Shown here: positions 1 to 64,000 of the stretch, piece by piece
How the letters are laid out: every line of letters starts with the position of its first letter
How positions within the stretch are numbered: position 1 is the stretch's first letter
Origin: an uncultured Clostridia bacterium
GTDB lineage: Bacteria; Bacillota; Clostridia; Oscillospirales; Ruminococcaceae
Reading direction: 5' to 3'
Length of the DNA: 64,000 nt
NCBI GenBank assembly: GCA_945876435.1
Contig: CAMCOD010000001.1
Location: 19,372 to 83,371, forward strand
Notes under the pieces: model-generated
What the model saw: only the letters and a program-made list of their open reading frames with translations
Databases searched by the model: none
Told to the model about the DNA's origin: nothing
Position numbers and translations under genes: made by a program

Positions 1-730
1 AGCCGGAAAAGTCATAGTAGAGCTGAATGGAGAACATGATCACGCCAAACCATGCGCCGGCAACAGACAGCTTTGCCAAGTCGCCGTCTAAGTAATGGCT
101 CACCATCTTCCCTGCCACATTGGCTACCATAACTTTTTTGGCCAATCCAATACAGAATTTGGTGATGCCCTCGCTGAAATCCTTCGCTGTGGTATGACGA
201 TCCTCAATTTCCTTGGCCACATCGCTGTATCGCACAATGGGACCGGCCACAAGCTGATGGTAGCTGGAAACATACATCAGGAATTTGCTGAAGCTCCGCT
301 GCGCCCTTACGCCCCCCCGGTAAACATCCAGCGTGTACGAGATGGTTTGGAAGGTGTAGAAGGAAATACCAATGGGCAGAGCGAAACTGGGCACCGCAAA
401 ACCGGTGCCTAAGAGTGCATTGACATTTTCTACAATAAAACCGCTGTACTTAAAGGTGCCCAACAGCCCCAGATTCAGAATCAACGACGATGCCACCGCC
501 GCTTTGGCCTGCCACTGGCCCCGGTGTCCTTCAATGATACGGCCATGACAATAGTCGATTACAGCGGAAAACAGCAGCAGCGTGATCCAGATTGGTTCTC
601 CCCAGGCATAGAAAAACAGAGAAAAAGCAATCAGAACCGCATTCCGGAACCCTTTCTTCTTAGTGGAAAAATAAAGAAGCAGATTCAGCGGCAGAAATAT
701 GTAAATAAAGATCAGATTGGCAAAAACCAT
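1..730 (-). CDS. MBOAT family O-acyltransferase (AlgI/DltB-like), 3' end runs off the window
   Basis: Not in the ORF track. Manual minus-strand translation from ATG at 730 (RBS AAGGAGG upstream): MVFANLIFIYIFLPL...PIGISFYTFQTISYTLDVYRG...HQLVAGPIVRY...GLAKKVMVAN...IQLYYDFSG, all typical AlgI-family motifs. Confidence 0.9.
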   Translation of the reverse strand, partial: MVFANLIFIYIFLPLNLLLYFSTKKKGFRNAVLIAFSLFFYAWGEPIWITLLLFSAVIDYCHGRIIEGHRGQWQAKAAVASSLILNLGLLGTFKYSGFIVENVNALLGTGFAVPSFALPIGISFYTFQTISYTLDVYRGGVRAQRSFSKFLMYVSSYHQLVAGPIVRYSDVAKEIEDRHTTAKDFSEGITKFCIGLAKKVMVANVAGKMVSHYLDGDLAKLSVAGAWFGVIMFSIQLYYDFSG

Positions 731-959
731 CTTCGCGCCCTCCTTGCTGGAATGATCCTCTCCTACTCTTTTCGGGAAAAAGACAGCGGTGTTGCAGCTG
801 TTTTCCGGAAAATCCGCGTCTTCCCATACTTTTGTATTATAACACAAAGCTATGAAGAAAAAAGGACTTTCCAATAATTTTATCAACAAACAATCCTTAA
901 CTTTCCCCGATTTTTTGTGAATATCCCCGGTCTATCCGCACATCCTGTTAGTGAGGTGA

Positions 960-1199
960 TTGATCATGAAACACAAAATGAAAATTTCTCCTCAAACCCC
1001 TCCGGTCACGCAGGATTATCCCCGGCCGGCCGATACCTCCGATATCCCAAAGGATATCCGGGATAATCTGCACATCTCTCCGGAAAAACGGATCTGTCCC
1101 GCTTTTGACTATCTGTCTATCGCTTCCTACCGGGTAGCGTCACCGGATACGATGGGCGTCCGTGTGGTGGACAACATCGTGCATGAGCATATCATGTAG
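960..1199 (+). CDS. small hypothetical protein (77-79 aa), possibly forespore-expressed
   Basis: RBS GAGGTGAT just before TTG960/ATG966; ORF fills an intergenic gap; no recognisable family. Confidence 0.6.
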   Translation: MIMKHKMKISPQTPPVTQDYPRPADTSDIPKDIRDNLHISPEKRICPAFDYLSIASYRVASPDTMGVRVVDNIVHEHIM

Positions 1200-1255
1200 A
1201 TCCCATAAGAAAACAGGCGGGGTTTCGGGCGGTGTTCGTAAAACAGTAAAACAGG

Positions 1256-1439
1256 AAAGGCGTGACCGCGAAAGTCACGCCTTTTCATTATGGGTACAGC
1301 TGCTTTCGCAGAACAAGGGGTGCAGCCCCTTGTTCGGAACGAAGTGACGCAAAACAGCCCGGACATTCAAATGTCCGGGCTGTTCGCCTCGCAGAGCGCA
1401 CTTCTATACAGAGCTTGCCTCTGTATAGAAGTGCGCTCT
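1256..1439. repeat. array of four perfect inverted repeats (11, 10, 14 and 21 bp stems); the last ends in a MOBQ nic-like motif
   Basis: AAAGGCGTGAC/GTCACGCCTTT 1256-1284; GAACAAGGGG/CCCCTTGTTC 1311-1335; AACAGCCCGGACAT/ATGTCCGGGCTGTT 1353-1384; AGAGCGCACTTCTATACAGAG/CTCTGTATAGAAGTGCGCTCT 1393-1439. Confidence 0.85.
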
Positions 1440-1514
1440 TTATCAGTTCAACAAATTGGAAGTTGTCAATGTCTAAGTGTCAATTTTCTGTTTGCAAATT
1501 CGCGAGCGGTTTTG

Positions 1515-2072
1515 TCATGTCGTTTGGTCTTTCTGGCCGCGATCCAGATAGAAATAAATATCTGCATTGCCCTCTTGTTTCGTGCCTTTATACACATTGG
1601 TATTCAGCCCGCCAATGACAAAGCCGCACTTGATATAAAACAGGCACGCCGCAAGATTGTTGTCTTGGCCCTGCGTATATAGTCCGTTATAACCGTGTTC
1701 CACAGCAATTTCTTTTGACTTCTCAATCAACAATTCACCAATATGCTGCCCACGATATTCCTTATTGACCTTCAAATCATAAAGATACATATATTTGTTC
1801 CAGCTATGACAAAGAATGGCAAGTCCGATGCATTTGCCGCCGTCGTAAGCACCGACAAAAATATGGTTCTCGGCAAGTTCGTCATAATTGTAGTTTTCGT
1901 CTGGAAAGCACATTTCTGCGACCGTGTCGAGTTTCTCGGTCGTATAGGCCCACTTACCATCTGCGTAAGTCGGAATCATTCGTCCGAACAGAGCGAACGG
2001 CTCGTTGGGAATGTTAATGTCTGCTTCGTGGGATTTGTCTATTGTTTTGATTATGATTCTTTGATTCAACAT
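1515..2072 (-). CDS. GNAT acetyltransferase, SatA/Sat4 (streptothricin acetyltransferase)-like
   Basis: 185 aa; motifs NIPNEPF, WNKYMYLYDLKVNKEYRGQHIG and QDNNLAACLFY..CGF.IGG resemble SatA/Sat4 as recalled (QDNNLIACKFY..CGF.IG); RBS GAGGTGA. Confidence 0.75.
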   Translation of the reverse strand: MLNQRIIIKTIDKSHEADINIPNEPFALFGRMIPTYADGKWAYTTEKLDTVAEMCFPDENYNYDELAENHIFVGAYDGGKCIGLAILCHSWNKYMYLYDLKVNKEYRGQHIGELLIEKSKEIAVEHGYNGLYTQGQDNNLAACLFYIKCGFVIGGLNTNVYKGTKQEGNADIYFYLDRGQKDQTT

Positions 2073-2110
2073 AAATCACCTCGTCAAATTCCAGTTTATC
2101 GGCCTGTTTA

Positions 2111-2139
2111 ATCATATCATACGGCTACAATATATGCAA
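2111..2139 (-). promoter_or_regulatory. sigma-A-type promoter of the sat-like gene
   Basis: Minus strand TTGCAT(2139-2134)-17 bp-TATGAT(2116-2111). Confidence 0.6.
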
Positions 2140-2143
2140 GAAT

Positions 2144-2171
2144 AGTCCCGGCAGACATTACTGCCGGGACT
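2144..2171 (-). terminator. intrinsic terminator-like hairpin after dnaG-rpoD-rrf2
   Basis: 11-bp stem AGTCCCGGCAG/CTGCCGGGACT, 6-nt loop. Confidence 0.6.
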
Positions 2172-2231
2172 GAAACTGTTTTATGACCACCGCACCTTCC
2201 CCGCCTGTTTTCTTATCCTATGTTCCACAAC

Positions 2232-2627
2232 TTACATAAATTCCGAAAATTTATGAGATTCCAGCCTTGCCTGCACATCTTTGGAAATATCCCGGAACAC
2301 TCTCTGGAACCGGCAGGGCGCTCCTGTTTTGCAGCCGCACTCATATTCCCCGGACAGACAGCGGGAAAGCTGGTATTCGCCCTCCACGGTGCGGATCACA
2401 TCATATAAAGAGATTTCCTCCAACGGCCGGCCGATCTCATAGCCTCCCTGTGTACCTTTAAAGGATTTCACAATACCGGCGGCAACCAGCTTCCGTAAGA
2501 TTTTCAGGGAGAAACGCAGGGTTACGTCAGACGCTTCGGCGATTGATTTTGCATCCATTCGCTTTCCTGCCTTTGCCAGACAGTACACGATCCGGATCGC
2601 ATAGTCTGTTTCCATTGTAAAGCGCAT
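2232..2627 (-). CDS. Rrf2 family transcriptional regulator (Cys-containing, IscR/NsrR-like)
   Basis: TDYAIRIVYCLA, KILRKLVAAGIVKSFKGTQGGY, C-terminal C..C.C....C cluster. Confidence 0.9.
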   Translation of the reverse strand: MRFTMETDYAIRIVYCLAKAGKRMDAKSIAEASDVTLRFSLKILRKLVAAGIVKSFKGTQGGYEIGRPLEEISLYDVIRTVEGEYQLSRCLSGEYECGCKTGAPCRFQRVFRDISKDVQARLESHKFSEFM

Positions 2628-2650
2628 ACTCTCACCTCACCAAGATCAAT

Positions 2651-3742
2651 TTAATCAAGGAAATCCTTCAGGCGCTTGCTGCGGCTTGGATGGCGCAGTT
2701 TACGGAGAGCCTTGGCCTCGATCTGACGGATGCGTTCACGGGTAACGTTGAATTCCTTGCCCACTTCCTCCAGCGTACGGTTTCTTCCGTCTACCAGTCC
2801 GAAGCGCAGCTCCAGAACCTTCTTTTCTCTTGGAGTCAGCGTAGACAGAACATCCTCCAGTTCCTCCCGCAGAAGGGTATGAGAAGCCGCGTCAGCCGGA
2901 GCCGGCGCGTCATCATCGGGAATAAAGTCGCCCAGATGGCTGTCCTCCTCCTCACCGATCGGTGTTTCCAGAGAAACCGGCTCCTGAGCTACCCGCATAA
3001 TCTCACGAACCTTATCCAAAGGCATATCCAGTTCCGCGGCAATCTCTTCCGCCGTTGGATCGTGTCCGTTTTTATGGAGAAGCTGGCTGGATACCTTTTT
3101 CACCTTGTTGATCGTCTCCACCATGTGAACCGGGATACGGATCGTTCTTGCCTGGTCGGCAATGGCGCGTGTAATCGCCTGACGGATCCACCAGGTAGCG
3201 TAGGTGGAAAACTTAAACCCTTTGGTATGGTCAAATTTCTCAACCGCTTTGATCAGACCCAGATTACCCTCCTGAATCAAATCCAAAAACTGCATTCCAC
3301 GGCCTACATAACGCTTAGCAATGGAAACCACCAAACGCAGGTTGGCTTCCGACAGACGCTTTTTGGCATAAGGATCGCCCTCCGCCATCCGTTCAGCCAG
3401 CTCAACCTCTTCCTCCGGAGTCAGCAGAGGAACACGGCCGATCTCTTTCAAATACACCTTCACCGGGTCGTCAATATTGATGCCATCCACAGACAGCAAC
3501 GCCTCATCATCTTCCAAAGAGTCCGCGCCTTTTTTCTCCAGCTCACTGAGATCCAGATCATCCACAATGTCAATATTCAGACTCTCCAGTGTATCGTACA
3601 GCTTGTCCACTTTCTCCACATCAAAATCCAACTGCTCCAAGGCATCGTTTATTTCCTGGGCAGTCAGCTTTCCGTTGGCTTTACCGGACTCAATCAGCTC
3701 ACAAATAACTGTTTTTTTGTCCTTATTATTTGCATTTGCCAT
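2651..3742 (-). CDS. rpoD: RNA polymerase primary sigma factor SigA/RpoD
   Basis: [78 protein letters not shown]; directly downstream of dnaG. Confidence 0.98.
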
Positions 3743-3752
3743 AATATTCCCC

Positions 3753-5510
3753 CTATTTCTTCTTTGCGGTTAAGGAATCCACATAATGCTTAAACTCATC
3801 GGGATCCATTTTTGCAATATCCTGCTCCGATTTCGCGTTGTTGTGCTCCTTGAGAATGGCCATGTACTCATCCAATTGGGAGCGTTCCGCTCGTTGAATG
3901 GTTTCGGAAGCCAAAATCGCCGATAAACGATCCATGGCTTCCCCGGACAGCTCTCCGGAAAGGGCCATAGGCTCCACCGAGCGATGGGTCTGGATCCGTT
4001 CACAGAGCAAAACGGCAATCTCCCGGTTTATTTCCGTAACAAAGTCTTCCGGCTTCATATTTTGCAGAAAATACGGAACATAATCCGGATTTTTGATCAA
4101 AATCTCAATGATCCGTTCCTCTGCCACAGCGTATTTCAGATTGCGCCTGCGGTCCAGATCCTTCCGTCCCGCCGCAATATCCCCGATATAAATGCTGGTG
4201 TCATTTTTTTCTTTTTTGGCCTGCACCCGCTTGCGCCCCTGCTGAATGGAGGTGATCTGCGCTGTAATGGCCGCTGGCGACACACCCAATTCCTCAGCGG
4301 TTCTGGTCAAATAAACTTCCCTTTCCAACGGATTGCGGATATCAGCCATAAGACGGGCAAAATCCTTGAGAAAGCCGACCTTTCCGTCCGCGGTTTCCGT
4401 ATCATATTTCTTTCGAAGCTTCGTGATTTCAAACTCCAGCGCGTTGGTGCAGCCCTCCAGCAGAAGCTGAAAACGTTCCGGACCGAATTTTTTTAAATAT
4501 TCGTCCGGGTCCTTCGCGTCCGGGATGGTCAGCACGTTGACCTTGACTCCAACCTCGGAAAAAATATTGATCGCCCGTTTTGTCGCGGCTTGTCCGGCAT
4601 TATCCGAGTCATAAGCAATGATAATGGTATCGGTGTATTGGGCAATGATGCGGGCCTGTTCTTCGGTCAGAGAGGTGCCCAGTGTAGCCACCGCGTTATC
4701 AAAACCCGCCTGATGGATGGCGATCACATCCATATACCCCTCCGCCAGAATCAGGTTTGGCGCCTTGGAGGCTTTGGCAAAGTTAAGCGCGAACAAATTC
4801 TTGCTTTTTTTGAAAACCGGCGTATCCGAGGAGTTCAGGTATTTCGGCCCCCGATCGCCCATGGCCCGTCCGCCGAAAGCCACAACATTCCCTCTCAAAT
4901 CAATGATGGGGAAAATGACTCTGCCGCGAAAGCGGTCGTACAGCCCGCCGTTTTTGCTCCGCGCACAAATTCCCGAAGCGACCATTTCTTCTTCCCGGAA
5001 ACCTTTTCCCTTTAAATGATCCACCAGGCTGTTCCAGTCATCCGGTGCGTAACCCAAGCCAAAGCGCCGGATGATCTTTGGTGTTCGTCCTCGCTCAATG
5101 AGATAACGGTAAGCATCCTTTCCCGGCTCTGAAATCAGACATTGATGATAGAAACGGGCTGTTTCCCGATTGATCTCCAGCGTTCTGGCCTTCAGCCTGG
5201 CTCCGCTGTTGTCCATGGAATCTTCCGGAACAGGAATTCCGGCTTTCTGGGCCAGCAGCTTGACCGCCTCCACATACTCCAGATTCTCAATACGCCGCAG
5301 AAAGGTGATGGTATCTCCTCCTGCGCCGCAGCCAAAGCAGTAAAAAGACTGGGTTTGGGGATAAACAAAAAAAGAGCCTGTCTTCTCCGAATGGAACGGA
5401 CACAGCCCCACCAAATTTTTTCCCTTCCGGGTCAGCTTTACATAAGCCGAAACAACATCTTCAATGTCACAGCTTGCTTTCAGCTCTTGAATAAAGGAAT
5501 CCGGGATCAT
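3753..5510 (-). CDS. dnaG: DNA primase
   Basis: Zn ribbon CPFHSEKT...CFGC, KYLNS, TOPRIM EGYMDVI and AYDSDNAG. Confidence 0.98.
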
Positions 5511-5742
5511 TGTGTCCTCCTTTCTGACCTATCCTGTCATATCAGTGTGCAGTTATCGTCAAATTATGCTTCATCTGTCAAAAAACATGCTCTTTTCGAG
5601 CAATCTGGAAAAATTATCATTCTGTTCGATAGTTTCCCTATAATAATTATACCGAACAAAAGAAAAAACTCCTGCTTATTTGCAGAAGTTTTTTTCTTTT
5701 TTTCGATTGTTGACCTGTTTTTTGCGAAAACAGCCCACAGCC

Positions 5743-6366
5743 TTACAGAGGAAATTCTCCCATGCAGCGTTCCACTTCCTCCGGAACCACGGTCGCCGCC
5801 GTCAGTTCGGTCAGTTCCGCCCGGAAAGCTTCCACATCCCGTTCAATAAACAAAATGCCCATGGTGACCATATCCGTAAATTCCGTATTCTGAAGAACCG
5901 CTGTATATTTCGACAGAATGTTGTTGATTTTCCCGTACTGATTATAATCCATTTTAAGCCGCAGCAGCACCGCCGGGCTCATCACTTTCCGCTGAGCCGC
6001 GTCAACCGCCAGCTTCGCTGCATGGGCATAGGCCCGAACCAAGCCCCCGGCACCCAGCAGAATGCCGCCGAAATAACGTGTCACCACCACGATCACGTCC
6101 GTGATCCCTTCTCGTTCCACAACCTCCAGAATTGGTACGCCGGCAGTCCCCTGCGGCTCGCCATCGTCAGAACAGCGCTTTACCCCGTTCTTGAGAACAT
6201 AAGCAAAGCAGTTATGGCGGGCATCTCTGTGCTTTGCCCGCACTTCGCTTAAAAAGGCCAGGGCCTCTTCCTCCGTGGAAGCCGGCGCAATAGCGCCAAT
6301 AAACTGGGATTTTCGCTCAAAAAAATCGTCTTGAGCTTTTTGAGCAACGGTGACATATTCTTTCAT
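5743..6366 (-). CDS. yigZ: YigZ/IMPACT family protein
   Basis: KSQFIG, HNCFAY, SDDGEPQGTAG.PIL, VVTRYFGGILLGAGGLVRAY. Confidence 0.93.
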   Translation of the reverse strand: MKEYVTVAQKAQDDFFERKSQFIGAIAPASTEEEALAFLSEVRAKHRDARHNCFAYVLKNGVKRCSDDGEPQGTAGVPILEVVEREGITDVIVVVTRYFGGILLGAGGLVRAYAHAAKLAVDAAQRKVMSPAVLLRLKMDYNQYGKINNILSKYTAVLQNTEFTDMVTMGILFIERDVEAFRAELTELTAATVVPEEVERCMGEFPL

Positions 6367-6413
6367 GGCGAAACCTCCTGTCTGGAAAACAAATAAAAAA
6401 CCAAATGAAAAGA

Positions 6414-6440
6414 AAGGCGGTGCAGAAACTGCACCGCCTT
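6414..6440 (-). terminator. intrinsic terminator after rpmE
   Basis: 12-bp stem AAGGCGGTGCAG/CTGCACCGCCTT followed on the minus strand by a T-rich tail. Confidence 0.7.
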
Positions 6441-6463
6441 CAATGGCCGGTTCTATACCGCCA

Positions 6464-6667
6464 TTATTTGTCCATGTTGAAACGCTTGTTGAAGCGATCT
6501 ACACGGCCGCCAGAATCAACGAGCTTCTGTCTGCCAGTAAAGAAAGGATGACACTTTGAACAAATTTCAACGCGCAGGTCCTTTTTGGTAGAACGAGTTT
6601 CAAATTCTGCACCACATGCACATTTTACTACTGTTGGCTCATACTTAGGATGGATACCCTGTTTCAT
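6464..6667 (-). CDS. rpmE: 50S ribosomal protein L31 (Zn-binding, C+ type)
   Basis: [35 protein letters not shown]. Confidence 0.97.
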
Positions 6668-6770
6668 TACGGAGTCACCTCTTTCTGATATACAAAAATA
6701 ACATGGTATATAATATCATAACCTTTTCAAAAAAGCAAGGCAATTTTGAAAAAACGGCAAAATTCCCAGT

Positions 6771-7688
6771 TTATTTGCTGATTCCACCCTTGTTTGGCAG
6801 CCGATCCTCTAATTTCAGTGTAAAACCGTTTCCATGAACCTCATTGACCCGATTAACGATCATAAAAGCATGCGGGTCAATCTCCTTCACCACGTTGGTC
6901 AAATCATGAAGCTGACGGTTGTTGATGACCGACATAACCACCCTCTGCTGCTGCTTCAAATGACCGCTCACCGAATTCAGCAGAGTGGTTCCCCGGTCGA
7001 TCTTGTCCTGGATTGCTTGGCTGATCTCCTCGTATTTTGTACTGATAACCATTACCTGCGTCTGTGTTACACCCAGCATAACTACCTTGTCCAAAACGAT
7101 GGTAGTGGCGATGATAACCACCAGGCTGTAGAACAGGTTCTGGGCATTGGAATATGGAAGTTGTGTGCATACAATAATAAGATCCATGGCGTTCATGCTG
7201 ATTGCCACTGAAATTCCTGTTTTTTTCTGCAAAATAATCGGAGGGATGTCCATACCGCCGGTAGAAGCTCCTACACGGATCACCAGACCTACCCCCAGCC
7301 CAACCAGACCGCCGCCGAAAACAGCCGCAAGCAGAGGATCGCTGTTCAAAGTGGAAATGGCTGGAATAGACTCCAAAATCGCCAAAGCACCCGGATAAAG
7401 GAAGGTGCTCAACAGCGTAGTCGCCGCGAAGCGTTTGCCCAGCACCAAAAAACCAAGAATAAACATGATCACATTTAAAATACCAACACCGACAGACAGC
7501 TTCAGCCCAAACACATGCTCCAGCAGCAAGCCGATACCGGTAGCGCCTCCGCTCATAAAGCCCATTGGCGCAATGAAAAGCATAACGCCCAGCGCCAAAA
7601 TCAGGTTCCCGATAAAAATAATAAACAGAACACCCAGTTCCTTCAGCAGCTTATCCCTGTTTATTTTTAACTTACCCATATTCATCAT
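6771..7688 (-). CDS. YitT family membrane protein (DUF2179)
   Basis: Multi-TM; GGATG, GASTGGMDI, IDPHAF. Start moved to ATG at 7688 (track starts at 7742). Confidence 0.88.
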   Translation of the reverse strand: MMNMGKLKINRDKLLKELGVLFIIFIGNLILALGVMLFIAPMGFMSGGATGIGLLLEHVFGLKLSVGVGILNVIMFILGFLVLGKRFAATTLLSTFLYPGALAILESIPAISTLNSDPLLAAVFGGGLVGLGVGLVIRVGASTGGMDIPPIILQKKTGISVAISMNAMDLIIVCTQLPYSNAQNLFYSLVVIIATTIVLDKVVMLGVTQTQVMVISTKYEEISQAIQDKIDRGTTLLNSVSGHLKQQQRVVMSVINNRQLHDLTNVVKEIDPHAFMIVNRVNEVHGNGFTLKLEDRLPNKGGISK

Positions 7689-7773
7689 CCTATCTTCCCG
7701 CTTCCTGCGGAAAGGCCTTCCTTTCTTCCGAAAATTCCCCAATAATATTCAATCAAGGTCCACAAGACTTTTT

Positions 7774-9300
7774 CTATCTCCTCCAATACTTTCTGTCCAG
7801 AGAGCGGTACTGCAATGCTTCCATCAAATGACGACTCTCGATCTGCAGGCTCCCCTCCAGATCCGCGATGGTGCGGGACACTTTCAGAATTCTGTCGTAG
7901 GCTCTGCCGGAAAGCCCCATCCGGTCAAAAGCTGCCGCCATCCGCTTGGAAGCTTCCTCTGTCAGCGAGCAGAATTCTCTCATCTGCGCCGAGGTCATCC
8001 CGGCATTGCAGGTGGTTTCCGTTCCGCTGAAACGCTGCTCCTGAATGCCTCTTGCCCGACAGATCCGCTCTCGAACCTGAGCGGAGGATTCCTCTTCCGA
8101 TGTGGAAGTCAGGTCGCTGTACTCCAACGGAGCCACCTCCACCTGAATGTCCATGCGATCCAGCAAAGGCCCGGAAACTCTGGCCAAATACTTGTCCACC
8201 GCCTTCTCACTGCAGCGGCAGGCGATTGTGGGATGTCCCAAATATCCGCAAGGGCAGGGATTCATTGCCGCTACAACCATTACATTGCAGGGATAAGTGA
8301 CCCGAGAGCTGGCCCTGGATATGGTTACGGTCCCATCTTCAATGGGCTGGCGGAGAATCTCGATGGCCTGACGGCTGAATTCCGGCAGTTCGTCCAGAAA
8401 CAGGACGCCATTATGAGCCAGAGAGATCTCTCCCGGCATGGGATTGGAGCCTCCGCCTGATAGACCGGCAGGACTTACGGTATGATGAGGCGCCCGGAAC
8501 GGACGCTGTACCTGCAGCGTTCCTTCCTTCTCCAGCAAACCCGCTACCGAGTGGATTTTAGCCGTTTCGATGGTTTCTTTTTCCGTCAGCGGGGGCAGGA
8601 TCGTCGGGATCCGCTTTGCCAGCATGCTTTTTCCAGTACCGGGCGGCCCGATAAGAAGCAGGTTATGACCGCCTGCTGCCGCTACCTCCAGCGCACGCTT
8701 GGCAAGAGCCTGCCCTTTTACATCCCGAAGGTCCACCGGGTAAGTCTGCGCCTGTTCCATCAGCCGTTTGCGCGGCTGAGGCTCCAGTGTTTTTTCACCG
8801 GACAGATGCTGAATCACATCGGTAATATGTTCCGCTCCGTAGACGGTGATTCCGTCCACAACGGCGCCCTCTTCCGCATTGGCTTTGGGCAGAAATATCT
8901 CTTTGATCCCATCTTCCCGTGCCTGCAGAACCATAGGCAGCACGCCGCGCACCGGACGAAGTTCACCGTACAGGGACAATTCCCCCAGGAAAGCTCTTGT
9001 CTCCACAGGCTCCGGCAAGTACCCTCTGCTGCTCATTACTGCCAGCAGGATCGGCATATCGTAAATCGGCCCAGTCTTTTTGACAGCGGCCGGAGCCAAG
9101 TTCAGTACGATCTTGGCCACCGGAAACGGATAGCCGCAAGTGGACATGGCCGCGCGCACTCGGTCTCTGGATTCCTTTACTGCCGCATCCGGCAGCCCGA
9201 CAATCTCAAAACTGGGCATTCCTCTGGACAGGTCGACTTCCACCTGCACCTGATAGGCCTCAATCCCGGTCACACCATAACTTTTGTAGCAGCAATACAA
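7774..9300 (-). CDS. comM: YifB/ComM Mg-chelatase-like AAA+ ATPase
   Basis: IVGLPDAAVKESRDRV, Walker A GPPGTGKS, PFRAPHHT, LAHNGVLFLDELPEF, SGPLLDRMD. Probable TTG start at 9300 after a GGGGGG RBS. Confidence 0.93.
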   Translation of the reverse strand: MYCCYKSYGVTGIEAYQVQVEVDLSRGMPSFEIVGLPDAAVKESRDRVRAAMSTCGYPFPVAKIVLNLAPAAVKKTGPIYDMPILLAVMSSRGYLPEPVETRAFLGELSLYGELRPVRGVLPMVLQAREDGIKEIFLPKANAEEGAVVDGITVYGAEHITDVIQHLSGEKTLEPQPRKRLMEQAQTYPVDLRDVKGQALAKRALEVAAAGGHNLLLIGPPGTGKSMLAKRIPTILPPLTEKETIETAKIHSVAGLLEKEGTLQVQRPFRAPHHTVSPAGLSGGGSNPMPGEISLAHNGVLFLDELPEFSRQAIEILRQPIEDGTVTISRASSRVTYPCNVMVVAAMNPCPCGYLGHPTIACRCSEKAVDKYLARVSGPLLDRMDIQVEVAPLEYSDLTSTSEEESSAQVRERICRARGIQEQRFSGTETTCNAGMTSAQMREFCSLTEEASKRMAAAFDRMGLSGRAYDRILKVSRTIADLEGSLQIESRHLMEALQYRSLDRKYWRR

Positions 9301-9574
9301 CCATATCCCCCCTTCCGCTTTCATCATACGGCTGTTCCCAACAGTATGGCATTGATCGCAGCGCTCTAAGAAATATTATATCTTATCACAGTGTAACATA
9401 TTTCCTTTTTTGCTTCAATTCCTTTTTCGATTGCCGTCCGGAAAAAATAAGGTCAATTCTTTAGAAAAAATTACAAAAAAGTGCTTTATTGCACTGTGTT
9501 TCATGTTATAATAGCAATAATAGGGAGTGTTTTGCCCTGTGAAAACAGACTTTATCATAATGGAGGGTTATACT

Positions 9575-11272
9575 ATGAGCTACATGGATAAATATCATAT
9601 CTGGAGATCCGTTAAAATGGAAGACCCTGCTCTGTCTGCTGAACTGGAAGCGATCCAAAACGATAAAAAGGAAATTATGGAGCGCTTTTACAAAGATCTG
9701 GAGTTCGGGACCGCCGGTCTCCGCGGTATTTTGGGTGTGGGTACCAACCGCATGAACATTTATACCGTCCGTTTGGCGACTCAGGCAATGTCGGACTACC
9801 TGAACAACTCGGATGAAGCCAAAACCGTTGCCATCGGTTACGACAGCCGCATCAACAGCCAGCTTTTTGCCAAAGAAACTGCCTGTGTGTTCGCCGCCAA
9901 CGGCATCCAGGTCCACCTCTACGCCGAGCTGATGCCGGTTCCCTGCGTATCCTATGCTGTACGCCAGTTAAACTGTGGTGCCGGTATTATGATCACAGCC
10001 AGCCATAACCCTGCCAAGTACAATGGTTACAAGGCCTACGGCCCGGATGGCTGCCAGCTTAATCCGGAAGCCGCCGCGAAAGTGCTGGAATACGCGGGCA
10101 AAACCGACATCTTTACTGGTGTAAAACATATTTCCTTTGAAGAAGGTCTTGCCAACGGCAGCATTCAGTACATTCCGGAAAGCCTTATCCAGGCTTTCCT
10201 GGACAAGGTCTACAGCCTCCGTGTAAATAAGGAAGCTTCCGCTGACCTTCACGTTGTTTACACCCCTCTCAACGGTGCCGGAAATCGTTGCGTCCGTACC
10301 ATTCTGGATCGGATGAATGTCCGCACCACCGTTGTCCCCGAACAGGAGAAGCCTGACGGCAACTTCCCAACCTGTACCTACCCCAATCCGGAAGAAAAGG
10401 CGACTTTGGAACTGGGCATTGAACTTTGCAAAAAGGAAGGCGCCGATCTGGTGCTGGCCACTGACCCGGACTGCGACCGCGTAGGCTGCGCAGTCAATCA
10501 CCATGGCCAGTTCATTCTGCCTACCGGCAACGAAGTGGGCGTTCTTATGCTGGATTACATCTGCCGCTGCCGCAAGGAACAGGGCACCCTGCCTCAAAAT
10601 CCGATAGCGGTAAAATCTATCGTGTCCACCCCTTTGGCTGATGAAGTAGCAAAATACTACGGCGTTCAGGTGATCAACGTGCTTACCGGCTTTAAATATA
10701 TTGGTGAGCAGGTTTCTCTGCTTGCGGACAAGGGCGAACAGGATCGTTTCCTGCTGGGCTTTGAAGAAAGCTATGGCTATATGACCGGCGACCATGTTCG
10801 GGACAAGGACGGCGTCAACGGTGCCATGATGATCTGCGAAATGGCCCAGTACTATAAGCAGAAAAACATGACCCTGATTGACGCGCTGGAGGAGATTTTC
10901 GCCCGTCACGGTATTTACAACGCCCAGGTCAAAGGCTACAGCTTCGAAGGCGCGGACGGTATGGAGAAGATGAAGACCATTATGGCACAGCTGCGTCAGA
11001 ATCCGCTGCGGGAGCTTGCCGGCTATCCGGTCATCGGCTATGCGGATTATCAGTCCGGCAAACGCAGGGCAGAGGGTGTGGAGTCCGATATCGGCCTGCC
11101 TCTGGCCAATATTCTGGAGTATAATCTGGAACAAAATCTTAAGGTCATTATCCGCCCATCCGGTACCGAACCAAAAATCAAGGTTTATCTCACAATCGTC
11201 ACCAACGACCGTCAGCAGATTCCAGTGATCGCGCAGAATCTTTTTGCCGCTGTGGAAGAGCATTTGAAATAG
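9575..11272 (+). CDS. pgm: phosphoglucomutase/phosphomannomutase
   Basis: FGTAGLRG, catalytic TASHNP, DPDCDR metal loop, FEESYG, RPSGTEPKIK; ATG 9575 follows GGAGGG. Confidence 0.95.
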   Translation: MSYMDKYHIWRSVKMEDPALSAELEAIQNDKKEIMERFYKDLEFGTAGLRGILGVGTNRMNIYTVRLATQAMSDYLNNSDEAKTVAIGYDSRINSQLFAKETACVFAANGIQVHLYAELMPVPCVSYAVRQLNCGAGIMITASHNPAKYNGYKAYGPDGCQLNPEAAAKVLEYAGKTDIFTGVKHISFEEGLANGSIQYIPESLIQAFLDKVYSLRVNKEASADLHVVYTPLNGAGNRCVRTILDRMNVRTTVVPEQEKPDGNFPTCTYPNPEEKATLELGIELCKKEGADLVLATDPDCDRVGCAVNHHGQFILPTGNEVGVLMLDYICRCRKEQGTLPQNPIAVKSIVSTPLADEVAKYYGVQVINVLTGFKYIGEQVSLLADKGEQDRFLLGFEESYGYMTGDHVRDKDGVNGAMMICEMAQYYKQKNMTLIDALEEIFARHGIYNAQVKGYSFEGADGMEKMKTIMAQLRQNPLRELAGYPVIGYADYQSGKRRAEGVESDIGLPLANILEYNLEQNLKVIIRPSGTEPKIKVYLTIVTNDRQQIPVIAQNLFAAVEEHLK

Positions 11273-11385
11273 AGAAAAATTTCTGAAAGCAAGAATTTAA
11301 GCCAAAGGAACCGGTTTTTGCCGGTTCCTTTGATTTTTTCCCGCTTTTTCTGAAAATTTCTCCGAAGTGGCTTGGACGTTCCGTC

Positions 11386-11413
11386 TTGAAACTGCAAATT
11401 TTTATGTTATAAT
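11386..11413 (+). promoter_or_regulatory. sigma-A promoter with extended -10 for the corA leader
   Basis: TTGAAA(11386-91)-16 bp-TATAAT(11408-13), with TG at 11405-06. Confidence 0.65.
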
Positions 11414-11497
11414 AAGACTGTTATAGAAATATCCAAGGGGTAAGTATGCCCCTGTCCCTTTTGTGGATTGAAATGGATTGAAATTGAGGTGAATGTA

Positions 11498-11566
11498 ATG
11501 AATCCTGACCCGTACAGTTGCTGTATGAAAAAATTTGACGGTCAGGGTTTTGCATTGGCTGCCTGA
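11498..11566 (+). CDS. leader peptide uORF (22 aa, MNPDPYSCCMKKFDGQGFALAA), MgtL-like, putative attenuator of corA
   Basis: RBS GAGGTG 11486-91, ATG 11498, TGA 11564-66; overlaps alternative helices that gate the corA SD (see findings). Confidence 0.7.
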   Translation: MNPDPYSCCMKKFDGQGFALAA

Positions 11567-11587
11567 CCATCTGAAAGAAGGTCGCCT

Positions 11588-12520
11588 ATGCTTAATTTCT
11601 ATAAAACAATCAACAATCGAATTGAAGAAATTCCCGCCCTGGAGGAAGGCTGTTGGGTAAGTGCTATTGCTCCCACAGCGGAAGAAATCTCGGTATTGGT
11701 AAAAAATCTGCATATTGACCCGGACTTTGTCCGTGCCGCATTGGATGAAGAAGAAGCTTCCCGTGTTGACAGCGATGATGACAACAATACGCTGGTCATT
11801 GTGGACGTGCCCATCGCCGAACAGGAAAAAGATGAGCATACCCGAGTTTTCTTTACCATGCCAATGGCCATTATTTACACCCCGCAGCAGATTGTCACCA
11901 TATCGCTGAAATCCAACACCATTATTGAGGAATTTCGCAACGGTGTGGTGAAAAATCTGCACACCAATCAGAAAACCCAGTTTCTGCTAAAATTGCTGCT
12001 GCGGATCGCCGGCCGTTTCCTGCAGTATCTGAAACAGATTGATAAGCTCTCCACCACCACAGAGAGCCTGCTTCATAAAATGATGCGTAATCAGGAGATC
12101 ATCCAGCTTCTCAGCCTGGAAAAATCCCTGGTTTACTTCTCTACTTCTCTAAAATCCAACGAAGTCACCCTGGAAAAGATCATGCGGGGACGCATCATCA
12201 AGCTGTACGAAGAAGATGAAGACCTGTTGGGCGATGTCATTATTGAGATCAAGCAGGCCATCGAGATGTGCAGCATCTACTCCAATACCCTTTCCGGTAC
12301 TATGGACGCCGTGTCCTCCATTATTTCCAACAACTTGAACAACGTGATGAAGGTTTTGACCTCACTGACCATTATTATGACCATTCCCAACATCATTTTT
12401 GGTATGTACGGCATGAACGTCAGCGGTCTTCCTTCCCCCACTTTCTTTACCGCTATGGCGGTAACGGCAGTTATCACGCTGATTGTCACGGTTATCCTGA
12501 TCCGAAAAGGCTTATTTTAA
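11588..12520 (+). CDS. corA: CorA family Mg2+ transporter
   Basis: Signature GMN motif (FGMYGMNV) between two C-terminal TM helices; SIISNNLNNVMKVLT. Confidence 0.95.
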   Translation: MLNFYKTINNRIEEIPALEEGCWVSAIAPTAEEISVLVKNLHIDPDFVRAALDEEEASRVDSDDDNNTLVIVDVPIAEQEKDEHTRVFFTMPMAIIYTPQQIVTISLKSNTIIEEFRNGVVKNLHTNQKTQFLLKLLLRIAGRFLQYLKQIDKLSTTTESLLHKMMRNQEIIQLLSLEKSLVYFSTSLKSNEVTLEKIMRGRIIKLYEEDEDLLGDVIIEIKQAIEMCSIYSNTLSGTMDAVSSIISNNLNNVMKVLTSLTIIMTIPNIIFGMYGMNVSGLPSPTFFTAMAVTAVITLIVTVILIRKGLF

Positions 12521-12653
12521 AAATTTTGCTTTGATTCAGACAAAAATTGCAGCCGTTATTTGCTGTTTGTCTGCGAATACTATTTTTGAAATTCCCGGTT
12601 TCGGCGATTTTGAATCGCCTGTTTGAATTTAACAACGTAAGGGGAGACCCATT

Positions 12654-13937
12654 TTGGAAAAATATATTATCGAAGGCGGCAACCGCCTCCACGGAGAGGT
12701 TGAGATCAGCGGCGCTAAAAACGCTGTTGTCGCTATTATTCCCGCCACCATTCTCGCCAAAGACCGTTGCGTCATTGAAAATGTTCCCAACATCAGCGAC
12801 GTGACCATTCTTTTCCGCATCCTCCGCGACCTTGGCGCAAAAGTCACTTATCTGACTAAAAACAGTGTGGAAATCGACACTTCTTATATAGCGGAGCCTG
12901 TTGTACCCTACGAATCCTCTCGCCATTTGCGTGCTTCTTATTACTTTTTAGGCGCCTTTCTGGGCCGCTTCAGCGAAGCTCATGTGTCCCCTCCAGGCGG
13001 CTGCAACTTCGGCGTCCGCCCCATTGACCAGCATATCAAGGGCTTTGAGGCCCTTGGCGCGGAAGTGACCACTGACTACGGCTTTATCCACGCCACCGCC
13101 AAAGAACTTTTCGGTTCCCATATTTATCTGGACGTCGTATCGGTGGGAGCTACCATCAATATCATGCTGGCTGCGGTAAAGGCAAAAGGTCTGACCATTC
13201 TGGAAAATGCCGCCAAAGAACCGCACATTGTTGACTTGGCCAATTTTCTCAACTCCATGGGCGCGGATATTCGCGGCGCAGGCACTGACGTGATCAAAAT
13301 TCACGGCGTTGATGTATTGCGCGGCACCACCTACTCCATTATCCCCGACCAAATCGAGGCCGGCACCTACATGACGATGGCGGCTGCTACCGGCGGCGAT
13401 GTTCTGATTAAAAACGTCATCCCCAAACATCTGGAATCCATCACAGACAAGCTCCTTCAGGCCGGCGTGGAAGTCACCGAATATGACGATGCCATCCGTA
13501 TCTGCCGCAATAAGCCTCTGAAGAAAGTCAATGTGAAAACCATGCCCCATCCGGGCTTCCCAACCGATATGCAGCCCCAGATGACCACCCTGCTGTCCAT
13601 CGCTCAGGGCACCAGCATTGTCACCGAAGGTGTCTGGGACAACCGCTTCAAATATGTGGACGAGCTTCGCCGCATGGGTGCCAAAATCCAGGTTGACGGC
13701 AAGGTTGCCGTGGTGGAGGGAATCCCTGAGCTGAAGGCTGCCCCGGTAAAAGCTACCGACCTTCGTGCCGGCGCCGCGCTGTTGCAGGCAGCTCTCTGCG
13801 CAAGAGGCATCTCTGAACTGGAGGATATTCACTATATCGAGCGAGGCTACGAGGATATTATTCCAAAACTGCAAAATCTGGGCGCGAAAATCAAAAAAGT
13901 AAGCACTCCGGATTCCATTCTCTCTCAGGCACAGTAA
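12654..13937 (+). CDS. murA: UDP-N-acetylglucosamine 1-carboxyvinyltransferase
   Basis: SGAKNA, PGGCNFGVRPIDQH, SVGATIN, PHPGFPTDMQ, DLRAGAAL; TTG start. Confidence 0.97.
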   Translation: MEKYIIEGGNRLHGEVEISGAKNAVVAIIPATILAKDRCVIENVPNISDVTILFRILRDLGAKVTYLTKNSVEIDTSYIAEPVVPYESSRHLRASYYFLGAFLGRFSEAHVSPPGGCNFGVRPIDQHIKGFEALGAEVTTDYGFIHATAKELFGSHIYLDVVSVGATINIMLAAVKAKGLTILENAAKEPHIVDLANFLNSMGADIRGAGTDVIKIHGVDVLRGTTYSIIPDQIEAGTYMTMAAATGGDVLIKNVIPKHLESITDKLLQAGVEVTEYDDAIRICRNKPLKKVNVKTMPHPGFPTDMQPQMTTLLSIAQGTSIVTEGVWDNRFKYVDELRRMGAKIQVDGKVAVVEGIPELKAAPVKATDLRAGAALLQAALCARGISELEDIHYIERGYEDIIPKLQNLGAKIKKVSTPDSILSQAQ

Positions 13938-14010
13938 CTGCTATGACCGGACAGGTCCTCCTGTCCGGTTTTTTCTTGCGAATCTTTGTTTTTCGGAAAG
14001 GAGACGTTGC

Positions 14011-14793
14011 ATGGATCTGATTTGCCCCTTGGGAAGCGGCAGCAGCGGCAACAGCACCCTGATCAAAGGGGGCGAAACCACCATTCTTGTGGATGCCGGT
14101 CTAAGCTGCAAAGCCATTTGCTCCGCTTTGGAGCAGATTGGCTCTCACTATGAGGAGCTGGACGCTATTCTGCTGACTCACGAACACTCCGATCATGTAA
14201 AAGCTCTTCCGGTACTGCTGAAAAAGCTGACCTGCCCGGTTTACGGCCCAGAGCCGGTGCTGGACTACCTGGGCCGCACCATGAAGATCCCCGCTCATAC
14301 GCCTCTGGTTCCTTTGCCGGAGGCCGCTTTCGCCGTCCATGATCTGGAAATTCTCTCTTTTTCCACGCCTCATGACAGCGTCAGCAGCGTGGGCTATCAA
14401 ATTGGGACTCCTGCCGGCAAGCGGCTGGCTGTTGCTACGGACCTTGGCCACATGACGGATGAGATTATGGACTATTTGTTTCCCTGCCAAGCTGTTTTGC
14501 TGGAATCCAACTATGACGACGGCATGCTTATGTGTTCTTCCTACCCGTATCCTCTGAAACGGCGCATCGCCTCTTCCATGGGCCATCTTTCCAACAGCGA
14601 CTGCGCCGCTGCCGCTGTCGCTTTGGCCCAAAACGGGCTCGAGCACCTGATTCTGGGTCACCTGAGCCAGAACAACAACCTGCCGGAGTTGGCTTTCCGC
14701 ACCACACATCTGGCGCTGGAACAGGCAGGCTGTCCCCCATTGGATTTGCAGGTAGCGCTGCGCAGCCAATGCAGCAAGCCCATTCTGCTGTAA
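14011..14793 (+). CDS. metallo-beta-lactamase-fold hydrolase (YycJ/WalJ-like)
   Basis: LGSGSSGNS, THEHSDH, LESNYD, GHLSN, GHLSQNNN; located between murA and rlmH. Confidence 0.9.
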   Translation: MDLICPLGSGSSGNSTLIKGGETTILVDAGLSCKAICSALEQIGSHYEELDAILLTHEHSDHVKALPVLLKKLTCPVYGPEPVLDYLGRTMKIPAHTPLVPLPEAAFAVHDLEILSFSTPHDSVSSVGYQIGTPAGKRLAVATDLGHMTDEIMDYLFPCQAVLLESNYDDGMLMCSSYPYPLKRRIASSMGHLSNSDCAAAAVALAQNGLEHLILGHLSQNNNLPELAFRTTHLALEQAGCPPLDLQVALRSQCSKPILL

Positions 14794-14803
14794 GGAGGTA
14801 CTT

Positions 14804-15286
14804 ATGTTAAAAATCGATCTTATCACCGTCGGCAAACTGAAAGAGGACTACCTTCGCAAAGCCTGCGAGGAGTATCAGAAGCGCCTTTCCTCCTACTGTC
14901 GGCTGAATATTCTGGAGCTTCCGGAAAGCAAGCTGCCGCAGGATCCTTCTCCTGCCCAAATCGCTGACTGCATTGAAAATGAGGGCCGCTCCATTCTGGC
15001 CAAGATCCCTCCTCAAAGCTATGTGATCTCCATGTGCATTGAAGGTGAGATGCTTTCGTCGCCTCAGCTGGCCCAGCGCTTGTCTGCTGCCGCTGTACAG
15101 GGCGCCAGCCATATTTCCGTTATCATCGGCGGCTCCTGGGGGCTTGCTCAGCAGGTGAAAAATCAATCCGCTCTCCGTCTCTCCATGTCCCGCATGACAT
15201 TTCCCCACCAGTTGGCCCGTGTTATGGTTCTGGAACAGCTTTACCGAGCCTGCTCCATCAACAATAACGCCAAATATCATAAGTAA
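14804..15286 (+). CDS. rlmH: 23S rRNA pseudouridine-1915 N3-methyltransferase RlmH
   Basis: VGKLKE, IIGGSWG, LSMSRMTFPHQLARVMVLEQLYRA, YHK C-terminus. Confidence 0.96.
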   Translation: MLKIDLITVGKLKEDYLRKACEEYQKRLSSYCRLNILELPESKLPQDPSPAQIADCIENEGRSILAKIPPQSYVISMCIEGEMLSSPQLAQRLSAAAVQGASHISVIIGGSWGLAQQVKNQSALRLSMSRMTFPHQLARVMVLEQLYRACSINNNAKYHK

Positions 15287-15512
15287 AACAGCCTTTTTCA
15301 CAGTAAAATTCTTAGTCTTTCTGCTCTTTTGCTGAAAAAGGGCCGGAACACGACAGACTTTTACAACCACTTATCCAAATTTTCAATTTTCGACTGCTTG
15401 ACTCTCGCTTTCAGCAGACTTTTGATTTATAATAAGGAGTGTGGAATTAGGTGAAGCCGGCTCCTGTGCGGAAGCCGCTTCGGACAACCATCAATGAGGA
15501 GGACGATTTCCC

Positions 15513-16679
15513 ATGGAAAATAAAGCACATGAAATTTCTATTCCCGTCGGCATGCTCAGCATTGTCAGCATGAGAGGCTGTGAAGATCTCTGCGCGAAAG
15601 TTGACGCTTACCTTGCCCAGTGGCGTGCTGCCCGCCACGGTGAACTGACCGCTGACGCTGATTTCAACGGTTATATTCGCGATACCTACCTGCTGAAAAC
15701 CAAATGCCCCCGCTTCGGCTCCGGTGAAGCCAAGGGTACAATTCTGGAATCTGCCCGTGGTCATGATATTTTCATTGTCTGCGATGTATTCAACTACGGC
15801 GTGACCTACGATATGTACGGCATGAAGGTTCCTATGAGCCCAGACGACCACTTCCAGGATGTAAAACGCGTTATCGCCGCTATCGGCGGTAAAGCTCGCC
15901 GCATCACTGTTATTATGCCAATGCTCTACGAAGGCCGCCAGCATAAACGCTCCACCCGCGAATCTCTGGACTGCGCTCTCTGCCTGCAGGAGCTGGTCAA
16001 CATGGGCGTTGAAAACATCATCACTTTCGACGCACACGACGCTCGCGTTCAGAATGCAATTCCGCTGAAAGGTTTCGAAAATGTTCAGCCTACCTACCAG
16101 TTCGTCAAAGCGCTGGTAAATCATGTTCCTGACCTTGACCTGAGCAATCTGATGATCATCTCCCCCGACGAGGGTGGTATGGGCCGCTGCATGTACTACT
16201 CCTCCGTACTTGGCGTTGATCTGGGTATGTTCTACAAACGCAGAGACTACTCTGTGATCGTGAACGGCCGCAACCCAATCGTCGCTCACGACTTCCTGGG
16301 TTCCGATGTTACCGGCAAAGACCTGATCGTTGTGGACGATATGATCTCCTCCGGCGATTCCGTACTGGATATCGGCGCAAAACTGAAAGCCGCCGGCGCA
16401 AGACGCATCTTCATCTGCACCACCTTCGGCCTGTTCTGCAATGGTCTGGAGAAATTCGATGCTGCCTACGAAAAAGGCCATATTACCAAAGTGTTTACCA
16501 CAAACCTGAACTACCGTCCCCAGGAATTGATCGACCGTCCATGGTATCAGGAAGTTGATATGTCCAAATATATCGCTTACCTGATCGATACCCTGAACAC
16601 TGATGATTCCATCAGCGACCTTCTGGATCCGGTTCATCGCATCAACAAGCTCCTCGTCGAAAAAGGACTCAAAAAATAA
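15513..16679 (+). CDS. prs: ribose-phosphate pyrophosphokinase
   Basis: FGSGE, LYEGRQHK, FDAH, SPDEGG, VVDDMISSGDS. Confidence 0.94.
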   Translation: MENKAHEISIPVGMLSIVSMRGCEDLCAKVDAYLAQWRAARHGELTADADFNGYIRDTYLLKTKCPRFGSGEAKGTILESARGHDIFIVCDVFNYGVTYDMYGMKVPMSPDDHFQDVKRVIAAIGGKARRITVIMPMLYEGRQHKRSTRESLDCALCLQELVNMGVENIITFDAHDARVQNAIPLKGFENVQPTYQFVKALVNHVPDLDLSNLMIISPDEGGMGRCMYYSSVLGVDLGMFYKRRDYSVIVNGRNPIVAHDFLGSDVTGKDLIVVDDMISSGDSVLDIGAKLKAAGARRIFICTTFGLFCNGLEKFDAAYEKGHITKVFTTNLNYRPQELIDRPWYQEVDMSKYIAYLIDTLNTDDSISDLLDPVHRINKLLVEKGLKK

Positions 16680-16688
16680 ACCATTTTG

Positions 16689-16717
16689 CTCCCCCGCGTT
16701 TGCGGGGGAGTTTTTTT
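16689..16717 (+). terminator. intrinsic terminator after prs
   Basis: CTCCCCCGC-GTTT-GCGGGGGAG followed by TTTTTTT. Confidence 0.85.
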
Positions 16718-16793
16718 GTCTACGAAAAAGGGCGAGCCCTCCTCGAACTCGCCCTTTTTCGGTTATAGATGAATAAAAAGAAGATATCAAATC

Positions 16794-19238
16794 CTACCAG
16801 GACACCCGAATCTGTTCTCCCTGATTGTTCACCAGAGGAGTTTTCTCCATACAAAGCAGCTCTGCTGCTGATTTGCCCTCCAGAACCTGCGGGCAATGCT
16901 GTTCACAGTAGGCTTTCATGGAGATGGCATCCTTATACACCGCTGCCTCTCTCCAATCAATATAAAAAGTGCCTTCCTCAAGAGAAACATACGGATCGGC
17001 CCATCCGCTGTTGATCAACGTCCATTCCTCATCGGTTAAAATGTAAGGAACCGAGAAATTTCCGCTCTCCGCCATGATTTGAGCCATAACGCTGCGGTCC
17101 AAATAGAATTCCAGCGTATACATTTCTTTGGAGTTGTCATTCTGGAAGTAAACCACCAAACCATACTGATTCCCGTAACCGTTGTATACGGTGGTCATTT
17201 TATCCGCCATACGGAGGATCAGCGCAGGATCGGTCACATCGGTATCGGAAACGTAATACTCATACGACTCAAAGCTTATGCCATCGTTGGAAGCAGATAC
17301 CCCCGGCAAATAACCCTTGTTCCAGCCCTGTATCACCTGTATGCTTTTGATGCTTCGGCAGCTTTCCTCCGTGATCTCCGGTTTGTAGCCCAGCTCCTCC
17401 AGAACCAGACGGGTATTGGTATCGTTCTGACGAACGGTGTAGTTCTGCGTGATGTCATAGTGGTACAGCTCTCCGCTTTCTTCGTAAATATCCTTGGGAT
17501 ATTTGGTCACAAAGGTGAGAACCGCCACCTCCCCATTGTTTTCTGTGTCCCGAAGAAGCTCCGGTGTGGCATTTTTCAGGTCATCCCGAATGGCGGACAG
17601 CAGTTTATCATAGCCTTCCGCCGGAATCTCGCCATCCCCCACCAGATTTCCCAGCTTATCGCTGATCTGCACCAGTTTCAAATAGCTTCCCTTCAGCTCA
17701 AAAAATGGGCTGTATTCGTTTAAAAACTCGTCGCAGTGCAGCAGCTCCAAAATTCGGTCTGCATTGTTGTTGCGGATGTCGATCCGGCGGTTCAGTTTAC
17801 CAAAATTTTTGTCATAGGACAGCCCAGCTCCGCACCAATAATTGCCCTCACCATCAATGGAGGCTTTATGGATCTCTGTGATCAGTTCAATGGTGTTTTC
17901 TTCGTCGAAAACATAATCGCTGTCGCTGCCATACAGTCCCCATTCGTTGCTTTCACTATATCCTTTAGCATAGGCATCGCTTTTTTTCGCGCCTGCCAAA
18001 CCATAGCTCAGCTCCAGAGTCACGGTTTTTACCTCAGAAGCCTCTGGAACCCGCTCATCATAGCCAAAACCATCGAAAGCAAAGTACAAACTTCCAGTCA
18101 AGGTAATGGCCAGCGCTGCGCACAAGTAAGGCAGACACTTTTTCATATTGTGGAAGCCTCTGTTGGTGATGGCTTCGATCACCAGATAAACCAGCGGCGC
18201 ACCGGTCAGGGCTCCAAAAGTAAAGAGAAAGCGGTTTTCCAGTCCCAGCATGGTGCCGAGAAGCCCACCAAAGAGGAAGGCGCCGATAATGGCAGACATC
18301 AGTTTTACCACAAAACCGATCAGGCTCTGCCTACCCCATTGCTCTGCCCGCTCACTCTGGCGGTTTTTATAAATCTTCATGGCCAGCCACAATGCTGCAA
18401 GCCCCAGAACCAGCCAGAACAGCAGCGGCAGCCAATTTGAAAGATCTCCGCCTTTCAGCGACAGCGCATATCCCTGCTCTGGGGTTCTTAACAGTCCCAG
18501 AATCGTTCTGGCTAAAGCAAATACCGGAGACAGATAGTACAGCAGATTAGCCAAATAAGGAGAAACTATTCTCCCATCAAAAATGGACGGATAGCTTGTA
18601 AAGACGGTGCTGCATGCCAGGTCCCAGATCAGCAGGATCAAGGAACCTTCCAGCAGCAGGGCCACTGTATAGCCCACGTTCTCTACTGCAGTGGCCACGG
18701 TCACTGCTACCATGGTACTAATAGCCAGAAGGACAAATGCGCCAATGGTCCAAGCCAAAACCTCCAGAGCGATCAGCTTCCACATCTGCCCGTAGTCAGC
18801 CATCGGTAAGAAAATTGGGTAAGCCAAAGCGGCGATCAGGCTGTTCAGCCAAATTGGAAGCACCAGATTCGTAAAACCGGCGGCAAAATTGGCGCTCAGC
18901 ATCACGCTTCGCTCCACCGGCATACTGTGAAAGAAGTCTGCCGAGCGCTTTCCATGCATATAGGCGTACAGAACCGCCGAAAATACCAATACCATAGCGC
19001 ACAGCAAAGCGCTGACCATGAAGGAAGTGACGGTCATCCGGGAAAGCAGCATGTTCATCCGGTCAGGATAATCCGGATAGCGATTTGCCATGCTGGCAGC
19101 CTCCTTAAACAGGATCAGCGGATAGCACAGGAACAGCAAAATCGTATAAATGGCTGTCCATCCTGCTGTTTTCTTGAGGGAAAAGCGGTATAGGAACAAG
19201 AACTGTTCTTTCTTAAAACAGGACATTGTTGTAGTCAT
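16794..19238 (-). CDS. ABC transporter permease with large extracytoplasmic C-terminal region
   Basis: About 10 TM helices, YMHGKRSADFFHSMPVER motif, then ~400 aa soluble tail; cotranscribed with ABC ATPase and GntR. Confidence 0.85.
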   Translation of the reverse strand: MTTTMSCFKKEQFLFLYRFSLKKTAGWTAIYTILLFLCYPLILFKEAASMANRYPDYPDRMNMLLSRMTVTSFMVSALLCAMVLVFSAVLYAYMHGKRSADFFHSMPVERSVMLSANFAAGFTNLVLPIWLNSLIAALAYPIFLPMADYGQMWKLIALEVLAWTIGAFVLLAISTMVAVTVATAVENVGYTVALLLEGSLILLIWDLACSTVFTSYPSIFDGRIVSPYLANLLYYLSPVFALARTILGLLRTPEQGYALSLKGGDLSNWLPLLFWLVLGLAALWLAMKIYKNRQSERAEQWGRQSLIGFVVKLMSAIIGAFLFGGLLGTMLGLENRFLFTFGALTGAPLVYLVIEAITNRGFHNMKKCLPYLCAALAITLTGSLYFAFDGFGYDERVPEASEVKTVTLELSYGLAGAKKSDAYAKGYSESNEWGLYGSDSDYVFDEENTIELITEIHKASIDGEGNYWCGAGLSYDKNFGKLNRRIDIRNNNADRILELLHCDEFLNEYSPFFELKGSYLKLVQISDKLGNLVGDGEIPAEGYDKLLSAIRDDLKNATPELLRDTENNGEVAVLTFVTKYPKDIYEESGELYHYDITQNYTVRQNDTNTRLVLEELGYKPEITEESCRSIKSIQVIQGWNKGYLPGVSASNDGISFESYEYYVSDTDVTDPALILRMADKMTTVYNGYGNQYGLVVYFQNDNSKEMYTLEFYLDRSVMAQIMAESGNFSVPYILTDEEWTLINSGWADPYVSLEEGTFYIDWREAAVYKDAISMKAYCEQHCPQVLEGKSAAELLCMEKTPLVNNQGEQIRVSW

Positions 19239-20115
19239 ATCCCACAGCCTCCATTTCGTAAATAAAGATTTCTTCCAGGGTCATGGGAACCGCCTCGCAC
19301 AGCAACGGATTCAGCTTTTCCAGTTTCTCGCTGACCTCCTCCGCTGTTCCCCGGGCCACAATGGAAACCATGCTGCCGCTCTGCTCCAATTTGAGCACAT
19401 CCAGCTCCTGACGGAGCGTTTCTTCGGCAATCATGGGCCGGAAAGCCACCTGCACCTTGCAGAAGCCCAGCTTCAGGTCATTCAGTTCCCTCTGGAAAAG
19501 GATATGTCCCTGATGGAGCAGACCCACCTGGTCGCAAACATCCTCCAGCTCCCGCAGGTTATGGGAAGCAATCAGGACGGTCATCCCCCTCTGCATCACA
19601 TCATCCGCCATCAGCTTCCGCAAAGCCAGCCGCAGCACCGGGTCCAGGCCGTCAAAGGCCTCGTCCAGCAGCAGGTATTTGGACTGACAGGACAGAGCCA
19701 AAATCAGCGCCGCCTGACGGCGCATACCCTTGGAGCTGTTATGCAGTTTTTTATCCCGTCCCATAGGGAATTTGGTCAGCAGATCCTCGTAACGCTCCTG
19801 ATTCCAGTTCAGATACATTTTTTTCAAATATTTCGCCATATCGTCCATGGTAGAACCTGGAAAGAAATAAAGATCATCCGGAACAAAGTAGATCTGTTGT
19901 TTGATTTGTTCATTTTCATAAATTGGCTGTTCATCAATGGTAATACTACCCTCTGTAGGCTGATACACTCCGGCCAACAAACGGAGGAAGGTGGATTTTC
20001 CAGCTCCGTTGGAACCTACCAAACCACAGATACAACCATCGTCAATTTCTGTATTCAGTTGATCCAGGGCCGTTAGCTGGTCAAAACGTTTTATCAAATT
20101 GCAGGCTTTAATCAT
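19213..20115 (-). CDS. ABC transporter ATP-binding protein (YtrB-like)
   Basis: Walker A GSNGAGKST, signature SKGM, LLDEAFDGLD, ASHNL. Confidence 0.95.
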   Translation of the reverse strand: MIKACNLIKRFDQLTALDQLNTEIDDGCICGLVGSNGAGKSTFLRLLAGVYQPTEGSITIDEQPIYENEQIKQQIYFVPDDLYFFPGSTMDDMAKYLKKMYLNWNQERYEDLLTKFPMGRDKKLHNSSKGMRRQAALILALSCQSKYLLLDEAFDGLDPVLRLALRKLMADDVMQRGMTVLIASHNLRELEDVCDQVGLLHQGHILFQRELNDLKLGFCKVQVAFRPMIAEETLRQELDVLKLEQSGSMVSIVARGTAEEVSEKLEKLNPLLCEAVPMTLEEIFIYEMEAVGYDYNNVLF

Positions 20116-20485
20116 GGTCGCTTTCCTCCTTTATCGCCTTTTCCACTATCTCCAAAATCTCTTGGGCTGAGCAGCCTTTGCTGCAGGCCTGCCTCACAGC
20201 AGCGATTACCGCCTCCAGCGCCTTATATTTCAGCTGCTGCTGGCCTTCGCTGTTCCCGGAAATAAAACTTCCCTTTCCCCCAACGGTGTAAATGATGCCT
20301 TCACGCTCCAGCTCCTGATAAGCCTTTTGTACCGTATTGGGGTTGATGCCTACATCTCTTGCCAAAGAACGCACAGAAGGTAATTTTTCATCAGCGGACA
20401 GAATCCCCAGCATGGTCAGTTTCAAAATCTGCTCCTTCAGCTGTTCATAGATGGGTTTGCGGCTTTGCATATCCAGTTTTATCAC
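20108..20485 (-). CDS. GntR family regulator, YtrA subfamily
   Basis: KPIYEQLKEQI, LPSVRSLA, INPNTVQKAYQELEREG, GGKGSF; short 125 aa. Confidence 0.95.
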   Translation of the reverse strand: MIKLDMQSRKPIYEQLKEQILKLTMLGILSADEKLPSVRSLARDVGINPNTVQKAYQELEREGIIYTVGGKGSFISGNSEGQQQLKYKALEAVIAAVRQACSKGCSAQEILEIVEKAIKEESDHD

Positions 20486-20523
20486 TGCAGTTCCTCCCTT
20501 CCCGGTGGAATTATCGTATTAAT

Positions 20524-20578
20524 CGTATTAGTTCGTTTAGTACAGTTACACTATAACACAGCGCTAATACTCTGTCAA
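20524..20578 (-). promoter_or_regulatory. sigma-A promoter and YtrA-type operator of the GntR/ABC operon
   Basis: Minus strand TTGACA(20578-73)-17 bp-TATAGT(20555-50); just downstream an imperfect 7-7-7 palindrome TGTACTA-N7-TAATACG (20544-20524). Confidence 0.7.
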
Positions 20579-20666
20579 CACGTTTTCGATCAATTCAAAA
20601 TTTGTTTATTTTCTTTCCGCTCGATTCATGCTATGATGAAAACAGAGAAATAAAGGAGGGATCTTT

Positions 20667-21995
20667 ATGGCAAAACGAGCAGTCGTGCTGGCCGGAGGCG
20701 GTTCCCGAGGCGCCTATCAAATCGGGGTTTGGAAGGCACTCCGCCAACTGGGCATCACCTATGATATTGTAACTGGCTCCTCTGTCGGCGCTCTCAACGG
20801 GGCTTTGATGGTGCAGGACGATTTTGATGCCGGACTAAAACTATGGGAAAATATTTCCTCCCAAGATGTGATGACCGATATTCTGACCGAAGAAAATCTG
20901 GATCCCCTAGATGCGCCCACCGTATGGCGTACCTTTATTATGGATGTGCTGGAAAAAGGCGGCTGTGATATAACTCCGCTGGAAAATACCCTGCGCCGGC
21001 TGCTGGATGAGCCGCGCTTTCGTTCTTCTCCCATTGAATATGCGCTGGTTACGGTAGAATACCCCACATTAAAGCCTTTGGAACTGACCAAGGAACAAAT
21101 CCCCCAGGGACAGGTTTGTGATTATCTGCTGGCATCCTCTGCCTGTTTCCCAGCCTTTAAACCCAAGGAAATCAATGGTACAAAGTATCTGGACGGTGGC
21201 TACCATGACAACCTTCCGGTCAATCTTGCCCAAAAATTAGGCGCGGAGGAGATCATAGCCGTCGATCTTCAATCCATCGGCGTCATGCGCAAACCCAAAC
21301 TTCCTCCCGGACAAATCACCATGATCCGTTCCCACTGGAACCTGGGCCCATTTATTCTCTTTGACGCCACCTACGCCCGCCGGAACATCGCTTTGGGCTA
21401 TCTGGATGGCCAAAAGGCTTTTGGTAAGCTTTCCGGATGGAAATATGCTTTTCTGCCGGAAGATTGCCAGCAAAATGCTCAACAGCTTCTGCCCGTTTTT
21501 CTGACGACTATGGTGGATGCCCGCAAACAGAACCTGACTTTGGTCAATACATTGGAATCCATGCTGTACCGCAATATCCTCAAAGCCTTCTCGCTCCTTG
21601 AGATCGAGGAAGAAAACGTGACCCTGGGCAGAGTTCTTCTTCTTCTGGCGGAATACGCGGGAGAGATTTTCCGGATCGAACCCACCGTGGTATATCCTTT
21701 TTCCGATTTTCATGAGCAGCTTCTGGCTCAATTCCAAAAAGTCCGCAAGGACGCGGACTTTTCTTTCCAAGGCTGGAGCTCCATCCCCAAAATCATAGAC
21801 GAGTTGAAACAGCATGATCGTATGTTCATCGCCGCCTATCTTTATGAACAGCTGAAAGAGCTATTTACGAAAGACGGAAAACCCCGCAATCTGCTGCTTT
21901 TTGTTCCGGCTTTCCCGGAAGAACTGCTGGCGGCTTTTTACCTGCTTCTGCTGGAGCGCCGCTATGTTTCTTATCAGTGGCCTGCGCTGTTCTGA
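20667..21995 (+). CDS. patatin-like phospholipase
   Basis: GGGSRG glycine loop, GSSVG nucleophile, YLDGG catalytic Asp motif; long helical C-terminal extension. Confidence 0.92.
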   Translation: MAKRAVVLAGGGSRGAYQIGVWKALRQLGITYDIVTGSSVGALNGALMVQDDFDAGLKLWENISSQDVMTDILTEENLDPLDAPTVWRTFIMDVLEKGGCDITPLENTLRRLLDEPRFRSSPIEYALVTVEYPTLKPLELTKEQIPQGQVCDYLLASSACFPAFKPKEINGTKYLDGGYHDNLPVNLAQKLGAEEIIAVDLQSIGVMRKPKLPPGQITMIRSHWNLGPFILFDATYARRNIALGYLDGQKAFGKLSGWKYAFLPEDCQQNAQQLLPVFLTTMVDARKQNLTLVNTLESMLYRNILKAFSLLEIEEENVTLGRVLLLLAEYAGEIFRIEPTVVYPFSDFHEQLLAQFQKVRKDADFSFQGWSSIPKIIDELKQHDRMFIAAYLYEQLKELFTKDGKPRNLLLFVPAFPEELLAAFYLLLLERRYVSYQWPALF

Positions 21996-22057
21996 TTTTC
22001 CACAAAAAACGGTTTATATGGTTAAAAAGAGCCGGTGCTGCTACGCACCGGCTCTTT

Positions 22058-22591
22058 TTAACTCTTTTTTGTAAAATCTACAAAATCCTCCGGCAGCAGT
22101 TCATAGTCTACCGCGCTCTGCCACTGTCCCAACTGGTCCCGCCAACTATTGACACGGACATTCTTTTTCCGGAAACCGAGACTTTCATAAACGTGCTGTG
22201 CCCGCTTATTTTCCAAATTGGTATCCAGTACGATGCGTTGATAGCCTTTTCGGAACAGCTCCTCGATCAGCATACTCAAAAATTGCCTGCCATAACCCTT
22301 TTCCTGCCATTTCACCTCACAGATTTTGATCCCAATTTCAGCCGAACCGTCACCTTGATTGTGACAGCACATTTCGCCTACCGTTTCCCCGTCAATTTCC
22401 AGGATCAAACGCCGTCTTGTATCGTCGGAATCCGTTTGCAAATCTTTTTTGACCTTTTCCGCTGTCGTTCCCAACCCTTTGGGGAAACCGGCGTGAGCCA
22501 TTACCGCTCCATCATTCCACCAGTCAGCCAGTCTCTGAGCATCACCACTTCCTGCATCGCGGATCATTAAGCTTTTGTACTGTAAATTCAT
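22058..22591 (-). CDS. GNAT (RimJ/RimL-like) N-acetyltransferase
   Basis: EIGIKICEVKWQEKGYG, LDTNLENKRAQHVYESLGF. Confidence 0.85.
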   Translation of the reverse strand: MNLQYKSLMIRDAGSGDAQRLADWWNDGAVMAHAGFPKGLGTTAEKVKKDLQTDSDDTRRRLILEIDGETVGEMCCHNQGDGSAEIGIKICEVKWQEKGYGRQFLSMLIEELFRKGYQRIVLDTNLENKRAQHVYESLGFRKKNVRVNSWRDQLGQWQSAVDYELLPEDFVDFTKKS

Positions 22592-22648
22592 TTATTTTCC
22601 CCCTGCATAAAAAAGAGCCGGTAAAATACCGGCTCTTTTGCATTTTTT

Positions 22649-24721
22649 CTATTCTTCGCTGTTCAATTTGGCAGCTTCTTCGATGATTTTGGCTTCCAGA
22701 TTGCTTGGAACCTGCTCATAGCGGGCAAATTCCAAGGTAAAGTAACCGCGGCCCTGGGAAATAGAGCGCATTGCGGTTGCGAAATCAGACATTTCACTTT
22801 CCGGAACGTCTGCGATGATCTCCTGCAGACCTTCTTCTGTCGGATTCATGCCCAAAACTCTGCCCCGGCGTTTGTTCAACTCACCGATGATATCACCAGT
22901 ATTCACATCCGGAACATAAGCTCTCAGACTGCAGATTGGCTCCAGCAAAACAGGGGAAGCGTCCGGAATACCAGCCTTGAAGGCGATGGACGCAGCCATC
23001 TTGAAGGCCATTTCAGAGGAGTCTACCGGATGGTAGGAACCGTCAACCAGAGTCGCTTTCAGACCAACCACCGGATATCCGGCCAAGGTGCCCTTCTTAA
23101 CGCTCTCCTGCAGGCCTTTTTCAACAGCAGGGAAGAAGCTCTTTGGTACAGCGCCGCCGAAGACCTTTTCCTCAAATACGAAATCGCCTACTGTTGGCTC
23201 GAACTCGATCCAAACATCACCGAACTGTCCATGACCGCCAGATTGTTTCTTATGACGGCCCTGAACCTTTACTTTCTTGCGGATGGTCTCGCGATAGGCA
23301 ACCCGTGGCTGCTCCAAAGTAACCTCCACGCCAAATTTATTTTTCAGCTTGGATACTACAACGTCCAGGTGCTGATCACCCAAACCGCTGATAATCTGCT
23401 GTTTGGTTTCCACATTGTTCTGGTAGCTTACAGTTGGATCTTCTTCCAGCATTCTCTGAATAGCGGCCGCGATCTTGCTTTCATCGCCTTTATCTTTGCC
23501 GCGGATCGCTTTGGAGAAGCAAGGATGCGGCATAGCGGTCTGCTCAAAACGAACCTGGAATTTTGGATCACAGAGGCTGTCGCCGCTGAGAGCGGTAGCC
23601 AGCTTGGTCACTGCACCAATATCACCGGCGGTAATATAAGCCGTATCCTCCTGCTTTTTGCCGCGGAGGTAAACGATTTTGCCCAGACGTTCCGGTTGAC
23701 CGGTGCGGACATTGATAGGATTGGAATCCTGACCCAATTTACCGGAAACCACCTTGATGTAAGACAGTTTGCCTACAAACGGGTCAGCAACGGTCTTGAA
23801 AACATAAGCTGCCAGAGGAGCCTCATCGGTGCATTTTACTTCCACCATATCACCGTTCAGATCTTCCGCGATCTCGCCGCCCTTTTCCCATGGGGATGGC
23901 AGCAGATCAACGATGGCATCCATCAGCATATCCACGCCGTCCAGCGTAAGGTTGGAACCACAGAGAACAGGGGAGATCGCACCACTGTTGACGCCATGGT
24001 GAACGCCCTTGATAATCTCATCCCGAGTAAACTGTTCACCGGAGAAGTATTTTTCAAAGAGTTCTTCGTCTGTTTCCGCAACTGCCTCAGAAATAGCAGC
24101 CTGCAGACCTTCCAGACGGTGACCCATATCCGGCATAGCCACTTCGGATGGCTCGCCTTTTTCATCATATTTATAGGCTTTCTGGTCGATCAGGTTGATG
24201 TAGCACTGAACTTTGTCATTTTCGCTGTAAGGAACAACGATTGGGCAGACACTTGGACCAAACTGAGCCTTCAGGCTTTCCAGAACTTTATAATAATCGC
24301 TGTGCTCTACATCCAGCTTGCTGACATAGAACATGGTTGCTTTTTGCTGTTTTTTTGCCAGATGGTATGCTTTTTCTGTGCCGACAGAAACGCCGTCTTT
24401 GCCGGATACAGCAATCAAAACGGATTCTGCAGGACGGATACCCTCATAAAGTCCTGCTTCAAAGTCAAACAAACCAGGGGTATCCAGCAGGTTGATCTTA
24501 GTAGAGCCCCAGGCAAACGGAGCTATCGAGGAGGCAATGGAAGCCTTTCTCTTAATGGATTCCGCGTCAAAGTCACATACCGTATTTCCCTCTGCGATTT
24601 TGCCCAAACGCTCGGTTACGCCAGCTTTGTAGAGCATAGCCTCTGCCAGAGATGTTTTACCGGAGTCAGAATGGCCAGCCAGCACCACGTTGCGGATCCT
24701 TCCTGCAAGATATTGTTTCAT
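22649..24721 (-). CDS. fusA: elongation factor G paralog (EF-G2-like)
   Basis: GHSDSGKT, DTPG, YRETI, KKQSGGHGQFGDV, DGSYHPVDSSEMAF, VLLEP; not within an rpsL-rpsG-tuf cluster; divergent switch I and G4. Confidence 0.9.
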   Translation of the reverse strand: MKQYLAGRIRNVVLAGHSDSGKTSLAEAMLYKAGVTERLGKIAEGNTVCDFDAESIKRKASIASSIAPFAWGSTKINLLDTPGLFDFEAGLYEGIRPAESVLIAVSGKDGVSVGTEKAYHLAKKQQKATMFYVSKLDVEHSDYYKVLESLKAQFGPSVCPIVVPYSENDKVQCYINLIDQKAYKYDEKGEPSEVAMPDMGHRLEGLQAAISEAVAETDEELFEKYFSGEQFTRDEIIKGVHHGVNSGAISPVLCGSNLTLDGVDMLMDAIVDLLPSPWEKGGEIAEDLNGDMVEVKCTDEAPLAAYVFKTVADPFVGKLSYIKVVSGKLGQDSNPINVRTGQPERLGKIVYLRGKKQEDTAYITAGDIGAVTKLATALSGDSLCDPKFQVRFEQTAMPHPCFSKAIRGKDKGDESKIAAAIQRMLEEDPTVSYQNNVETKQQIISGLGDQHLDVVVSKLKNKFGVEVTLEQPRVAYRETIRKKVKVQGRHKKQSGGHGQFGDVWIEFEPTVGDFVFEEKVFGGAVPKSFFPAVEKGLQESVKKGTLAGYPVVGLKATLVDGSYHPVDSSEMAFKMAASIAFKAGIPDASPVLLEPICSLRAYVPDVNTGDIIGELNKRRGRVLGMNPTEEGLQEIIADVPESEMSDFATAMRSISQGRGYFTLEFARYEQVPSNLEAKIIEEAAKLNSEE

Positions 24722-24846
24722 AGAAAATCGCCCCTTTCCAAATTACGCCGTTTCCCGGCATGCCGCTGTGAATATACAGCCTTTCATCGAAACATATATG
24801 TCAAAATATCAGAATTTCACCCATAGTTTTTTTCGATTACTATTCA

Positions 24847-24875
24847 ATTATAATAAATGCCCTTGACTTTTGCAA
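24847..24875 (-). promoter_or_regulatory. sigma-A promoter of the EF-G paralog
   Basis: Minus strand TTGCAA(24875-70)-17 bp-TATAAT(24852-47). Confidence 0.65.
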
Positions 24876-25037
24876 GGCGTATTCGCAGAAAAAGGCACAA
24901 GATGAAGTAAAAAATAGCAGAGAATAGCTGTGCAAAGTAGCTAAACTTTTCCCAAATTGGCTTCTTTTTGTTTCCTTTTTTCCTTCTTTCTCCTGAAAAA
25001 ATCCATTTTAAAAGGCAGGTTTAAGCCTGCCTTTGGT

Positions 25038-26096
25038 TTACTCTTTCGCAGCCTCAGCCTGGGCTTCCGGTTCAGCCGGTTCGGTCTCTTCTGTGTTCTG
25101 TTCGCTTTCCTGTGCAGCCTTCCACTCTTCCTGGATCTGCTCCCAAAGCTCCGGATACACCTTCTCCACCATAGAACCCAGCAGTTCCGGCAATTCCCGA
25201 TTCTGCATCTGCAAAATACTCCAATCCAATGGATAAAGAGCGTCATTCGCCACTGCATTGCTGTCGGCATACAGCTGGTGGGCTTTAATTGCCTCTGCGG
25301 ACAGGCGGCTGTCATAGAAGATCACATCCGGATTCCATTCCACTGCCTCTTCATCATAAACATAAGAAACCGCACCGTCCTCTGCCGTCTGTTTTTCCGG
25401 TACCTGCCAGTCGGATCCCTCCTGTGCCGGATTTTTCATGCCCAAAAATGCCAACAAATTTCCTTCCCAAGTGTCACCGGTGGCAGCCAGATCCTCACGG
25501 CCCAGCAGAACAACATTTTTCTCTTCTTTTACAGACGTTTCAACCTCTTCCAAAGGCCGCCAAGCCTTCTGCCACTCCTCGGCGAAGGTGTCAGCCCGCT
25601 TCGCGCCTTCTTCCCGGCCATAAAGAGCCAAAAGGACCAGCTCTGCACGCTCCTGAATCTCCTGTTCCGATTCCGGGTGGGGGATCCAGATTACTTCCAC
25701 ATCCATCTGGTACAATTCCGTCAACTGTTCCTCCAACAGCGGTGCATCCGTGAACAAAAGATCCGGCCCAATCGCAGCAACCGCTTCCAAATCTACAAAT
25801 TGAGCCGTACCGCAGTCTGTTTTTTCGGCAGCTTCCGCCGGCGCGTAAGAGCTGACTCCTTTTAAGAATTCATCTTCTCCCAGCTCATAAAACAGCGTGG
25901 TGATTGCCGGCGAAAGGGATACGACGCTGGAGGGAGCTTCCTGGATGGTAAGAGTTTCATGGACCAATTCCAACTGAACCGGAAAGTTCGGATCCGGTTC
26001 CTCCTGCTCTTCCGATTTTGGGTCGGACTTGCAGGCGCAGAGTGCCAGCAGCAAGCCTGCCGTCAGCAAAAAGGCAAAAATTTTTGTATATTTCAT
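25038..26096 (-). CDS. ABC substrate-binding lipoprotein (Fe-siderophore/cobalamin periplasmic-binding fold)
   Basis: Signal peptide with lipobox LCAC; PSSVVSLSPAITTLFYELG, LEAVAAIGPDL. Start moved to ATG 26096 (MKYTKIF). Confidence 0.8.
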   Translation of the reverse strand: MKYTKIFAFLLTAGLLLALCACKSDPKSEEQEEPDPNFPVQLELVHETLTIQEAPSSVVSLSPAITTLFYELGEDEFLKGVSSYAPAEAAEKTDCGTAQFVDLEAVAAIGPDLLFTDAPLLEEQLTELYQMDVEVIWIPHPESEQEIQERAELVLLALYGREEGAKRADTFAEEWQKAWRPLEEVETSVKEEKNVVLLGREDLAATGDTWEGNLLAFLGMKNPAQEGSDWQVPEKQTAEDGAVSYVYDEEAVEWNPDVIFYDSRLSAEAIKAHQLYADSNAVANDALYPLDWSILQMQNRELPELLGSMVEKVYPELWEQIQEEWKAAQESEQNTEETEPAEPEAQAEAAKE

Positions 26097-26261
26097 GGTT
26101 TTGATTCCTTTCTCAGCATTAGCAATACCATCAGTGTACCCTTCCGAAACGACGCTTGTCAATGATCTTCGCAATTTGTTTACAAATTTCAGGCATATTC
26201 TTGTATAAAAGAAAAAAGCGGCCCTTTCGGACCGCTTTTTTCCACTTGTTTTATGGTTTGC

Positions 26262-26456
26262 TTATTTGATGTTATTTTCGTAAGCCTCGATCATTTTCTT
26301 AACCATCTGACCGCCGACAGAACCAGCTTCACGGGAGGTCAGATGACCATTATAGCCCTGCTGCAGATTTACGCCAACTTCATTGGCAGCTTCCATTTTG
26401 AATTTGTTCATGGCTTCTTTTGCTTCTGGTACAACGATTCTATTATTGCTTCTCAT
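26262..26456 (-). CDS. alpha/beta-type small acid-soluble spore protein (SASP), 64 aa
   Basis: KFKMEAANEVGV, LTSREAGSVGGQMVKKMI; ATG 26456 after AAGGAG. Confidence 0.95.
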   Translation of the reverse strand: MRSNNRIVVPEAKEAMNKFKMEAANEVGVNLQQGYNGHLTSREAGSVGGQMVKKMIEAYENNIK

Positions 26457-26565
26457 TTCGAATTCTCCTTTAAACGATTGTTTGGATTTCGGTGTTTGCA
26501 GTAATAGTATCAACCCGGACAAGCAAAATATCAGCGGAAATTTCCGCCACTTTCGAACAAGAAAC

Positions 26566-27045
26566 TTAAAAATAAAAAACATGATTGTCCCTATCCCTGT
26601 CACTCATCAGCAATGTTGCCGTGCAGAGCAGAAGCGCCGGATCATCGGAGGCTCCCGAACAATGGATCACATAGTCGCCCGGCTCCAGAAGCCGGTCGCT
26701 GACGGTATGGATCTCTCGTTGTAAGCTGACAACCGCCTGATCCAGGGACATTCCGGACAACACCAGTGTATCATAAGGAGAAAATCCGCAGGTCAGCGTC
26801 CGCAGATGATTGCGCTGGGCCATACGGGTAACACCCTCCTGGGATGCATCAAAAATGCACCAGTATTCTTCCGGCTCCGGACGGTGCAACAGGATAAATT
26901 CATCCCGTCTGGCAATCTGCCTCAGAAGCGAAGAAGGTAATTTTCCATAATTTTTTCCCGCCGCCAGCGAAGCTGGGATCTGTTTTTTTAGAATATTTCC
27001 GCATTTCTCTTGTGTTTTTTTGCCAAATAACATCACTTCCAGCAT
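26566..27045 (-). CDS. hypothetical protein (159 aa)
   Basis: RBS GAGGTGG before ATG 27045; VVSLQREI..V....LEPGD segment looks protein-like; no family recognised with confidence. Confidence 0.6.
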   Translation of the reverse strand: MLEVMLFGKKTQEKCGNILKKQIPASLAAGKNYGKLPSSLLRQIARRDEFILLHRPEPEEYWCIFDASQEGVTRMAQRNHLRTLTCGFSPYDTLVLSGMSLDQAVVSLQREIHTVSDRLLEPGDYVIHCSGASDDPALLLCTATLLMSDRDRDNHVFYF

Positions 27046-27168
27046 GATTCCACCTCTTACCTTAGTATGGGCGGATTTTTCCTTCTTATCCCATGAGGCG
27101 TCCTCAAGAAAATGAAAAATCCCCAATCGGACGATCAGGGATTTTCCTTCATAACAATCTTACTGCAA

Positions 27169-27483
27169 CTATTTCAGAGCGTTCAGGCGTTCCAAATATT
27201 TTGCCTTGGGATAACCGCCCACCAGACGGTCCACCTCCTGGCCATCTTTGAAAAAGATCACAGTGGGAATACTCATTACCCGGAATTCCTTAGCCAGATC
27301 CCGGTTTTCATCCACGTTAACTTTTCCAATCTTAACCGAACCTTCCAGTTCCTGCCCCAGTTCCTCAATCACCGGGAGCAGTGCTTGGCAAGGCATACAC
27401 CAGGTTGCCCAGAAATCCACCATGGAAACCCCTTCTGCAGTCATGGTTTCAAAACTCTCTTTGTTCAGATGTGCGACAGACAT
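27169..27483 (-). CDS. trxA: thioredoxin
   Basis: VDFWATWCMPC, KVNVDEN, VMSIPT; ATG 27483 after AAGGAGG. Confidence 0.95.
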   Translation of the reverse strand: MSVAHLNKESFETMTAEGVSMVDFWATWCMPCQALLPVIEELGQELEGSVKIGKVNVDENRDLAKEFRVMSIPTVIFFKDGQEVDRLVGGYPKAKYLERLNALK

Positions 27484-27743
27484 GTGCAAACCTCCTTGAT
27501 TTTTGTATCATGGTCTATGAAAAAGCCGCTTTCGCACATTTTGTGCCAAACTCAGCCTCATAAACATGTAATAGAATACCCGTTTTCTTTGCTTACGCAG
27601 TTATTATATCATATTATCCATAATTATAAAGGTTTTTGTCTTAAAATCTTCCCACACTTTATATTATACCGAATAAGTATAGAATTGCAATCCTTTTGCT
27701 CATAATATTTGAAAAAAACTTTTGATTTATTGGAAAAAAGGTG

Positions 27744-27771
27744 TTGACATTTTTAAAAAAAGAGTTATAAT
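27744..27771 (+). promoter_or_regulatory. consensus sigma-A promoter of the tRNA pair
   Basis: TTGACA(27744-49)-16 bp-TATAAT(27766-71). Confidence 0.85.
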
Positions 27772-27802
27772 AATAAACGTTGATTCAGTCAACGCAAGAA
27801 AT

Positions 27803-27876
27803 TGCCCGATTGTGTAAGGGTAGCACGACAGACTCTGACTCTGTTTGTCTGGGTTCAAATCCTAGTCGGGCAGCCA
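27803..27876 (+). tRNA. tRNA-Gln(CTG)
   Basis: Acceptor TGCCCGA/TCGGGCA, anticodon arm ACAGA-CT-CTG-AC-TCTGT, T-loop GGTTCAAATCC, encoded CCA. Confidence 0.95.
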
Positions 27877-27936
27877 CCATCAAAATCCCAATCCCTGTGA
27901 TTGGGATTTTGATTATCTGAAAAAAACAACTGGTAC

Positions 27937-28013
27937 CGGGGTATAGCGCAGTTTGGTAGCGCGCTTGGTTCGGGACTAAGAGGCCGCGGGTTCAAGTCCC
28001 GCTACTCCGACCA
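27937..28013 (+). tRNA. tRNA-Pro(CGG)
   Basis: Acceptor CGGGGTA/TACTCCG, anticodon arm CTTGG-TT-CGG-GA-CTAAG, GGTTCAAGTCC, encoded CCA; followed by terminator AAATAACCAGCATCT/AGATGCTGGTTATTT. Confidence 0.95.
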
Positions 28014-28161
28014 AATAACCAGCATCTTAACAGATGCTGGTTATTTTTTTGCCAGCGAAAAACTCATCTGTGCGAAACTTTTCTCCGCATCCCGCATGAT
28101 TTTTGTTTTTATGGGCAAGCTGTTTGTGCATTGTTCAGCAAAACAAAAACGAGGTGTCGTG

Positions 28162-28341
28162 ATGAACACAAACAAACTGCCTCTGGGTTTTGGCTTTGCG
28201 CTGGCCCAGAATCCGGAAGCTATGAAGGCATTCTCCAGCCTTACGGAAGCCCAGCAAGCTGAAATCCTTCAAAAAGCCCATGCTGTTTCGTCAAAGGATG
28301 AAATGCAGACCTTAGTGAACAGGCTGTCCGCGCAGGGATAA
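28162..28341 (+). CDS. small conserved-looking hypothetical protein (59 aa)
   Basis: RBS GAGGTG, ATG 28162; LPLGFGFALAQNPEAM...SKDEMQTLV; upstream GCATG-N15-GGCAAGCTG resembles a SigF/SigG promoter. Confidence 0.75.
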   Translation: MNTNKLPLGFGFALAQNPEAMKAFSSLTEAQQAEILQKAHAVSSKDEMQTLVNRLSAQG

Positions 28342-28386
28342 ACCCGCAGTGAGCAAGCAACCCGAAATCCATGGTAGGATTTACAT

Positions 28387-28415
28387 TTGCAAACTGCGTA
28401 CAATACCGCTATACT
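28387..28415 (+). promoter_or_regulatory. sigma-A-type promoter of the 21-aa peptide gene
   Basis: TTGCAA(28387-92)-17 bp-TATACT(28410-15). Confidence 0.65.
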
Positions 28416-28459
28416 TTTATTGTGCTCGCGAGACAAATCTATACCAGGAGGTCAGCAAG

Positions 28460-28525
28460 ATGTGTAAATTCAATTGCAACTTCATCTGGCAGATTCTCAG
28501 CCAGTTGTGCGGTTTTGGCTGCTAA
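28460..28525 (+). CDS. 21-aa cysteine-rich small peptide MCKFNCNFIWQILSQLCGFGC
   Basis: AGGAGG 28446-51, 8-nt spacer, ATG 28460, TAA 28523-25; own promoter and terminator; below the ORF-track size cutoff. Confidence 0.75.
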   Translation: MCKFNCNFIWQILSQLCGFGC

Positions 28526-28535
28526 TGCACAGTCC

Positions 28536-28568
28536 AAAGGCCCTGCTTACGCAGGGCCTTTTTCTTTT
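28536..28568 (+). terminator. intrinsic terminator after the 21-aa peptide
   Basis: AAAGGCCCTGC-TTAC-GCAGGGCCTTT then TTCTTTT. Confidence 0.85.
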
Positions 28569-28634
28569 GTTCCACTTTTTGCGACCAGGGAATGTTCCGC
28601 AAAGGAACGGACAAACTAACCGTGAGGTGATACA

Positions 28635-28826
28635 ATGCCCAAACAAGGAATGGCACGGCCCAACTGGACCCACAATCAACCCAGAAACGATGCTCCGCCG
28701 GTTCCTGCGATCCAGGGGAAGGCAAAACATGGGAAAAAACCGGCAAAACCCATCATCCTTGGAACCAGCGGTCCGGAACTGAAGGTATACCACCATCTGA
28801 AAGGTGACAATACCAGCAACTCCTGA
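28635..28826 (+). CDS. small basic Pro/Lys-rich hypothetical protein (63 aa)
   Basis: RBS GAGGTGA; upstream GAATG-N15-GACAAACTA resembles a forespore sigma promoter. Confidence 0.65.
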   Translation: MPKQGMARPNWTHNQPRNDAPPVPAIQGKAKHGKKPAKPIILGTSGPELKVYHHLKGDNTSNS

Positions 28827-29017
28827 CCTCTCACAGATAAGACCGGTAAATTTAAATGGAAACCCTTCATTTAGGAATCATTCCTTTTCTGGGATAGTTC
28901 CTTTTTCTCTGTCGGGCATCTTACCGGTAAAGCGGATACAAGATTTGTTTTGAACTTATTTCCATTATCATACATATACTGTCTTATCACCTACTGACAA
29001 AGGAGGAGGATTTGGCC

Positions 29018-29923
29018 ATGGAAAAGACGCAGGATTATGTCGTTTGCTCCTTGGAACTGCACCTGTTCTTTGCACGCATTATGAAGGAGCACTCTTTCTT
29101 TTTAAAAGTCGGCTTTCTTCCGCCCAACGAAGATCTTGCGGGACAAGGGGAACGCCTGATGCGAAATTTTGAACATTTGCTGTCCCGGGCGATTGCGCTC
29201 AGTAATCATGTCGTTTGCCAAAATGTACTGGACTCCGGAGAAATTGTTACCGAATTCACTGATTTGGCGGAGCGCCAAACCCAGCGCCTCAGCGGCACAT
29301 TCATTGACCGAAGGCTGACTGCCCGGGCCATGCAGCTAAAGGGCCGGGATTGCGGAACCGACTGGTCTGCGCCGCCTATGCTTACACGTCAGATTCAACA
29401 GCTGAACCGGGATGGACTCCAATTCTTGCAGCGTCTTATCGCCTTTAAGGAAGGTCTGCTGCAAAGAATCGGTTCCTGTAATCTCTTTACTTCCAATTAT
29501 CCCTTGCTGATTGAGCATATTCTGCGGGAAGCCCGCCTTTACCGCGCCCATCTTCTGCGGCTGGAGGGCATGGAAGATGGGAATAAGCAGGAACTCCGGG
29601 ACAGCGAACTGTTCTGGAATCAGATCATGATGGAACACGCCCTGTTCATTCGGGGACTGCTGGATCCCAGCGAAGATACGCTGATCCAAAGCGCCGATAA
29701 CTTTGCCGCAGAGTACAAACGGCTGCTGGCAGCCTCCTCAGCGGCCAACGACCGTATCATGCACAGCAAAAATGCCCTCGCCCTCACCGAAAAATTCCGG
29801 GATTTCAAACGGGCAGGTGTGGATGGCATTGAAAAATGCCAGATCCGCTCCATTATTCTCCCTCTGCTGGCTGACCATGTGCTTCGGGAAGCCAATCATT
29901 ATATCCGTTTGCTGGAAAGCTGA
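29018..29923 (+). CDS. DUF2935 domain protein (two internal repeats)
   Basis: Repeated LFF/W.RIM.EHS/ALF...G motif and EHI/DHVLREA.HY motif; strong RBS AGGAGGAGG, ATG 29018. Confidence 0.85.
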   Translation: MEKTQDYVVCSLELHLFFARIMKEHSFFLKVGFLPPNEDLAGQGERLMRNFEHLLSRAIALSNHVVCQNVLDSGEIVTEFTDLAERQTQRLSGTFIDRRLTARAMQLKGRDCGTDWSAPPMLTRQIQQLNRDGLQFLQRLIAFKEGLLQRIGSCNLFTSNYPLLIEHILREARLYRAHLLRLEGMEDGNKQELRDSELFWNQIMMEHALFIRGLLDPSEDTLIQSADNFAAEYKRLLAASSAANDRIMHSKNALALTEKFRDFKRAGVDGIEKCQIRSIILPLLADHVLREANHYIRLLES

Positions 29924-29988
29924 CCCTTCTTGACCCCGCCAAGTCCACTGGACGGATAATTCTCGCTCCGCCGTGTATACTAACAGCG

Positions 29989-31302
29989 GTGATGAACATG
30001 ATCGATTCTGTGTGGGCGGATACTGCCCAACTTCCCTCCTTTTCTTCCCTAAAACAGGACGTTCGTACCGATGTTTTGATTGTTGGCGGCGGCTTGGCCG
30101 GCCTACTTTGTGCCTACATGCTGACACAGGATGGTGTGAACTGCCTGCTGATCGAAGCAGATACCATCTGCAGCGGCATTTCCCGGAATACTACGGCAAA
30201 ATTGACTTCCCAACATGGGCTGATCTATGGAAAATTGGAAAGAGAGTTTGGTCCAGACACCGCTCGCCTATATTGGGAAGCCAACGAAGCCGCATTGGCC
30301 CAATACCGACGGCTTTCCCGAAAGTCTCCCTGCGATTTCCAGGAAAAAAACGCTTATGTTTACGCTGTGGAACAACAGTATAAGTTGGAAGAGGAATTGT
30401 CCGCTCTGGAACGCAGCAGAATTCCAGCTGACTATGTGGATACCCTGCCTCTCCCCTTTGCGGTTTCCGCTGCGATCCGTTTTAAAAACCAGGCTCAATT
30501 TCATCCTCTGAAATTTGCCGCCGGCATCGCTCAGGGGCTGAATATCTACGAACACACTGCTGCACGGGCTTTTGAAGGAACTACCGTCATCACAGATCAT
30601 GGCAGGATCAAAGCGGACAGCATTATCGTCGCAACCCATTTTCCTCTGCTGAACAAGCACGGAAGCTATTTTCTGAAAATGTTTCAGCATCGTTCCTATG
30701 TGCTTGCTTTGGAGCAGGCGCCAGACTTGGAGGGAATGTATATCGACGAAAAGGACACTGGCTTGTCCTTCCGGAATTATAATGACCTTCTCCTTTTGGG
30801 TGGCGGAGCCCACCGCACCGGAAAGCAGGGTGGGAACTGGGAAGAACTGGAGCACTTCGCCAGAAAATATTATCCGCAGGCAAACATAAAAGAACGCTGG
30901 GCAGCCCAAGACTGTATGACTCTGGACGGTATCCCCTATATCGGTCCTTACAGCAGAAGCACCAAAGGCCTATACGTTGCCACAGGCTTCAATAAGTGGG
31001 GCATGACCTCCTCCATGGTGGCGGCAATGATTCTGCGTGATCTGGTGCAAGGGAGAGAAAATCCTTACGCTGCCGTTTTCTCCCCCTCCCGAACCATACT
31101 ACGGCCCCAACTCTTTGTCAATGCCGTTGAAGCCGCTGTAAACCTGCTGACTCCATCCACACCCCGCTGCCCTCACATGGGCTGCGCCCTGAAATGGAAC
31201 CCTCAGGAACGCTCCTGGGACTGTCCCTGCCACGGTTCCCGCTTCGCCAAGGAAGGGAAGCTGCTGGATAACCCGGCTACCGGAAATTTAAAGCGAAATT
31301 AA
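29989..31302 (+). CDS. FAD-dependent oxidoreductase with C-terminal Rieske [2Fe-2S] motif (YhfW-like)
   Basis: DVLIVGGGLAG, NTTAKLT, TGFNKWGMT, C-terminal CPHMGC...WDCPCHGSRF. Confidence 0.92.
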   Translation: MMNMIDSVWADTAQLPSFSSLKQDVRTDVLIVGGGLAGLLCAYMLTQDGVNCLLIEADTICSGISRNTTAKLTSQHGLIYGKLEREFGPDTARLYWEANEAALAQYRRLSRKSPCDFQEKNAYVYAVEQQYKLEEELSALERSRIPADYVDTLPLPFAVSAAIRFKNQAQFHPLKFAAGIAQGLNIYEHTAARAFEGTTVITDHGRIKADSIIVATHFPLLNKHGSYFLKMFQHRSYVLALEQAPDLEGMYIDEKDTGLSFRNYNDLLLLGGGAHRTGKQGGNWEELEHFARKYYPQANIKERWAAQDCMTLDGIPYIGPYSRSTKGLYVATGFNKWGMTSSMVAAMILRDLVQGRENPYAAVFSPSRTILRPQLFVNAVEAAVNLLTPSTPRCPHMGCALKWNPQERSWDCPCHGSRFAKEGKLLDNPATGNLKRN

Positions 31303-31436
31303 GCCTGAAAGGGGGAGATTCCTGTCATAAGACGGGTATCTCCCCCCTTTCTTGTATTGCCTTTGCCGCTGTGCTATAATAGCCGTAACAGTAGGAAACT
31401 GGTATGAACCAAAATTTGCCGAGGAGGATGACCAAT

Positions 31437-31895
31437 ATGCAAATACGCAGCCTTGGAAAAGAGGATTACAGCGATTTTGACCGCCTGATGCGGCAGCTGC
31501 ACCAGCTTCATGTGGAGCAGAGGCCGGATCTTTACCTTCCCATGGAGCATTTTTGTTCTCGGGAGGATTTTGAGAAGCTGTTGGACAGCGAAGACAGTAT
31601 TGCCCTCTGCGCGGAAACAGAGAAGCGGATCACTGGACTCTGTCTGGTAACGCTGCGGAAGAAAAGCGTCATGGTGGAAATGACCAGTACTTATATGGAT
31701 GCTCTGGTGGTGGATAAGATCTGCCGGCACCAAGGCATTGCCAAAGCACTGTTTCGGCAGGCGGAGCAGCTTGCCCGGGAAAAGGGTGCCCAGCGTCTGG
31801 ATCTAATGGTCTGGGCTTTCAATCAGGAAGCGCAAGCCTTATACGAGCACATGGGTATGACACCTCAGCGTTACATCTACGAGAAAAAACTCTAA
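31437..31895 (+). CDS. GNAT N-acetyltransferase
   Basis: DALVVDKICRHQGIAKALF, LMVWAFNQEAQALYEHMGM; start moved to ATG 31437 after GAGGAGG. Confidence 0.85.
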   Translation: MQIRSLGKEDYSDFDRLMRQLHQLHVEQRPDLYLPMEHFCSREDFEKLLDSEDSIALCAETEKRITGLCLVTLRKKSVMVEMTSTYMDALVVDKICRHQGIAKALFRQAEQLAREKGAQRLDLMVWAFNQEAQALYEHMGMTPQRYIYEKKL

Positions 31896-31907
31896 GGAGG
31901 AAAAAGC

Positions 31908-32363
31908 ATGGCAAGGAGTGAAAGCGCTGTTTTTACCAATATGTGCATGATCTGCGACAACAATGGTAATATCCTGGTCCAAAACCGGAAAAATCCCAAC
32001 TGGCCCGGAGTCACCTTTCCCGGAGGCCATGTGAAACACGGTGAATCCTTTGTGGAATCTGTCATCCGGGAAGTGAAGGAAGAAACAGGTTTCGATATCG
32101 AACACCCCATCCTTTGCGGCATCAAACAGTTCCAGGATCGCAGCGACAGCCGCTATGTAGTGCTGTTTTACAAATGCAGCCACTTTTCCGGAGAGTTACA
32201 GTCCTCCGATGAGGGAGAGGTTTTCTGGATCCCTCGCAGCGAGCTGCTGAATTATCCTCTTGCCAACGATTTTGAACGTATGCTGGAGATATTTGAGTCC
32301 GATGACCTGAGCGAGTTCTATTACTACAAGGAAAAGGACCAGTGGAAAATAAAACTGCTGTAA
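31908..32363 (+). CDS. NUDIX hydrolase (MutT-like 8-oxo-dGTPase)
   Basis: Nudix box GGHVKHGESFVESVIREVKEETG. Confidence 0.92.
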   Translation: MARSESAVFTNMCMICDNNGNILVQNRKNPNWPGVTFPGGHVKHGESFVESVIREVKEETGFDIEHPILCGIKQFQDRSDSRYVVLFYKCSHFSGELQSSDEGEVFWIPRSELLNYPLANDFERMLEIFESDDLSEFYYYKEKDQWKIKLL

Positions 32364-32401
32364 AACAGCCGCCTGTTTATCACAGACGGCTGTTTTTTGT
32401 A

Positions 32402-32812
32402 TTACCGCTTGGTAAAACGGATCCAACCTTCTTCCTCCAGATAAAGGTCGATGCTGTTTTTGTCCACATACTGGTAGCCATAGCCGGTACCGAAATTGGA
32501 CTGGTCATTTTTCGCTGGTTCCTTGTCCTCCGCCACAGTGGAAGTGATTTCCCCATCCATCACACCGCAGCGGGCATCTATATCACTGAGACCATTCTCC
32601 CGGTACAGCGCGCCGTCCACCATTACCATCCGGGGAAGAGTCTCTGTTGGGGACTCAGTCTCCTCCGGCGGGATCAGCAGCACCTGGGCATAGACAATTT
32701 CCTCCGCCCGCAGGCTTTTCAGCGGCCTTCTGCCCACCTGCTTCCAGCCCCAGCAAACAAAACCTGCCGCTAAAACTGTAAACAGCAGAAATATCGCTCT
32801 TTTCCTCATCAA
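32402..32812 (-). CDS. membrane-anchored hypothetical protein
   Basis: N-terminal TM helix; C-terminal MVMVDG.LY...RCGVMDGEITSTV...NDQSNFGTGYGYQY segment. Confidence 0.7.
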   Translation of the reverse strand: MMRKRAIFLLFTVLAAGFVCWGWKQVGRRPLKSLRAEEIVYAQVLLIPPEETESPTETLPRMVMVDGALYRENGLSDIDARCGVMDGEITSTVAEDKEPAKNDQSNFGTGYGYQYVDKNSIDLYLEEEGWIRFTKR

Positions 32813-32879
32813 AACAGCCCTCCTCTTTTGCCTTTCTGAAATAAAAGGACGAAAAAGGGGGGCTATTGGTTACAGGCGT

Positions 32880-33560
32880 TTATTCTTCTTCTGAGGAAAG
32901 CGCGCGGACTTCTTTATAAATCTCCTGCATCTCCTTATCCATCTGGGAGATGGTGTCCGCACAGTGATGCAGATTATCCGCAATGGAAGCCGGGACAAAA
33001 TCCTCCATTTTATAACGGATCTGATGCTCCAGACTGGCCCAGAAATCCATGGCAATGGTGCGAAGCTGGATCTCTACCCGAACCGGCTGCTTGCGATCGG
33101 ACAGGAATACCGGTACTTCCACCACCATATGATAGCTGCGGTAGCCATTGGGTTTTGGATTCTTAATATAATCTTTTTCCACAAGTACCTTCAGGTCATC
33201 CTGACGGCGGATCCGCTCCGCCACCACATAAATATCATCAATATAAGGACAGATAACGCGTACACCGGCAACGTCGTTCAAATTTTTGACCACAGAGTCC
33301 ATTGAAATCTCGTAGCCCTTCCGGTTCAGCTTCTCGATAATGCTGAAAATGCTTTTTACGCGGCTTTTAATGGTTTCGATTGGATTATGAATGTGCTTGC
33401 ACTGAGCTTCCCGCTGCAAGATCTCCAGTTTTGTGGTAATTTCCTGAATGCCTGATTCATACAGAGCCATAGACTGCTGCATCTTCATAGCGATTGCCAG
33501 CACTTCTTCCGCTGTGTGACCGCTGGTCATTTTTGTCCCTAAAAGTTCCTTAAACTCCAA
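32880..33560 (-). CDS. small alarmone (p)ppGpp synthetase, RelP/RelQ (YwaC/YjbM) family
   Basis: RVKS..SI.EKL.RK, DVAGVRVIC, KDYIKNPKPNGYRSYH, VEIQLRTIAMDFWASLEH; no hydrolase domain. Confidence 0.93.
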   Translation of the reverse strand: MEFKELLGTKMTSGHTAEEVLAIAMKMQQSMALYESGIQEITTKLEILQREAQCKHIHNPIETIKSRVKSIFSIIEKLNRKGYEISMDSVVKNLNDVAGVRVICPYIDDIYVVAERIRRQDDLKVLVEKDYIKNPKPNGYRSYHMVVEVPVFLSDRKQPVRVEIQLRTIAMDFWASLEHQIRYKMEDFVPASIADNLHHCADTISQMDKEMQEIYKEVRALSSEEE

Positions 33561-33699
33561 GAGCGTAACCTCCCGTTTCTATACTATAATCTTATAGTAA
33601 GGTTTTCCCTGGAAAAAATCAATGCGAATCCGTAAATTTTCAACAACTTTTCTTTAAAAATGACAAAAAGTCCTTTTTCAGCAAAAAGGACTTTTCCGA

Positions 33700-34881
33700 T
33701 CATGAAACACACAGGGTCTTTGGCAGCCGGTTACGGCTTTGGCTGCGGAACAACAGGATCTCCCGAAGCTCCACACTGTCCCCCTGAACTGGATATTCCA
33801 GCATTTCCTCCGCTGTTTTTGCGGAAAAATCCGTGGTCATAACCACCGCTTGATTAATACTGCCCATAGGCAGCAGCAAATCCGGATCATGAAACCATTG
33901 GATCTTCCTCTGCTCCATTGTGGAAATAAGCCCCAAAGCTCGAAGCTGTATCCAAATATCATAGCTCATATACAGCTTATCCGCTTTATCCAAAACCTGA
34001 CGGAAGCTTAGGCCAGGCTGTCCCGCCAAAGTATTTTTCTGAGAAACCAGCACTTTGATTGGTTTTTTCCCCAATTCAATATAATAATACTCTTTTTCCT
34101 CGTCCTGAGGCGTCCAATAACAGAGAATGGCATCGTATAACTGCTGACTCAATTCCCGGCGGCTGTATTCCGGGCTGTACCGCTGCAGCTTTACCTCCAG
34201 CTGAGGGAAATCCTTCTTCCACGCTGCTAACCTTCCCCGCAGTGCATCTGCCGACTGCAAACCTGGAATACCAATGGTCAGGTGATGCTCTTCCCGCTGG
34301 CAGGCTACATTTCTGGCATTCTCCACCGCCTGCCGGTACAGCCGCTGCAAACGTCTGGCATCGGCGAAGAAAAGCTCTCCCTGGGCCGTCAACTCTACAC
34401 TGCGTCCGCTGCGGCGGAACAGGTTACAGCCCAACATACTTTCCAGAGAAGCAATCTGCTGGCTGATGGCGGATTGTGCCACTCCGCACTCCTTGGCCGC
34501 CTTGGTAAAATTATGATGCTTTGCCGCGCAAACAAAGTAATCCAGTTTTTCAATACCGGAAAAACCGACCCCGTTTTCCATCAGAGATTCCGCCGAAGCC
34601 GGCTGCCGTTTTATCCGCTGTTCCGGAAGCTCCCGAACGCGGCGGATGCTGGCTTCATATTCCTCCATCAGGCAGGAAACGGACTGATAAAATTCCGCTC
34701 CCGCATCGGTCAATTCCACACGGCGGTTTTTTCGCTGAAACAGAAGAAAGCCTAAATCTTTTTCCAGAGAAAGCATCTGTTTGCTAATGGCCGGTTGGGC
34801 AATATGACATTCGTGTGCTGCTTTTGTAAAATTCCGGTGTTTTGCCACACTGAGAAAATAACAGAGTTTTTCGATTTTCAT
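33700..34881 (-). CDS. LysR-type regulator with two tandem HTH domains
   Basis: HTH1 YFLSVAKHRNFTKAAHECHIAQPAISKQMLSLEKDLG; HTH2 YFVCAAKHHNFTKAAKECGVAQSAISQQIASLESMLG; then a single substrate-binding region. Confidence 0.88.
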   Translation of the reverse strand: MKIEKLCYFLSVAKHRNFTKAAHECHIAQPAISKQMLSLEKDLGFLLFQRKNRRVELTDAGAEFYQSVSCLMEEYEASIRRVRELPEQRIKRQPASAESLMENGVGFSGIEKLDYFVCAAKHHNFTKAAKECGVAQSAISQQIASLESMLGCNLFRRSGRSVELTAQGELFFADARRLQRLYRQAVENARNVACQREEHHLTIGIPGLQSADALRGRLAAWKKDFPQLEVKLQRYSPEYSRRELSQQLYDAILCYWTPQDEEKEYYYIELGKKPIKVLVSQKNTLAGQPGLSFRQVLDKADKLYMSYDIWIQLRALGLISTMEQRKIQWFHDPDLLLPMGSINQAVVMTTDFSAKTAEEMLEYPVQGDSVELREILLFRSQSRNRLPKTLCVS

Positions 34882-35152
34882 TTCTGTTTCCCTCTTTAAT
34901 ATCTACTTTTTTTCATTGTAGCAAACCTTTTCTCAATAAACCAATCAGTTTTATTTATTGGTTTTCGCAAAACAATCCAAAAAATCAATATAACGCTTCA
35001 TCCGCTGAAATTTTGCCTAAAAAACAAGGATTTTACGGTATTTACCGACTTTTTTCCTGATATTGATTGATTTTTTCCATAAGAAAAACCGCCGGAACTT
35101 TTGTTCCGGCGGTCTCAAGCTTATTTCATAATGGCTTTCAGCATCCCTCGCC

Positions 35153-35899
35153 CTACGGCTGGCCAAGAACATGGCCGAGGAAGTAAGGAAGCTGCTTTTT
35201 CCACCAGGGCCAGTCGTGGTTGACATCATAACCCCAGTAATCCACCCAGGCATGGATTCCTTTTTCCTCAAGAATTCCTTCCAACCTATGGGTGCTTTCC
35301 AGCATCAGGTCCTCCCAAGCGCCCTGCCCCACACAGATGATAATATTGCTGTGGTTGTACAGATCAATATAGTAGTGATCCTTTGGCATATTCTGCAGAA
35401 AATCATTGGGAGAATTCTGGTACAGCAACTCGTCCATATAATCGCCGAAGAAGGATTTGGATTCATAGACGCCACTGAGCGCGATCACCGCGTCAAATAC
35501 ATCCGGCCGGCGGAAGAAAAAGTTGGCGCTGTGAGTGGCACCCATGCTGCAGCCGGTGGTCATCAGCTTCTCTCCGCTGCCATTGATTTCTTTTACCATG
35601 GGAACGAACTCTTCCATAATGTAATTGTACCAGCGCTCCTGCATCTCACTGCGGTGGCGGGGATCTCCGCCCTGATCCGACCAGCTTTCGCCGTCAATAC
35701 TGTCCACACAGAACAGTTGGAGCTTGCCTGCTTCGATCCAGGGGCGGACGATTTCCGTCATCTGGAAGTTCTCGTAGTCAAAAAAGCGACCGTTCTGGCA
35801 GGGGAATACCACGCAGGGTTTTCCGCCGTAACCGTATACATTAAACTCCATATCCCGGTCCAGGAAACGGCTGTAGGTTTTTACATATTGCTTTTCCAT
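35153..35899 (-). CDS. alpha/beta-hydrolase (esterase family)
   Basis: Nucleophile elbow GCSMG, C-terminal DVNHDWPWW; ATG 35899 after AGGAGG (track starts at 35944). Confidence 0.9.
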   Translation of the reverse strand: MEKQYVKTYSRFLDRDMEFNVYGYGGKPCVVFPCQNGRFFDYENFQMTEIVRPWIEAGKLQLFCVDSIDGESWSDQGGDPRHRSEMQERWYNYIMEEFVPMVKEINGSGEKLMTTGCSMGATHSANFFFRRPDVFDAVIALSGVYESKSFFGDYMDELLYQNSPNDFLQNMPKDHYYIDLYNHSNIIICVGQGAWEDLMLESTHRLEGILEEKGIHAWVDYWGYDVNHDWPWWKKQLPYFLGHVLGQP

Positions 35900-35918
35900 G
35901 TGGTTTTCCTCCTGTTTT

Positions 35919-37109
35919 CTAAGCCAGCCCCAGTACGAAAGCAATGTAATCGTTCATTTCTTCTTCCGTATCCAGCTTCGCAGTATACATTTCGTTGCCC
36001 ATCGCAACAGAGAAGATTTCCGGCATCCGCTCCCGCATTACGATCCGATCCCCGTAGCGCTCCATAATTTCTTCATGGCTATGGAGATAATGCTTGCCAT
36101 CCCGGCGGGCACAATATACCGCGAAATAATGCTGCTTATTCAGGTCAACATGGGTTTGGCCATAAGTAACCATATCCGCCCAAATCTGATAAACATCCAC
36201 ACTGTTGGCGAAATTGATCATATCCGGCGTATAACCGCCGGCCGGGCGCATATTAACCTCCAGCGCAACAATATCTCCCACATCGCCCAGGCCCTTTTTG
36301 GCCTTGGTCAAACGGAAGAATTCCAGATGGAAGAAACGGTTTCTGGCGTTAAAGGCTTTGATAACCCGATGGCCGATTTCACTGAGCTTTGGAGAGACCT
36401 GTTTTACCGTATGGTAGGAAACATGGTCCAAATCGTTTACAATATCCATAATGGACGGCGGGAATTCATTGGAAGTTTCGAAAATCACGTCGCAGTCATT
36501 GTTGGAAATACCGTCAAAGGAAACAATAAAGCCCTCGATGAATTCCTCCATAATGTACTGCACCGGCGGCAGCTCATCGTAGAAGCGATTGGTATCCTCG
36601 TCATTTTTCAGCTTATAGGTAGCGGACGCGCCTACGCCTATATCCGGTTTTACAATAACCGGATAACCAACCTTGTGGATAAATTCAAAGCCTTCTTCCC
36701 GATTGCTGACCATGTGGTGTCTGGCTACCGGAACACCGGCCTTGCGATAGAATTCCTTCATGGCAGATTTGCTCTTGAAGGCGTTGATCTCATGGGCTTT
36801 CATGCCGGTGGTAATGTTGAAATCGGAACGGAGCTTAGCATCCATCTCCAGCCAGTACTCGTTGTTGGACTCTACCCAGTCGATTTTTCCGTATTTATGG
36901 GTAAAGTAGCCCATGGCCCGGACTACCTCATCGTAATTTTCCAGGCTGTTTACCTTATAATACTCTGTCAGGGAATTTTTTACCTCCCACGACAGCTCAT
37001 TATAGGGGCAATCCGCAATGCCCAGTACGGTGACGCCGTTCTTTTTCAAACGGTCGCAGAAATTCCAATAGCTCTTTGGAAAATGGGGCGAAATAAATAC
37101 AAAGTTCAT
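35919..37109 (-). CDS. ATP-grasp domain protein (putative carboxylate-amine ligase)
   Basis: FKSKSAMK, GYPVIVKPDIGVGA, MEEFIEG, FFHLEFF, LEVNMRPAGG. Confidence 0.88.
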   Translation of the reverse strand: MNFVFISPHFPKSYWNFCDRLKKNGVTVLGIADCPYNELSWEVKNSLTEYYKVNSLENYDEVVRAMGYFTHKYGKIDWVESNNEYWLEMDAKLRSDFNITTGMKAHEINAFKSKSAMKEFYRKAGVPVARHHMVSNREEGFEFIHKVGYPVIVKPDIGVGASATYKLKNDEDTNRFYDELPPVQYIMEEFIEGFIVSFDGISNNDCDVIFETSNEFPPSIMDIVNDLDHVSYHTVKQVSPKLSEIGHRVIKAFNARNRFFHLEFFRLTKAKKGLGDVGDIVALEVNMRPAGGYTPDMINFANSVDVYQIWADMVTYGQTHVDLNKQHYFAVYCARRDGKHYLHSHEEIMERYGDRIVMRERMPEIFSVAMGNEMYTAKLDTEEEMNDYIAFVLGLA

Positions 37110-37446
37110 ACAAATGCCTCCCTGCGCTCTCTATTTTCACTTTGACTTGTTAAAGCAACAAAAATATAAAAAATGTCCTTGCTTATTCAGCTGGACTTTT
37201 GGTAATTATACCACTTTTCTTTTCTATTGCAAAGCGTTTTTTGCCTTTTTGTATGATAAGTAGAAATTTTTACATCCATTTTGTGGTTTCCTCAGTGAAA
37301 ATTCAGCAATTTTTCTGATTTTGGACTGAAAAGCGCTTTGAAAACACGCTCTTTTCAAAATAACACAAGACCATACTGCTTGGATCCAATTCGAAATTCA
37401 ACGATTGGGCAATGAGAGGCCAGCGTTTCATGATAATTTACAAGCA

Positions 37447-37475
37447 TTGACAAAAATGGAATAAAGGAATACAAT
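37447..37475 (+). promoter_or_regulatory. sigma-A promoter of the secreted Cys-rich protein gene
   Basis: TTGACA(37447-52)-17 bp-TACAAT(37470-75). Confidence 0.75.
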
Positions 37476-37529
37476 AAAATTAAAGAAAATTCCCGCTTTA
37501 TCACTTGAAAAGAAAGGTGTGTCCATCAT

Positions 37530-37928
37530 ATGAAAAAGACAACATTGACCCTTATGGCTTCCCTGTTGGTAACAAGTATGCTGGCCGTACCGGTCTGGGC
37601 CGGCGGTGATCTTCCCAACTTTCCTCCGGAAAAAAGTGAAGCTTGCAGCGAAGTTTCCCACGAAGAATCCCCAATGGAAACTGATGAACCCACTGAGCAG
37701 CCGCGTGCCGCCTTATGTCAAAAATGCCTTAACGGCCAGATGGTCTATTCCACTACCGAATATGGAAACTGGCACTACATCGGCGACACACCATCCTGCA
37801 TGTCCTCCGAAGCCAGTCATCCGGATAAATGGTATGTTCGTACCGTAACCAAGGTCTATCAGTGTACCTATTGCGGTGTTCAGGACCTGCTTACCTCAGA
37901 ACAAAATAAATACGTCTGCACGCAGTAA
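37530..37928 (+). CDS. secreted cysteine-rich hypothetical protein
   Basis: Sec signal peptide ending VWA; acidic linker ending QPR; C-terminal domain with CQKC, CTYC and two more Cys; terminator at 37940-37979. Confidence 0.8.
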   Translation: MKKTTLTLMASLLVTSMLAVPVWAGGDLPNFPPEKSEACSEVSHEESPMETDEPTEQPRAALCQKCLNGQMVYSTTEYGNWHYIGDTPSCMSSEASHPDKWYVRTVTKVYQCTYCGVQDLLTSEQNKYVCTQ

Positions 37929-38041
37929 CGCCGACACCCAAACGGCACAGCCCAATCCAAGCGGGCTGTGCCGTTTTTTCTTTTCCTCCGCCCGGTTTTG
38001 TGCTACAATAAGAGCAGATTTTACAGGGAAAGGATGATGCT

Positions 38042-38689
38042 ATGCTGCCCACCCTTTTGGTTTGGGATTTTAACGGCACCATACTGGACGACGGCCGCCT
38101 GCTGGTGGACGTAAACAACCAAATGAACCGGGAGCGGGGGCTGCCGGAGATCAGCTATGACTTTTACCGGAATTATTTCGATCATCCGCCCCTGCCCTTT
38201 TATCTGCGTATGGGTTATGACTTTAAACAGGAGTCCTATGCCAAGGTCAGCGAGGAATTTCTGGACCGATATGAAAAATACCAGGAAAAAGCCCTTCTTA
38301 TGCCCCATGTTCTGGAAGTTTTGACTTGGGCGAAAGAGCGTGGGATTCCTCAAATCATCGTCTCCGCCCATGAACAGCGGCGGCTGGAAGCGCACCTGCA
38401 TCATTTGGGTATTGCCTCCTATTTTGACCATGTCAGCGGCGAAAACAGTCAGATCATTGGCGGAAAAGTGGAACGAGCCCGCGCATTGGCTCGATCCGGG
38501 CAATACAACTTTTCCAACGCCTGTTTGATCGGCGATACCACCCATGACTATGCGGCGGCCCAGGCCATGAACTGCTACTGTATTCTCTATTCCGGCGGGC
38601 ATCAAAGCTTTTCCCGTCTGCGGCAGACCGGCGCGCCCATTGTCAGCGACTTAAGTCAGATCCCCGCTCTTCTGGAACAACTATCCTGA
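38042..38689 (+). CDS. HAD family hydrolase/phosphatase
   Basis: Motif I WDFNGT, motif II IVSA, motif IV IGDTTHD. Confidence 0.9.
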   Translation: MLPTLLVWDFNGTILDDGRLLVDVNNQMNRERGLPEISYDFYRNYFDHPPLPFYLRMGYDFKQESYAKVSEEFLDRYEKYQEKALLMPHVLEVLTWAKERGIPQIIVSAHEQRRLEAHLHHLGIASYFDHVSGENSQIIGGKVERARALARSGQYNFSNACLIGDTTHDYAAAQAMNCYCILYSGGHQSFSRLRQTGAPIVSDLSQIPALLEQLS

Positions 38690-38704
38690 AAGGAACGAAA
38701 TAAT

Positions 38705-39901
38705 ATGGAAACCAAAAAACTCTTTGATTTGGACAGCTATTGTAGAAACTTCAGCGCAACGGTTCTGTCCTGTGAGCAAAATCCGAAAAATCCGGATGAA
38801 TATCTGGTGGTTTTAAATCAAACCGCCTTCTTCCCGGAGGGCGGCGGACAGCCCGCCGACCAAGGCCGCCTTGGTGATGCCAAAGTTGGCCATGTTTCAG
38901 AAAAAGGAGGCATCATCGCCCACCACTGTGACAGAGCATTGGAAGTTGGTTCTGTTGTGGATGGCTCGATCGACTGGGACATCCGTTTTCCTCATATGCA
39001 AACCCACTGTGGCGAACATATTCTCTCCGGCATCATCCTGCGGGAATACGGCTTCCACAATGTAGGCTTTCACATGGGGAAAGATGCCACCACGATCGAC
39101 TTGGACGGAGAACTGACCGGAGAAATGGTGGCCCATGCGGAAACTCTTGTAAATCGTGCCATTGAAGAAAATGTAGAAGTTCATGTTTCCTATCCCTCAA
39201 AAGAAGAATTGGCCGCCTTGCCTTTGCGGAAAAAACCGGAAGTGGAAAAACTCCGCTTGGTGGAAGTGTCCGGCTATGACTTCTGCGGTTGCTGCGGCAC
39301 TCATGTGGCCCGCAGCGGTGAAATTGAGCTGGTCAAGATTATTGACTTCCAGCGCTACAAGGGCGGTACCCGCCTGTTCTTCCTCTGCGGCCGCCGTGCC
39401 CTGCTGGATTATCAGCAGAAACACGCTGCAGTAAAAGCTCTCGCCGAGGAATTTTCCTGTAAACCGGATGGACTCACTGACGCTGTCCATAAATTGCAGC
39501 AGGACCTGGCTGAAGCAAAAGTCCAGCTTGCTGAAAAAAATAAAATGCTCTTCCAGTTTCTTGGCCAGAAACTGCTGGAACAGGCTCCTGAGACCCAAGG
39601 CTGCAGATGGGTCTTCCTCTACGGCGGCTTTTCCGCCGAAGAAGCCAAAACATTCGCCCTGTCCACGGTGAAGCAGGACAATGTGCTCTGCACCTGCTTC
39701 ATGCCTGCTGGCCAGCAGCTCCGTTACGCTATTTCCAAAAGCAAAAATGTTTCCGCTCTGTCCGGAAAAAGTCTGTGTCAGACCATGAATCAGGCACTGG
39801 GCGGCAAAGGCGGCGGAAATGAGGAATTGTGCTGCGGCAGTCTGCCTCTGATCGCGGAAGAAGAACTGAAAGCTTTCTTTACGCGTCAGTTGGGGCTGTA
39901 G
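38705..39901 (+). CDS. alaX: free-standing alanyl-tRNA editing protein (AlaX-L type, with DHHA1 domain)
   Basis: TAFFPEGGGQPAD.G, HCGEH (HxxxH), CCGTH (CxxxH), C-terminal GGKGGG. Confidence 0.88.
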   Translation: METKKLFDLDSYCRNFSATVLSCEQNPKNPDEYLVVLNQTAFFPEGGGQPADQGRLGDAKVGHVSEKGGIIAHHCDRALEVGSVVDGSIDWDIRFPHMQTHCGEHILSGIILREYGFHNVGFHMGKDATTIDLDGELTGEMVAHAETLVNRAIEENVEVHVSYPSKEELAALPLRKKPEVEKLRLVEVSGYDFCGCCGTHVARSGEIELVKIIDFQRYKGGTRLFFLCGRRALLDYQQKHAAVKALAEEFSCKPDGLTDAVHKLQQDLAEAKVQLAEKNKMLFQFLGQKLLEQAPETQGCRWVFLYGGFSAEEAKTFALSTVKQDNVLCTCFMPAGQQLRYAISKSKNVSALSGKSLCQTMNQALGGKGGGNEELCCGSLPLIAEEELKAFFTRQLGL

Positions 39902-39916
39902 GGAAGGCGGAATACG

Positions 39917-40873
39917 ATGGAACTTCCTCACTCTCTGCTTCAAGCCATGGAAGAAGCTGCTTCTGGGGCCAGCGTTACGCAGCTTCAGCAGGCTGCCCAA
40001 CAGTTGAGTCAACGCTACCGGGACAGCCGCCGCAGTGGACAGCCCCTGCTGTCTGATCGTACGGAAGCTGCTGCCTATGCTATCACCCGTATGCCTGCCA
40101 CCTATGGAGCCGTATATTCTGCCCTTTCCTGGACTTTGGAACATACCGATTGCCGCCCATCCACCATAGTGGACGTGGGAGCCGGCACCGGAGCCGCAAG
40201 CTGGGCTGCCTGGGAATTACTTTCCCCAGATAGCATCACCTGCGTGGAAAAAGAAGCGTCCATGAAGGCTCAAGGACTGTCTTTAATGAAAAATACACCC
40301 CTTCAGAAAGCCGCTTGGGTTTCCGGCAACATCAGTCGAGGCGAGCTTCCCTATCATGGGGATCTTGTGATCGCCTCCTATGTGCTTAACGAAGTATCCC
40401 CAGAGCAGCAGCCTGCTGCCGTCAAAGCTCTGTGGGAAGCTGCCGGAGAATTGCTGCTGATTTTGGAACCGGGTACCCCATCCGGTTTCGCACAAATGCG
40501 GAAGATCCGGGAACAGCTTCTGTCTATGGGTGCCTTTATGGTTGCCCCCTGTCCTCATGGGGAAAGCTGTCCTGTCTGTGAGCCGGACTGGTGCCATTTC
40601 ACCTGCCGCATTCCCAGAACCCGCCTGCATCGGCAATTAAAAGGTGGGGATGCCCCCTTTGAGGATGAAAAATTCACCTATCTGGCGGTTTCCAAAACCC
40701 TTGCCGCCCCCTGTCAGGCACGGGTGCTGCGCCATCCCATTGTGGAAACCGGTCGGGTGACCCTGGAACTATGCAGCAATATGGGCAAAAGTAAAACCAT
40801 GTTCCGCAAAAAGGACGCAAGATATAAACAGGCCCGGAAATTGGACTGCGGCGATGCTTTTTCCATGGAGTAA
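39917..40873 (+). CDS. Rsm22/METTL17-family SAM-dependent methyltransferase-like protein
   Basis: AYAITRMPATY, VDVGAGTGAASWA, SYVLNE, LEPGTP.GF, APCPH...CP......WCHF, FEDEKFTYL. Confidence 0.85.
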   Translation: MELPHSLLQAMEEAASGASVTQLQQAAQQLSQRYRDSRRSGQPLLSDRTEAAAYAITRMPATYGAVYSALSWTLEHTDCRPSTIVDVGAGTGAASWAAWELLSPDSITCVEKEASMKAQGLSLMKNTPLQKAAWVSGNISRGELPYHGDLVIASYVLNEVSPEQQPAAVKALWEAAGELLLILEPGTPSGFAQMRKIREQLLSMGAFMVAPCPHGESCPVCEPDWCHFTCRIPRTRLHRQLKGGDAPFEDEKFTYLAVSKTLAAPCQARVLRHPIVETGRVTLELCSNMGKSKTMFRKKDARYKQARKLDCGDAFSME

Positions 40874-40892
40874 ACCAATTCTTTTTTGCAAA

Positions 40893-40940
40893 AACAAGCA
40901 GGATGAAAACCCCTATTTAGGGGCTTTCATCCTGCTTGTT
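40893..40940. terminator. bidirectional terminator between convergent genes
   Basis: 16-bp arms AACAAGCAGGATGAAA/TTTCATCCTGCTTGTT. Confidence 0.7.
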
Positions 40941-40963
40941 CAGTTTACAAAACATAATTTCCG

Positions 40964-41563
40964 TCATAGACTCTGCGCCAAAATAAATTTTTCCTTTTTA
41001 ATCCAACAGATCCCCGAATTTCGCCTTGAGGAACAGGCGGTACTCCGGGCTGTTTTCCGCTTGGCATATTCCTGACGGGCGCTGTCCCGGATCCAGCGAA
41101 GATTGGATTCTGTGCAGTCCTCATAACGCTTCAGAACCATCTTTCCCTCTCGCACTGCCTCCATAATAGCCTCGTAGGCATCCGGAATGTAGGTACAGCC
41201 GCTGACCGCTACCGACTCAGAAGAAGTCCAGACAAAGGGGATACCCTCCAGCCTTTCCCCTTGATCCAGCTTATCCGCCCAATAGATCCAGCCGGAAACG
41301 CCCTTATAGGTTTCTTCGGTGGCGTTGGGATAGTATTCTTCCAGCCGCAGGATACCCTCCTTGGTAAAACCGTAGCTGGCCCACTTTCGGTAGGGACCCT
41401 GATGATCATATCCCTGCTCCTTGCAGTATTTTTCTACCGCGTTGCTGAGGTAAACCAGCACATTTTCCCGTTTTTCGGAAAAATAGACCTGCGCCTTGCC
41501 GTGGTTGGAGATCCGCGGTTCCAAAACGGCGATATTCTTCACCGGAGACGCGTGATAAAACAT
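40964..41563 (-). CDS. hypothetical protein, possible ADP-ribosyltransferase fold; probable frameshift near the C-terminus
   Basis: ATG 41563 after AAAGGAG; N-terminal FYHAS...LEPR...H...VYFS; the alternative frame after ~41060 reads AENSPEYRLFLKAKFGDLLD*. Confidence 0.65.
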   Translation of the reverse strand: MFYHASPVKNIAVLEPRISNHGKAQVYFSEKRENVLVYLSNAVEKYCKEQGYDHQGPYRKWASYGFTKEGILRLEEYYPNATEETYKGVSGWIYWADKLDQGERLEGIPFVWTSSESVAVSGCTYIPDAYEAIMEAVREGKMVLKRYEDCTESNLRWIRDSARQEYAKRKTARSTACSSRRNSGICWIKKEKFILAQSL

Positions 41564-41614
41564 AAAAACGCTCCTTTCGTGGACAAAAAAGCCTCCCAAT
41601 GGGAGGCTTTTTCC

Positions 41615-44350
41615 TTATCTGCCACAGCAGTTTTTGTATTTTTTACCGCTTCCGCAGGGGCAGGGATCATTTCTGCCAATTTTCTTACCCTTACGGATCG
41701 GAGCATTCGGCAGGGAACCATCCGGAGAGGTTGGAAGAGGTTTGGCAACCTGTTCCCGCTTCAGCAAGTTGGATTCCGCACCTGGTTTCAGGCCCTTGAT
41801 GGAGAAGAGGAATTTCACCGTATCTTCCCGGATGCCGGCGATCATTTCGTCAAACATATCAAAGCCTTCCATGCGGTACTCAGTAGCCGGATCCTTCTGG
41901 GCAAAGGAGCGCAGGGCAATACCCTGTTTCAAATCCTCCATAGCGCTCAGATGGTCAATCCAGTGGGTATCCACCTGTTTCAGCAGAACCACACGCTCCA
42001 GCTCGCGCATGATCTCGGAACCCAGCTCCTGCTCTTTCTTTTCGTAAAGTTCCAACAGCCGATTCTGGATCTTTTCCGTCAGTTCTTCCACATTGATTTT
42101 TGCCAGTTCTTCCGGGTCGGTAGGGATCAAATCGCTGGCCATTGCGCCGACAAACTGATTTTTCAAGCCTACAACATTCCACTGGGAAGGTTCTGTGTTC
42201 TCGTGGAGATACATCGGAATGGTGGTCGCAACCTGTTCCCTGATCATGGACAGAATATAATCCTTCATGTTTTCGCCGTTGAGAACCTGATTTCTCTGTG
42301 CGTAAACGATCTGACGCTGTTTGTTCATAACGTCATCGTACTGGAGCACATTCTTACGAATGCCAAAGTTTCTTGCCTCGATTTTCATCTGGGCCGATTC
42401 GATGGTGTTGCTGAGCATCTTGTTCTCGATGGGCATATCCTCATCAATTTTCAGAGAATCCATCAGGCTGTTGATCCGGTCGCCGCCGAACAAGCGCATC
42501 AGATCATCGTCCAAAGCCAGGAAGAAGCGGGACGCGCCTGGGTCGCCCTGACGGCCGGAACGGCCGCGAAGCTGATTATCAATACGGCGGGACTCATGCC
42601 GCTCGGTACCAATAATGAACAGACCGCCTGCCTCACAGACTTTCTCCGCTTCGGGAGCAATTTTTTCTTTAAATTCCTTGATCAGATCATTGTAACGAGA
42701 ACGGGCAGCCAGAACTTCCTCATCCCCGGTCTCTCCAAAGCCCATGGCTTCCATGATCATTTCCTCGGCATAGCCTTCTTTGCGCATCTGGACGCGGGCC
42801 ATGAATTCCGCGTTGCCGCCCAGCATAATATCAGTACCACGACCGGCCATGTTGGTGGCAATGGTCACTGCGCCGAACTGGCCTGCCTGAGCAACGATTT
42901 CCGCTTCTTTTTCATGGTATTTTGCGTTAAGCACCTGGTGCTGAATACCCGTACGCTTCAGTCTTGCGCTGAGCTGTTCGGATTTTTCAACGGAAACAGT
43001 GCCGACCAGCACAGGCTGTCCCTTGGCGTGACATTCTTTGATCTGTTCGATAATCGCATTGATCTTGCCGTTCTCATTCTTATAGACCACGTCCGGCATA
43101 TCAAGACGAATAACCGGCTTATTAGTTGGAACTTCGATAACGTCCATACCGTAAATTTCACGGAACTCGGCTTCCTCTGTCATAGCTGTACCGGTCATAC
43201 CGCTAAGCTTATCATACATACGGAAGAAATTCTGATAGGTGATGGTCGCCAAGGTTTTGGATTCCTTCTTGATCTCTACGCCCTCTTTGGCTTCTACGGC
43301 CTGATGCAGACCCTCGCTCCAGCGGCGGCCCTCCATAACACGACCGGTAAACTCATCAACGATCTTAACTTCGCCGTCCTGCACCAGATAGTTAACATCC
43401 CGGTGCATGGTACCGTGGGCTTTAATGGCCTGATTGATATGATGCTGCAAGGTTGCGTTCTCAATATCCATCAGGTTTTCAACATTAAAGTAAGCCTCTG
43501 CTTTTTCAATACCGCTTTTGGTCAGGGTAGCGGTTTTTCCCTTTTCATCCACAATGTAGTCGCCCTCGATGGTGGATTCCATATCCTCTTTGGTATCCAC
43601 TTCCCGTACTTTCGCCATGGTCAGGGTGCGGGCAAAGCGATCCGCAATGGTATACAGCTCTGTAGACTTGTCGCCAGCGCCGGAAATAATCAAAGGTGTT
43701 CTTGCCTCGTCGATGAGGATCGAGTCCACCTCATCCACAACGGCAAAATGATGACCTCTCTGCACACAGTTTTTCTTCTCGATCTGCATATTGTCGCGCA
43801 GGTAGTCGAAACCGAATTCACTGTTGGTGCCGTAGGTAATATCGCAGTCATAAGCTTCTTTTTTGGCCTGATCTGCGCCATGAACGATCAGGCCCACACT
43901 CAGACCCAGGAAACGGTAGATCTTTCCCATTTCCTCCGAGTCACGTTTTGCCAGATAGTCGTTGACCGTAACCACATGGACGCCCTTTCCCTCCAGAGCG
44001 TTCAAATAAACCGGCAGCGTTTCCACCAATGTCTTACCTTCACCGGTTTTCATTTCAGCGATTCGGCCCTGGTGGAGCACAATACCGCCTACAACCTGTA
44101 CCGGATAATGCTTTTTGCCCAGCACACGCCAAGCCGCCTCACGGCAGGTAGCAAAAGCCTCCGGCAGGATATCATCCAGCGTCTCGCCAGCGGCCAGTCT
44201 GCCCTTCAGCTTATCTGTGTTGGCCCGCAGCTCCGCGTCGCTGAGCTTCTGATATGTTTCGTCCAGCGCCAGAACCTTGTCCCGAATGGGATAGATCTTT
44301 TTCAGTTCCCGCTCGGAGTATGTTCCAAAAATTTTGTCCAATAAACCCAT
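41615..44350 (-). CDS. secA: preprotein translocase subunit SecA
   Basis: [60 protein letters not shown]-terminal [19 protein letters not shown]. Confidence 0.99.
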
Positions 44351-44524
44351 TGTTACACCTCTATAGGATCAGCAGGGGAATTGATTCCGTGCCGATCATT
44401 TCTCAAGTACACTAATATTTTTATTGTACCCTTATATACCCTGTTTGTCAAATCAAACACATGAGCCTGATACAAATATTTTGTGTATAAATTCTTAATT
44501 TTAATCTTTCTTTTTGCGGCAGCT

Positions 44525-44806
44525 TTAGGATAACAGGCGGTATAAAGCTAAAACCAGAATCGTTTGCACCACAATAATGGCCGGAATACCAAACTTAAAG
44601 TACCAGTGCTGGGTTTTGTGGCGAAAAGTGAGCATGCCGGCGTACATTCCCACGCTTCCCCCCAACGCTGACAGCAGAAACAGCATTTTTTCCGGTACGC
44701 GGCGCAGCTGCTTTTTCGCGGCAAACTTGTCCAAACCGCAGATAATAAACGTAAGCACCGTCAAAATCAGCAGATAAATCAGCGCGGCTTTCAGCCAAAT
44801 GCTCAT
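44525..44806 (-). CDS. DUF1294 family membrane protein
   Basis: DKFAAKK..RRVPEKMLF.LS.LGGS.G......FRHKT. Confidence 0.88.
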   Translation of the reverse strand: MSIWLKAALIYLLILTVLTFIICGLDKFAAKKQLRRVPEKMLFLLSALGGSVGMYAGMLTFRHKTQHWYFKFGIPAIIVVQTILVLALYRLLS

Positions 44807-44949
44807 AAGCTCCAACACCCTTCCTCCAGCGAATATCTTTGATTATTATAGTACATTTTTGCTTTCCTGTATAGCGTTTTCCGCTTCGCCATCAAAAAAA
44901 TAACGCGGCATCGTCTCGTTTGACGCCGCGTTTTTCCTCTGTTTTTCTC

Positions 44950-45453
44950 CTAAATTCCGGCTTCCACCGCCGCCCCAGCCTCCAAGGATGCTCTGACATC
45001 CAGGATACGCTGGTTTTTGCTGCCTCGGAATTTTACCATCAAAGACTTTTCCGCCAGCAGGAAGGGACCGTCGATCAGGTAACGGCACTGCTTGAGCAGC
45101 TCCATCCGATCCGGATCCTGTTCTTCCATCAGCTGTTCAAAGGTGTAGCCGGTATAGCAGATAATATTTTTTCCTATATTTTTCAGGGCTTTCGCCAACT
45201 CAGTCAAAGCTTTTGCCTGACACATAGGCTCCCCGCCGGAGAAGGTGACGCCGGAAATCAGAGGATCCTGCTTGACCTCCGCCACGATTTCCTCCGTGCT
45301 GCATTCTTTCCCGCCCTCGAAGGGGTGGGTTTGGGGATTATGACAGCCGGGGCAGTGGTGGGGACAACCCTGCACAAAAATTGTATAGCGAATGCCCGGT
45401 CCGTCCACAATGGATTCCGGAATAATACCGGAGATGTGGAGTTTTTCTGTCAT
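44950..45453 (-). CDS. nrdG: anaerobic ribonucleotide reductase activase (radical SAM)
   Basis: SIVDGPGIR, CPHHCPGC, SGGEP, YTGY, DGPF, RGSKNQRI. Confidence 0.96.
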   Translation of the reverse strand: MTEKLHISGIIPESIVDGPGIRYTIFVQGCPHHCPGCHNPQTHPFEGGKECSTEEIVAEVKQDPLISGVTFSGGEPMCQAKALTELAKALKNIGKNIICYTGYTFEQLMEEQDPDRMELLKQCRYLIDGPFLLAEKSLMVKFRGSKNQRILDVRASLEAGAAVEAGI

Positions 45454-45479
45454 GGCAGGCGCTTCCTTTCTTTTGTGAT

Positions 45480-47798
45480 CTATTTCAGGTTCATGTGTTT
45501 TACTCGATCCCGCTCTTCCGCCCGTTTCGCATTATTCCAGCGGTCGGTGGTACCCACCAGATAACCAGTAATGCGGCGGATGCGTTCAAACTTCGGCTCA
45601 TGCTCGCCCTCTCGCCGTCCGCATTTCGGACAAACATCGCCAATAATACCAGTATAACCGCAAACACAGTCCCGGTCAACCGGATGGTTAATGGAGCCGT
45701 AACCCACGCCGCACTCCTTCATGCAGCGAACAATCTGCTCAAAGGCCTCCAGATTATCGCTGGGATCTCCATCCAATTCGATGTAAGTAATATGACCACC
45801 GTTAGTCAAAGCGTGATAGGGGGCCTCCAACTGGATCTTACGGAAAGCGCCGATATTATAATAAACAGGAATGTGGAAAGAATTGGTGTAGTATTCCCGA
45901 TCCGTAATACCTTTCAGAACTCCGAAACGCTGGCGGTCGATTTTGACAAAGCGTCCGGACAAGCCCTCCGCGGGGGTTGCGATCAGAGAGAAATTAAGAC
46001 CGGTTTTTTCTGCTTCTTCATCCATGCGTTTCCGCATATGGCCGATAATTTTCAAGCCCAGTTCCTGCGCTTCTTGGCTTTGGCCATGGTGCTGACCGAT
46101 AAGAGCCACCAGACATTCCGCCAAACCAATAAAGCCCATGGTCAAGGTGCCGTGTTTCAGCACCTCAGCTACGCTGTCATCCGAATCCAGCTTCTCAGAA
46201 TCCAGCCAAATCCCCTGTCCCATGAGGAAAGGATAATTTTTCACTTTCTTCCCACACTGAATGCGGAAGCGGTCCAGCAGCTGATCGATCACAAGGTCGA
46301 TGCGCTTGTCCAGCATAGAGAAGAATTTATCCACATCATGGTCGGCGAGAATCGCCAGACGAGGCAGATTCACCGAGGTAAAACTCAGATTGCCGCGGCC
46401 ATTGACGATCTCACGGGAAGGATCGTAAACGTTGCCGGCAACACGGGTACGGCAGCCCATGTAAGCAATTTCCGTTTCGGGATGACCGGGTTTATAATAT
46501 TGCAGATTGAACGGCGCGTCAATAAAGGAAAAGTTGGGGAAAAGACGCTTTGCAGACACCCGGCAGGCCAGTTTAAACAGGTCATAGTTGGGTTCTCCCT
46601 CGTTGTAGTTGACGCCCTCTTTGACTTTAAAAATATGAATAGGGAAAATGCAGGTCTCGCCATTGCCCAGTCCGGCTTCTGTCGCCAGCAACAGATTGCG
46701 AATGACCATGCGCCCCTCCGGAGAGGTATCCGTACCGTAGTTCAAGGAGCTGAAAGGGATCTGCGCGCCGGCACGGGAATGCATGGTGTTCAGATTATGA
46801 ACCAGCGCCTCCATTGCCTGATATGTGGTTCGGTCTGTTTCCTTGTGGGCATATTTCCCGGCAAATTTCTGTACGGCAGGAATCTGTTCCGCAGGAATAA
46901 CCGTGCTTAACAGCTCGGCTTCTCTCTTTCGATAGGCCTCGTCGTGCTCCAGGCTTGGGCTCAGGTTTTCTTCCTTCAGCTTGCGGCTGATGCTGTCAAC
47001 AGCGGCTTCCGCGTCCTCCAAATCACAAAGCAGTTCACAAGCCTTTGCCAGATTACGGCGATACAGCTTACCGTAGGTTTTCGCTACGCCCGGCGCCATA
47101 TCGTAATCAAAGGCCGGTACACTCTGCCCGCCATGCTGGTCATTCTGGTTGGACTGGATCGCGATGCAGGCCAAAGCGCTGTAACTCATAATATCGTTTG
47201 GCTCCCGCAAAAAACCATGGCCGGTGCTGAAGCCGTTGTGGAACAGCTTGGTCAGGTCGATCTGACAGCAGGTGGTGGTCAAAGTCAAAAAATCCAGATC
47301 ATGAATATGAATATCACCGCTGCGGTGCGCTTTGGCATGCTCCGGGTCCAGAACAAACATCTCATCGAAGGCTTTTGCGCCTTCTGAACCATATTTCAGC
47401 ATGGTACCCATGGCGGTATCTCCATCAATATTGGCGTTTTCCCGCTTGATGTCATTTTCCGCCGCGTTTTTAAAGGTCAGATCCTCGTAAATTTTCATCA
47501 AACTGGTGTTCATTTCCCGGATCCGGGTGCGCTGGGCACGATAAAGAATATAGCTTTTCGCTGTTTGGCTGTGACCATTCTCGATCAAAACCTTTTCGAC
47601 CATATCCTGAACCTGTTCCACTGTCGGCGCCTCCAAACCAGAGGCCTCCAGCAGAATTTCCACCTTCTTTGCCAGCTCGCAGGCCTGATCATAATTGTTG
47701 CCTCCGATAGACTGGGCGGCAGCAAAGATAGCCTGAGAGATTTTTTCCAGGTCAAAATCCACAGTTCTTCCGTCACGCTTAATGATGGTTTTGATCAT
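45480..47798 (-). CDS. nrdD: class III anaerobic ribonucleoside-triphosphate reductase with N-terminal ATP cone
   Basis: IIKRDG ATP cone, IHIHDLDF, YMGCRT, GRGNLSFTSVNLPR, CVCG...CPKCG, glycyl-radical loop RITGYL. Confidence 0.97.
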   Translation of the reverse strand: MIKTIIKRDGRTVDFDLEKISQAIFAAAQSIGGNNYDQACELAKKVEILLEASGLEAPTVEQVQDMVEKVLIENGHSQTAKSYILYRAQRTRIREMNTSLMKIYEDLTFKNAAENDIKRENANIDGDTAMGTMLKYGSEGAKAFDEMFVLDPEHAKAHRSGDIHIHDLDFLTLTTTCCQIDLTKLFHNGFSTGHGFLREPNDIMSYSALACIAIQSNQNDQHGGQSVPAFDYDMAPGVAKTYGKLYRRNLAKACELLCDLEDAEAAVDSISRKLKEENLSPSLEHDEAYRKREAELLSTVIPAEQIPAVQKFAGKYAHKETDRTTYQAMEALVHNLNTMHSRAGAQIPFSSLNYGTDTSPEGRMVIRNLLLATEAGLGNGETCIFPIHIFKVKEGVNYNEGEPNYDLFKLACRVSAKRLFPNFSFIDAPFNLQYYKPGHPETEIAYMGCRTRVAGNVYDPSREIVNGRGNLSFTSVNLPRLAILADHDVDKFFSMLDKRIDLVIDQLLDRFRIQCGKKVKNYPFLMGQGIWLDSEKLDSDDSVAEVLKHGTLTMGFIGLAECLVALIGQHHGQSQEAQELGLKIIGHMRKRMDEEAEKTGLNFSLIATPAEGLSGRFVKIDRQRFGVLKGITDREYYTNSFHIPVYYNIGAFRKIQLEAPYHALTNGGHITYIELDGDPSDNLEAFEQIVRCMKECGVGYGSINHPVDRDCVCGYTGIIGDVCPKCGRREGEHEPKFERIRRITGYLVGTTDRWNNAKRAEERDRVKHMNLK

Positions 47799-47942
47799 TG
47801 TTTCGCTCCCCTTTTATATGAAAAAAGCCAGAAATTCGTCTGTCAGCCAAAAAAATAGTCATAACGGCTGTGTTCCCCAATAAGAGACCGACCATTATGA
47901 TCCGACGATAGAGAGAATATTCTGCTTACTAAGTTGATTTTT

Positions 47943-47971
47943 ATTCTAACCCCGCGTAATATAAAAGTCAA
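47943..47971 (-). promoter_or_regulatory. sigma-A promoter of nrdD-nrdG, implying a ~135-nt leader
   Basis: Minus strand TTGACT(47971-66)-17 bp-TAGAAT(47948-43). Confidence 0.65.
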
Positions 47972-48262
47972 TGGGACAGAAGTGACAAAAATCTTGGGAC
48001 GCTCTCTCGGAACCATGGCGGCTTCTTTCCTCTCTTTCTCCATATTAGGGCTATATTGATTGAGAAATATACCTGTTGTTTAAATCTGTGGATTATACTT
48101 TCTGCCGGGGTTTCAAAAATCCGCATAAACAGGTCTCTTTTTCTTTTTTGTTCAATATTGTGCAAACTACACTGATATGGTATGATAACTGCAAAAGCAG
48201 TTATCATACTTGTTGTCCCAACACAAAAACAAAAATCGTTATCATATTAAGGAGGACCTATT

Positions 48263-49015
48263 GTGAAATTGATTTCCTGGAATGTAAACGGCCTTCGCGC
48301 CTGCATCACCAAAGGTTTTTATGACTTTTTCCGACAGGAGGACGCGGATATTTTCTGTCTTGGAGAGACAAAAATGCAGCCGGAACAGGCTGAAATCGAA
48401 ACTCCCGGCTACCACCAGTATTGGAACAGCGCCGTAAAAAAAGGCTATTCCGGTACCGCTGTTTTTACAAAACAGGAGCCTTTGTCTGTTTGTTACGGCT
48501 TGGGTATTGAGGAACATGATCAGGAAGGCCGGGTCATTACGCTGGAATTTGAGAATTTTTATCTGGTCAATGTCTATACACCCAATTCCAAGGATGGTCT
48601 GCTGCGGCTGGATTACCGCATGGAATGGGAGGACGCCTTCCGCGCTTACTTAAAGAAACTGGATGAGAGCAAACCGGTCATTGTCTGCGGCGATATGAAC
48701 GTAGCCCATCAGGAAATCGACCTGAAAAATCCGAAAACCAACCGAAAAAATCCCGGCTTTACCGATGAGGAACGAGCCAAAATGACCGAACTGCTGGCCA
48801 GCGGCTTCACCGACAGCTTCCGCGCCCTATATCCGGACAAAGCCGATGCTTATTCCTGGTGGAGCTATCGGGCCAGAGCCCGAGAGAAGAACGTGGGTTG
48901 GCGCATCGACTATTTTCTGGTCTCCAACCGGCTGAAAGAGCAGATTCAGGACGCGGTTATTTACGCCGACATTCTAGGCAGCGACCACTGTCCGGTAGGA
49001 CTAATACTGAAATAA
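48263..49015 (+). CDS. xth: exodeoxyribonuclease III (AP endonuclease)
   Basis: [44 protein letters not shown]; GTG start. Confidence 0.97.
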
Positions 49016-49064
49016 TCAGAAACATTAAAAACAGAGGCCTTTTCCATGGAAAAGGCCTCTGTTT

Positions 49065-49505
49065 TTAGTATAAACGGATCTTCATGGGCAGATAGCAGAT
49101 ACCGGTGACGATTTGCTCCCGGTCTGTGGCGGCAAAACCCAGTTTCTCATAGACCGGGACCGCAAATGGTGAGGAATGTACGGTTATTTCTCCGCTTTTA
49201 TTGTTCTTCATGGCAGTCTCAAACAGCTTTCGTCCGATGCCCTGCCGTTGATATTCTCTACGGACAAAAAACAGGGCAATATGGCTGCCGCCGCTGCGGG
49301 TGGCAAGCACGCCAACCAGCTTTTCATCCTGAAAAGCGCCGTACAGCGTGAGTTTTTTCTCATATTCCGGATCATAAATGCTTTGCCGAAAGGTGTTGAT
49401 CCCTTCCTGGCTATAATCCGGAGCCTCAAACTGCAGGAACACATCCCAGACCAGGGCAAGCGCTTCTGTTGTTTCACGATTTTCCAACGTGCGAACCTGT
49501 ACCAT
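49065..49505 (-). CDS. GNAT N-acetyltransferase
   Basis: HIALFFVRREYQRQGIGRKL, TVHSSPFAVPVYEKLGF. Confidence 0.88.
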   Translation of the reverse strand: MVQVRTLENRETTEALALVWDVFLQFEAPDYSQEGINTFRQSIYDPEYEKKLTLYGAFQDEKLVGVLATRSGGSHIALFFVRREYQRQGIGRKLFETAMKNNKSGEITVHSSPFAVPVYEKLGFAATDREQIVTGICYLPMKIRLY

Positions 49506-49521
49506 GGGAAGCCCCCTTCTT

Positions 49522-50772
49522 TTACTCCTTCACAATATAATCCTGCACCTTATGACAGAGCTTAATATCCACCAGCGCGTCCAGAAAGATTCCTTCGCCC
49601 CGGTATTCTTCCTCCATAACTTTGCCGTTAAGGCGCAGTTCATTGACCAGACCCGCTTTATCATAAGGCAGAAGAAGTTGCAAACGGCGGTGGGTTTCCG
49701 GCAGATTCAGAGCGATTTTCTGCAGCAGGCTGTCCAAACCCAAGCCGGATTTCGCGGAAATAGCGGCGGTGTGCTTGTCGATGGTCAAGGGCGGCAGGTC
49801 CACCAGATCACATTTGTTCAGCACGGTCAGCACCGGAATTTGTTCCGCACCCAATTCTTTCAGAACCTGCGCGGTCACTTCCAGTTGGTGGTCAAATTCT
49901 GGGGAAGATACATCGCAGACATTGAGGATCAAATCCGCATTTACCGCTTCCTCCAAAGTCGACTTAAACGCTTCCACCAGATGATGTGGCAGACGGCTGA
50001 CCAGGCCAACGGTATCCACCAGCATGACTTTTCTTCCATCCGGCAGACTCAGCGCTCTGGATGTTGGGTCCAGGGTGGCAAAAAGCATATCCTTGGCCAA
50101 AACTCCAGCATCGGTCAGCCTGTTCAGCAGAGTGGATTTGCCTACATTGGTATAACCAACAATGGCAACGGAGATCACGCCATCCTTTTTGCGGCGGCGA
50201 TGAAGCAGGTCCCTGCGCTGCTCCAGTTCCTCCAGCTGTTCTTCCAGCGCATGGATGCGGCGGCGGATATGGCGTCGGTCGCTTTCCAATTTGGTCTCAC
50301 CGGGGCCTCTGGTACCGATGCCGCCGCCCAAACGGGATAAACTGGTGCCCAGACCAGTCAGGCGGGGCAGGCGGTAGCGCAGCTGCGCCAGCTCAACCTG
50401 CAAACGGCCTTCACTGGTTCTGGCCCGCTGGGCAAAAATATCCAGAATCAGTGTTGTTCGGTCGATCACCTTGGTTTCCATAGCATTTTCGATGTTCTTT
50501 TGATTCGCCGGGGACAGCTCGTGATCGAAAATCACCACATCAATTTCATTGGCCTTCACAAAATCAGCGACTTCCCGCAATCGACCGGAGCCTAACAGCG
50601 TGGCCGGGTCAAAAGCGTCCTTTTTTTGAATCACCCGGCTGACCACCTGCGCGCCGGCGGAAGCCGCCAGCTCCTGCAATTCATCCAGCGAGCGTTCGGC
50701 ATCAAATTCGCCGGTATCCACACAAACCAGAACCGCTCTCTCCACCTGTTCTTCATTTTCGTACATATGCAT
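49522..50772 (-). CDS. hflX: ribosome-splitting GTPase HflX
   Basis: LILDIFAQRART.EG.LQVELAQ, GTRGPGETKLE.DRR, GYTNVGKST, FATLDPT, DTVG, NKCD. Confidence 0.97.
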   Translation of the reverse strand: MHMYENEEQVERAVLVCVDTGEFDAERSLDELQELAASAGAQVVSRVIQKKDAFDPATLLGSGRLREVADFVKANEIDVVIFDHELSPANQKNIENAMETKVIDRTTLILDIFAQRARTSEGRLQVELAQLRYRLPRLTGLGTSLSRLGGGIGTRGPGETKLESDRRHIRRRIHALEEQLEELEQRRDLLHRRRKKDGVISVAIVGYTNVGKSTLLNRLTDAGVLAKDMLFATLDPTSRALSLPDGRKVMLVDTVGLVSRLPHHLVEAFKSTLEEAVNADLILNVCDVSSPEFDHQLEVTAQVLKELGAEQIPVLTVLNKCDLVDLPPLTIDKHTAAISAKSGLGLDSLLQKIALNLPETHRRLQLLLPYDKAGLVNELRLNGKVMEEEYRGEGIFLDALVDIKLCHKVQDYIVKE

Positions 50773-50790
50773 ATTTCCTCCAAATATCGT

Positions 50791-53921
<3,131 letters not shown>

Positions 53922-54458
53922 TTATGCGATTCCGCTGCTGATGTCGTGATAAAACTGTTGGGTATAGGCGTTCATTTCTTCACACAAAGGAATGGTTTCC
54001 GGCAAATAGCACTGGTTCTTTCCCAGTACATTTTTCTCCATAAACCGCAAAGTCTGTTCCAGTGATTGTCCCCGAACCGAACCGGTAATGAGGGTTTTCA
54101 CCACACAGTAAACTTTGCCGCCCTCCAGCACATGGGCATCGTGAAGGATCTTTCCCTCAAGTATTTCCGGCACTTCTTTGCGCTGTGATTCCCAAGCGAT
54201 CTTCACAATATACTCCATGGCCTCCGGCGAATACTGCTGCTTTTTCAGCCAAGCCCGGATCGTTTCCTCGTCCCGGTAAATGAACCCATGGAAATATAAC
54301 GCTAAAATCAGGTGTTCCTCGTTGATTTTATAATTGCCGACGGACAAAATTCTGTCCGCCATCCGTTTTACCAGTTCAATATGCCACAGATTGTGCATAA
54401 TATCCTTATCCGCATAATAGGGCCTTACAAAGCCTTCCAGCGCGTCCCAGTCGAGCAT
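53922..54458 (-). CDS. HD-domain-like hypothetical protein
   Basis: MHNLWH, ALYFHG (HD position reads HG), ILHDAH. Confidence 0.65.
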   Translation of the reverse strand: MLDWDALEGFVRPYYADKDIMHNLWHIELVKRMADRILSVGNYKINEEHLILALYFHGFIYRDEETIRAWLKKQQYSPEAMEYIVKIAWESQRKEVPEILEGKILHDAHVLEGGKVYCVVKTLITGSVRGQSLEQTLRFMEKNVLGKNQCYLPETIPLCEEMNAYTQQFYHDISSGIA

Positions 54459-54635
54459 ACCCTGCCTTCTTTCCGTGTTTGAATTGTCCCCATGCGATAA
54501 AAAACAAATAACTGCTTTGCAGTTATTATACCATAAACCGGCTTTTAATAAAAATTTTTCCCTTCAAATTCTTTTTGAATCTTCTGTAAAGATTCACCTT
54601 TTCCTGAAAGCAGAAACAGAGAAAGGGAATTTCCT

Positions 54636-54664
54636 GTTTAAAGCAGGATTTTCCGGGCAAAATA
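54636..54664 (+). promoter_or_regulatory. SigF/SigG-type forespore promoter of spoVA
   Basis: GTTTA(54636-40)-15 bp-GGCAAAATA(54656-64). Confidence 0.55.
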
Positions 54665-54693
54665 GGCTCAGAACCCTGAAAGGAGGTCCTTTT

Positions 54694-55128
54694 ATGACTG
54701 CAAAAGAATATCAATCGGCAAGCGATAAAGCCATTCCTCATTCCAAATCCTATCGCAACATTCCCATGGCCTTTCTGGTGGGCGGACTGCTCTGCGTCCT
54801 GGGACAGGCGGTAATGAACCTTTGCCTCTATTATGGCATGGAGAAGGATATTGCTTCCGCCTGCGCATCCATGTCCCTGATCATCCTGTCCGCTGTGCTG
54901 ACCGGCTGTAATATCTACGACAATATCGCCCAACACGCTGGTGCCGGCACGCTGGTACCCATCACCGGCTTTGCCAATTCCATGGTTTCTCCGGCTATGG
55001 AGTTCAAAACCGAAGGTTATGTCCTGGGGCTTGGAGCAAAAATGTTTTCCATCGCGGGACCGGTGCTGGTTTATGGTGTGTCCGCATCGGTGATCTACGG
55101 TCTGATCCTGTTTATTTTCGGCAGATAG
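54694..55128 (+). CDS. spoVAC: stage V sporulation protein AC
   Basis: AFLVGGLLC.LGQ, AGAGTLVPITGFANSMVSPAMEFKTEG, MFSIAGPVLVYG; ATG 54694 after AGGAGG. Confidence 0.95.
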   Translation: MTAKEYQSASDKAIPHSKSYRNIPMAFLVGGLLCVLGQAVMNLCLYYGMEKDIASACASMSLIILSAVLTGCNIYDNIAQHAGAGTLVPITGFANSMVSPAMEFKTEGYVLGLGAKMFSIAGPVLVYGVSASVIYGLILFIFGR

Positions 55129-55138
55129 GGGGAGAATT

Positions 55139-56173
55139 ATGGCTACACGCATCGGAACCTACACACTCCGTCTGGATAAACCCACTTCCATCATCAGCTT
55201 TGCCGCCGCAGGCAGCCGAAAAGAGTCCGAAGGCCCTCTGGGCAAGTATTTTGACTGCATCAACGAGGACTCTACCTTCGGCGAAAAAACCTGGGAAAAG
55301 GCGGAAAGCACTTTGCAGAAATGCGCGGTGACCAAAGCGCTGAAAAAAGCCTTCCTGACCCCCGGCGACATTGACCTTATGCTGGCCGGCGATCTGCTGA
55401 ACCAGTGTATTGGCTCCACCTACGGGGCACGGCAGATGGGAATTCCCTATCTGGGCCTGTATGGAGCCTGCTCGACTATGGCGGAAAGCCTTCTTTTAGC
55501 CGCTTTGCTCACCGAAGGAGGCATGGGACACCGCTGTCTGGCGGCAACCTCCTCCCACTTCTGCTCCGCGGAACGGCAGTTCCGTTTTCCTTTGGAATAC
55601 GGCGGACAGCGCACACCCACTGCCCAGTGGACCGTCACCGGAGCGGGAGCCTGTATCACCGCTTTGCAAAGCGGTCCGCCCTATATTCGGGAAGTGACCA
55701 TCGGTACCATTGAGGACTATGGGATCTGCGACATCAACAACATGGGTGCCGCAATGGCTCCCGCGGCTTACGCCACCTTATCCCATTATTTTCACGATAC
55801 CGGCACCAAACCGGGAGATTTTGACCTGATCCTCACCGGAGACCTGGGGGTGATCGGCTCTCAGCTTCTGCATCAGTTAATGGACGAAGCCAAACTATCC
55901 ATCACTGCCAATCACAAGGACTGCGGGCTGCTGATCTATGACCGCATTGAGCAGGATGTCCACGCGGGAGGTTCCGGCTGCGGCTGCGCGGCTACGGTAC
56001 TCTGCTCCTATATCCTGCCTCAAATACAGGAGGGCTCCCTGAAGGATGTTCTGTTTATGGCCACGGGAGCCATGATGAGCCCTACCAGCGTTCAGCAGGG
56101 AGAGACCATTCCCGCCATCGCTCATTTGCTCCATCTGTCTCATACTTCCGGAAAGGAGGGCGAATCATGCTGA
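55139..56173 (+). CDS. spoVAD: stage V sporulation protein AD
   Basis: KESEGPLG, AGDLLNQC, LYGACST, SHFCSAERQFRFPLEYG, NMGAAMAPAA, GGSGCGC. Confidence 0.96.
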   Translation: MATRIGTYTLRLDKPTSIISFAAAGSRKESEGPLGKYFDCINEDSTFGEKTWEKAESTLQKCAVTKALKKAFLTPGDIDLMLAGDLLNQCIGSTYGARQMGIPYLGLYGACSTMAESLLLAALLTEGGMGHRCLAATSSHFCSAERQFRFPLEYGGQRTPTAQWTVTGAGACITALQSGPPYIREVTIGTIEDYGICDINNMGAAMAPAAYATLSHYFHDTGTKPGDFDLILTGDLGVIGSQLLHQLMDEAKLSITANHKDCGLLIYDRIEQDVHAGGSGCGCAATVLCSYILPQIQEGSLKDVLFMATGAMMSPTSVQQGETIPAIAHLLHLSHTSGKEGESC

Positions 56174-56529
56174 TGGAATATCTGAAAGCGTTCCTGGTGG
56201 GCGGCATTATCTGCGCCATCGGTCAGGTTCTCATCGACTACACCAAATTGACTCCGGCAAGAATTTTGGTATCCTTTGTGGTCGCCGGTGTCATTCTTGG
56301 CGGATTGGGCCTGTACCAGCCTCTTTTGGACTTTGGCGGAGCCGGTGCCAGCGTCCCTCTGACCGGATTCGGCGCTCTTCTTGCCAAAGGCGTTCGGGAG
56401 GCGGTTGCGGAAAAGGGCTTTTTCGGCATCTTTTCCGGCGGATTAACCGCCAGCGCAGCAGGCGTTGCCATGGCGATTTTCACTTCACTGGTAACAGCGC
56501 TGATTTCAAAGCCAAAAGACAAATCTTAA
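56167..56529 (+). CDS. spoVAE: stage V sporulation protein AE (AEb)
   Basis: AFLVGGIICAIGQ.LID.TKLTP, GAGASVPLTGFG. Confidence 0.94.
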   Translation: MLMEYLKAFLVGGIICAIGQVLIDYTKLTPARILVSFVVAGVILGGLGLYQPLLDFGGAGASVPLTGFGALLAKGVREAVAEKGFFGIFSGGLTASAAGVAMAIFTSLVTALISKPKDKS

Positions 56530-56587
56530 ATCAATCGCAAGAAACGGCCTGTCAGTAACTGACAGGCCGTTTCTTTATCCTGTTATT

Positions 56588-57787
56588 CTATTCAACATTA
56601 TGACGAATATAATCCACCACACCGACGGTTTCACCGTTTCTGGTGTAGACCCGGGGAACTCTTTTACCAATAATGCACATGATCTCATAATGCACCGTAT
56701 CCGACAGCCGGGCAATCTCCTCCATGGTGATGGTCTTATCCCCGTCCTGCCCTACAATGGTAGCCTCCATGCCTTCCTGAGCCTCCGGAATCTCTGTCAC
56801 ATCCAGCAGAAGTTGATCCATACAGATACGGCCTACAATTTTAGCGTATTTTCCGTTGACCAGCATTTTTCCACGGTTGGACAGGGAGCGGTGGTAGCCA
56901 TCCGCATAGCCGATGGGCACGGTGGCAATGCGCATATCTCTTGGAGCGGTAAAGGTGCGCCCGTAGCTGATTTTGGAACCGGCTTTTACGCTTTTTACCA
57001 TAGAAATTACGGCCTTCAGCTCCATCACCGGCTTCAGCGAGATCTTTCCTTTGCAGCCGGCATCCGGAATCAGCCCATAAAGCAGAATACCGGCCCGAAC
57101 CATATCCCAATGGTACTCCGGATAGTTGACAATACCGCCGGAATTGCTGCAATGATGAAGCGCAAAGCGAATCCCCTGCTTCTCCAGGCTGTCAATAACC
57201 TCTTTAAACAGTTGGAACTGCTGACGGGTATAGTCAATGGAGCTGGGATTGTACTCATCAGAGCTGGAAAAATGGGTGAAAATACCGTCGCAGTGCAGAT
57301 TGCGAAAACCGCAGGTTTCTTTGATCTGCTCAACAGCCTCCTCCAGATTGGACGCGTCGAAACCAATTCGCCCCATACCAGTATCCACTTTTATGTGACA
57401 CTGAACCGTGACGCCCTGCTTTTCTGCTTCCTCCTGCAGCTCTCTGGCATAATCCATCGAGTAAACCGTCTGGGTAATATTATACTCACAGAGCTGTTTT
57501 GCTCGGGCGGGAGGCGTTGTTCCCAGGATCAGGATCGGGTGAAAAATACCCTGGGTGCGCAGGGACATGGCTTCATTGATGTTGGACACCGCAAACCAGT
57601 TCACGCCCAGCTTGATCAGCTCATCCACAATAAATTTATCTCCATGACCGTAAGCATCCGCCTTGACCACACCCATAATCATGCAGTCAGGGCGAATTTT
57701 CTTTCGGATCTCCCGAACATTGTGGGCAACATTGTCCAAATTGACAACCGCCCAGCTTCTTCTCAGATAATCAACCATATCATCCAT
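56588..57787 (-). CDS. alr: alanine racemase
   Basis: PLP lysine VVKADAYGHG, HIKVDTGMGRIG, GIFTHF, GYADG, GRICMDQ. Confidence 0.96.
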   Translation of the reverse strand: MDDMVDYLRRSWAVVNLDNVAHNVREIRKKIRPDCMIMGVVKADAYGHGDKFIVDELIKLGVNWFAVSNINEAMSLRTQGIFHPILILGTTPPARAKQLCEYNITQTVYSMDYARELQEEAEKQGVTVQCHIKVDTGMGRIGFDASNLEEAVEQIKETCGFRNLHCDGIFTHFSSSDEYNPSSIDYTRQQFQLFKEVIDSLEKQGIRFALHHCSNSGGIVNYPEYHWDMVRAGILLYGLIPDAGCKGKISLKPVMELKAVISMVKSVKAGSKISYGRTFTAPRDMRIATVPIGYADGYHRSLSNRGKMLVNGKYAKIVGRICMDQLLLDVTEIPEAQEGMEATIVGQDGDKTITMEEIARLSDTVHYEIMCIIGKRVPRVYTRNGETVGVVDYIRHNVE

Positions 57788-57935
57788 CCCTTACTCTGTT
57801 TGGTACTTGTACTATACATCAACCCAGAACCACTTACAAGCTTTTTCTGTCGTGGCTTTATGAATATTTTAGAAATTTCACACAGAAAAACAGCACAGTC
57901 TCAGAACTTTTCCGGTCCTGAAACTGTGCCGCCTC

Positions 57936-58199
57936 TTATTTTGCCAGTTTATCAATAATATCGACCAGTTCTTCCATCTTTTTCTCCCTGTCTCCGCCTT
58001 CAACCGCGTCTCTGACACAGCATTGCAGATGTGCCTTGAGGATCTCCCGGTTTACCCGGCGGAGGATCGCTTCAGTAGCCATGACCTGATTGCTGATATC
58101 TACACAGTAGCGGTCCTCTTCTACCATTTTCAGAATACCGTCCAACTGGCCCCGGGCGGTTTTCAGCAGGCGGATCACGCTGCGTTTATCCGCTTTCAT
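57936..58199 (-). CDS. csoR: CsoR family copper-sensing repressor
   Basis: RLLKTARGQLDGI.KM.EEDRYC.DI..Q, HLQCCV; directly downstream of copA. Confidence 0.93.
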   Translation of the reverse strand: MKADKRSVIRLLKTARGQLDGILKMVEEDRYCVDISNQVMATEAILRRVNREILKAHLQCCVRDAVEGGDREKKMEELVDIIDKLAK

Positions 58200-58202
58200 G
58201 GC

Positions 58203-60758
58203 TTAATTCAGACTTACAACGTCGTAGCCGGCATCTGTAACCGCTTTCACCAGTGTTTCATCACTGACTGGGGCGGTCAGCGTAATAACAGCTGATTTTC
58301 CCTCCAGATTGACCACCGCGGAAACTCCTTCCAGCCCGTTGAGAGCTTTTTCCACTCGTCCGGAGCAGTGGGTGCACATCATACCTTCGATTTTCATTAC
58401 TTTTGTCATGGTTTCATTCTCCTTTTCTATGGTTTTTATGGTTGTTACAGCGGCATCCTCAGAAGAAAGCGGCACGGCTTCTCTTTGGAAGGATGGTTGA
58501 AACAATTTCAGCCGAAGAGCGTTGCTGACCACAAAGAATGAGCTCAAGCTCATGGCTGCCGCGCCAAACATAGGGTTCAGTTTCAAGCCAAAGCCGATGA
58601 AAAATACGCCTGCGGCCAGCGGGATGCCGATGGCATTGTAGAAAAAGGCCCAAAACAGGTTCTGTTTGATGTTTCGGATTACCGCTTTGCTCAACTGGAC
58701 AGCCGCCACGCTGTCCAACAGGTCGCTTTTCATCAAAACAATGTCCGCGGACTCAATGGCAACATCCGTGCCGGCACCAATGGCAATTCCTACGTCCGCT
58801 CTTGCCAGAGCAGGCGCGTCGTTGATACCGTCGCCCACCATTGCAACAATTTTTCCCATTTCCTGAAGCTTGCGAACCTCCTGCTCCTTATCCTGAGGCA
58901 GAATCTCCGCCACAGCCCGGCTGATCCCCAGCTGGGAACGGATCGCTTCTGCGGTTTTTTGGTTGTCTCCGGTGAGCATGATAACGTCGATACCCATGTT
59001 CTCAAACTCCCTGATTGCCTGAGCGCTGCTGGGTTTTACCACGTCAGCCACACAGACAAGCCCGATTGCCTTTCCATCGCAGGCAAAATACAGCGGGGTT
59101 TTCCCCTGTTTGGCGGCTTCTTCGCCTTTTATCTCCAGCGTATGCAAGGGAATTTGATTGTTTTCCATCATTTTTCGGTTTCCGGCCAGGATCCTTTCCC
59201 CGTCTACCATGCCAAAAATGCCCTGTCCTGCTTCTGCGCCGTAGTCTTGGACCGCTTTCAGAGATATTCCCTTTTCCTTCGCATAACCAACAATGGCCTC
59301 CGCCAGAGGATGTTCGGAAGAATGTTCCAGGGAAGCGGCTTTTTGCAGGAAAGCCTCCAGACTTTCCCCTTCCACCACAACACAATCTGTGACTTTGGGC
59401 TTACCTTCCGTAATGGTTCCGGTTTTATCCAGAACCACCGTATCAATTTGATGAGCAATTTCCAGACTTTCCGCGGATTTGATCAGAATACCGTTCTCCG
59501 CACCCTTACCAGTGCCCACCATAATGGCAGTCGGTGTTGCCAGACCCAAAGCGCAGGGACAGGAGATCACCAGTACCGCAATACCGCAGGAAAAGGCATG
59601 ATGGAACGGATAGCCCAACAACAGCCAAACAAGGATCGTAACGGCGGCGATCGCCATTACCACCGGGACAAAAATGCCGCTGACCTTGTCCGCCAGCTTT
59701 GCGATTGGGGCCTTGGAACCGCCCGCTTCCTCCACCAGACGAATAATCTGCGCCAGGGTAGTATCCTGACCCACCCTTCTGGCCTCCATTTTAAAGAAGC
59801 CGCTTTTATTTATAGATGCGCCCATGACAACGGCACCTGCGGTCTTTTCCACGGGGATGCTTTCGCCGGTAAGTGCCGACTCATCCACCGCTCCGCTGCC
59901 TTCCACAATCACGCCATCCACCGGGATGCTCTGACCGCTGCGGACCACAACAAGATCTCCCACCAGCACCTGCTCCACCGGAATTTCCTGCTCGACTCCG
60001 GAACGCAGGACAACAGCTGTTTTCGGGGACAGGTCCATCAGCTTGCTGATCGCATCGGAGGTCCGGCGTTTGGAACGGCTCTCCAAATATTTGCCCACTG
60101 TGATCAGCGTCAGGATCATTGCGGCGGACTCAAAATACAGATCCATGTGGTAAGGCAGTGCCAGCTCCATCTGGCCATGCCCCAAATAATAAGCCATACG
60201 GAATACAGCATACATACTGTAAACAAAGGAGGCGCCGGAACCAATCGCAATCAAGGAATCCATATTGGGTGCGCCATGAAACAGGCTGCGGAAACCCATT
60301 TGGAAGAATTTCCGGTTAATGTAGAGTAACGGTAGGGTCAGTATCATCTGTGTCAGGGCGAAAACCAGCATATTTTCATGACCCACCAGAACTTCCGGCA
60401 GGGGAGCACCCAGCATGCTGCCCATCGAAAGATACATTAGCGGAATCAGAAAACAAAAGGATGCGATCAGACGCCTTTTCATTCCATCGCTTTCATCCCG
60501 GCTCCCAATTGGTTTCTCTGAAATCATTTTTCCGGAAGAATCCTTCTGCTGATAAACAAAAGCGCCGTATCCGGCCTCCTCCACCGCCCGGATGATTGTT
60601 TCATCCGCCGCGGGAGCTTGGTACTCCACCGTCATTTTATTTTGCAGAAGGTTCACATTTACCTTGGATACTCCTTCTACCTTCCGCACCGCCTTCTCCA
60701 CATGGGCGCTGCAGGCGGAACAAGTCATACCTGTAACAGCAAAAATCTGTTTATCCAA
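58203..60758 (-). CDS. copA: Cu(I)-translocating P1B-type ATPase with N- and C-terminal HMA domains
   Basis: GMTCSAC, TGES, CPCALGLATP, DKTGT, GDGINDAPAL, C-terminal GMMCTHC. Confidence 0.97.
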   Translation of the reverse strand: MDKQIFAVTGMTCSACSAHVEKAVRKVEGVSKVNVNLLQNKMTVEYQAPAADETIIRAVEEAGYGAFVYQQKDSSGKMISEKPIGSRDESDGMKRRLIASFCFLIPLMYLSMGSMLGAPLPEVLVGHENMLVFALTQMILTLPLLYINRKFFQMGFRSLFHGAPNMDSLIAIGSGASFVYSMYAVFRMAYYLGHGQMELALPYHMDLYFESAAMILTLITVGKYLESRSKRRTSDAISKLMDLSPKTAVVLRSGVEQEIPVEQVLVGDLVVVRSGQSIPVDGVIVEGSGAVDESALTGESIPVEKTAGAVVMGASINKSGFFKMEARRVGQDTTLAQIIRLVEEAGGSKAPIAKLADKVSGIFVPVVMAIAAVTILVWLLLGYPFHHAFSCGIAVLVISCPCALGLATPTAIMVGTGKGAENGILIKSAESLEIAHQIDTVVLDKTGTITEGKPKVTDCVVVEGESLEAFLQKAASLEHSSEHPLAEAIVGYAKEKGISLKAVQDYGAEAGQGIFGMVDGERILAGNRKMMENNQIPLHTLEIKGEEAAKQGKTPLYFACDGKAIGLVCVADVVKPSSAQAIREFENMGIDVIMLTGDNQKTAEAIRSQLGISRAVAEILPQDKEQEVRKLQEMGKIVAMVGDGINDAPALARADVGIAIGAGTDVAIESADIVLMKSDLLDSVAAVQLSKAVIRNIKQNLFWAFFYNAIGIPLAAGVFFIGFGLKLNPMFGAAAMSLSSFFVVSNALRLKLFQPSFQREAVPLSSEDAAVTTIKTIEKENETMTKVMKIEGMMCTHCSGRVEKALNGLEGVSAVVNLEGKSAVITLTAPVSDETLVKAVTDAGYDVVSLN

Positions 60759-60799
60759 ACAGCATCACCTCTTTCTTTCACTTTCACCGTCCTGAAGGA

Positions 60800-60850
60800 T
60801 ACCCCCAGGGGGTGTGGCATAATTGTATACCTATTTTGTCTTTTTGTCAA
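60800..60850 (-). promoter_or_regulatory. copA promoter with CsoR operator
   Basis: Minus strand TTGACA(60850-45)-17 bp-TACAAT(60827-22); G/C-tract palindrome TACCCCCAGGGGGTG at 60800-60814, typical of CsoR operators. Confidence 0.8.
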
Positions 60851-61054
60851 CAGAGAGGTCGAAAAACTCGCCGAAAAAACAATTTTTCCTTTGTTTAAGA
60901 TGCTAAACTTCATCAAAAAATGTTGACAATATCACATAAATATAATACGCTGAATTTGTCGGGAGCCCGACTGTAGGACGCATATGCAGCCGGAATACTC
61001 TCCTCCTTTCTCTGAATGGGGAAAAATCTATAAATGAAAATGGAGAGATTGTAA

Positions 61055-62218
61055 ATGTATAATTTTGACAAATTGCTGGACCGTAAAGGCACCGATTGTC
61101 TCAAATGGGACATGGCCGAAAAAGTATACGGTCATGAGGTAATTCCTCTGTGGATCGCTGATATGGACTTCGAGGTTCTCCCTGAACTGCAGGAGGCCAT
61201 GATCAAACGCGCCTCCCATCCTTCCTTTGGCTATACCGCAGCCGCTCCTGCTTACCGGGAAAATATCATTGCGTGGAATAAGAAACGCAACGGTCTGGAG
61301 ATTGCCAAAGAAGATATTCTTCCTGTTCCCGGCGTTGTAACCGCCATTGCTTTCGCTCTGAACGCCCTGACCAAAGAAGGAGACCAGGTTCTGATCAACA
61401 CCCCTGTCTACAATCCCTTCGCTTCCACCATCAAAGGCTCCAAACGTGAGCTGGTAACCTCCTCTTTGAAGCTTGTTGACGGTAAACACGTTATGGATTT
61501 CGCCGACATGGAAGAAAAGATGAAAAACGGCGTTAAAATGATGATTCTCTGCAATCCGCACAACCCAATCGGACGTGTTTGGACCAAAGAGGAACTGAAT
61601 CAGTTGGTCGAACTCTGCGCTAAATACAATGTTTACCTGTTCTCCGATGAAATTCACTCCGATATCGTATACGGCGGCCACAAACACTGCTCCATCCTGA
61701 CCGTTTCTGACAAAGCGAAGGAAATCAGCTTCTGTGCTATGGCTCCAAGCAAAACCTTCAACATTGCCGGTCTGAAATCCTCCATGTTCATTATCCAGAA
61801 CCCGGAGATTCGCGAAAAAGTGTCCGCATTGATCAATGCTTACCATATCGGCATTGACCTGTTTGCTTACAAAGCCACCGAGGTTGTTTACGGCTGCGGC
61901 GAGAAATGGGTGGACGAACTGAACGAATACCTCTATGAAAACGCCAAATTTGTGACCGAATACTGCGAAACCAAGCTGCCAAAGGTTAAGACCTACGTTC
62001 CGGAGGGTACTTACCTGATGTGGCTGGACTTCTCCGCCTACGGTCTGTCTCAGGAAGAACTGATGACCAAGCTGAAGGATGAAGCCAACGTCGGCATGAA
62101 CAGCGGCGCTACCTACGGGGAAGAAGGCGTTGGTTTTGCCCGTCTGAACATCGGCTGCCCAAGATCCATGCTGGAAAAAGCTATGAATCAGATTAAAGAA
62201 GCCTTCGACAAGCTCTAA
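61055..62218 (+). CDS. patB: PLP-dependent MalY/PatB C-S lyase/aminotransferase
   Basis: PLWIADMDF, CNPHNPIGRVW, SDEIHSD, APSKTFNIAGL, EGTYLMWLD, RLNIGCPR. Confidence 0.93.
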   Translation: MYNFDKLLDRKGTDCLKWDMAEKVYGHEVIPLWIADMDFEVLPELQEAMIKRASHPSFGYTAAAPAYRENIIAWNKKRNGLEIAKEDILPVPGVVTAIAFALNALTKEGDQVLINTPVYNPFASTIKGSKRELVTSSLKLVDGKHVMDFADMEEKMKNGVKMMILCNPHNPIGRVWTKEELNQLVELCAKYNVYLFSDEIHSDIVYGGHKHCSILTVSDKAKEISFCAMAPSKTFNIAGLKSSMFIIQNPEIREKVSALINAYHIGIDLFAYKATEVVYGCGEKWVDELNEYLYENAKFVTEYCETKLPKVKTYVPEGTYLMWLDFSAYGLSQEELMTKLKDEANVGMNSGATYGEEGVGFARLNIGCPRSMLEKAMNQIKEAFDKL

Positions 62219-62252
62219 AGCTTAACAATAGTTTTTCCATAAAACAGCCAGA

Positions 62253-62296
62253 AAAAACAAGAACCTCCGCGCTTCCGTGCGGAGGTTCTTGTTTTT
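62253..62296. terminator. bidirectional terminator between patB and typA
   Basis: AAAAACAAGAACCTCCGC...GCGGAGGTTCTTGTTTTT. Confidence 0.85.
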
Positions 62297-62309
62297 ATTG
62301 TACATAAAG

Positions 62310-64000
62310 TTATTTCTTGTTTTTGCTCCACTCTTTCATCCGCTGAGTCTTGTCCAGAATTTTCTTTCTCATGCGAATGTTTTTCGGCGTTACCTCAATC
62401 AGCTCATCCTCTTTGATAAACTCGATGCACTGTTCCAGAGACATATTTTTCGGGGTCACCAGTCGGAGGGCATCGTCACTGCCGGAGGCACGGGTATTGG
62501 TCAGATGCTTTTTCTTGCATACATTGACAACCAAATCCTCGTCTTTTGGGGACTGACCAACGATCATACCCTCGTAAACCGGTACGCCGGAACCAATAAA
62601 CAGTGTGCCGCGCTCCTGAGCATTGAACAAGCCATAGGTAACAGCCTCGCCCTGCTCAAACGCGATCATAGAACCGAAGGAACGGCTTGGGATTTCTCCT
62701 TTGAACGGCTCATAACCGATCAAAACGGAGTTCATTACACCTTCACCCTTCGTATCCGTGAGAAATTCCGAGCGGTAGCCGAACAGACCGCGGGATGGAA
62801 TGGTAAATTCCAGCTTTGTGCGGCCGTTCATTGGATTCATGGACACCAGAACACCCTTTCTGCGGCCCATTTTCTCCATAACAGAGCCGGCTGCAAAGTC
62901 CGGAACGTCGATGACCAGCGCTTCCATTGGCTCAACTTTCACACCGTTTTCTTCTTTCATCAGAACCTGCGGACGGCTTACCTGGAACTCATAACCCTCT
63001 CGACGCATGGTTTCGATGAGGATGGACAGGTGCATTTCGCCACGGCCCGCTACCCGGAAGGAGTCGGCGGAATCTGTTTCTGTCACGCGCAGGGAAACAT
63101 CTTTCAGGGTCTCCTTCATCAGACGGTCCCGCAGGTGACGGGAAGTAAGGAACTTGCCTTCCCGTCCCGCAAAGGGGCTGTCGTTGACAGAGAAGGTCAT
63201 TTCTATGGTTGGTTCGGAAATTTTAACAAAAGGAAGCGGCTCGATGGCATCCGGGCTGCAGAGGGTCTCACCGATGGTTACATCCTCCAAGCCGGAGATG
63301 CAAACGATGTCACCCATCCTGCCCTCCTGCGCCGGTACACGGACCAAACCTTCGATCTGATACAAAGAAACAATTTTTCCTCTGTACTGGGTTTCCGGAT
63401 GATCGTATTTGCAGACAACGATAGGATCATTCACATGAACCACACCGCGGCTGATCTGTCCGATAGCGATACGGCCCACATACTCGTTATAGTCGATGGA
63501 AGAAACCAGGTACTGGAACGGTCCGTCAAGATCCCCTTCCGGTGCAGGAACCTCAGACAGGATGGTATCAAACAGAGGATTCAGGTTTTCTCCTTTTACA
63601 CCCGGCTCAAAGGATGCGGTACCCTCTTTACCGGAGCAGTACAGAATTTTGGATTCCAACTGTTCCTCCGTAGCGTCCAAATCAAACAGCAGATCATAAA
63701 CTTCTTCCCGAACTTCTTCGTTTCTGGCATCGGGACGATCGGTTTTATTCACAACAATGATAACCTTATGACCCAGCTCCAGCGCTTTCTGCAAAACAAA
63801 ACGGGTCTGCGGCATTGGACCTTCAAAGGAGTCCACCAGCAGGATAACGCCGTTTACCATTTTCAGAATACGCTCAACCTCGCCGCCGAAGTCCGCATGT
63901 CCGGGGGTATCAATAATATTAATTTTTACGCCTTTGTACGTAATGGCGGTATTTTTCGCCAGAATCGTGATACCACGCTCTTTTTCCAGGTCGCCGGAGT
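62310..64000 (-). CDS. typA: translational GTPase TypA/BipA, 5' end beyond the window
   Basis: Reading in from the window edge: [59 protein letters not shown]. Confidence 0.97.

Follow-up and report, generated by a model that had tools for sequence, protein, structure and literature searches.

Positions 1223–2198 of the 64-kb stretch of DNA analysed here (the window) probably constitute a 976-bp non-autonomous integrative mobilisable element, or mini-IME, of the CIME/iOriT kind that derives from MOBQ2 integrative mobilisable elements (IMEs). The block of hairpins near its left end is very likely a homologue of the oriT of such IMEs, now placed inside a non-autonomous insert. Our confidence is lower, although still on the favourable side, that this array may be a working oriT which could be mobilised in trans. 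The case for an oriT rests on homology, genomic context and covariation, and the match to a nick motif carries no statistical weight alone.

Insertion of a 976-bp Element into a Host Terminator

The gene order around the array is as follows: an MBOAT gene (minus strand), an ORF of 79 aa (960–1199, plus strand), the hairpin array, a GNAT gene (minus strand), an Rrf2 gene (2232–2627, minus strand), rpoD and dnaG. In three congeners (G011, G015 and G002), the small ORF and Rrf2 are parted by one bidirectional terminator alone, AAAAACAGGCGGC..GCCGCCTGTTTTT (an example in full is AAAAACAGGCGGCAGCTGCCGCCTGTTTTT). The two arms of this host terminator stand 976 bp apart in the window, and the insert was therefore delimited as 1223–2198 (Table 1). 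Judging by this comparison, the segment was inserted into the loop of the host bidirectional terminator. The same insert is present on a metagenome contig of the same species. Both insert junctions show TT. A long target duplication was rejected, since the apparent flanking inverted repeat of 43 bp is made up of 18 bp of host terminator and 25 bp of element end.

Table 1. Coordinates of the features in and around the insert.
Feature	Position	Strand	Remarks
Left arm of split host terminator, ATAAGAAAACAGGCGGGG	1205–1222	.	Perfectly complementary to 2199–2216
Left terminal inverted repeat, TTTCGGGCGGTGTTCGTAAAACAGT (attL inner arm)	1223–1247	+	Family and IME end homology
Hairpin 1	1256–1284 (1256–1266/1274–1284)	.	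Stem 11 bp, loop 7; element-borne bidirectional terminator, outside oriT
Putative oriT block	1292–1441	+	Very likely homologous to MOBQ2-IME oriTs; H0 and hairpins 2–4
Small hairpin H0	1299–1312		Part of oriT block
Hairpin 2	1311–1320/1326–1335		Stem 10 bp, loop 5
Conserved unpaired linker with GAAGTGACGC	1341–1350		Between hairpins 2 and 3
Hairpin 3	1353–1367/1370–1384		Stem 15 bp, loop 2
Hairpin 4	1393–1413/1419–1439		Stem 21 bp, loop 5
Nick-region core, TGTATAGAAGTGCGCTCTT	1422–1440	+	Contains MOBQ-like 12-mer, 1428–1439
Post-nick spacer, TATCAGTTCAACAAATTGGAAGTTG (R0 module)	1441–1465	+	Common to mini-elements
Cargo gene, 185-aa GNAT acetyltransferase	1515–2072	−	PF00583, E = 5e-17
Promoter-like site TTGCAT-17-TATGAT and conserved 5′ leader of cargo gene	2111–2139	−	Read from sequence
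Hairpin 5, AGTCCCGGCAG..CTGCCGGGACT	2144–2171	.	Beside right end
Right terminal inverted repeat, ACTGTTTTATGACCACCGCACCTT (attR inner arm)	2175–2198	−	Imperfect inverted copy of 1223–1247
Right arm of split host terminator, CCCCGCCTGTTTTCTTAT	2199–2216	.	Rrf2 stop codon at 2232 directly after

The GNAT gene is the sole sizeable ORF in the insert, which has no recombinase or relaxase of its own. Its G+C content is below that of the flanks, and its product is only distantly Sat4-like (NCBIfam sat4, 105 bits against a cut-off of 380). A preliminary description of this DNA had seen here an oriT left beside a sat-like cargo gene. The adjacency is real, but both parts lie within one 976-bp element with recombinase-type ends. 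The segment 2076–2186 has counterparts of 82–92% identity in G002 and G010 elements with different cargo, and hairpin 5 is conserved in G002 (contig C78) and in at least six contig-end copies in G010.

Other origins of the insert were considered. Subterminal hairpins and a one-gene cargo are reminiscent of an IS200/IS605-type element or of an integron attC; both were dropped in view of the 25-bp inverted end repeats, which have their homologues at the ends of serine-recombinase IMEs, and of the absence of TnpA and IntI. A plasmid origin was rejected, as a blastn search of 1200–2230 against the PLSDB plasmid collection gave no match.

Structure of the Hairpin Array

An inverted-repeat search of 1256–1439 returned four perfect inverted repeats, each 100% complementary. 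All four had been described before, although with a third stem of 14 bp, which in fact measures 15 bp. Only 21 hairpins in the 64-kb window are perfect and have stems of 10 bp or longer and loops of 2–8, and four of these fall within the 184 bp of the array. The remaining ones are mostly A-tract/T-tract terminators, and hairpin 5 is the fifth perfect hairpin of the insert. The fold of 1250–1445 as single-stranded DNA has an energy of −68.2 kcal/mol, compared with −27.3 ± 3.5 kcal/mol for shuffled sequences (z = −11.7).

In its own 1.93-Mb genome the array is single-copy, the sole match being the array itself, and for this reason a REP-like dispersed palindrome was rejected. A known RNA family was rejected too: an Rfam scan of the array at E ≤ 1 gave just sub-threshold matches to microRNA precursors and a weak Thr-leader match, and at the gathering threshold no family was found inside the elements at ten mini-element loci. 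Sub-threshold microRNA-precursor matches in Rfam are generic for perfect hairpins.

A G+C-rich stem with a T-run, as in intrinsic terminators, is found in hairpins 1 and 5. Hairpins 2 and 4 have no T-run, and in hairpin 3 only the minus strand has one (TTTTG). The minus strand of hairpin 1 was flagged by a terminator scan; this hairpin is preceded by an A-tract and followed by TTTTC. At this position all mini-elements (see below) have a hairpin that shows compensatory changes, as in locus L099, and in the IMEs a hairpin occupies the same place past the recombinase stop codon. The assignment of all four hairpins to an oriT must consequently be narrowed, since hairpin 1 stands outside the conserved block and is a terminator borne by the element.

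Homology of the Array to the Candidate oriT of MOBQ2 IMEs

A blastn search of 40 related genomes, performed with no motif seed, matched 1314–1441 at 83–88% identity in other genera. The whole block 1292–1441 is 75–92% identical to 30 other distinct sequences, 18 of which are Mob-adjacent, while two more are cut at a contig end. In G023, G008 and G005 the block is found 140–160 bp upstream of a three-gene operon that encodes a DUF3847 protein (PF12958, E = 2.5e-28), a MobA/MobL relaxase matched over the whole domain (PF03389, E = 1e-89) and a large serine recombinase whose domains are Resolvase, Recombinase, Zn_ribbon and DUF4368. The opposite side of the block in the relaxase IMEs is occupied by cargo, such as an AlwI-type restriction-modification pair. 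The pair PF03389 and PF12958 is the definition of the MOBQ2 IMEs, which are abundant in Faecalibacterium (Guedon et al. 2025, PMC12084326). Homologues of the block thus stand directly upstream of MobA/MobL operons in other Clostridia, in agreement with the oriT proposed in the preliminary description; they are not confined to terminators or REP-like repeats, the array being single-copy and its homologues often lying next to MobA/MobL.

To survey the core, one genome per species was scanned for TGTATAGAAGTGCGCYCTT. The exact 19-mer core (Y at position 16) was found at no fewer than 120 genome loci, and 120 were sorted. All of these listed loci belong to gut Clostridia (Oscillospiraceae, Lachnospiraceae, Blautia, Ruminococcaceae, Acutalibacteraceae), except for one Coriobacteriaceae record. 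DUF3847/MobA-L lies left of the core on the minus strand, with its start at about −265 to −285, in 30 of the 120. Another 43 have an element end at most 750 bp left of the core, with no space for a relaxase; 22 are variants, and 25 have a flank too short to classify. Where DUF3847/MobA-L is linked (at least 30 loci), its side and strand are constant, at ~270 bp from the core. It should be noted that the 19-mer served as the seed of the 120-locus survey, in which the core is therefore invariant partly by construction; a five-sequence alignment derived from blastn was unseeded.

The full window-type block is present in 31 distinct sequences (window included), in which 90.7% of the helix cells are paired. 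Their alignment contains 13 compensatory pairs against 6.9 in shuffles, and none of 500 shuffles reached 13; compensatory cells number 52, compared with 5–20 when the partner was slid. In hairpin 3, seven of the ten pairs covary, and the distal stem of hairpin 4 appears as GAG/CTC, GGG/CCC and TGG/CCA. The search pattern dictated the 3′ arm of hairpin 4, whose invariance is thus in part built in, but it did not dictate H0, hairpins 2 and 3 or the distal stem of hairpin 4. The covariation backs the helices H0, H2, H3 and H4 and indicates that the oriT hairpins are under structural selection. It fits hairpins of single-stranded DNA and of RNA alike, the minus strand of the array being the 3′ end of the cargo transcript.

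The Putative Nick Region

The sequence GAAGTGCGCTCT at 1428–1439 is identical to TAAGTGCGCCCT in 10 of 12 positions. Because this 12-mer is part of the hairpin 4 palindrome, it occurs a second time on the other strand at 1393–1404, and the two arms of the palindrome account for both 10/12 matches in the window. Such matches number two against 4.4 ± 2.2 expected, and 92 of 100 shuffles reach this figure. The resemblance to a nic motif reported earlier is therefore genuine, but by itself no better than chance; with about 4.4 matches per window expected by chance, it serves as a lead and not as evidence, and it was rejected as a stand-alone argument. In the preliminary description, the conserved nic region of MOBQ oriTs was given as the 12-mer preceded by an inverted repeat. 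A repeat 5′ of or overlapping the nick region is indeed present (hairpin 4), but the motif sits inside the 3′ arm of this proximal repeat.

Against the nick-core pattern (T)AAGTGCGCCCT the window scores 10/12, which is at chance level on its own, and most homologues score 11/12; the core of the relatives reads GAAGTGCGCCCT, an 11/12 match to the MOBQ motif. The family core TGTATAGAAGTGCGCCCTT keeps every invariant position of NcgtNtaAgtGCGCcCTta, the consensus of Gram-positive plasmids of the pIP501/pGO1 type (PMC10333310), and the window core fits the invariant positions of this consensus and of the MOBQ consensus NWACCNNTAAGTGCGCCCTYNN (PMC3832669). The similarity between the window and the IMEs ends directly past GAAGTGCGCYCTT, and in the five-way alignment it stops straight after GAAGTGCGC(C/T)CTT.

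The window copy has three peculiarities. Its core is a minority variant with T in place of C, shared by 14 of the 120 listed loci; one of them (L101) is relaxase-adjacent and has a compensating change in the partner arm of the downstream hairpin. A TTCT insertion, otherwise seen in L099 only, turns hairpin 4 into a perfect 21-bp palindrome. The downstream hairpin (CCCTTxx..xxAAGGG), which overlaps CYCTT in the IMEs, is absent from the window copy. Owing to the T core, the insertion and the missing hairpin, this copy may be a poor relaxase substrate.

Absence of a Cognate Relaxase from the Host Genome

That no relaxase is encoded in the window was confirmed by profile searches, which also found no intact cognate relaxase in the genome, DUF3847 (PF12958) and a PF03432 relaxase being absent as well. 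The only PF03389 signal is a 58-residue MobA/L fragment (G000:C1:118208-118378, outside the window). It belongs to a second, decayed element ~97 kb downstream on the same contig, which begins with the same 17-mer end GGTGTTCGTAAAACAGT as the window insert and contains a 135-aa recombinase piece, 81% identical to that of G023. The window copy is thus not adjacent to a PF03389 relaxase gene, as its homologues are in the 30 linked loci of the survey. Ten of 41 related genomes carry the core, at 12 sites. Three of these sites adjoin DUF3847, and six of the ten genomes are without any DUF3847.

It may be asked whether the array is a dead relic of an oriT in a decayed remnant, its hairpins now doing no more than end transcription of the small ORF and the GNAT gene. 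The missing relaxase and recombinase and the plainly decayed second element speak for this, as do the minority T core, the loss of the downstream hairpin (H5 of the IMEs), the terminator-like hairpin 1 and the minus-strand T-run of hairpin 3. We nevertheless consider a relic unlikely. The four oriT helices and the two inverted ends are intact, as is the core in its entirety, and the T variant occurs in 14 independent loci, including the relaxase-linked one with its compensating change. In other taxa (L042, L099 and L033) this left module is found with different cargo, which implies that the backbone was still moved or recombined after the relaxase had been lost. Finally, mini-elements are commoner than autonomous ones among the listed loci.

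Parental IMEs and the Family of Mini-Elements

The IMEs of G023 (~8.9 kb) and G008 (~12.6 kb) have ends homologous to those of the insert, ..GGGTGCTCRTAAGAAAGT and ACTTTCTTAYGACCCCCGRCCATT.., and each is situated between terminator arms, for example AAAAAAGCCCCG / CGGGGCTTTTTT. Complete mini-elements with the layout of the window number 24 and are 0.4–1.9 kb long. In 22 of the 24 the flanking arms pair perfectly over 7 bp or more (at most 21 bp), mostly with an A-tract to the left and a T-tract to the right, and TT is found at both junctions. The layout comprises, in order, the left end, a terminator hairpin, a variable middle, an inverted repeat with the nick core, a spacer, one cargo ORF, a conserved leader with a promoter-like site, a hairpin and the right end. 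The left-end consensus of the 24 elements is WTT(A/C)GGCGGGTGTYCGTAAAACAGT, and the right-end consensus of the family is ACTGTTTTAYG..CACCCGCC(A)TT. For the counts, the left-end pattern was kept distinct from the hairpin-3 word CGCAAAACAGC.

Among the listed core loci, at least 43 are one-gene mini-elements of 0.4–1.9 kb, and these outnumber the autonomous elements. In all 21 elements with an ORF of at least 50 aa (25 were examined, window included), the cargo lies on the strand opposite to the core. Six of the 21 cargo genes encode GNATs; the other types include ANT(2″)-family, HAD hydrolase, alpha/beta hydrolase, MazG, RidA, PNPOx-like and HTH proteins. We found no paper describing ~1-kb one-gene elements without integrase and relaxase, nor one describing the targeting of terminator loops.

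In the core-seeded loci, the left-hand modules assort independently of those on the right of the 19-mer core. The R0 module is present in 38 of 116 loci and is nearly always joined to mini-type left modules (33 loci): it is combined with L1 in 25 loci and with L2 in 8, and with the IME-type L0 in only 2, one of which is the window. Three different right modules are found with one and the same TIR-L/hairpin-1/oriT module. As R0 is rarely joined to an IME-type oriT, the window element looks like a recombinant joined at the core. The evidence for relaxase-mediated joining of modules at the core is suggestive only, because the sample was core-seeded.

Relaxase-driven recombination between oriT copies is known for MobA of R1162 and TrwC of R388. 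By extension, the core and its inverted repeat could be mainly a recombination site for cassette exchange, at which a relaxase joins two nick cores in an attC-like manner. Such a site would suit the independent assortment, the distribution of R0 among L1, L2 and L0, the three right modules of a single left one and the single cargo gene in constant orientation. We regard it as very improbable for several reasons. The occurrence of a shared core amid unrelated DNA is partly a matter of ascertainment, since the loci were chosen by the 19-mer; ordinary recombination in the spacer (1441–1465) or in the leader (2076–2140) could explain the swaps; and no junction intermediates were seen. Moreover, an exchange site would add to the oriT reading and is compatible with it. 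As to the hairpins being ordinary chromosomal features (redundant terminators, REP-like palindromes or a structured small RNA), the position between convergent genes, the terminator score of hairpin 1 and the very low folding energy lend this hardly any credibility against an array that is single-copy, is missing at the same intergenic site in congeners, is 75–92% conserved in unrelated contexts across families, often beside MobA/MobL, and finds only sub-threshold microRNA-hairpin matches in Rfam.

Proposed Mechanism of Mobilisation

We propose the following scheme for the mini-IME. The parental IMEs of gut Clostridia would provide DUF3847, a MobA/MobL (MOBQ2) relaxase and a large serine recombinase of the DUF4368 type, all of which they encode. 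What the mini-IME retains is limited to att arms of ~25 bp, one terminator hairpin per end, the putative oriT and a single promoter-bearing cargo gene. When joined, its ends would form a palindrome of some 50 bp with TT at its centre, like the attP of serine recombinases, and the circle junction after excision would read ..CGCACCTT/TCGGGCGG... Excision and integration at the TT crossover would need a serine recombinase in trans.

The cognate MobA/MobL, probably helped by the DUF3847 protein, may bind hairpin 4 and the conserved linker. The cleavage site of MOBQ relaxases lies within GTGCG/CCCT, and by analogy the nick would be made on the plus strand in the core, within GTGCG/CYCT. Transfer would then proceed 5′ to 3′ from the nick, so that the cargo side would enter first and, in full IMEs, the mob genes last. 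Hairpins 2 and 3 and the linker are presumably accessory sites, and hairpin 3, which TTTTG follows on the minus strand, is probably also where the cargo transcript stops. Hairpins 1 and 5 would replace the terminator destroyed by the insertion. A relaxase and a conjugative pore would have to be supplied in trans for transfer. Since recombinase, relaxase and pore would all come from elsewhere, the element is presumably stranded in this genome unless an IME and a helper enter. If it is not excised, a relaxase acting in trans could start only an Hfr-like transfer of the adjacent chromosome.

A bolder version of this scheme, which we find doubtful and put forward as speculation, is a cassette system in which a promoter-bearing gene is held between att arms and the nick core is both the transfer origin and the joint at which relaxases swap modules. 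The mini-elements would then be third-order hitchhikers, dependent on IMEs that themselves depend on conjugative elements, and genes for GNATs, ANT(2″)-like proteins and hydrolases would be spread into terminator loops across the gut Clostridia.

Implications

Only lately have integrated elements with nothing but an oriT come to be seen as common hitchhikers, and those described to date are large islands with an integrase, from a few clinical species. The element described here would be a far smaller form in gut Clostridia, of less than 1 kb and with one gene, no integrase and no relaxase. Elements of this kind are invisible to tools that seek signature proteins, and within our sample of listed loci they are more frequent than their autonomous relatives. 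Between species they would carry genes for small enzymes, among them relatives of enzymes that modify antibiotics. They are expected to do the host little harm, since their sites are terminator loops and they supply terminators of their own as a replacement. In addition, a chromosomal orphan oriT could let an incoming relaxase drive Hfr-like transfer of its neighbours, in this case Rrf2-rpoD-dnaG. No experimental mapping or description of an oriT of MOBQ2 IMEs was found in the literature searched; a conserved candidate, predicted from sequence comparison, is now at hand for these IMEs, abundant in Faecalibacterium and its relatives.

Comparison with Known Systems

The closest likeness is to the oriT of MOBQ2 IMEs (PMC12084326), where the homologous block lies ~270 bp upstream of DUF3847 and MobA/MobL. 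The IMEs compared include some with a DUF4368 serine recombinase that reside in terminator loops, as the window insert does. Unlike them, the window element is without DUF3847, relaxase and recombinase.

With the MOBQ oriT of RSF1010/R1162 and those of the pIP501/pGO1 type, the block shares the core AAGTGCGC(C/T)CT and an inverted repeat on its 5′ side, although the motif is matched at only 10 of 12 positions in the window and at 11 of 12 in most relatives. As in oriTs of the RSF1010/R1162 type, a relaxase gene of the MobA/MobL family adjoins the block in its homologues. In RSF1010/R1162 the nick motif is located ~8 nt downstream of the inverted repeat, whereas the window core lies inside the 3′ arm of the repeat. 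The family of the window differs further in having three more conserved hairpins, and its IMEs have a second hairpin that overlaps CYCTT.

Relaxase-less mobile elements are known, among them CIMEs, which are cis-mobilisable elements (Guedon 2017, PMC5704250; PMC12084326). Orphan oriTs are likewise known on plasmids and on iOriT islands, which have an oriT and no relaxase (PMC10123127; Ares-Arroyo et al. 2026, bioRxiv 10.64898/2026.01.13.699239). The window element resembles CIMEs and iOriTs in being integrated and in having kept its att ends and putative oriT but lost the transfer genes, so it relies on others to move. The homology of its ends to those of the G023 and G008 IMEs and the empty sites in congeners are consistent with this class. 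It departs from CIMEs and iOriTs in its size of less than 1 kb, its single gene and the loss of the integrase too, and in belonging to a multi-member, MITE-like family with interchangeable one-gene cargo. No ICE or IME adjoins it in tandem, an arrangement that the cis-mobilisation of a CIME would require.

The recombinase of the parental IMEs contains DUF4368, like those of the Tn4451/Tn4453 and Tn5397 type (TnpX, TndX). Imperfect inverted ends, no long target duplication and many target sites are also common to both. Tn4451 has a MOBV relaxase (TnpZ) with an RS_A site, and its crossover is at GA. By contrast, the relaxase here is of MOBQ2, the junction dinucleotide is apparently TT and the targets are the loops of intrinsic terminators.

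By analogy only, the mini-elements recall MITEs and integron cassettes, which are short non-autonomous units mobilised in trans, with ends recognised by a recombinase and, as here, a single varied gene in fixed orientation. They differ from both in having no DDE transposase, IntI or attC; what they have instead are att arms like those of serine recombinases and a probable origin of conjugation.

Related Elements in the Host and in Congeners

Outside the window, the host genome (G000) carries another member of the element's family, in a decayed state, one end of which is the same 17-mer, GGTGTTCGTAAAACAGT, as in the window element. Of its MobA_MobL profile, only positions 118–176 are left, in a 195-aa ORF, and its serine recombinase is reduced to a 149-aa stump with the Resolvase domain only. 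Its cargo probably consists of CbiK and an iron/cobalamin-type ABC transporter.

In the congener G010, at least six contigs (C5, C9, C33, C108, C114 and C198; loci L023–L025) stop within the right-end module, which indicates that the family is multi-copy there and breaks the assembly. The G010 genome lacks a DUF3847 gene.

The insertion site in the window is adjoined by a 79-aa ORF (960–1199) with no Pfam match. This ORF is conserved at the DNA level in the congeners G011, G015, G002 and G003, and its position beside the Rrf2-rpoD-dnaG genes is also kept in them. Elsewhere in the host genome (G000:C27:20988-26190), a 786-aa ORF gave a weak AAA_10 (VirB4-like) match and lies near a 574-aa ATPase-like ORF; the two may be what is left of a conjugative element in this genome.

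Features of the mini-element and its relatives
Feature	Location	Context
Inner imperfect inverted repeat (AAAYTGGAA..)	window 1449-1464 and 2086-2101	brackets the cargo gene
Unpaired conserved linker with GAAGTGACGC	window 1341-1350	between hairpins 2 and 3
Right-end module (hairpin 5 + ACTGTTTTAYG)	G010 contig ends	
Further family member, decayed	L032 (G000:C1:114000-126963), about 4018-11405	outside the window; after the cdd gene

Gene Content and Inner Repeats

Several of the mini-elements, the relaxase-less inserts of about 1 kb, contain an extra small gene in their left halves, in the stretch that separates the left end from the nick core (L084, L085, L093, L115, L135, L142 and L152). It encodes a DUF559 (PF04480) endonuclease-like protein of 126–151 aa, and the palindromic modules GGCTCCCTTGTGTAAAGGGAGC and TGTCAGCGAAGCTGACTGAGGG are repeated on its flanks. 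Since both copies of the inner repeat of the window element are located within segments conserved among mini-elements of differing cargo, they may mark the points at which cargo is exchanged.

Hairpins and Linker of the oriT

In relaxase-linked oriTs (L019, 8490–8530; Mob-adjacent examples include L131, L034 and L101), a small second hairpin, CCCTTTGttccCAAAGGG, follows and overlaps the nick core. Its sequence changes in step with the C/T variant of the core, as in L101 (CTCTTAGC..GCTAAGAG). The predicted nick position would therefore fall between two alternative hairpins. The second, core-overlapping hairpin is absent from the window copy of the oriT. The linker word GAAGTGACGC, almost invariant in the 31 window-type oriTs compared, is nearly identical to the nick core GAAGTGCGC, with a single base added. 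It may serve as an additional binding site for the relaxase, or be a pseudo-nick site.

Follow-up and report, generated by a model that had tools for sequence, protein, structure and literature searches.

Conserved Met-x-Pro-Asp-Pro leader peptides and alternative RNA helices point to ribosome-mediated attenuation of corA in Clostridia

The leader of a clostridial corA gene carries a short upstream open reading frame (uORF) that begins MNPDP, and its comparison with orthologous leaders points to a ribosome-mediated translational attenuator, composed of four RNA segments that would adopt three states under the control of an MgtL-like nascent-peptide sensor. We put the probability of this reading at roughly 60%. 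The ribosome itself would probably sense magnesium through the conserved Met-x-Pro-Asp-Pro start of the uORF, as it does with MgtL. The M-box is the usual Mg2+ sensor of Firmicutes, and to our knowledge all experimentally described cases of ribosome-based Mg2+ sensing (MgtL, MgtQ and probably CorL) come from Enterobacteria. A search of the literature returned these enterobacterial systems and no description of a Pro-Asp-Pro (PDP) leader of clostridial corA, in agreement with an initial sequence-only reading, whose author had known of no such system.

Results

The corA locus

The leader comes from an uncultured Clostridia bacterium and lies within a 64-kb stretch of contig CAMCOD010000001.1, hereafter the window, to which all coordinates refer (Table 1). 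The product of the downstream gene matches Pfam PF01544 CorA with E = 2.8e-51. The promoter predicted ahead of it matches 11 of 12 consensus positions, plus the TG extension, and would initiate transcription at about 11420, giving a leader of about 168 nt; together with an adjoining GACTGTTATAG block, it is also present in the related leaders L001, L002 and L005. A hairpin, possibly serving to stabilise the mRNA, is predicted in the 5' part of the leader; L001 and L002 carry a hairpin of the GGGCG..CGCCC type at the matching position. The fold of the window leader is far more stable than that of shuffled sequences (z = -4.8). It contains two copies of CCTGACC (11504-10 and 11562-68) on either side of one GGTCAGG (11540-46), an order that the 64 kb contain only once and that none of 100 shuffles reproduces. 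The positions originally given for the uORF and its Shine-Dalgarno sequence (SD), for these repeats and for the corA ATG were all verified on the sequence.

Table 1. Positions of the promoter, leader elements and regulated gene in the window
Feature	Position	Strand	Description and basis
Predicted sigma-70-type promoter	11386..11413	+	-35 TTGAAA (11386-91), 16-nt spacer, extended -10 TGtTATAAT (11405-13)
5' leader hairpin	11436..11453	+	AGGGGTAAGTATGCCCCT; folding and matching hairpins in two relatives
SD of uORF	11486..11491	+	GAGGTG, 6 nt 5' of the uORF ATG
Segment 1	11489..11510	+	Helix A 5' strand; part of uORF SD, spacer, start codon and codons 2-5; pairs of the minimum free energy (MFE) fold
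uORF	11498..11566	+	22 codons + TGA, product MNPDPYSCCMKKFDGQGFALAA; ORF reading; TGA 11564-66 within segment 3
Pro-Asp-Pro codons	11504..11512	+	CCT GAC CCG, codons 3-5, proposed sensor residues; conservation in relatives
Apical hairpin within helix A	11511..11527	+	CGUACAG-UUG-CUGUAUG, uORF codons 5-10; MFE fold
Segment 2	11537..11559	+	Helix A 3' strand (11540-59) and helix B 5' strand (11537-46); folding, family covariation
Segment 3	11562..11572	+	Helix B 3' strand (11562-71) and helix C 5' strand/anti-SD (11564-72); folding, covariation
Segment 4	11576..11584	+	corA SD AGAAGG (11576-81) and helix C 3' strand; folding, covariation
corA, regulated gene	11588..12520	+	310 aa, YGMN motif, ATG 11588

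Conservation of the uORF and its reading frame

The uORF, which we infer to be translated, is conserved, and comparison of the leaders finds its reading frame kept through segment 2. We compared 81 orthologous corA leaders from Oscillospiraceae and relatives, the CorA relatives sampled being the best 80 genome hits of a protein search. Loss of the uORF and its PDP codons from such leaders had been named beforehand as an outcome that would speak against the proposal; instead, an M-x-x-D-P uORF is found in 68 of the 81, and in 73 once D/E and P/A/S variants are admitted, with 8 leaders devoid of it. The conserved N-terminus reads M-[S/N/K]-P-D-P, with third codon positions that differ synonymously among leaders. 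Across the 73 uORFs, codon 3 is Pro in 61 (CCT41/CCC15/CCG4), codon 4 is Asp or Glu in every one (GAC66/GAT4/GAA3) and codon 5 is Pro in 71 (CCT43/CCG16/CCC8/CCA4). The CGA-AGT codons that follow PDP are likewise conserved and in frame in the uORFs of relatives; the AGT codon appears 73 times in frame versus 3 times out of frame. Start codons vary (GTG58/ATG8/TTG7), and a GGAGG precedes the start by 6-10 nt in 66 of the 73 leaders (by 7-8 nt in 57).

Codon periodicity and in-frame indels are seen across the same set. No stop codon interrupts the uORF frame across segment 2 in 56 of 58 leaders, whereas each of the other frames is open there in only 3 of 58. All 58 leaders have the uORF stop codon at segment 2 or further downstream, never earlier: in or after segment 3 in 41, and between segments 2 and 3 in 14. 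Its position is variable, from 143 nt before corA up to overlap with corA, and the length of the uORF ranges from 13 to 56 codons among leaders with the stop upstream of corA.

Three mutually exclusive helices

Folding of the window leader supports helix A, yet not at the length of about 10 bp originally proposed: the helix extends to about 20 bp (11489-11510 with 11540-11559), burying the start codon of the uORF plus part of its SD, and its complementarity exceeds that of 200 of 200 shuffles. This sequestration of the uORF's own ribosome-binding site is an addition to the original scheme. The apical hairpin inside helix A has no structural conservation among relatives. Helix C, said to cover the corA SD, is indeed paired in the window (11564-72 with 11576-84, -6.9 kcal/mol) and covaries in relatives. 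Helix B (7-10 bp), when taken in the window alone, is within the chance level of shuffles (z = -0.76, p about 0.2); its support comes from covariation in relatives.

By comparative analysis, helices A, B and C are mutually exclusive, conserved and covarying. When 52 full leaders were aligned with MAFFT (A1), the result was structurally inconsistent, so two unfitted alignments were used in its place, namely a MAFFT alignment of an 18-sequence subfamily (A2) and an alignment of the 3' half alone with 37 sequences (A4). On A2, the positions of helices A and C are 82.8% paired versus 34-55% when slid, with both sides changed in 9 pairs, and those of helix B are 85.9% paired versus 35-47% when slid, with both sides changed in 7 of 11 pairs. 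On A4, helix B is 78.9% paired (26-51% slid) and has 62 double-changed cells, as against 24 +/- 5.6 in shuffles (0/500); helix C is 72.9% paired and has 30 such cells, as against 16 +/- 3.8 (0/500). Helices B and C thereby both covary on the segment-3 columns that they share, and RNAalifold chose helix B unaided. Double changes occur in 20 of 24 pairs on a covariance-model alignment of 59 leaders; the covariance-model alignment (A3) was not used for helix B, as it could not be relied upon for that helix in distant leaders.

Cognate strands form the more stable duplexes, giving -17.3 kcal/mol for helix A and -20.1 kcal/mol for helix B, compared with -12.0 and -14.8 kcal/mol, respectively, for non-cognate strands. 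Searches for duplexes over whole leaders with long flanks returned noisy, strongly bulged duplexes, and segment-restricted analyses were substituted for them. In relatives, the distance from segment 3 down to the corA start is about 15-40 nt, and the segment shares positions with the anti-SD arm. The register of the helices differs between subfamilies, whereas the position of P-D-P is constant.

Modelled switching

The proposed logic, in which a ribosome on PDP blocks helix A, helix B forms and helix C melts, fits the conserved geometry as well as the direction of modelled SD accessibility. Over 56 leaders, the modelled probability that the corA SD is unpaired is 0.22 in the free leader; masking segment 1 brings it to 0.37, and masking segment 2 to 0.25 (Wilcoxon p = 4e-6 and 2e-4). 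In the window it rises from 0.22 to 0.31 once segment 1 is masked. Folding of the alternative states, which had been suggested as a check, thus gave the expected direction but a modest size, a gain of >0.2 on masking of segment 1 being seen in only 15-16 of the 56 leaders, and equilibrium folding backs the switch modestly. In several leaders, hairpin C is more stable than B, or B is formed without a ribosome, so the switch would have to be kinetic.

Specificity and distribution

Among sampled matches, the short uORF is tied exclusively to corA. Matches of the model R1 sit only upstream of corA, barring one weak match in L091, which precedes an ABC-permease-like ORF and is probably due to chance. 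The window leader itself scores 16 bits (E = 0.33), in the range of chance 5'-pattern matches, and its membership is therefore taken from direct analysis and from its close relatives. A metagenome search with an SD-MxPDP pattern gave 120 matches, of which 42 are short uORFs located 62-206 nt before CorA; no other Mg2+ transporter lies downstream of any of the 120. The matches away from corA were set aside as long ORFs starting with MNPDP or MSPDP by chance, or as unrelated contexts.

The absence of an M-box, already noted from the sequence, was borne out by Rfam scans: RF00380 was found neither in the leader (E <= 10), nor in the 64-kb window (gathering score), nor in 20 related loci. More generally, at E <= 10 the leader matched no Rfam family, and scans of the window and the 20 related loci turned up nothing relevant. 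Likewise, 8-10 uORF peptides were unmatched at E <= 10 by Pfam/NCBIfam models, including MgtL, although this is a weak test because the peptides are very short. Carriers in culture are Anaerotruncus, Acetanaerobacterium elongatum, Marasmitruncus, Youxingia, Solibaculum and Merdimmobilis, and Caproiciproducens is a further carrier genus of the leader.

Discussion

We propose that the corA leader would pass between three states. With no ribosome on the uORF, helix A (1:2) and helix C (3:SD) would both form, keeping corA off and also burying the uORF start in helix A. The very strong SD of the uORF would recruit a ribosome during transcription, and at Met-x-Pro-Asp-Pro(-Gly) this ribosome would stay held or abort again and again, with failures becoming more frequent as Mg2+ runs low; by covering segment 1 it would allow helix B (2:3) to form, so that the corA SD would be freed and corA translated. 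When Mg2+ is sufficient, the ribosome would clear PDP and read segment 2, usually continuing into segment 3, so that helix B would not be sustained, C and then A would re-form and corA would be switched off. The pausing or abortion on PDP, as well as Mg2+ as the signal, we infer from the parallels discussed below. Reading of segment 2 by the uORF adds a third, trp-like OFF state to the two states originally envisaged. If ribosomes abort and leave, as in intrinsic ribosome destabilisation (IRD), their departure would open segment 1 and could let the stronger helix A return, in which case the ON state would need frequent re-initiation.

It would be conceivable, though we consider it unlikely, that the same attenuator serves another signal, such as prolyl-tRNA charging, EF-P activity, osmotic stress, general translation capacity or another cation transported by CorA (Co2+, Ni2+). 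The evidence on the ligand is confined to the PDP motif and the CorA gene, and in the enterobacterial mgtA leader the response also runs through Pro codons and is affected by EF-P. However, the short uORF occurs solely with corA in the sampled matches, a proline or EF-P sensor would have no obvious reason to be linked to a Mg2+ channel, and M-x-PDP with small residues behind it conforms to the rules published for Mg2+-sensitive ribosome destabilisation. A different logic, positive translational coupling, would have corA turned on by ribosomes that translate the uORF to its end and either open hairpin C or initiate again; under it, PDP would reduce corA expression when translation is poor. The uORF stops in or after segment 3, near the corA SD, in the 41 of 58 leaders mentioned above, and the window TGA falls inside the anti-SD arm, both of which would suit such coupling. 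We nevertheless regard it as quite unlikely: the stop is not fixed relative to hairpin C, lying between segments 2 and 3 in 14 of 58 leaders, the covarying helix B is left without a role, and Mg2+ scarcity would lower a Mg2+ importer, contrary to the behaviour of corL/corA and mgtL/mgtA.

Mainly transcriptional control, by helices that expose or hide Rho-dependent or intrinsic termination signals, would have the precedent of the mgtA and corA leaders of Enterobacteria, both of which act via Rho. Yet segment 4 is the corA SD and covaries with the anti-SD arm, no U-tract lies 3' of helix C in the window and a terminator scan was empty at 11564-84, which makes this possibility very unlikely in our estimation. 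We assign hardly any probability to an RNA-only element (a metal riboswitch or a thermometer) in which the apparent uORF is an untranslated by-product of helix A. The leader is strongly structured, and the PDP codons, being part of a helix that covaries, are conserved partly at the RNA level. Against this, the canonical spacing of SD and start is kept with all three start codons, and uncompensated changes of GTG to TTG mismatch helix A in L024 and L027. The codon periodicity, the in-frame indels and the single frame held open through segment 2 would also be unexpected of untranslated RNA, as would a fixed P-D-P in helices whose register moves between subfamilies, and Rfam offers no match.

The attenuator that we favor combines traits of several known systems. 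MgtL begins MEPDPT, and translation aborts within this stretch, an effect enhanced by low Mg2+ and by small residues; in the mgtA leader, poor elongation of the uORF turns the transporter ON. The clostridial element has in common with MgtL the Met-x-Pro-Asp-Pro N-terminus, rich in D/E/P and small residues right behind the initiator Met, the location in a 5' leader ahead of a gene for a Mg2+ transporter and the placement of the uORF in the first of mutually exclusive stems. In contrast, MgtL acts by Rho-mediated transcription elongation on a P-type ATPase gene of Gammaproteobacteria under PhoPQ, while the clostridial element would act through a sequestered SD on corA in Clostridia hosts, and no homology is detectable with the Rfam Mg_sensor, Pfam or NCBIfam MgtL models, the peptides being very short. 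The output is closer to that of mgtQ in Salmonella mgtCBRU, where a 1:2:3:RBS switch governs mgtB translation: a ribosome on region 1 lets 2:3 form, the anti-RBS then frees the RBS, and ribosome-destabilising acidic codons are needed. Translational control, and a ribosome on region 1 that favors 2:3, would be common to both (the latter as proposed for the clostridial side). However, mgtQ has 8 codons, lies between operon genes and carries Asp2 and Glu5 without PDP, whereas the clostridial uORF forms part of a 5' leader, extends over 13-56 codons (stop before corA) and always runs across segment 2. CorL shares with it the regulated gene family, corA; its translation efficiency is inverse to corA expression in E. 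coli and Salmonella, where corA responds to intracellular Mg2+. Compared through its published description only, CorL is poor in acidic residues and Pro and has Rho-dependent termination as its output.

The four segments, with 1:2 and 3:4 alternating with 2:3, recall the trp leader, in which the counterpart of the proposed segment-1 stalling is likewise ON and a ribosome at segment 2 is OFF, as the frame and stop positions in the 58 leaders fit. As in ermC, the SD is hidden by the 3:4 helix. Set beside mgtQ and ermC, the clostridial leader ORF, on its predicted translation, has its own SD overlapping segment 1 and the SD of the regulated gene in segment 4. Unlike in classical attenuators, the proposed signal is neither tRNA charging nor an antibiotic, 3:4 is no terminator, and helix A also covers the ribosome-binding site of the leader ORF. 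With the M-box (ykoK) of Firmicutes the element shares a position ahead of genes for Mg2+ transporters and presumably the same physiological purpose, but sensing would be by the translating ribosome rather than by RNA-bound Mg2+.

It is tempting, albeit tentative, to regard Met-x-Pro-Asp-Pro at the very start of a peptide as a portable Mg2+ sensor intrinsic to the ribosome, with independent origins in Proteobacteria (MgtL) and Clostridia, and as the chief means, replacing the M-box, by which corA of the Oscillospiraceae-Acutalibacteraceae would be adjusted to cytoplasmic Mg2+. If this is true, dozens of natural variants, including the CGA-AGT codons, would encode rules for the strength of nascent-chain ribosome destabilisation or pausing, and about 100 natural sequence variants are on hand for testing which residues and codons matter. 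Since the models of Pfam, NCBIfam and Rfam all miss them, the uORFs would go unnamed in model-based annotation. The element is also compact, at about 100 nt, and might serve in Gram-positive anaerobes as a translational switch responsive to Mg2+. A conserved M-x-PDP corA leader in abundant gut and digester Clostridia would carry the principle into another phylum, and would argue for convergence on one short peptide.

Results

The corA leader in the window

All coordinates in the sequence-only reading of the corA leader proved correct on re-checking, and its length of ~170 nt agrees with the ~168 nt that follow from a transcript start predicted near 11420 from the promoter. The gene has a phosphoglucomutase-family gene and a MurA-like gene as neighbours, one on each side. 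Helix A pairs segment 1 (the ribosome site and codons 1-5 of a short upstream reading frame, the uORF) with segment 2; helix B pairs segment 2 with segment 3, the anti-Shine-Dalgarno; helix C pairs segment 3 with segment 4, the Shine-Dalgarno (SD) of corA.

Features of the corA locus and its leader
Feature	Position in the window	Details
Promoter	11386-11413	TTGAAA, 16 nt, TGtTATAAT; near-consensus
uORF SD	11486-91	GAGGTG
uORF	ATG 11498 to TGA 11564-66	encodes MNPDPYSCCMKKFDGQGFALAA
Helix A	11489-11510 : 11540-11559	~20 bp; minimum-energy fold
Apical hairpin	11511-27	minimum-energy fold
Helix B	11537/40-46 : 11562-68/71	-12 to -15 kcal/mol
Helix C	11564-72 : 11576-84	covers corA SD AGAAGG; minimum-energy fold
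corA	11588-12520	Pfam CorA, E = 2.8e-51

The leader folds far beyond its shuffled versions (z = -4.8), and the arrangement CCTGACC..GGTCAGG..CCTGACC occurs once in the 64 kb and in none of 100 shuffles. In the minimum-energy fold, helix A takes in the start codon of the uORF together with part of the uORF SD; its pairing had been recognised before, although it is twice as long as was then proposed, and the same fold contains the helix C that had been said to bury the corA SD. Helix A is beyond chance in the window (reached in 0/200 shuffles), and helix B, taken alone, is within chance (z = -0.76). No Rfam family, the M-box included, matched the leader even at E <= 10, and a scan of the whole window returned only two tRNAs, bearing out the earlier remark that no M-box is visible at corA.

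A perfect tandem direct repeat (TGGATTGAAA x2, 11464-11483) lies directly 5' of the uORF SD and is absent from L001, the closest relative (L001-L080 denote orthologous corA loci in other genomes). At 11436-11453, ~16 nt past the predicted transcript start, stands a hairpin (AGGGGTAAGTATGCCCCT), and 6 nt beyond its stem a short T-run begins; a hairpin of different sequence occupies the same place in L001 and L002, many relatives have one just past the -10 box, and it may act as a 5' stabiliser. The predicted 5' end of the corA mRNA (11421-11430, TTATAGAAAT) is complementary at 10/10 positions to corA codons 3-6 (11595-11604, ATTTCTATAA). This pairing, which competes with 11477-88 : 11591-11602, is kept via G.U-compatible changes in L001, L002 and L005 and is not kept in leaders further removed. 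It could serve to fold the entire leader into a panhandle that hides the corA start still more, or to shield the mRNA at its 5' end.

Conservation of the uORF

Scanning the CorA protein against one genome per species gave the best 80 loci (53-87% identity), all from Clostridia and mostly from Oscillospiraceae and Acutalibacteraceae MAGs, with Anaerotruncus, Acetanaerobacterium elongatum, Marasmitruncus, Youxingia, Solibaculum, Merdimmobilis and Caproiciproducens among the cultured members. As the sequence-only reading would expect, these leaders conserve the uORF and its Pro-Asp-Pro codons (PDP, codons 3-5): with the window counted, 68 of 81 carry a short ORF M-x-x-D-P behind a strong SD, a number that rises to 73 once Glu is also accepted at codon 4 and Ala or Ser at codon 5. 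Within the 73, the start codon is GTG in 58, ATG in 8 and TTG in 7, and GGAGG stands 6-10 nt 5' of it in 66 (7-8 nt in 57). Ser, Asn or Lys occupies codon 2. Pro stands at codon 3 in 61 (CCT 41, CCC 15, CCG 4) and at codon 5 in 71 (CCT 43, CCG 16, CCC 8, CCA 4); between them, codon 4 is GAC in 66, GAT in 4 and GAA in 3. Gly follows at codon 6 in 40. Neither the peptide beyond its beginning nor its length is conserved across leaders. Read from its start codon, the frame stays open across the whole of segment 2 in 56 of 58 leaders, compared with 3/58 for each of the other two frames; no leader has a uORF stop before segment 2, and two codons are enriched in frame (AGT 73 in frame vs 3 out; CGA 45 vs 11). 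The open frame and the in-frame codon signals together form the signature of a translated frame, and the functional part, as judged from sequence, is the first 5-6 residues plus the need to read on through segment 2.

The AGT/CGA enrichment follows M-x-P-D-P-G, at uORF codons 7-10 in L001-L080 (codon 7 of the window, 11516-11518, is AGT). The two are often adjacent as CGA-AGT, at variable codon offsets, and Ser after M-x-P-D-P-G is coded AGT, not TCN. This bias suggests that either the codons or the RNA are under constraint, perhaps through slow decoding by wobble.

The eight leaders outside the 73 comprise seven with no recognisable uORF (L004, L007, L063, L065, L068, L073, L079) and L031, where the region reads MSPVPDS; variants within the 73 are M-x-P-E-P (L070, L074, L080), MNPDA (L002) and MSSDS (L052). 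In the 20 loci scanned, all eight uORF-less ones included, no M-box or other Rfam family was found as a replacement. A Caproiciproducens-like subfamily (L036, L037, L040, L046, L047 and L051 in genomes, L164 and L176 in metagenomes) has short leaders lacking segments 2 and 3, in which a uORF M-[N/K]-P-D-P-[L/F] begins only 58-70 nt 5' of corA and runs across the corA start in a different frame, apparently a simpler form of the same control that works by occlusion.

Covariation and modelled switching

All three helices, whose covariation the earlier reading had proposed to test, show double changes among relatives. In A2, an unfitted MAFFT alignment of 18 leaders, helices A and C are 82.8% paired vs 34-55% with the partner slid, 9 pairs having changed on both sides, and helix B is 85.9% paired (35-47% slid), with both sides changed in 7/11 pairs. 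In A4, which aligns only the 3' half of 37 leaders and is likewise unfitted, helix B was proposed by RNAalifold itself and is 78.9% paired vs 26-51% slid, with 62 double-changed cells vs 24 +/- 5.6 in shuffles (0/500); helix C, sharing segment-3 columns with B, is 72.9% paired, with 30 such cells vs 16 +/- 3.8 (0/500). The covariance model R1, built from A2, recovers 59 of the 81 leaders, once per locus and always directly 5' of corA, and the alignment fitted to it has double changes in 20/24 pairs. Alignment-free comparison of cognate with non-cognate segment pairs gave -17.3 vs -12.0 kcal/mol for helix A and -20.1 vs -14.8 for helix B. In relatives, segment 3 is found ~15-40 nt 5' of the corA start, in overlap with the anti-SD arm. 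The P-D-P codons keep segment 1 constant, so that segments 2 and 3 change in concert around it: they read GGUCAGG/CCUGACC in the window, CGGGCAGG/CCUGCCCG in L005, GGGCGGG/CCCGCCU in L013 and CCGGGGCGCGC/GCGCGUCCCGG in L055.

Folding of the alternative states moved SD accessibility in the direction of the proposed switch, by a small amount. Across 56 leaders, the corA SD core had a mean unpaired probability of 0.22 in the free leader, 0.37 with a ribosome footprint on codons 1-9 masked and 0.25 with segment 2 masked (Wilcoxon p = 4e-6 and 2e-4 for the accessibility comparisons); only 15-16 leaders shifted by >0.2, and one shifted in the wrong direction. The window gave 0.22 free, 0.31 with segment 1 masked and 0.21 with segment 2 masked, and some leaders favour C over B, or form B with no ribosome present. 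In the model, the switch works at equilibrium only partly. The modest shift, the leaders in which C wins or B needs no ribosome, and a window helix B within chance imply that a kinetic, co-transcriptional choice would be needed, which the unusually strong, conserved uORF SD would fit.

Specificity in metagenomes

Scanning metagenome contigs for GGAGGTG-N5-7-TGARYCCNGACCC gave at least 120 matches. Among the 120 listed, 42 are short uORFs 62-206 nt 5' of a CorA gene; the remainder are long ORFs beginning MNPDP or MSPDP by chance, or unrelated contexts, and no other Mg2+ transporter lies beside the pattern among the matches listed. Strong R1 matches (E < 1e-3) among those listed are all CorA-linked; the contig of one of them, L143, ends before any gene is visible. 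The sole non-corA candidate among the matches listed, L091 (GC-rich contig Ga0187785_10023347, ~1015-1098, minus strand), is an 18-codon MNPDPDSRR... uORF 5' of an ABC-permease-like ORF; it has a weak R1 match (23 bits, E = 0.013) and is probably a chance occurrence.

Discussion

The comparative evidence argues strongly for a conserved uORF-dependent switch at clostridial corA. We propose that in a leader whose uORF is ribosome-free, A and C would form, burying the uORF start and keeping corA off. A ribosome that halted on M-x-P-D-P(-G), or aborted there again and again, would cover segment 1, so that B would form, the SD would be free and corA would be on. A ribosome that passed PDP would read through segment 2, usually into segment 3, undoing B; C, then A, would re-form, and corA would be off. 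Coupling of the opposite kind, in which terminating uORF ribosomes turn corA on, is disfavoured, since the uORF stop position is unconserved and helix B covaries. An element made of RNA only is likewise disfavoured by the frame-specific evidence for the uORF and by start-codon variants left uncompensated. Rho might possibly act on transcription in addition to SD control, against which stand the identity of segment 4 as the corA SD and the lack of a terminator after helix C.

That Mg2+ would be the signal for the uORF-dependent switch is a well-motivated inference from published work on MgtL, mgtQ and corL, whose rules the consensus M-[S/N/K]-P-D-P-G-x-S fits. MgtL begins MEPDPT, and its translation aborts inside those residues; low Mg2+ and the absence of bL31 increase the effect, which is strongest at the extreme N-terminus and with small neighbouring residues. 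The ribosome-destabilising uORF mgtQ, with a 1:2:3:RBS switch, controls mgtB translation; the more corL is translated, the less corA is expressed, and in E. coli corA is responsive to intracellular Mg2+. Less probably, the same switch may answer instead to proline, EF-P, general translation or other cations.

The enterobacterial elements belong to a different phylum and have no detectable homology with the clostridial leader. The likeness is one of function, with MgtL for the sensor peptide, mgtQ and erm for the SD-sequestering platform and trp for the three-state logic. A full-text literature search found no description of the clostridial element, in line with the sequence-only reading; the search covered subscription papers thinly, so that an earlier description is possible. 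Mg2+ control in the phylum of the Clostridia is usually ascribed to the M-box. The leaders that have lost the motif, together with the variants, are natural controls. What appears to be new here, by function, is an MgtL-like peptide joined to an mgtQ/erm-like SD switch outside enterobacteria.

What the first reader, a model, noticed from the sequence alone, without database searches (positions are those of the whole stretch)
28387..28568. Stand-alone 21-aa four-cysteine peptide gene with a complete transcription unit
Seen: TTGCAA-17-TATACT promoter, AGGAGG RBS at 8-nt spacing, ORF MCKFNCNFIWQILSQLCGFGC (28460-28525, pattern CxxxC-x10-CxxxC) and a strong intrinsic terminator immediately after. 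All four signals lining up in 180 bp is unlikely by chance, yet the ORF is too short for standard annotation. The central FIWQILSQL looks like an amphipathic helix. Inference: could be a metal/disulfide-binding membrane or spore-coat micropeptide, a type I toxin-like peptide, or a RiPP precursor modified in trans. No radical SAM maturase or transporter is adjacent.
Basis: partly seen in the sequence, partly recalled or inferred. Interest (0 to 1): 0.72.

Follow-up and report, generated by a model that had tools for sequence, protein, structure and literature searches.

The report
Conserved unannotated cysteine-rich micropeptide gene
The 21-codon, four-cysteine reading frame is a real, conserved and so far unannotated small gene of gut Clostridia that normally sits in front of a secreted cell-wall/spore protein gene, but what the peptide does is still unknown.

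Summary
Promoter, AGGAGG, ORF MCKFNCNFIWQILSQLCGFGC and terminator are all at the stated coordinates.

It is not chance. 21 related loci from gut and environmental metagenomes keep the start, the frame, the stop directly after ...GFGC, and at least 4 cysteines. Peptides are 21-29 aa.
- Codons not fixed by my search pattern give pS 0.51-0.68 against pN 0.14-0.22.
- The terminator stem shows compensatory changes.
- No Pfam, NCBIfam or Rfam family matches. A 5.8-billion-protein database holds no relative, and the one literature search run, for exact C-terminal motif strings, found no paper.

"Stand-alone" is misleading. The promoter and 5'UTR form a conserved module carrying an exact WalR-type box, degenerate in the window. 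Elsewhere this module drives a secreted LysM-CAP protein (spore_YkwD family) followed by a p63 homologue. The peptide plus terminator is an optional insert between the 5'UTR and that gene. The window is such an operon with LysM-CAP missing.

No maturase, transporter or antisense promoter lies nearby, so the RiPP and type I toxin readings find no support.

Best reading: a translated, trans-acting cysteine-stripe micropeptide of a cell-envelope/sporulation operon. The main rival is a cis-acting leader peptide with an attenuator. Translation and function are untested.

The parts
28369..28447 (+). Conserved promoter + 5'UTR module shared by all family loci and by peptide-less LysM-CAP genes
   Evidence: An nhmmer profile built from the family hits window 28369-28447 (E 2.5e-16). 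It occurs once per locus in 24 loci and nowhere else in about 837 kb held.
28387..28415 (+). Sigma-A-type promoter TTGCAA-17-TATACT. Family consensus is TTG(C/A)AA-17-TACAAT.
28397..28413 (-). Degenerate copy of the direct repeat TGTAAC-N5-TGTAAC (WalR-type TGTWAH-N5-TGTWAH) that overlaps the spacer and -10 in all other family members
   Evidence: The exact box is present in 25 family loci, against 5 other hits in 837 kb. The consensus is taken from PMC9210968. The window reads CGTACA-ATACC-GCTATA on the top strand, 4/6 + 4/6.
28420..28436 (+). Imperfect palindrome TTGTGCTCGCGAGACAA at about +1 (family TTGTCTTCGCGAGACAA). It could be an operator, a 5'-terminal hairpin or an anti-SD element.
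   Evidence: it is unique to this module in all loci. L110 has a perfect palindrome with both arms changed. Alifold pairs CYUC with the SD.
28446..28451 (+). Shine-Dalgarno AGGAGG, 8 nt before the ATG
   Evidence: GGAGG is conserved in all family members.
28460..28525 (+). 21-codon ORF MCKFNCNFIWQILSQLCGFGC + TAA
28536..28571 (+). Intrinsic terminator: 11-bp stem, 4-nt loop and T-run, starting 10 nt after the stop
   Evidence: In the family, 10 stem pairs show compensatory changes. The stop-to-stem distance is 7-14 nt across the family.
28635..28826 (+). p63, a 63-aa basic protein with no family match. It is the conserved distal gene of the operon and follows LysM-CAP in L101, L108 and L110.
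   Evidence: No usable promoter lies between the terminator and its ATG: the only promoter-like match puts its -10 on the start codon.
28162..28341 (+). p59, a 59-aa protein with a sub-threshold OmdA match. It is the syntenic upstream neighbour, as in L108 and L022. No terminator separates it from the peptide promoter in the window.

Best explanation
The ORF is a genuine, translated small-protein gene. It belongs to an unannotated family of 21-29-aa cysteine-rich peptides in gut Oscillospiraceae-like Clostridia. The consensus is M-(C or FFF)-[C-N-x-D/N]1-3-C-S-x-(I/L/F)-W-(Q/E)-(I/L/V)-L-(S/C/R)-Q-(L/M/I)-(C/S/F)-G-(F/I)-G-C. It is the promoter-proximal cistron of a conserved operon: peptide, then a secreted LysM-CAP protein of the spore_YkwD family, then p63. 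The operon is driven by a conserved sigma-A promoter whose spacer and -10 carry an OmpR/WalR-type direct repeat. This points to a cell-envelope or sporulation regulon that is repressed while the regulator is bound (inferred). The strong terminator 7-14 nt after the stop would make the short peptide mRNA the main product and let only a fraction of transcripts read through (inferred). In the window LysM-CAP is missing, so the read-through target would be p63. The peptide itself most likely acts in trans as a short helix with a stripe of 4-6 thiols. That fits thiol-, metal- or redox-dependent association with the membrane/envelope or with the operon's other products. Shown: the signals, conservation of the ORF, protein-level purifying selection, the operon architecture and the optional nature of the insert. 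Inferred: translation, the regulator, read-through stoichiometry and the trans-acting thiol-dependent role.
For: Signals are at the stated coordinates. 21 homologous loci keep ATG, SD, frame and a stop directly after GFGC, with TAA and TGA alternating. ORF length changes are +3, +12 and +24 nt only, while the 5'UTR has 1-2-nt indels. At codons not fixed by the search pattern, pS/pN is 0.51/0.14 in the 21-aa class and 0.68/0.22 in the 29-aa class. Cys is kept at the free positions: C2 in 17/18 and C17 in 16/18, and both C17 losses have C14. L108 was found through LysM-CAP, not through the peptide. It has MCNFDCNFIWEILSQLCGFGC, a variant outside my pattern, with the ORF intact. Within the window's species, strain contigs about 5% divergent upstream show no listed difference in 28415-28511. 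The cassette is intact where the next gene is convergent (L012 histidine kinase, L088 GtrA, L090 VanW), so there it cannot serve a downstream gene. N-terminal growth is by C-N-x-D/N units, which keep i/i+4 Cys spacing, and the Cys residues fall on one helical face (p about 0.03). Operon evidence: the LysM-CAP RBS starts 5-15 nt after the terminator in 9 loci and again in L105, L108 and L109. LysM-CAP passes the TIGR02909 and TIGR02899 cut-offs. Window versus L108 colinearity is shown. The WalR-type box is exact in 25 loci. A 151-nt metatranscriptome contig identical to L084 spans peptide ORF, terminator and the LysM-CAP 5' end.
Against: There is no direct evidence of translation or of the peptide itself. 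The RNA evidence comes from assembled contigs that may include DNA. 17 of the homologues were fetched with a pattern that fixed C6, W10, Q11, Q15, G18, G20 and C21 and required T at the second position of five codons. Decayed copies would therefore have been missed, and invariance at those sites is partly by design. Amphipathicity is weak. No conserved partner explains a trans role. The peptide and terminator have been lost in many lineages: 5 of the 8 distinct arrangements found through LysM-CAP lack them. An sORF, then a terminator, then a promoter-less gene is also what an attenuator looks like. Some synonymous sites never vary (CAG x2, GGC-TGC before the stop), which hints at an added RNA-level constraint. 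The window's own copy lacks the exact WalR-type box.
Confidence: 0.45

Rival explanations
1. Cis-acting leader peptide plus attenuator. Translation of the short ORF governs the terminator that begins 7-14 nt after its stop. A ribosome at or near the stop codon would cover the 5' arm of the stem and allow read-through into LysM-CAP (or p63 in the window). A lagging or absent ribosome would allow termination. The conserved C-terminal 13 residues could act as a nascent-chain arrest or sensing motif, as in TnaC. Alternatively the Cys/Asn/Phe codons could sense tRNA charging.
For: The sORF lies between a conserved promoter/5'UTR and a gene with an RBS but no room for its own promoter in 12 or more loci. 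The stop-to-stem distance is narrow, 7-14 nt. The conserved part is C-terminal at a fixed distance from the stop, with W 11 residues before the last codon, while the N-terminus varies in length. Where the ORF is lost, the terminator is lost too (L100, L101, L110) or keeps its hairpin without the T-run (L098 type). The same cassette precedes a different secreted wall-binding protein (SH3_3) in L092.
Against: No alternative antiterminator pairing was found, and the 5' arm of the terminator varies while the ORF does not. Intact cassettes precede convergent genes in L012, L088 and L090. The N-terminal part is also constrained (Cys at position 2, C-N-x-D/N units), which an exit-tunnel motif would not need. 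The Cys codons are not consecutive, and the regulated gene has no link to cysteine supply. From general knowledge, transcription and translation are largely uncoupled in Bacillus subtilis, which disfavours ribosome-occlusion attenuation in Firmicutes.
Confidence: 0.27
2. Precursor of a modified or exported peptide, such as a RiPP with thioether or other Cys-based crosslinks, or a pheromone. Its maturase and exporter would be encoded elsewhere in the genome.
For: The peptides are cysteine-rich with repeated C-N-T-D units and an invariant C-terminal Cys. The terminator after a small structural gene resembles bacteriocin operons (general knowledge).
Against: No radical SAM enzyme, cyclodehydratase, LanB/C/M, HFCD decarboxylase, C39 protease or dedicated ABC exporter lies next to the gene in about 25 loci with varied contexts. 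There is no leader/core division: 21 aa is too short for a recognisable leader. The net charge is neutral or negative.
Confidence: 0.08
3. The ORF is incidental. The conserved 110-130 nt between promoter and terminator would be a structured cis-regulatory RNA or small RNA (riboswitch-like leader with a terminator as expression platform).
For: The layout of promoter, conserved leader, terminator, RBS and gene is typical of Firmicute riboswitches. Several synonymous sites are invariant, and small hairpins are predicted inside the ORF: CUGGC/GCCAG, and GCGGY-UUCG-GCUGC. The fold z-score is -2.7.
Against: No Rfam family matches, even at E up to 10. The ORF-internal stems show no compensatory changes, whereas the terminator shows 10. 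A strong SD with ATG at fixed spacing, an in-frame stop at the exact end of conservation in all copies, TAA/TGA alternation, and pS well above pN at free codons all point to coding.
Confidence: 0.07
4. Type I toxin: a small membrane-damaging peptide kept silent by an antisense RNA.
For: It is a tiny, moderately hydrophobic peptide (GRAVY 0.4-1.2) with a conserved 5'UTR that can pair with its own SD.
Against: No promoter-like site is found on the opposite strand within or just beyond the unit. Sequence beyond the terminator is not conserved, so there is no conserved antisense gene. There is no 18-20-residue hydrophobic span. The gene is single-copy in each locus and forms an operon with ordinary secreted and small proteins.
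Confidence: 0.03

Closest known systems
Small regulon-encoded peptides such as MgrB (PhoPQ regulon, E. coli) and other small proteins that act at the membrane
   Same: It is a tiny gene with its own promoter carrying a response-regulator-type direct repeat. It has functionally suggestive conserved cysteines and was missed by annotation.
   Different: MgrB is 47 aa with a clear transmembrane helix and periplasmic cysteines. This peptide is 21-29 aa with no transmembrane span, and no kinase partner is identified. The regulator link rests only on a sequence motif.
Leader peptides with terminators: TnaC, PheL, Tn916 orf12, polycysteine sORFs of mycobacteria (recalled from general knowledge)
   Same: A short ORF lies between the promoter and a promoter-less gene, with a terminator right after the stop. 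The conserved C-terminal part is at a fixed distance from the stop, and one amino acid is enriched.
   Different: No antiterminator was found. The Cys codons are dispersed, not consecutive. The whole peptide is under protein-level constraint. Intact copies exist with no downstream co-oriented gene. The downstream genes are wall-binding or spore proteins, not amino-acid pathway genes.
Phenol-soluble modulins / delta-toxin of staphylococci
   Same: They are about 20-26 aa with no signal peptide, were long unannotated, and their promoters are controlled by a response regulator.
   Different: PSMs are strongly amphipathic and lack cysteine. Here the hydrophobic moment is modest and cysteines dominate. 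The taxon is unrelated.
Twin CX3C / alpha-hairpinin-type peptides (small Tims, plant hairpinins, kappa-hefutoxin)
   Same: The window peptide has CX3C-X10-CX3C.
   Different: In the family the second pair is not fixed: C17 can be S or F with C14 present, and up to six Cys occur. The linker has no turn. There is no export signal, and the host is an anaerobe with a reducing cytoplasm. The resemblance is likely superficial.
WalR (YycF) regulon genes of Firmicutes
   Same: An exact TGTWAH-N5-TGTWAH box sits in the promoter of an operon whose main product is a secreted LysM protein. Secreted peptidoglycan-acting proteins are typical WalR regulon members (PMC9210968).
   Different: The box overlaps the -10 on the opposite strand, so it would repress. 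Other OmpR-family regulators bind similar repeats. No binding data exist, and the window's copy is degenerate.

Membership tests
Type I toxin-antitoxin | Overlapping or adjacent antisense RNA gene with its own promoter | tested here: not met
   No promoter-like site on the minus strand between 28300 and 28700. The flanks beyond the terminator are not conserved among loci.
Type I toxin-antitoxin | Hydrophobic peptide able to span the membrane | tested here: inconclusive
   GRAVY is 0.4-1.2, but polar N/Q/S/D residues are interspersed and there is no 18-20-residue hydrophobic run.
RiPP precursor (ranthipeptide, sactipeptide, lanthipeptide etc.) | Maturase (radical SAM, LanB/C/M, YcaO, HFCD) and protease/exporter encoded nearby | tested here: not met
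   Neighbours in about 25 loci are DUF2935, FAD/Rieske oxidoreductase, LysM-CAP, SH3_3, GT2, GtrA, VanW, VanY, HK/RR, DtxR-type, MarR and others. None is a maturase.
RiPP precursor | Leader (or follower) plus core architecture | tested here: inconclusive
   The N-terminal Cys-repeat region is variable and the C-terminal 13 aa are conserved, which could be read as core plus follower. At 21 aa in total this is very short.
Leader-peptide transcription attenuator | sORF and intrinsic terminator between the promoter and a gene lacking its own promoter | tested here: met
   Seen in L082-84, L086, L087, L089, L091-94, L105, L108 and L109. In the window, p63 lies 110 nt downstream without a usable promoter.
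Leader-peptide transcription attenuator | Alternative antiterminator structure, or another way for the ribosome to affect the terminator | tested here: inconclusive
   The consensus fold contains no antiterminator. The stop-to-stem distance of 7-14 nt would allow direct occlusion by a terminating ribosome.
Leader-peptide transcription attenuator | Always followed by a co-oriented regulated gene | tested here: not met
   The next gene is convergent in L012 (histidine kinase), L088 (GtrA) and L090 (VanW).
Known RNA families (Rfam 15) | Covariance-model match at or near the gathering score | tested here: not met
   Only the two tRNAs pass. The best other hit (SorY) scores 28 bits against a threshold of 111 and covers the terminator.
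Known protein families (Pfam, NCBIfam) | Profile match | tested here: not met
   NCBIfam gives no hit for the peptide at E up to 1. No protein in the 5.8-billion set shares words with the extended ORF.
WalR-type (OmpR-family) regulon promoter | Direct repeat TGTWAH-N5-TGTWAH in the promoter | tested here: met
   Exact in 25 family loci, with 5 other hits in 837 kb. The consensus is from PMC9210968. The window's own copy does not meet it (4/6 + 4/6).
WalR-type (OmpR-family) regulon promoter | Binding and control by the regulator | not testable with these tools
   Needs EMSA, ChIP or reporter assays.
Twin CX3C / alpha-hairpinin fold | Two conserved CX3C pairs on antiparallel helices joined by two disulfides | tested here: not met
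   The second pair is not conserved (C17 to S or F in L084 and L012; C14 optional). The N-terminal pair is multiplied in the longer members.

The most novel reading that the evidence does not exclude
The peptide-plus-terminator insert is a new kind of translation-dependent gate. A conserved cysteine-rich nascent or released peptide would sense thiol, redox or metal status. It would set how much RNA polymerase reads through into a sporulation/cell-wall operon (LysM-CAP/YkwD and p63), while also acting as a thiol-stripe micropeptide in trans. This would be a dual cis/trans small protein not described in Clostridia.
Probability: 0.12. Interest if true: 0.8.

Novelty: new variant of a known kind. 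Interest (0 to 1): 0.5.

Why it matters
Small proteins under 30 aa are systematically missing from genome annotation. This one is absent from Pfam and NCBIfam, from a 5.8-billion-protein collection, and from the one literature search run (exact C-terminal motif strings), yet it is conserved across many uncultured gut Clostridia. It sits at the head of an operon for a YkwD-family protein, a family restricted to endospore formers whose function is unknown. It may therefore give a handle on that operon's regulation (WalR-type box, optional terminator gate) and on thiol- or metal-dependent micropeptides in strict anaerobes. It is also a clean case for testing whether a conserved sORF with a terminator works in cis, in trans or both.

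Tried and rejected
- The 58-aa in-frame extension found nothing in the protein database.
- Rfam found nothing relevant at gathering or at E up to 10.
- Synteny through DUF2935 (80 genomes) gave only one homologue, L012. DUF2935 is therefore a frequent neighbour, not an obligate partner.
- Three viral-contig scans gave nothing or chance matches.
- Searching the window and loci for further copies of the palindrome or the repeat, to define a regulon, found none.
- Matching the promoter to sigma-E/K/F/G/H, Spo0A, CcpA, Rex, CopY, CtsR and SpoIIID consensus sequences from memory gave no convincing fit. Only the WalR-type repeat fitted exactly.
- RNA evidence: only assembled contigs were available. 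In the window species depth is similar on both sides of the terminator in one run and drops fourfold in another, and contigs extend upstream of the promoter, so DNA carry-over cannot be excluded.
- A Cys14/Cys17 compensation test is suggestive but not significant, with only two independent cases.
- The script machine was lost before a final tabulation of LysM-CAP, p63 and p59 across all loci. The architecture statements rest.

Full report
**1. The observation**

The sequence shows the following:
- TTGCAA (28387-92), a 17-nt spacer, and TATACT (28410-15).
- AGGAGG (28446-51), 8 nt before the ATG at 28460.
- The ORF MCKFNCNFIWQILSQLCGFGC with TAA at 28523-25.
- An 11-bp, G+C-rich hairpin (28536-61) followed by TTTTTCTTTT.

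The finding is accurate as written. Rfam matches only the two upstream tRNAs: Gln at 27803-76 and Pro at 27937-28013. Pfam and NCBIfam give nothing for the peptide.

Neighbours on the same strand:
- p59 (28162-28341, sub-threshold OmdA match)
- p63 (28635-28826, no family)
- DUF2935 (29018-29923)
- an FAD/Rieske oxidoreductase, a GNAT and a NUDIX protein

The DNA is found in pig-gut and other gut metagenomes. The closest genomes by DUF2935 are uncultured Oscillospiraceae/Clostridia, at 74% identity or less.

**2. Is it more than chance? Homologues**

The peptide tools refuse queries under 40 aa, so I worked through DNA.

- *Genome scan through DUF2935.* 80 loci were fetched and one had a homologue. 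This is L012, MCNFDCSQIWQILCQLFGFGC. It lies downstream of DUF2935 rather than upstream. Its promoter and 5'UTR are about 80% identical to the window's, it has its own terminator, and a convergent histidine-kinase gene follows.
- *Metagenome scan.* I used a degenerate pattern covering codons 6-21. It left the start, codons 1-5, 7, 8, 14 and 17, and the stop unspecified. It returned 17 loci. All 17 have GGAGG, an in-frame ATG, and a stop codon immediately after ...GFGC (TAA in 13 and TGA in 6 of the 19 loci aligned, window and L012 included).
- *Peptide lengths.* They are 21, 22, 25 or 29 aa. The extra residues are N-terminal: MFFF plus one or two added C-N-(T/S)-(D/N/G/S) units.
- *Indels.* Those inside the ORF are +3, +12 and +24 nt. 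The 5'UTR alignment contains 1-, 2- and 4-nt gaps.

*Bias warning.* C6, W10, Q11, Q15, G18, G20, C21 and the middle T of five hydrophobic codons were imposed by the pattern. Their constancy proves little, and decayed copies could not be found this way.

The evidence that does not depend on the pattern is as follows:
- At the free codons, pS is 0.51 against pN 0.14 (21-aa class) and 0.68 against 0.22 (29-aa class).
- The close pair L095/L096 differ at five synonymous third positions and two replacement sites in the N-terminal region (sequences).
- Cys is kept at the free position 2 in 17/18 distinct peptides and at position 17 in 16/18. The two without C17 both have C14.
- Three loci were reached through the neighbouring LysM-CAP protein, not the peptide, and carry intact ORFs. 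One of them, L108 (MCNFDCNFIWEILSQLCGFGC), breaks my pattern at Q11.
- Within the window's own species, strain contigs that differ at about 20 listed sites between 28089 and 28414 show none between 28415 and 28511.
- The terminator stem has 10 pairs with compensatory double changes across loci.

I conclude that the ORF is a conserved coding gene, with confidence about 0.85. The extended ORF finds no relative in the 5.8-billion-protein collection. A search of the paper library for four exact C-terminal motif strings of the family found no paper.

**3. What the unit belongs to**

*The downstream gene.* In 9 of the 17 metagenome loci, an RBS and ATGAAAAAA start 5-15 nt after the terminator's T-run. 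The gene encodes a protein of about 201 aa with a signal peptide, a LysM domain and a CAP domain. It passes the NCBIfam cut-offs for TIGR02909 (spore_YkwD, 183 against 171 bits) and TIGR02899 (SafA-type LysM). NCBI records name it 'SafA/ExsA family spore coat assembly protein'. L092 has a secreted SH3_3 protein in the same position.

*Sampling LysM-CAP homologues.* I looked up eleven homologues by exact sequence, a sample that is blind to the peptide. All of them carry the same promoter/5'UTR module (nhmmer). They fall into these groups:
- With peptide and terminator: L105, L108, L109.
- Without them, the 5'UTR runs straight into the LysM-CAP SD: L100/L104, L101/L102, L110.
- L101 is syntenic with L086/L109, which do have the insert. 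The junction lies at the repeated AGGAGGT.
- L098/99/103/106/107 have lost the ORF but keep the hairpin without its T-run.

So the peptide plus terminator is an optional insert between a conserved 5'UTR and LysM-CAP. It has been removed (or gained) in at least two different ways.

*The window's own arrangement.* A p63 homologue follows LysM-CAP in L101, L108 and L110. L108 reads p59, peptide, LysM-CAP, p63, then SodC and the FAD/Rieske gene. The window aligns to it over three segments and lacks LysM-CAP in between:
- p59
- the promoter/5'UTR module plus peptide (81% identity)
- p63 with its RBS

The window's 'stand-alone' unit is therefore the head of this operon with the middle gene missing. 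p63 has no usable promoter of its own, because the only promoter-like match puts its -10 on the start codon.

**4. Regulatory module**

The conserved elements, in order, are:
- ATTTACA-TTTG(C/A)AAAATAGTTACAAAnCGGTTACAAT
- 5-6 nt
- TTGTCYTCGCGAGRCAAATAC
- GGAGG, then ATG

On the opposite strand the spacer and -10 read TGTAAC-N5-TGTAAC. This is an exact match to the WalR consensus TGTWAH-N5-TGTWAH (PMC9210968). It is present in 25 family loci, against 5 other hits in 837 kb of held sequence. A repeat overlapping the -10 suggests repression by an OmpR-family regulator. WalR is the best-fitting candidate, since WalR regulons characteristically include proteins that act on the cell envelope, especially peptidoglycan hydrolases (PMC9210968). 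This is inference only. The window's own copy is degenerate at this site.

The palindrome at about +1 is unique to the module. L110 has a perfect version with both arms changed. The consensus fold instead pairs CYUC with the SD. Operator, 5' hairpin and anti-SD element cannot be told apart with these tools.

**5. How it most likely works**

*Best reading (0.45).* The gene makes a translated micropeptide, the first cistron of a cell-envelope/sporulation operon. Its terminator would make the peptide mRNA the main product and meter read-through into LysM-CAP and p63. A 151-nt metatranscriptome contig identical to L084 spans the ORF, the terminator and the LysM-CAP 5' end, which is consistent with read-through, though this evidence is weak.

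The peptide is moderately hydrophobic (GRAVY 0.4-1.2) with net charge -2 to +1. It carries 4-6 Cys at i/i+4 or i+3 spacing, which fall on one helical face (p about 0.03). Its overall hydrophobic moment is unremarkable. A thiol-, metal- or redox-dependent role at the membrane or envelope is the most economical guess.

Three points favour a role in trans:
- The whole peptide is under constraint, including the N-terminal Cys units.
- Intact cassettes sit in front of convergent genes in L012, L088 and L090.
- The cassette is retained in the window without LysM-CAP.

*Main rival (0.27).* A cis-acting leader peptide with an attenuator. In its favour:
- The layout is that of an attenuator.
- The stop-to-stem distance is 7-14 nt.
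- The conserved part is C-terminal at a fixed distance from the stop.
- Loss of the ORF goes with loss of terminator function.

Against it:
- No antiterminator was found.
- Some cassettes precede convergent genes.
- The N-terminus is constrained too.

The two readings are not exclusive.

*Lesser rivals.*
- RiPP or pheromone matured in trans (0.08): no maturase or exporter in about 25 contexts.
- Structured RNA with an incidental ORF (0.07): no Rfam match and no covariation inside the ORF, but some invariant synonymous sites and a UUCG hairpin encoded by C-G-F-G-C.
- Type I toxin (0.03): no antisense promoter.

**6. Comparison and novelty**

It works most like small regulon-encoded peptides (MgrB-type), or alternatively like leader peptides of attenuators. 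It is a member of no described family: every tested database was negative. The CX3C-X10-CX3C resemblance to twin-CX3C or hairpinin peptides fails because the second pair is not conserved.

I rate it a new variant of a known kind, namely an unannotated small protein or upstream ORF. It has an unusual, evolutionarily optional 'ORF plus terminator' insert in a YkwD operon.

Interest is 0.5. The gene is real, conserved and unannotated, and it sets up a clean cis-versus-trans question. Its function is unknown, and nothing here overturns current understanding.

Noticed in passing
window 28635-28826; L101:6677-6847; L108:3175-3375; L110:3155-3355: p63 is a conserved 56-66-aa basic protein (GMARPxWTHxxPxNxxPPVPxxQGKAK...PIIxGTxGPxxKVYH) with no Pfam or NCBIfam match. 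It follows LysM-CAP in three independent loci and follows p59 directly in L022. It looks like another unannotated-function small protein family of the same operon.
   Followed up: partly
window 28527-28607 versus L108:2443-3147: Compared with the colinear L108 locus, the window lacks the whole LysM-CAP (spore_YkwD) gene between the peptide terminator and p63. No LysM-CAP is found anywhere in the 64-kb window (tblastn).
   Followed up: yes
L098/L099/L103/L106/L107, about 60-90 nt upstream of LysM-CAP: This looks like a relic of the cassette. The 5'UTR is followed by a GGCGG(C/T)CCCCGC...GTGGGGGGCCGC hairpin without a T-run and without the ORF. A divergent DtxR-family regulator, a cupin, an FAD/Rieske oxidoreductase and a 1226-aa multicopper oxidase lie upstream, and spoIVFA/spoIVFB-like M23 and M50 genes lie downstream.
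   Followed up: partly
L110:2440-2470: The +1 palindrome is a perfect 18-mer GTATCTTCGCGAAGATAC, with both arms changed relative to TTGTCTTCGCGAGACAA. This is the only compensatory evidence that the palindrome itself is selected.
   Followed up: no
family ORFs, codons 11, 15, 20, 21 (window 28490-92, 28502-04, 28517-22): Synonymous sites that the search pattern left free never vary: CAG, CAG and GGC-TGC in 18 distinct sequences, while G18, C2 and C17 vary freely. C-G-F-G-C encodes a GCGGY-UUCG-GCUGC hairpin just before the stop. This may be an added RNA-level or termination-context constraint.
   Followed up: partly
L085, L087, L092-L097 (N-terminal part of the ORF): The N-terminus grows by 12-nt units (TGCAAC-ACC-GAT type, C-N-T-D) after an MFFF start, giving 25- and 29-aa forms with up to six cysteines.
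   Followed up: partly
window 27744-27771 and 27803-28013: A perfect TTGACA-16-TATAAT promoter lies just upstream of tRNA-Gln(CTG) and tRNA-Pro(CGG). A terminator-like hairpin at about 28020-28047 follows tRNA-Pro. The 197-aa ORF at 27112-27705 has no family match and is probably not a gene.
   Followed up: no
window 28341-28387: No terminator separates p59 from the peptide promoter in the window, whereas L108 has one there. Transcripts from p59 may therefore run into the peptide gene. This may explain why the metatranscriptome contigs run continuously from the tRNAs to 28511 or 28518.
   Followed up: partly
L012, L082/L105, window, L015, L022, L073, L098, L108: One neighbourhood recurs around the cassette in different orders: DUF2935, FAD/Rieske oxidoreductase, p59, p63, and in some loci Cu/Zn superoxide dismutase and a multicopper oxidase. 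This gives a redox/copper and possibly spore-coat flavour, which might bear on a thiol-rich peptide.
   Followed up: no
L089:1358-1807: The LysM-CAP gene downstream of the peptide appears frameshifted or truncated (149 aa with an aberrant tail). It is either a pseudogene or an assembly error.
   Followed up: no
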